A stretch of 32,000 nt of DNA from Pseudomonas aeruginosa. Its GTDB lineage: Bacteria > Pseudomonadota > Gammaproteobacteria > Pseudomonadales > Pseudomonadaceae. This document shows, piece after piece, positions 1 through 32,000 of this stretch (position 1 is the first letter of the stretch; each line of letters starts with the position of its first letter). Below the pieces are notes generated by a model, which was not told the origin of the DNA, did not search any database, and worked only from the letters and a program-made list of their open reading frames with translations. Position numbers and translations under genes: made by a program. The DNA is taken from the NCBI RefSeq assembly GCF_001457615.1, contig NZ_LN831024.1, forward strand, positions 3,630,001-3,662,000, written 5' to 3'.

Positions 1-171
1 GGTCAGCACCACGCCGGCGATCCCCTCTTTCTCCGCCTCCAGCCGTGCGATGGTCTTCGCCATCGCCTCGCGGTAGACACCGTTCATGGTGTTGGCGCTC
101 TGCCCGGGCATGTCCATGGTCAGGACGACGACGTTGTCCTGGCCTTTTTCGTAACGGATAGCGTCAGTCAT
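1..171 (-). CDS. FadB-like enoyl-CoA hydratase / 3-hydroxyacyl-CoA dehydrogenase, N-terminal fragment (continues past the window start)
   Basis: Not in the ORF track because it runs off the window. My minus-strand translation from the ATG (cat at 169-171) is MTDAIRYEKGQDNVVVLTMDMPGQSANTMNGVYREAMAKTIARLEAEKEGIAGVVLT, open to base 1. It starts 13 nt after the thiolase stop, the usual thiolase/dehydrogenase pairing. Confidence 0.6.
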   Translation of the reverse strand, partial: MTDAIRYEKGQDNVVVLTMDMPGQSANTMNGVYREAMAKTIARLEAEKEGIAGVVLT

Positions 172-184
172 TCCGGTTCTCCCT

Positions 185-1390
<1,206 letters not shown>

Positions 1391-1929
1391 GGCGGTCTCT
1401 CTTATCCTGTTCTCGTCCGGCCGAGCGGGCCTCCGCCTACCTTAAACAGGCTCGCCGGCGGGACAATGACCGAACCGCTCAGGCTGATTGACCGCCCAGC
1501 TCAGCCTGCAACACCGGGAAGATAGCACCATGCCATCTTTCGACCGGAAACCCGGACACCGGACGAACGGTCGAGACGCACGCCAGAGCCGTCACCACGC
1601 TGTCATATAGAGGGAATATGTCTAGACCGCAGCAGCTTGTATCCAAGTGGTCTAAGCCCGCGCAGGCCGGGGCTTAGACTGATTCATGCAAGCGTTCGAA
1701 AGGGAGGTCGACGCCGGGGATGCCGGGCCGACCGAAGAGTACGCCACTGCGTGGCAAGCCGTTCCGCCGGGCCGTAGCGCGGAGCAGGCAGCCACCCGAC
1801 AACAAGAAAGGCAGACAGGCCATGTTGAACGAGCAGCCAAAAAGATGGCGGCAAGCGAGCCTCATCGTCTTCGCCACCACAGTCATCCTGATCCTTCCCA
1901 ACCTTAACAGTCTGATCCGTTAGGGCACC

Positions 1930-1979
1930 TGCTGCCTGCACGCTGCGCACCGCCTCGCGGTCAGCGCAGCGCAGGCAGC
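1930..1979 (-). terminator. long imperfect GC hairpin spanning the stop codon of the AEC permease gene (candidate terminator or mRNA 3' stabiliser)
   Basis: Minus strand reads GCTGCCTGC-GCTGCGC ... GCGCAGC-GT-GCAGGCAGC, about 16 bp of stem with a 2-nt bulge. There is no clear U-tract, so the function is uncertain. Confidence 0.3.
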
Positions 1980-2848
1980 CACCAGGTCAGCAGCAGCGGA
2001 ATGAAGGCGAACGACAGCAGGGTCGAACACAGCACCAGGCTGGCGACCTGATCCGGCGAACGATTGCCGCGCAAGGCGTAGAGATAGTTGAACACCGCCA
2101 CCGGCATCGACGACTGCACCACCAGCACCCCCTGCGCCAGCGGCGGCAATTGCAACGCCAGCGCCACCGACCAGCCCACCAGCGCCCCCAGCAGAAGACG
2201 CAAGCCGCCATAGAAAAAGCCATTGCCCAGTTGCCGCGGGCGGATGCTGGCCAGGGACACGCCGAGGGTGATCAGCATCAGCGGAATGGTCAGCCCGGCC
2301 ATCAGGTCGACGGTATTCGCCATCCAGCGTGGCAGTTGCAGGTCGAGCCCCATCAACAACAAGGCCAGCAGCACGCTGAGCAGGATCGGATTGCCCAGCA
2401 GCGAACGCCAGGAGCGCTCGCCGCTCATCCAGAACACGCCGAGGCTGAAGTTGCCGATCGACATGATCAGGTAGAACGCCACCGCCAGGGTCATCCCCGC
2501 CTCGCCGAACGCATACAGGCACACCGGCAGGCCCATGTTGCCGACATTCGGGAAGCTGTAGGCCGGCACCAGCACCTGCCACTCCTGGCGCCCGAGGCGC
2601 GCCGCCGCCCAGCCCAGCGCAGCCATGCAGACGCAGATCAGCGCGCTGGCCAGGGCCATCCGGCCGAAACTGTGCAGGTCCACCCGGGTATGCGCCAGGG
2701 TGGCGAGGATCAGGCATGGCGAACCGATGTTGAACACGATGCGCGAAACGAACTCGGTCGGATAGGCGTGTCCGAGACGGACCCAGACGTAACCGACACC
2801 GGCGCCGAACAGCACGGGCGCCATCACGGCGAACAACTCGGCGAGCAC
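1961..2848 (-). CDS. AEC (auxin efflux carrier) family membrane transporter
   Basis: 295-aa polytopic hydrophobic ORF (MLAELFAVMAPVLFGAGVGYVW...). The start is a GTG (cac at 2846-2848) preceded by AAGGGG. An alternative ATG lies at 2824. Confidence 0.8.
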   Translation of the reverse strand: MLAELFAVMAPVLFGAGVGYVWVRLGHAYPTEFVSRIVFNIGSPCLILATLAHTRVDLHSFGRMALASALICVCMAALGWAAARLGRQEWQVLVPAYSFPNVGNMGLPVCLYAFGEAGMTLAVAFYLIMSIGNFSLGVFWMSGERSWRSLLGNPILLSVLLALLLMGLDLQLPRWMANTVDLMAGLTIPLMLITLGVSLASIRPRQLGNGFFYGGLRLLLGALVGWSVALALQLPPLAQGVLVVQSSMPVAVFNYLYALRGNRSPDQVASLVLCSTLLSFAFIPLLLTWWLPALR

Positions 2849-2960
2849 GGGAACCCCTTGGTTAGCCAGCTATGCAATGGCCCGCATGCTACCGCGAGGC
2901 CCCCGTTCCGTGCCAATCTCTCGCTCCATGCCATAACCGGCGGATGCACGAGGAACCCGC

Positions 2961-3781
2961 ATGCCTGTCACTCTCCCGCGCCTGGCGTTGCTAGGTGCCC
3001 TGCTCTTCCCTGTGGCTGCCGCCTGGGCCGCCGAGCTCCGCCTGGAACTGCCGGGGGCACGCAGACCTGGAGCAGCGAAGAACTGCTCAGGCATCCGCAG
3101 GCCCGCGACCTGGACATCCCGGCCGACGTCGCCTACCGCCGGAACATGCGCTACCGCGCCGTGCCACTGGCGGCGTTGTTGAAAGGCGTGCATCCCGAAG
3201 ACCATTTGCAGGCCGTGGCCAGCGACGGCTTCGCCGCCGAGTTGCCGGCCGCCCCGCTGCTCGCCGAACAGGGCTCGCAAGCCTGGCTGGCGATAGAGGA
3301 TCCGCAGCGCCCCTGGCCGCCGCTGGGCGCGGGCAAGCCGTCCGCCGGGCCGTTCTATCTGGTCTGGAGCAAACCCGAGGAAAAACGCATCGGTCCGGAG
3401 CAATGGCCCTTCCAGGTCGTCCGCATCCGCTACCAGTCCCCTCTGGCCGAACGCTTCCCGGCCCTGCTGCCGGCCGCTGACGCCAGCGCGGAGGTGCGCG
3501 CCGGCTTCGCCGTGTTCCAGAAGAACTGCCTGGCCTGCCACCGTCTCAACGGTGCCGGCGACGCCCAGTTCGGCCCGGACCTGAACCTGCCGTACAACCC
3601 CACCGAGTACTTCCAGCCGCAATTCCTCGCCCGCTACATCCGCGACCCGCAGGCGCTGCGGCAATGGCCGCAGGCGAAGATGCCGGCGTTCCCGGAACGG
3701 GTGATCGACGACCAGGAGTTGCGCCAGTTGATCGGCTACCTGCGCCACATGGCCGGCCGCAAGGCGGGCGCGGCCGGCTGA
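2961..3781 (+). pseudogene. periplasmic mono-haem cytochrome c domain protein, apparently frameshifted at a G5 tract (3053-3057)
   Basis: The ATG at 2961 encodes a Sec-type signal peptide, MPVTLPRLALLGALLFPVAAAWAAELRLELPG, and then runs into nonsense with a stop at 3182. The conserved body (GTQTWSSEELL...FQKNCLACH...KMPAF...) is in the -1 frame and ends at 3781. One extra G in the gggggg-type run would fuse the two (..LPGGTQTW..). The first in-frame ATG of the body is at 3146 and has no signal peptide. Confidence 0.6.
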
Positions 3782-3788
3782 AGCGGCG

Positions 3789-4520
3789 TCAGATGTTGTA
3801 CGCCGAGGGCGGCGACGGCAGGCGCTCCAGCAAGTCGTGCAGGCCGGCGCTCCACTGGCGGCGGATGGCGCTGAAATAGGCGTCGTCCTCTGTGACCCGG
3901 TAGCCCTCCGGCAGGATCAGGCTGTCGCGGTGGTAGACCAGCAGGTCCAGCGGCATGCCCACCGAGAGGTTGCTGCGGATGGTCGAGTCGAACGACACCA
4001 GCGCGCAGCGCAGGGCCTGCTCCAGCGGCGTGTCGAAAGTCAGGTTGCGGTCGAGGATCGGCTTGCCGTACTTGCTTTCGCCCAGTTGCAGGAAAGGCGT
4101 GTCCGGCGTGGCCTGGATGAAGTTGCCCTGGGGATAGATGCTGTACAGCGCCGGCGGTCCGCCGGCGATCTGCCCGCCGACCAGGAAGGAACAGCTCAGG
4201 TCGGTATTGCCGGCCAGATTGCCGCTGTCGCGGGCCAGCACCTCGCGGGTGGTCTCGGCGACCAGCGCCGTGGCGTCGTAGACCGAGGGCACGTTGAGCA
4301 GGCTGGCGCCGTCCCGGCGGATGCGCTGCTGCAGCAGGTTGATCACCGATTGCGAGGTCGCCAGGTTGCCGGCCGTCTGCACCACCAGCAGGCGCTCGCC
4401 GGGCGTGCCGAAGGTGAACAGCTTGCGGAAGGTGGCGATATGGTCGATCCCGGCGTTGGTCCGCGAATCGGAGGCGAACACCAACCCATCGGCCAGGTGC
4501 ATCGCGACACAGTAGGTCAT
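3789..4520 (-). CDS. Anbu (ancestral beta-subunit) proteasome-like Ntn hydrolase
   Basis: 243 aa with the ATG verified and an AAGGAAG Shine-Dalgarno. The N-terminus MTYCVAM exposes Thr directly after Met with no propeptide. Asp17 (ASDSR) and Lys32 (FRKLF), counted from Thr1, match the proteasome beta catalytic triad. It is the last gene of an ATP-grasp/alpha-E/transglutaminase operon, the defining Anbu context. Confidence 0.85.
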   Translation of the reverse strand: MTYCVAMHLADGLVFASDSRTNAGIDHIATFRKLFTFGTPGERLLVVQTAGNLATSQSVINLLQQRIRRDGASLLNVPSVYDATALVAETTREVLARDSGNLAGNTDLSCSFLVGGQIAGGPPALYSIYPQGNFIQATPDTPFLQLGESKYGKPILDRNLTFDTPLEQALRCALVSFDSTIRSNLSVGMPLDLLVYHRDSLILPEGYRVTEDDAYFSAIRRQWSAGLHDLLERLPSPPSAYNI

Positions 4521-4601
4521 CTCGAATCTTCCTTATTCCGTCCGTCCCCGCCCCTCAAGCGTAAAGGCAATCGCCGATAACGCCAGGCGCGCAATGGATC
4601 G

Positions 4602-5402
4602 TCACTGTTGCTGCACCTGCAGCAGCGGCGCGCTGACCAGCACCCTCGCATGCATCTGCTCGCAACCGCCGCCACGGCGCAAGCCGCGCACCGGGCAGGC
4701 ATCCAGGTAGTCGAGGCCGACGGCCAGCTTGAGATGGCGCTCCGGACGGCCGAGCCGGTTGGTCACGTCGAAGCTGTACCAGCCGTCGCCGAGCCAGGCC
4801 TCGGCCCAGGCATGGCTGGCCAGGTGCGTATCGTCCTCGGTGTAGAGGTAGCCGGAGACGTAGCGCCCCGGCACGCCCTGGCTGCGGACGCAGGCGAGGA
4901 AGGCATGGGCATGGTCCTGGCAGACCCCGGCGCGTGCGCCGAAAGCCTCGATGGCGGTGCTGTCGACGCGGGTCGCCCCCGGCTGGTAGAGGATATGCTC
5001 GTGCAGCGCATGCATCAGGTCGAGCAGGCCGCCGCGGTCCTTGCGGCCGCCCATGGCGCGTTCGGCGAAGGCGCGCATCTCGGCATCGGCGCCGGTCAGG
5101 CGGGTGCTGCGCAGGAACGGCAACGGCGACTGGCGATCGTGCTCCACCTCGCGCTCCTCGTCGATCTCGACCAGGCCGTGGGCGGCGATCAGGACCGACT
5201 CATGCGGTTCGTCCAGGGTCAGGACGTGCAGGATGTTGCCGTACGGATCGCGCAGCGGCCGCGCCGGGCGCGGCAGGTCCAGGCGCCAATCGACCACGTG
5301 CTGGCGCTCGCTGTCCTGCGGGGTCAGGCGCAGGTACTGGATGCTGGCGCGCACCCGGTCTTCGTAGCGATAGGTGGTGTCGTGGGTGATCGAGAGTCTC
5401 AT
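4602..5402 (-). CDS. transglutaminase-like cysteine protease/ligase family protein (N-terminal bacterial transglutaminase domain plus core)
   Basis: The track ORF is 475 aa. I trimmed it to MRLSITHDTTYRYEDRV... (266 aa, ATG at 5402). The Cys-His-Asp motifs are visible: GVCQDHAH, SHAWAEAW, SFDVTN. The start overlaps the upstream stop (ATGA). Confidence 0.85.
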   Translation of the reverse strand: MRLSITHDTTYRYEDRVRASIQYLRLTPQDSERQHVVDWRLDLPRPARPLRDPYGNILHVLTLDEPHESVLIAAHGLVEIDEEREVEHDRQSPLPFLRSTRLTGADAEMRAFAERAMGGRKDRGGLLDLMHALHEHILYQPGATRVDSTAIEAFGARAGVCQDHAHAFLACVRSQGVPGRYVSGYLYTEDDTHLASHAWAEAWLGDGWYSFDVTNRLGRPERHLKLAVGLDYLDACPVRGLRRGGGCEQMHARVLVSAPLLQVQQQ

Positions 5403-6352
5403 GCGGCCTCCAGGTAGGAGCTGTGAATGGCGTTGGCCAACTGGCGAACCAGCAGGATGTAGTCGGTGATCCAGGTATGCAGGCCCTGTTCCAGCACCTC
5501 GTCGATGCCGGTGTAGCGCACCCGCGCCTCCAGCTCGGCGGCCAGGCGCTGCGCCGGCCGGCCGTTGACGCCGGGCAGGCCGGAAAGGATCTCGCTCAGT
5601 TCCTCGATGCAGGACAGCAGCGAACGTGGCACGTCCTCGCGCAACAGCAGCAATTCGGCGATGTTGCGCGCGTTGGGCGAGGCGCGGTACAGCTCGGTGT
5701 AGCCCTCGAAGGCGGATAGCGCCCGCAGCAGCGCGCTCCACTGGTAGTAGCCGCGCGCGGTGCCCTCGTCCGCCCCGGCGAGCGCCGCTTCGCCCTGGGT
5801 CTGGTAGCGCGCATCGAGCAGGCGCAAGGTATTGTCGGCGCGTTCGATGAAGGTTCCGAGACGGATGAAGCGGAACGCATCGTTGCGCATGCTGGTGGCG
5901 AAGGTCGCGCCGCGGAACAGGTGCGAGCGGTCCTTCACCCATTCGCAGAAACGACTGATGCCATAGCGCAGGATGCCCTCGGCGGCGATGCCGCGCATTT
6001 CCAGCCAGGTGGCGTTGATGTTCTCCCACATGTCCAGGGTGATCCGCCCGCGTACCGCATGGGCACTGGCGCGCGCTGCGGCCAGGCAGCTGTAGATGCT
6101 CGCCGGGTTGTCCGGGTCGAGGGCGAAGAAACTCAGCAGGCGCTCGGCGGCCAGTTCGCCGTGGCGCTCCAGGTAGGCGTCGAGGGTGCCGGTGATCAGC
6201 AGCGGCATGGCCAGTTCGTCCAGGCCGCCACCGTTGCGGTCCTGCGGCAACAGCGACAGCGAGTAGCTGACGTCGAGCATGCGGGCGAGGTTCTCCGCGC
6301 GTTCCAGGTAGCGCGACATCCAGTACAGGTCGGAAGCGGTCCGGCTGAGCAT
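5399..6352 (-). CDS. alpha-E domain protein
   Basis: The track ORF is 446 aa. I trimmed it to MLSRTASDLYWMSRYLERAENLARMLD... (317 aa, ATG at 6352), the N-terminal ER-motif helix typical of the alpha-E family. It starts 2 nt after the ATP-grasp stop. Confidence 0.8.
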   Translation of the reverse strand: MLSRTASDLYWMSRYLERAENLARMLDVSYSLSLLPQDRNGGGLDELAMPLLITGTLDAYLERHGELAAERLLSFFALDPDNPASIYSCLAAARASAHAVRGRITLDMWENINATWLEMRGIAAEGILRYGISRFCEWVKDRSHLFRGATFATSMRNDAFRFIRLGTFIERADNTLRLLDARYQTQGEAALAGADEGTARGYYQWSALLRALSAFEGYTELYRASPNARNIAELLLLREDVPRSLLSCIEELSEILSGLPGVNGRPAQRLAAELEARVRYTGIDEVLEQGLHTWITDYILLVRQLANAIHSSYLEAA

Positions 6353-6354
6353 GC

Positions 6355-7767
6355 TTATTCCTCCACCACCCAGGTGTCCTTGGTGCCGCCGCCCTGGGAC
6401 GAGTTGACCACCAGCGAGCCTTCGCGCAACGCCACCCGGGTCAGCCCGCCAGGCACCAGGCGAACCCGATCCGGCGCCGACAGGACGAACGGCCGCAGGT
6501 CGATATGGCGCGGCGCGACGCCGCTCTCGACGAAGGTCGGACAGGTCGACAGGGACAGCGTCGGTTGCGCGATATAGGCCTCCGGGCGAGCCTTCAGGCG
6601 CTCGCGGAACAGCTCGATTTCTTCCCGGCTGGCCGCCGGTCCGACCAGCATGCCGTAGCCGCCGGAACCCTGGGTCTCCTTCACCACCAGCTCCGGCAGG
6701 TGCGCCAGGACGTGCGCCAGTTCCTTCGGCTTGCGACATTGCCAGGTCGGCACGTTGTGCAGCAGCGGGTCTTCGCCGAGGTAGAAGCGGATCATGTCCG
6801 GCACGTAGGGGTAGATCGACTTGTCGTCGGCCACCCCGGTACCGATCGCGTTGGCCAGCACCAGGTTGCCGGCCCGGTAGGCGGCCAGCAGGCCGGGCAC
6901 GCCGAGCAGCGAATCCGGGTTGAACGCCAGCGGGTCGAGGAAGGCGTCGTCGATCCTTCGGTAGATCACGTCCACCGGTTGCGGTCCGGCCGTCGTGCGC
7001 ATGTAGACCCGCTCGTCGCGGACGAACAGATCGGCGCCTTCGACCAGTTCCACGCCCATCTCGCGGGCGAGGAAGGCGTGTTCGAAGTAGGCGCTGTTGA
7101 AACGTCCCGGCGTCAATACCACCACGCTCGGCGATTCGACGTCACTGGCCCGCTTTAGGGTGTCGAGCAGCAGGTCCGGGTAGTGGTCGATCGGCGCCAC
7201 GCGCTGGCGGACGAACAGCTCGGGGAACAGGCGCATCATCATCTTGCGGTTTTCCAGCATGTAGGAAACACCGCTGGGCGTGCGCAGGTTGTCCTCCAGC
7301 ACGTAGTAGTTGCCGCTGCCGTCGCGGACCAGGTCGACCCCGGCAATGTGCGCGTAGACGTTGCCCGGCAGGTCCAGTCCCTGCATCGCCAGTTGGTACT
7401 GGTCGTTGGCCAGGACCTGCTCGGCAGGAATCACCCCGGCCTTGAGGATGCGCTGTTCGTGGTAGAGGTCGGCGAGGAACAGGTTCAGCGCCTGGACGCG
7501 CTGGATGCAGCCGGCCTCGATGTGCGCCCACTCCGCCGCGGGAATGCTGCGCGGGATGGTGTCGAAGGGGATCAGGCGCTCGGTGCCCTGCTCGTCGCCG
7601 TACAGGGTGAAGGTGATGCCGGCGCGGTGGAACAGCAGGTCGGCTTCACGCCGGCGTTGCAGCAGTTGCTCTTCAGGGGTGTCGGCCAGCCAGCGAGCGA
7701 ATTCCCGATAATGCGAGCGGCATTCGCCGCCAGCATCGTGCATCTCGTCGTAAAACATGCGTGCCAT
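6355..7767 (-). CDS. circularly permuted type-2 ATP-grasp protein (predicted peptide/amide ligase)
   Basis: 470 aa with the ATG verified and an AAGGAG Shine-Dalgarno. I recognise the sequence (MARMFYDEM...RSHYREFARWL...) as the family that invariably precedes alpha-E and transglutaminase genes. No catalytic residues were verified by eye. Confidence 0.8.
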   Translation of the reverse strand: MARMFYDEMHDAGGECRSHYREFARWLADTPEEQLLQRRREADLLFHRAGITFTLYGDEQGTERLIPFDTIPRSIPAAEWAHIEAGCIQRVQALNLFLADLYHEQRILKAGVIPAEQVLANDQYQLAMQGLDLPGNVYAHIAGVDLVRDGSGNYYVLEDNLRTPSGVSYMLENRKMMMRLFPELFVRQRVAPIDHYPDLLLDTLKRASDVESPSVVVLTPGRFNSAYFEHAFLAREMGVELVEGADLFVRDERVYMRTTAGPQPVDVIYRRIDDAFLDPLAFNPDSLLGVPGLLAAYRAGNLVLANAIGTGVADDKSIYPYVPDMIRFYLGEDPLLHNVPTWQCRKPKELAHVLAHLPELVVKETQGSGGYGMLVGPAASREEIELFRERLKARPEAYIAQPTLSLSTCPTFVESGVAPRHIDLRPFVLSAPDRVRLVPGGLTRVALREGSLVVNSSQGGGTKDTWVVEE

Positions 7768-8007
7768 GCCGGACTCCTTGTCGTCACGAACGATGGGGAA
7801 CTCGCAAAGCCCGTGCCAGCGCGCGGATCACGGCTCGTCGGCGATTCGCAGGGTCGGCGCGGCGGGTTCGCCCCAGTCTGGTGCATCCTGCCCACAGGGA
7901 GAGGAAGGGCGCCCCGTTCGACGGCATGCGCGCCCCGCGGCCACGGACCGGCATCGACCTGCCGATCGCGAAGCGACCTGTGGGACCGATAAGTCTAGAA
8001 CAGACCC

Positions 8008-8037
8008 GGAAGGGAGACGGCTTCTCCCCTCCCTTCC
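8008..8037 (-). terminator. candidate terminator hairpin downstream of the amidotransferase gene
   Basis: GGAAGGGAG / CTCCCTTCC forms a 9-bp perfect stem with a 12-nt loop, about 80 nt after the stop at 8117. On the minus strand it is followed by the weakly U-rich GGGTCTGTTCT. Confidence 0.3.
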
Positions 8038-8116
8038 ATGCAGACAGCCGTCTCGCTCGAACGAGCGATAAAGCGGACCGGCGGTAGTGCCAGGGAGGCG
8101 CCCGCGGCCGGGAAGG

Positions 8117-8815
8117 TCAATCGATCAGCGACAGCCAATGACGGTAGAAACCCTCGGCCACCCGATTCAGCCCGGCAACCTTGGCAGGCAACCCGGCCAG
8201 CATGTCCTCGGCGGATTGCTGGCTGGGCTGGGAGGGATCGAGCAGGTGCGGCCAGCCGGCGATCCAGCGCCGCACCAGTTCCTCGGTCATTTCCGGATGG
8301 CCTTGCAGGCCGAGTACGTGATCGCCCCAGGAAAACCCCTGGTTCTCGCACCACGGGCTGGACAGCAGGCGCTCGGCGCCCTGCGGCAGGTCGAAGGCAT
8401 CGCCGTGCCACTGGAAGATCGAGAAGCGCTCCGGCAGCCCGGCCAGCCATGGACTGTCGCGGCTTTCCCGCTGCATGGGCTGCCAGCCCATTTCGGTGTA
8501 GGGCTGGTGCCGCACCGTCGCGCCCAGGGCGCGGGCCAGCAACTGGCCGCCGAGGCAATGGCCGATCAGCGGGATGCGCCGCTCGATGAAGCGACGCAGC
8601 AGCGCCAGTTCGTCGCGCAACCAGGGCAGGTCGTCGTTGACGCTCATCGGCCCACCCATGATCGCCACCGCTCGCGGGCGTTCGGCGTCGAGACCGGCGA
8701 GTTCGCCGAGGTCGGCGCGGATCACGCGGAAGTCCAGGCCGCGCTCCGCCAGCACGGCACCCAGATGGCCTGGCGGACAGAACTCGGCATGGGTCAGGAT
8801 CAGAATATCGCTCAT
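8117..8815 (-). CDS. class I glutamine amidotransferase-like protein (GMP synthase-type GATase1 domain only)
   Basis: 232 aa with the ATG verified and a GGAGG Shine-Dalgarno. The nucleophile elbow is LIGHCLGGQLLA and the His-Glu pair is in LQGHPEMT. Confidence 0.85.
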   Translation of the reverse strand: MSDILILTHAEFCPPGHLGAVLAERGLDFRVIRADLGELAGLDAERPRAVAIMGGPMSVNDDLPWLRDELALLRRFIERRIPLIGHCLGGQLLARALGATVRHQPYTEMGWQPMQRESRDSPWLAGLPERFSIFQWHGDAFDLPQGAERLLSSPWCENQGFSWGDHVLGLQGHPEMTEELVRRWIAGWPHLLDPSQPSQQSAEDMLAGLPAKVAGLNRVAEGFYRHWLSLID

Positions 8816-8912
8816 GGCTTACCTCCTTCCCCAGTCTGAAGGAAAGCCTTCGAGGAAGGAAAGCCCGACGCAGGAGCCCCGGCCCGGGATCGCGGCCGGG
8901 GTCCCGCCGCCG

Positions 8913-9254
8913 TCACGGACGCAGCGAAGTGACCTCCTGGGTCACGCCCCACCCGTCCAGCACGCCGCCCAGCGGCACCACGACTTCCTCCAGGTCGTGT
9001 TCGAAGGCACCGATGGCGGCATGGGTGGCGTACATCACCTTGCTGACCTGCAGGTTCCAGGAGCCATCGTCGCGAGCGACGACCTGGGCCCTGAGGGATT
9101 CGCCGCGAAACTGGCCCGCTGCCTGGCGGGCCTCCCGCTCACTGGGAAAGATGGCGAAGAAGTCGATGGGATGGATGCGCGCGAAGTCGAAGCCGCCTTC
9201 TTTCATGCGACGCAGGACATTCACGCTGACATCATCCGAGAAGGGCTTTTCCAT
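8913..9254 (-). CDS. RraB-like (regulator of ribonuclease activity B family) small protein
   Basis: The track ORF is 121 aa from the ATG at 9278. I prefer Met9 (MEKPFSDDVSVNVLRRMKEGGFDF...), 113 aa, because AGGAGG sits 8 nt upstream of the ATG at 9254. The family call is from sequence resemblance only. Confidence 0.6.
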   Translation of the reverse strand: MEKPFSDDVSVNVLRRMKEGGFDFARIHPIDFFAIFPSEREARQAAGQFRGESLRAQVVARDDGSWNLQVSKVMYATHAAIGAFEHDLEEVVVPLGGVLDGWGVTQEVTSLRP

Positions 9255-9529
9255 GAGACGCACCTCCTGTCGAGACATTCAGAAAATTCACCGATTCCCC
9301 ATTCAGCTGAAGCCATCGTCGGCGATCATGAGAGTTTTGTGATCAGGCCAGAGGAGGATCGGACGACCATGGCTTCTTTCAGGGTAGCGTCAACCTGCCA
9401 GCGCTGCCGAGCTTTCCGCCGCCTGCCCCGGCGGGCGGCGACCGGCGGCAGACAAAGCGCTGTACAAAAGGCCCGGCCGTTGAGCAAGATTCCGCCTGCG
9501 CCGGCGACCGTTGGTCCTGCCCGATGGCA

Positions 9530-9557
9530 TTGGCGAAAGCGACTCGTGCAATAATAT
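9530..9557 (+). promoter_or_regulatory. putative sigma70-type promoter for mucR
   Basis: TTGGCG (9530-9535), a 16-nt spacer, then TAATAT (9552-9557), 50 nt upstream of the mucR ATG. This rests on pattern match only. Confidence 0.3.
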
Positions 9558-27194: not shown

Positions 27195-28079
27195 CTAGAT
27201 CGCGCTGAGAATGTCGCGCAGGACGCTGTCGTATTTCTGGATGAAGCGGTTGAGCGCCTCGACCGCCGAGTTGTAGCGGGAGCTGGTGTCGTTGAGCAGG
27301 GTGGTCTTCTCGTTGACCTTGTCGTTCAGCGGACGCGAGCGGTCGCTCACCGTGGTGGCGAAATTGCCGACCGGGTTGTTGTCCTTCTCGAAGGGGTACT
27401 CATCGCTGAGGCCCTTGAGCTCCCCGCTCTGCTTCGGCGAGCCGCTGAGAAAATCCTTGATCGACAGCTTGCCGCTGAAGGTATCCAGATTGCTCAGCAG
27501 CGCATACTCGGGGCTGTCCTTCCACCTGGGATCGCCGACGGCATAGCCATAGAGCGTGGGGTCGACCAGATCGATACCGCCAGCGTCGATCCTGATGCCC
27601 TGCTTGGCCGACAGCGCGGCGTTGATCTGCGACTGGATCACGCTGTAGACCTTCAACTCCGCGGTCAGCGCCTTGAGCTCGTCGAGCAGCGCCTTGCGCT
27701 TTCCGTCCTGGGTCTGCAGGACATCCTTGTAGACACCGATGACATCCTCGTCGAGACGCCCGTGCAGGCTGAAATAGGCCGACACCAGGAACTCGCGCAG
27801 ATCCCACTGCGCACCGGGCTGCCGACGTGCCTGCAGGACTTCGCGGAGTACCTCGAGGCCCTGCCCCGGAGGCGCGGACGGATTGGCCGCGAGCAACCAG
27901 GCGAGCGCCTTGAGCACTTGCGCCTCGCTCAGCGGCTGGCCGGCGTGGGCCAGCACGATCCGCTCGCTGCGCAACAGGGCCAGCAGTTCCTCCTGCTCGG
28001 CACTGGCAGGCGCCGCCGACGCGGCCAGGAGCTCGTCCAGGAACAGCTCGCGAGCGGCATTAAGGTTTCTGACTTCCAT
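27195..28079 (-). CDS. pcrV: T3SS needle-tip protein PcrV (SctA, LcrV homologue)
   Basis: 294 aa with the ATG verified. The sequence is recognised (MEVRNLNAARELFLDELLAASAAPASAEQ...). Confidence 0.97.
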   Translation of the reverse strand: MEVRNLNAARELFLDELLAASAAPASAEQEELLALLRSERIVLAHAGQPLSEAQVLKALAWLLAANPSAPPGQGLEVLREVLQARRQPGAQWDLREFLVSAYFSLHGRLDEDVIGVYKDVLQTQDGKRKALLDELKALTAELKVYSVIQSQINAALSAKQGIRIDAGGIDLVDPTLYGYAVGDPRWKDSPEYALLSNLDTFSGKLSIKDFLSGSPKQSGELKGLSDEYPFEKDNNPVGNFATTVSDRSRPLNDKVNEKTTLLNDTSSRYNSAVEALNRFIQKYDSVLRDILSAI

Positions 28080-28088
28080 CGTGATTCC

Positions 28089-28385
28089 TCAGATCAACAA
28101 GCCACGCATCGGCGTCGGACGCCGCGGCCGGGTACCCTGCTCGCCCTGCGTCGGCTGGGAACTGCGCATGCGCCGCAGTTCGGCCAGCAGCTCCTCTTCG
28201 GCGGCTCGCGCCAGCTCTCGCTCCGGCGCCTGGAACAGCAGCTCGCCGGCGTCCGCGGCAAGCCCCAGGCCTTGCCACATTTCCGCCAGCAGGCGGCCGC
28301 GTTCCTCGCTGTCGCGAATCGCCAGTTCGGCGGCCTGGACGGTCGCCCGCAGGGTGTCTTCGGTGTATTCGTTCATGTCGTCCAT
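28089..28385 (-). CDS. pcrG: PcrG, the PcrV chaperone and secretion regulator (LcrG homologue)
   Basis: 98 aa from the ATG at 28385 (MDDMNEYTEDTLRATVQAAELAIRD...). There is no convincing Shine-Dalgarno. A second ATG (Met4) lies at 28376; see the finding on promoter geometry. Confidence 0.9.
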   Translation of the reverse strand: MDDMNEYTEDTLRATVQAAELAIRDSEERGRLLAEMWQGLGLAADAGELLFQAPERELARAAEEELLAELRRMRSSQPTQGEQGTRPRRPTPMRGLLI

Positions 28386-28434
28386 GGTAGGGATCGACGT
28401 TGCCGGAGCCTGTCAGGCACGGTCGGGTTTTTGT
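28384..28434 (-). promoter_or_regulatory. ExsA-dependent promoter PpcrG (ExsA box plus predicted -10)
   Basis: Minus strand reads ACAAAAACCCGACCGTGCCTGACAG (28434-28410), which matches nearly every specified position of the recalled ExsA consensus. A 21-nt spacer follows, then TACCAT (28389-28384). The box overlaps the last codons of pcrR and the -10 overlaps the pcrG ATG. Confidence 0.7.
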
Positions 28435-28847
28435 CGTTTTCGCAGGCTTCGCTGCGTCACCACCCGCCCGGCCTCCAGCTCGAACCAGCCGTCGGCGGGC
28501 TCGGCGGCGCCGGTCCAGCGGCGATAGAAGCGCGCCATGCGCTCGCCAGGCAGTGGGCTGCCGGCCAGCGCCAGGACCTTGCCGTAGAGACGCTGGCGCG
28601 GCCCCAGCGTATCGAGCGTGGCCTCCGCCAGCAGGTACAGCGCGGCGAATGGATTGGCCAATCCGCTGCGCGCCTGCCGCCGACGCAACATCACGATCCA
28701 GACCCGCTCGCCGTCGCAGCGCCAGGCCAGTTCGCAGCCATGGGCCAGGACCTGCCAGCCGAGCGCGATCGAGGTGTCGCGCAGGCAATGCGGACGCACC
28801 GCCAGGCCGCGGGCGAGAAACCAGGGAATCAGCGGATCGGCGCTCAC
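28413..28847 (-). CDS. pcrR: PcrR (LcrR homologue), T3SS regulatory protein
   Basis: This is the C-terminal part of a 411-aa track ORF. It starts at a GTG (cac at 28845-28847) that overlaps the pcrD stop (GTGA): [24 protein letters not shown]... (144 aa), the PcrR length I recall. Confidence 0.85.
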
Positions 28848-30964
28848 AACACGATCCTGCCAAGCGGCTGGATGTTGATCTGCTGGGTCAGCTCCTGGTA
28901 GGACAGCACCGGCAGCCCGGCATAGTCGCTCTCCACCAGCTTGCGCACGTAGCGGCGGATATCCATGGAAACGATCAGCACCGGCCGGTTCTGCATCTGC
29001 GCGAGATCGCCGACGGTCTGCCGCACGCGCTCGAGGAAGGCCTGGGTTATCGCCGGGTCGAGGGCCAGGTAGCTGCCGGCGCTGGTCTGGCGGATGCCAC
29101 CGCGGATCTGTTCCTCCACCGCCTGGTCCAGCAGATAGGCGGGAAGGATATTGTTGCCGCTGGAGTACTTGTAGCAGATGTAGCGCTTGAGGCTGCTGCG
29201 GATGTACTCGGTGAGCTGCACCACGTCCTTCTCCTTCTGCCCCCACTCCACCATCGCCTCGAGGATCGCCCGCATGTTGCGGATCGAGATGTCCTCGCCG
29301 ACCAGGCGCTGGAGAATCTCGGTCATCCGCTGCAGGGGAACGATCCGCTGCGCCTCCTTCACCAGCTCGCCGTAACCCTGCTCCATCTGCTCCAGCAGGT
29401 AGCGCGTCTCCTGGATGCCGATGAAATCCTCGGCGTACTCCCGCAGCACATGGGACAGGTGCCAGGTGAGCACCTGCTCCAGGCCCAGGCAGGCACAGCC
29501 GGAACGCTCCAGGCGATCCTGATGCGCCTGCTCCACCCAGCTCGCCTCTTCTCCCGGCACCTGCAGCTCTGCCGGCTCGTGGGGGACCGCGAGCAGTTCC
29601 AGCTGCGCGGCGCGTTCGCGCACCAGCAACCAGCCCGGCCGCAGGCATCCGCGCGCGACCGGGACCTCCTGTAGCTGCACCAGGTATTCGCCATCGCCCA
29701 TCGCTTCATTGAAGCGCAAGTGGATACCCGGGAACGGCACGCCGAAATCCAGGTACAGCGCGCGTCGTACCCGCACCAGCTCCTCGTTCAGCGACATCGC
29801 CTCGAGACGTTCCTGGAGGCTGGCATCGACGTCGATCAGCAACGGCACGGTGAGGGCGAATTCTTCCTGCTCGGCGAGACGCCCGGCCTTCGGCTTGCCG
29901 CCGCCAGCCTTGCCACGCGCCTTGGCCGATGGCGCTCCGGCGCCCTGCGCGAGCAGCGCCGGCAGGTCGCGGGAACCGGCGCTGGCCTGGGCCCGCTGGC
30001 GCCAGAGCATGAAGTAGCCGCCGCCGCCGACCAGCAGCGCGAGAGCCAGGAAGGTCAGGGTCGGGAAACCGGGAATCAGGCCGAACAGCACCAGCAACAG
30101 GCCGCCGATCAGCAGCGCCTTGGGCTGCGCCACCACCTGTTCGCCGATGTCGCTGCCGAGGTCCGCCGATTCGTCGGAAGACACCCGGGTGACGATGATC
30201 CCGGCGGTGATGGCGATCAGCAACGCCGGCACCTGCGAGACCATGCCATCGCCGACGGTCAGCACCGCGTACAGTTGCAGCGCGTCGGCGGTGCTCAGGC
30301 CCTTCTGCGTGACGCCGATGGCGATGCCGCCGAGGATGTTGACGACGATGATGATCAGCCCGGCGATGGCGTCGCCCTTGACGAACTTCATCGCGCCGTC
30401 CATGGAGCCGAACATCTGGCTTTCCTTTTCGATCACCGCGCGCCGCGCCCGCGCCTCGTTGACATCGATCACGCCGGCACGCATGTCGCCGTCGATGCTC
30501 ATCTGCTTGCCTGGCATGGCATCCAGGGAAAAGCGCGCGCTGACCTCGGCGACCCGCTCGGCACCCTTGGTGATCACCAGGAACTGCACGATGGTGATGA
30601 TCAGGAAGATGATGATGCCCACCACCAGATTGCCGCCGACCACGAAGCTGCCGAAGGTGTTGACGATCTGCCCCGCGTCGGCCTGCAGCAGGATCATCCG
30701 CGTGGTGCTCACCGACAGCGCCAGGCGGAACAGCGTGGTGATCAGCAGCACCGCCGGGAACACCGAGAACTGCAACGGCGAGCCGATGTACACCGACATC
30801 ATCAGCAGGACCACGGAGATGGTGATGTTGACGGCGATGAGGATGTCCAGCAGCAGCGGTGGCAGCGGCAGCACCATCATGAACACCACCGCCAGCAGCA
30901 ACACCACCAGCAGGATGTCCTTGCGCTCGCCGACCCGGCCGAGAAGCCCGCTCAGGTCGTTCAT
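28844..30964 (-). CDS. pcrD: T3SS export-gate protein PcrD (SctV; LcrD/FlhA family)
   Basis: The track ORF is 795 aa. I trimmed it to [36 protein letters not shown]... (706 aa), with an N-terminal polytopic domain and a cytoplasmic C-terminal domain. The ATG overlaps the pcr4 stop (ATGA). Confidence 0.96.
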
Positions 30965-31290
30965 TCCCGCGCCTCCAGCTCCAGCGCCCGGGCGTGCGCG
31001 GCACGCGCCGCGTCGAGACGCCCGGCGAGCTGTTCGGCACGGCTCAGGCAACGCCACAGACCGGGCTCCTCCTCGCCATCCTCCTGCAACTGCCGGCACA
31101 GGCGCACGGCGGGCTCGCCGAGGCCTTGCTGGAGCAACGCCAGGAGCAAGGCGCGGCGCCCGTCGCGGCGCTCCGGCGCAACGCTCAGCAAGGCCTCCAG
31201 CAACACCTGGGCGCGTCGCGGCTGGCCGCATTGCAGGTGCAGCCAGCCCAGCATCAGCAACAGGCGCTGTTGCGTCGGTTTCAACGTCAT
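30961..31290 (-). CDS. pcr4: Pcr4 (YscY homologue, TPR-like chaperone of Pcr3)
   Basis: 109 aa, [35 protein letters not shown].... Position and sequence are recognised. Confidence 0.9.
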
Positions 31291-31294
31291 CGAT

Positions 31295-31660
31295 TCATAC
31301 CTTGTGCAACAGGTTCAGGGCCATTTGCAGCAGTCGCTCGTCTTCATCGCGCTCGCCGAGCAGGCAGGCCGCGGCCTGCAGGGCCGGCTGGCGGGGCAGC
31401 GTGAGGGCCAGACGGAGATCGCGCAGCGCCTGGCGGAAGTCGCCGGGGCGCAGCAGGCCGTGCAACTCCAGCTGGGGCCGGGCGTAGTCGAACAGGCGCT
31501 GTTGCGCCTGCTGCGCGGGATACAGGCTGGCGACGTGGGTCTCCACCGGCCGGCCGTCGGGCGCCAGCAGATGGCGCTCCGGCAGGGGCGGCGCGAACGG
31601 CTCGGCATGCGCCAGGTCGAGTCGTTCGATGCCGATGTGCCAGGCACCGACCCGGCTCAT
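31295..31660 (-). CDS. pcr3: Pcr3 (YscX homologue, secreted early substrate)
   Basis: Trimmed from a 175-aa track ORF to MSRVGAWHIGIERLDLAHAEPF... (121 aa). The ATG overlaps the pcr2 stop (ATGA at 31657-31660). Confidence 0.88.
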   Translation of the reverse strand: MSRVGAWHIGIERLDLAHAEPFAPPLPERHLLAPDGRPVETHVASLYPAQQAQQRLFDYARPQLELHGLLRPGDFRQALRDLRLALTLPRQPALQAAACLLGERDEDERLLQMALNLLHKV

Positions 31661-32000
31661 GCGGCGAGCACTTCGCTGCGCGCCGAGCGCAGCGCCTGCA
31701 AGGCCTGGTGCAGCGTCGGCATGCCGACCTGCCGGGCTTCCAGGGTGATGCACAGCAGCAGGCGCGATTCGCCGCTCCAGGCGCAACGCAGCGGCAGGCT
31801 CCCGGCCGCGCGCGCATGGCACAGGCGCAACGCCCGCAGGGTGCCGCGATAGGCCTGGTGCCAGGCCAGGTCACAGGCCAGCCAGAGCGACAACTGTTCG
31901 CCATGGCGTTCCAGCTGCAAGGTGCCGCTGTCCTCGAAATCCAGTTGCACCACGCGCGCCAGCGGCGCCGGTACGCTCACCCGCAGGTCCTGGCAGAACT
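31657..32000 (-). CDS. pcr2: Pcr2 (SycN homologue, PopN co-chaperone), 5' end probably outside the window
   Basis: The track ORF begins at a GTG (31980), but the frame stays open to base 32000 (..FCQDLR-VSVPAPLARVVQLDFEDSG..). I recall Pcr2 being longer than 107 aa, so the true start is probably beyond the window. Confidence 0.85.
   Translation of the reverse strand, partial: FCQDLRVSVPAPLARVVQLDFEDSGTLQLERHGEQLSLWLACDLAWHQAYRGTLRALRLCHARAAGSLPLRCAWSGESRLLLCITLEARQVGMPTLHQALQALRSARSEVLAA

Follow-up and report, generated by a model that had tools for sequence, protein, structure and literature searches.

Operons encoding Anbu, which forms a split ring from one kind of subunit and has no alpha subunits, have been described in Yersinia bercovieri and Hyphomicrobium (PDB 5NYW, 5NYF, 5NYJ; Piasecka 2018, Vielberg 2018), with the same four-gene cassette and order as the locus analysed here; their Anbu proteins share Thr1, Asp17 and Lys32 and likewise have no detectable peptidase activity. 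Three-gene cassettes (S. meliloti pSymB, B. cenocepacia I35_5080-83 and a Caballeronia plasmid) keep the ligase, the alpha-E and the transglutaminase families in this order but, unlike the present operon, have no Anbu. Some of them encode an ATP-grasp-alpha-E fusion together with a large transglutaminase-DUF2126 amidoligase protein, the latter missing from the 32-kb stretch of DNA that was analysed (the window). HslV, the nearest widespread bacterial relative with the proteasome fold, is a Thr1 hydrolase with little activity alone; it works with the AAA+ HslU and is under heat-shock control, whereas no ATPase partner gene accompanies Anbu, whose regulation responds to nitrogen.

The Pup-proteasome of Actinobacteria (PafA ligase, Dop deamidase/depupylase, Mpa, 20S) follows a similar logic, with an ATP-dependent carboxylate-amine ligase, a reversing amidase and a proteasome-family hydrolase, and in mycobacteria it supports survival of nitrogen starvation via amino-acid recycling. 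Its ligase and amidase folds, however, are non-homologous to the ATP-grasp and transglutaminase-fold enzymes of the window, where neither a Pup-like tag gene nor an AAA+ unfoldase gene was found in or near the operon, and the alpha-less split ring of Anbu is a further difference. We regard the likeness as one of analogy, not of membership.

The minus-strand locus at 3789-7767 (Table 1) is chromosomal PA1730-PA1733 of Pseudomonas aeruginosa, the canonical Anbu operon, because its Anbu product matches PDB 5LOX (PA1733, cloned from PAO1; Fuchs et al. 2017) in 239 of 242 residues, the differences being the engineered SeMet substitutions L94M, L112M and L228M. The flanking genes agree with the PAO1 map (mucR-like MHYT-GGDEF-EAL gene, T3SS psc genes, thiolase) and the PA1728-PA1735 numbering is consistent with the PA14 expression table. 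Gene order and neighbours are shared with PAO1, from which the locus differs in nothing of substance; the alpha-E protein shares 99%, not 100%, identity with the commonest database cluster, so the strain may be other than PAO1. The Yersinia bercovieri and Hyphomicrobium Anbu proteins are more distant orthologues (phmmer E = 1e-90 to 5e-65 with the window Anbu).

Table 1. Features of the Anbu locus and its upstream region (window coordinates).
Feature	Position	Strand	Remarks
PA1733, Anbu (Anbu-1 subtype), proteasome-like Thr1 Ntn hydrolase	3789..4520	-	243 aa
Spacer, transglutaminase-like gene to Anbu	4521..4601	-	81 nt
PA1732 orthologue, transglutaminase-fold Cys-His-Asp enzyme	4602..5402	-	266 aa; PF08379 + PF01841
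PA1731 orthologue, alpha-E protein	5399..6352	-	317 aa; PF04168
PA1730 orthologue, circularly permuted type 2 ATP-grasp amide ligase	6355..7767	-	470 aa; PF14403
Ribosome-binding site AAGGAG of ATP-grasp gene	7774..7779	-	GACAAGGAGT invariant across the 11 species of alignment A1
Sigma-54 (RpoN) -24/-12 promoter TGGCACgggctTTGCg	7803..7818	-	predicted transcription start near 7792, ~25 nt before ATG
NtrC-type enhancer box TGCACCAgacTGGGGCG	7869..7885		12/14 consensus positions; assigned purely by consensus matching
Conserved upstream block ATGCCGTCGAACGGGGCG	7910..7927		weak dyad ~41 bp upstream of NtrC-type box

A first-pass annotation of this DNA had named four co-directional genes, their families and order, and catalytic motifs that it described as intact. 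The coordinates (outer limits exact) and the strand were borne out, the profile-HMM check that it proposed placed all four proteins in the named Pfam families with matches far above chance, and every motif was located in the translations. It also had the earlier literature right (Valas and Bourne 2008; Iyer 2009; structures published in 2017-2018). The novelty that it implied was overstated, as the PA1733 product had already been crystallised (5LOX) and its orthologues assayed for peptidase activity and complex formation, both with negative outcome; the locus is real and correctly identified, yet previously published. What is added here is the absence of an operon-encoded tag, the ATP-grasp/alpha-E fusion, the dispensability, in some lineages, of the transglutaminase and Anbu genes, and a duplicated alpha-E protein without a Foldseek match in the PDB. 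Taken as a whole, the reading of the locus as PA1730-PA1733, a single transcription unit under NtrBC/sigma-54 control, is in our judgement very probably correct.

The genes are tightly packed. The ATG of the alpha-E gene lies 2 nt past the ATP-grasp stop, and that of the transglutaminase-like gene overlaps the alpha-E stop as ATGA (4-nt overlap); translational coupling of these first three genes is strongly supported. Two longer listed ORFs were rejected: a 446-aa alpha-E ORF, which is a high-GC extension upstream of the true 317-aa start, and a 475-aa transglutaminase-like ORF, an upstream extension of the 266-aa gene. There is equally strong support for one transcription unit of all four genes. 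No internal promoter or terminator motif was found within the operon, including the 81-nt spacer, which lacks an ORF and folds into no significant RNA structure (fold z-score -0.55); in related loci the corresponding spacer ranges from an overlap to ~270 nt.

The order ATP-grasp, alpha-E, transglutaminase, Anbu is kept in 59 of 80 Anbu loci, spanning Pseudomonadaceae, Buttiauxella and Noviherbaspirillum. Anbu is encoded alone in 10 of the 80, and in cyanobacterial loci it is convergent to, and apart from, the other three genes. The transglutaminase gene is absent from Azomonas and some Burkholderiales loci, and the S. meliloti cassette lacks Anbu. Each of these two genes is dispensable in some lineages, and therefore the four activities need not form one obligatory pathway. 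In high-GC DNA, long spurious ORFs abound on either strand, which, together with this separability, could suggest that the four ORFs are no functional unit but chance ORFs, parts of a mobile or defence island, or genes transcribed independently. That reading is effectively refuted by the very strong family matches, a GC3 of 0.87-0.92 in the called frames, the conserved order and the co-regulation of all four genes; moreover, PADLOC gave no defence-system match for the locus, and neither flanking repeats nor mobile-element genes were found around the operon.

Upstream of the ATP-grasp gene, the exact TGGCAC-N5-TTGC sequence has its single occurrence in the window (0.10 expected). This promoter is invariant in the 11-species intergenic alignment, and in 56 of 67 related sequences the ATP-grasp gene is preceded by a GGCAC-N5-TTGC-type motif, for which the background rate is 0.04 per 400 nt; in Buttiauxella (Enterobacterales) the sigma-54-like motif is weaker. 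The NtrC-type box stands farther upstream, at a distance of 67 bp from the -24 element and 118 nt from the ATG. It is the sole match with two or fewer mismatches in the window (0.19 expected) and occupies the same position in the window and in 18 of 18 loci of the aeruginosa/Metapseudomonas/citronellolis clade, with a variable spacer. The otherwise diverged alignment shows just four conserved islands, among them the weak dyad at 7910..7927. This block fits the NtrC consensus at only ~8 of 14 positions and might serve as a second enhancer-binding site of low affinity.

Published expression data agree with this architecture. In PA14 RNA-seq all four genes are 2.3- to 5.3-fold lower in ntrB and ntrC mutants (ntrB/ntrC: PA1730, -5.29/-3.25; PA1731, -4.76/-2.83; PA1732, -4.20/-2.38; PA1733, -3.11/-2.30), moderate changes recorded under swarming conditions, with a gradient that is monotonic along the operon in both mutants. 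The Anbu operon was reported as the most upregulated gene set in nitrogen-limited P. putida (Hervas), the homologous B. cenocepacia cluster I35_5080-83 is NtrC/sigma-54-dependent, and COG3484 appears in predicted sigma-54 regulons. With a sigma-54 promoter and an NtrC-type enhancer box driving the operon, it is therefore strongly supported that the NtrBC nitrogen-limitation response switches it on, and the earlier statement that no trigger had been established does not hold. As points against the overall reading we count the consensus-only NtrC box, the moderate fold changes under swarming, and operon expression that stayed unchanged under many conditions (Fuchs et al.).

The ATP-grasp protein matches CP_ATPgrasp_2 over its full length (E = 6e-168) and PDB 3N6X, a 'putative glutathionylspermidine synthase' whose annotation is no firmer than that name, with E = 8e-212; its Yersinia orthologue shows ATP-dependent phosphate release (Piasecka 2018). 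The alpha-E protein, likewise matched over its full length (E = 8e-92), is an all-helical internal tandem duplication with two ERAxN motifs, YLERAEN at residues 15-21 and FIERADN at 168-174, and its halves align with an hhalign probability of 99.5% (E = 2.5e-22). Its AF2 model is confident (pLDDT 94.3), and no solved relative was found by sequence search or, with the model, by Foldseek against the PDB. The two proteins act as one unit, a conclusion strongly supported because a single fused polypeptide, a natural 860-aa protein, exists in Caballeronia. In the same Caballeronia cluster, a transglutaminase domain is fused to a DUF2126 amidoligase. The window's transglutaminase-like protein combines Bact_transglu_N (E = 4e-22) and Transglut_core (E = 7e-19), matches PDB 3ISR, a 'putative cysteine protease' (E = 5e-14), and carries its triad motifs at residues 159-166 (GVCQDHAH), 196-203 (SHAWAEAW) and 210-215 (SFDVTN).

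Anbu matches Pfam Proteasome with E = 7e-9 (36 bits vs a cut-off of 22.4). It begins M-T, with no in-frame start codon upstream, and retains Thr1, Asp17 and Lys32. Thr1 of Pa-Anbu is modified by epoxomicin and MG132, strong support for its being a reactive nucleophile. Pa-, Yb- and Hy-Anbu showed no peptidase activity on any substrate tried, casein and peptide libraries included; no stable complexes of the operon proteins were found, their co-expression had no effect on Anbu, and the operon is non-essential. No adduct or substrate has ever been reported, in line with the earlier remark on substrate and tag. The missing hydrolysis in vitro could also mean that Anbu is a transpeptidase or ligase that joins or cyclises peptides with the ATP-grasp enzyme, as connectase, a proteasome homologue, shows that the fold can be a specific ligase; Iyer et al. 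are cited as having proposed a peptide-synthesis system. We consider this very improbable, since Anbu keeps the full hydrolase set and a proteasome-like S1 pocket, oligomerises where connectase is a monomer, and has no precursor peptide gene nearby.

We propose instead a recycling mechanism that, taken alone, is possible but doubtful. Under nitrogen starvation, the ATP-grasp/alpha-E pair would spend ATP on joining a carboxylate of cellular proteins or peptides to a small amine or an amino acid through an amide or isopeptide bond, a marking without a gene-encoded tag. The transglutaminase-fold enzyme would trim or reverse that bond, and the split-ring Anbu complex would degrade whatever had been marked, recycling its amino acids and nitrogen. 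In function, such a scheme would parallel the Pup-proteasome pathway of mycobacteria, with non-homologous ligase and amidase parts. The Caballeronia transglutaminase-DUF2126 fusion backs its ligase-amidase pairing, and Thr1 modification of Pa-Anbu with phosphate release by the Yersinia ATP-grasp enzyme backs its hydrolase competence. Against it count the peptidase inactivity, the lack of stable complexes and reported adducts, the non-essential operon, the absence of a nearby tag or unfoldase gene, and the lineages missing the transglutaminase or Anbu.

Several of the same observations would suit small-molecule amide metabolism, which we hold to be rather unlikely. Here the ATP-grasp and Cys-His-Asp enzymes would be a synthetase/amidase couple, in the likeness of E. 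coli glutathionylspermidine synthetase/amidase (GspSA), making and breaking an amide of low molecular weight, for example a peptide-polyamine or gamma-glutamyl conjugate, that stores or mobilises nitrogen, with Anbu as an Ntn amidohydrolase on that amide or on short peptides. The closest solved relative of the ATP-grasp protein (3N6X), the pairing of transglutaminase-like domains with two unrelated amidoligase folds, the tagless operon and the inactivity of Anbu on proteins and peptides are consistent with this, as is, in the single case of Azomonas agilis, a spermidine synthase gene directly upstream of the cassette. The 3N6X annotation is putative, however, and the amidase likeness to GspSA is a presumed one. 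Many Ntn hydrolases do cut non-peptide amides (Piasecka et al.), but Anbu assembles into a large split ring whose many active sites face a cavity, and it binds peptide-like proteasome inhibitors, features that Fuchs et al. read as pointing to polypeptide substrates.

Tag-independent starvation proteolysis, a hypothesis advanced by Hervas, Fuchs and Piasecka, is in our view unlikely. Working in the manner of an uncapped 20S proteasome, Anbu would carry out bulk degradation of damaged or unfolded proteins when nitrogen runs short; the transglutaminase-like enzyme would free ammonia or trim peptides further, and the ATP-grasp/alpha-E role would be separate or regulatory. Nitrogen-limitation control and the loci in which Anbu stands apart from the other genes fit this account, whereas the tight translational coupling, the widely kept order with the ligase genes and the inactivity on casein and peptide libraries do not. 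In addition, the three-gene core exists, and in B. cenocepacia is nitrogen-regulated, without Anbu, and therefore the ligase is no accessory to Anbu.

Contrary to the earlier claim, the operon also has a phenotype: a published PA1732 transposon mutant shows low activity of las/rhl quorum-sensing reporters and fares poorly in biofilm-tobramycin competition.

The four co-directional genes at 3789-7767, which the first-pass annotation had read as a complete Anbu operon, were confirmed from their gene boundaries, all on the minus strand, and Pfam profile HMMs placed the four proteins in the families it had named. The ATP-grasp protein matched CP_ATPgrasp_2 with E = 6e-168 (the PF14403/PF04174 match spans its full length, profile positions 1-374 of 374) and PDB entry 3N6X, annotated as a 'putative glutathionylspermidine synthase', with E = 8e-212. 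The alpha-E protein covered profile positions 1-294 of 294 in PF04168 (E = 8e-92), and the transglutaminase-like protein contained both Bact_transglu_N (PF08379, E = 4e-22) and Transglut_core (PF01841, E = 7e-19) and matched PDB entry 3ISR, a 'putative cysteine protease' (E = 5e-14). Anbu matched the Proteasome family (PF00227) with E = 7e-9 and 36.1 bits against a gathering cut-off of 22.4. All four families thus lie co-directionally in the conserved order of the Anbu operon cassette. The NCBIfam search returned no specific model for the operon proteins, and PADLOC gave zero matches for any of the four, placing them in no known anti-phage defence system. Longer ORFs of 446 and 475 aa in the mechanical ORF list were rejected as upstream extensions typical of 67% GC DNA.

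Each catalytic motif listed in the first-pass annotation was found at its place in the translated proteins. The Cys-His-Asp triad of the transglutaminase-like protein is complete (Cys in GVCQDHAH, His in SHAWAEAW, Asp in SFDVTN). Anbu starts with M-T, so that Thr1 directly follows the initiator Met with no propeptide, and Asp17 and Lys32 are present; no other start codon lies in frame between the Anbu ATG and the preceding stop. The S1 pocket of the Anbu-1 type (T20, F30, T48, L52, and S55) is also present, in agreement with the residues of Fuchs et al.

Anbu is identical in 239 of 242 residues (533.8 bits) to PDB entry 5LOX, the crystal structure of P. aeruginosa Anbu (PA1733), and its top five PDB matches are all Anbu proteins. 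The three differences are L94M, L112M, and L228M, which Fuchs et al. put into PA1733 for selenomethionine phasing. The C-terminal segment, with the helical extension H5, is the same as in 5LOX through residue 243, and the split-ring or helical dodecameric assembly was established experimentally for this same protein. The neighbouring genes of the window (a thiolase, an AEC-type transporter, a convergent cytochrome c gene, the upstream glutamine amidotransferase-like (GATase) and RraB-like genes, the MHYT-GGDEF-EAL protein, and the type III secretion psc genes) fit the PAO1 map around PA1727-PA1736, with numbering consistent with the PA14 expression table discussed below. Together, the identity to 5LOX, the PAO1-like neighbours, and the PA numbering place the window on the P. 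aeruginosa chromosome and make the four genes PA1730-PA1733. The first-pass annotation thus named a genuine system correctly, and the locus is the reference Anbu operon. A contig search for Anbu relatives returned P. paraeruginosa as the best genome match (95% identity) and no P. aeruginosa record.

Features of the Anbu operon and its surroundings, in window coordinates
Feature	Position	Strand	Remarks
PA1735-like Mem_trans transporter gene	1961-2848	minus	
Cytochrome c gene (PA1734)	about 3000-3781	plus	convergent; ends 7 bp from the Anbu stop
GC stem	3752-3778		perfect 9-bp stem, 9-nt loop
Anbu gene (PA1733)	4520..3789	minus	243 aa, fourth gene
Spacer, transglutaminase-like gene to Anbu	4521-4601		81 nt
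Transglutaminase-like gene (PA1732)	5402..4602	minus	266 aa; ATG overlaps the alpha-E TGA as ATGA
Alpha-E gene (PA1731)	6352..5399	minus	317 aa; ATG two bases past the ATP-grasp TAA
ATP-grasp gene (PA1730)	7767..6355	minus	470 aa, first gene; stop TAA
Sigma-54 -24/-12 promoter	7803-7818		TGGCACgggctTTGC at 7804-7818
NtrC-type box	7869-7885		TGCACCAgacTGGGGCG
Weak dyad	7910-7927		
Class-I glutamine amidotransferase-like gene	8117-8815	minus	just upstream; adjoins the cassette in 4/80 loci
RraB-like gene	8913-9278	minus	just upstream; adjoins the cassette in 3/80 loci
MHYT-GGDEF-EAL signalling protein gene (mucR-like)	9511-11664	plus	helped to assign the window to the P. aeruginosa genome
Type III secretion genes	14232-19127		FliH/SctL-like 14232-14876, YscD-like 17769-19127; helped to place the window

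The literature agrees with the publication history given in the first-pass annotation, namely proposals in 2008-2009 and structures in 2017-2018. The definition of the cassette goes back to Valas and Bourne (2008) and Iyer et al. (2009); the Anbu structures that followed include crystal structures of the window's own protein. Two further statements did not hold. The system had been described as having no established trigger, and nitrogen limitation or NtrBC control has been published for P. putida and P. aeruginosa PA14, with sigma-54/NtrC dependence of the homologous cluster in B. cenocepacia. It had also been described as having no established phenotype, and a PA1732 transposon mutant has published defects: low las and rhl reporter activity and poor performance in a biofilm-tobramycin competition. 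The Anbu operon is thus already published and its trigger already known. No later functional study was found in the literature searched.

In the 349 nt that precede the ATP-grasp gene there is a sigma-54 -24/-12 promoter, the sole exact match to TGGCAC-N5-TTGC (GG-N10-GC) in the 32 kb window (0.10 expected). Upstream of it lies an NtrC-type box agreeing with the consensus at 12 of 14 positions, the only site in the window with two or fewer mismatches (0.19 expected). The 400 nt preceding the ATP-grasp gene were surveyed in the window and 66 loci, 67 sequences altogether; 56 of these carry the -24/-12 motif, whose background frequency is 0.04 per 400 nt. Throughout the aeruginosa/Metapseudomonas/citronellolis clade (all 18 loci, and the window), the promoter is located at -50 or -51 and the NtrC-type box at -116 to -120. 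In the putida and fluorescens groups no clear NtrC-type box was seen within these 400 nt. An 11-species alignment of the otherwise diverged upstream spacer retained only four conserved islands: the weak dyad, the NtrC-type box, the -24/-12 promoter, and the ribosome-binding site. A scan inside the operon found no sigma-70 promoter-like and no intrinsic-terminator-like site.

Published expression data point the same way. All four genes are reduced in ntrB and ntrC mutants of PA14 (Alford et al. 2020, Table S3), with fold changes (ntrB/ntrC) of -5.29/-3.25 for PA1730, -4.76/-2.83 for PA1731, -4.20/-2.38 for PA1732, and -3.11/-2.30 for PA1733. Such a smooth drop from PA1730 to PA1733 is expected from one promoter in front of PA1730. 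According to the note added in proof of Valas and Bourne, no genes of P. putida are more strongly upregulated under nitrogen limitation than those of the Anbu operon; in B. cenocepacia, the strongest sigma-54/NtrC-dependent genes include the homologous ATP-grasp/alpha-E/transglutaminase cluster. With a unique, conserved promoter and box and no internal site, regulation of the operon by sigma-54/NtrC is well supported; NtrC would bind at the 7869-7885 box.

The GATase and RraB-like genes, considered as further operon members, show a mild NtrBC dependence in PA14 (about -1.7 to -2.1). Both were rejected, because the sigma-54 promoter lies downstream of them and they adjoin the cassette in so few relatives. 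PA1735 is also reduced in the PA14 mutants (-3.82/-2.85); between it and the Anbu operon lies the convergent cytochrome c gene, and a search of its upstream region found no sigma-54 motif that could account for its NtrBC dependence. It may be controlled indirectly, or it may be reached by transcripts that read through from the Anbu operon in antisense to PA1734. The GC stem (GCCGGCCGC / GCGGCCGGC), which begins 11 nt past the Anbu stop within the 3' end of the cytochrome c gene, was not called by the terminator scan because it has no U-tract.

Co-conservation was assessed in 80 fetched loci encoding Anbu relatives, each with 6 kb flanks. The ATP-grasp, alpha-E, transglutaminase, and Anbu genes occur in this order on one strand in 59 of the 80, so that the cassette is co-conserved across genomes. 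These 59 include all Pseudomonadaceae except Azomonas, together with Buttiauxella and Noviherbaspirillum. The transglutaminase gene is missing in Azomonas and five Burkholderiales MAG loci; a three-gene unit is convergent with Anbu in four loci, three of them cyanobacterial MAGs; and Anbu stands alone, within the 6 kb flanks, in ten. On S. meliloti pSymB the three-gene core is found with no Anbu gene. The cassette is modular, with a ligase core, an optional amidase, and an optional Anbu. Among the Burkholderiales MAGs (L060-L068), where Anbu is 50% identical, MFS transporter genes follow Anbu or lie between Anbu and alpha-E, and some have a lone Anbu beside an NMT1/ABC transporter cluster.

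Gene fusions, located via annotated plasmids, bear on the ligase core. On plasmid NZ_CP071132 of Caballeronia sp. M1242 (L083), CP_ATPgrasp_2 (residues 97-482) and Alpha-E (530-849) are parts of a single 860-aa fusion protein, whose gene is overlapped by the transglutaminase-like gene that follows. Over its full length, the window's ATP-grasp protein aligns with the N-terminal portion of this fusion (34% identity, E = 9e-82). The best 150 alpha-E family representatives gave no evidence of fusion: leaving aside fragments and a few longer entries (up to 428 aa), all were stand-alone proteins. The Caballeronia fusion, taken with the 2-nt gap and the ATGA overlap of the window's genes, is an argument for ATP-grasp and alpha-E acting as a single enzyme. 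From its family, the ATP-grasp protein is predicted to be an ATP-dependent carboxylate-amine ligase, phosphate release from ATP being known for the Yersinia orthologue only. The same Caballeronia cluster (532-7527 of the locus) also encodes a 1154-aa protein that joins transglutaminase-like domains to DUF2126, a putative amidoligase with a fold different from ATP-grasp. These fusions and the gene spacing in the window also speak for a repeated pairing of the Cys-His-Asp protein with amide ligases. The cluster adjoins a stand-alone ATP-grasp/alpha-E pair and a zinc metallopeptidase.

For the alpha-E protein, a sequence search found no solved relative. An AlphaFold2 model built from a diverse alignment of 102 sequences was all-helical, with pLDDT 94.3 and pTM 0.92 (a model from 36 close Pseudomonas homologues, with pLDDT 60, was discarded), and a Foldseek search of it against the PDB gave nothing better than E = 0.18 and TM 0.33. 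The two halves matched each other in an hhalign profile-profile comparison with 99.5% probability and E = 2.5e-22, so that alpha-E is an internal tandem duplication, each half of which carries an ERAxN-AR-LD motif (YLERAEN at 15-21, FIERADN at 168-174). In the 102 diverse sequences E17-R18 and E170-R171 are at least 90% conserved. Arginine occupies nine of the 26 positions conserved at this level, which hints that alpha-E may bind an anionic ligand. An Acinetobacter MAG locus (L057, 4615-5217) encodes a 200-aa alpha-E covering profile positions 4-191 of 294 only, approximately one repeat and part of the next.

Turning to the function of the whole cassette, many substrates were tried on the Anbu proteins of P. 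aeruginosa, Yersinia bercovieri, and Hyphomicrobium and gave no peptidase activity, while Thr1 of the P. aeruginosa protein reacts with epoxomicin and MG132. The operon proteins formed no stable complexes among themselves, and co-expression left Anbu unaltered. Earlier in vitro conditions and protein combinations may have missed the nitrogen trigger or the ATP-grasp-alpha-E unit. [quoted passage not shown] The lack of observed protease activity, together with the annotation of 3N6X, supports a small-molecule cycle resembling glutathionylspermidine synthetase/amidase, which we nonetheless consider doubtful. In Azomonas agilis (L056, 2629-3480) a spermidine synthase gene lies directly upstream of the cassette, which there consists of ATP-grasp, alpha-E, and Anbu and has no transglutaminase gene; given the annotation of 3N6X, this neighbour is suggestive, and it is a single case.

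A marking system would resemble the Pup-proteasome in its logic, with a non-homologous ligase and amidase. Unlike that system, which has a gene-encoded tag and an AAA+ unfoldase, the Anbu operon has neither. The 349-nt upstream and 81-nt spacers contain only Arg/Pro-rich, non-conserved reading frames; the 81-nt spacer is too short for a tag ORF, varies in length among relatives, and has no significant fold. No AAA+ ATPase gene is found among the neighbours, and Rfam had no matches in window positions 1-12000. With no tag gene and no AAA+ gene, the operon is at most an analogue of the Pup-proteasome.

Under nitrogen limitation, the ATP-grasp/alpha-E enzyme might form an amide or isopeptide bond between proteins or peptides and a small donor that is not gene-encoded, the transglutaminase-fold enzyme might edit or reverse this bond, and Anbu might degrade the marked material so that nitrogen is recycled. 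We hold this chain as a whole to be possible rather than probable. A more specific version, a 'mark and recycle' response to nitrogen starvation as a Gram-negative counterpart of pupylation built from unrelated parts and lacking a gene-encoded tag, seems unlikely; here the ATP-grasp/alpha-E ligase, fused in some natural proteins, would mark selected proteins by attaching an amino acid or small amine to their carboxylates, the mark would be edited by the transglutaminase-fold enzyme, and an otherwise latent Anbu split ring would be activated by the marked proteins and degrade them. Bulk proteolysis during starvation, independent of any tag, we likewise judge improbable. If tag-and-recycle were true, it would be a second, independently evolved bacterial route of protein marking to a proteasome-like hydrolase.

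Since the locus is the reference Anbu operon itself, the window yields no new system and contributes regulatory and architectural details only to Anbu biochemistry. In practice, sequence and published data indicate that the operon is on under nitrogen limitation via NtrBC/sigma-54, that ATP-grasp and alpha-E are best handled as a single enzyme, and that an operon-encoded tag is not to be expected. A repeat search around the operon gave only short GC-rich chance matches, none meaningful. The GC content is 0.59-0.60 at 22000-24000 of the window, compared with 0.63-0.71 elsewhere.
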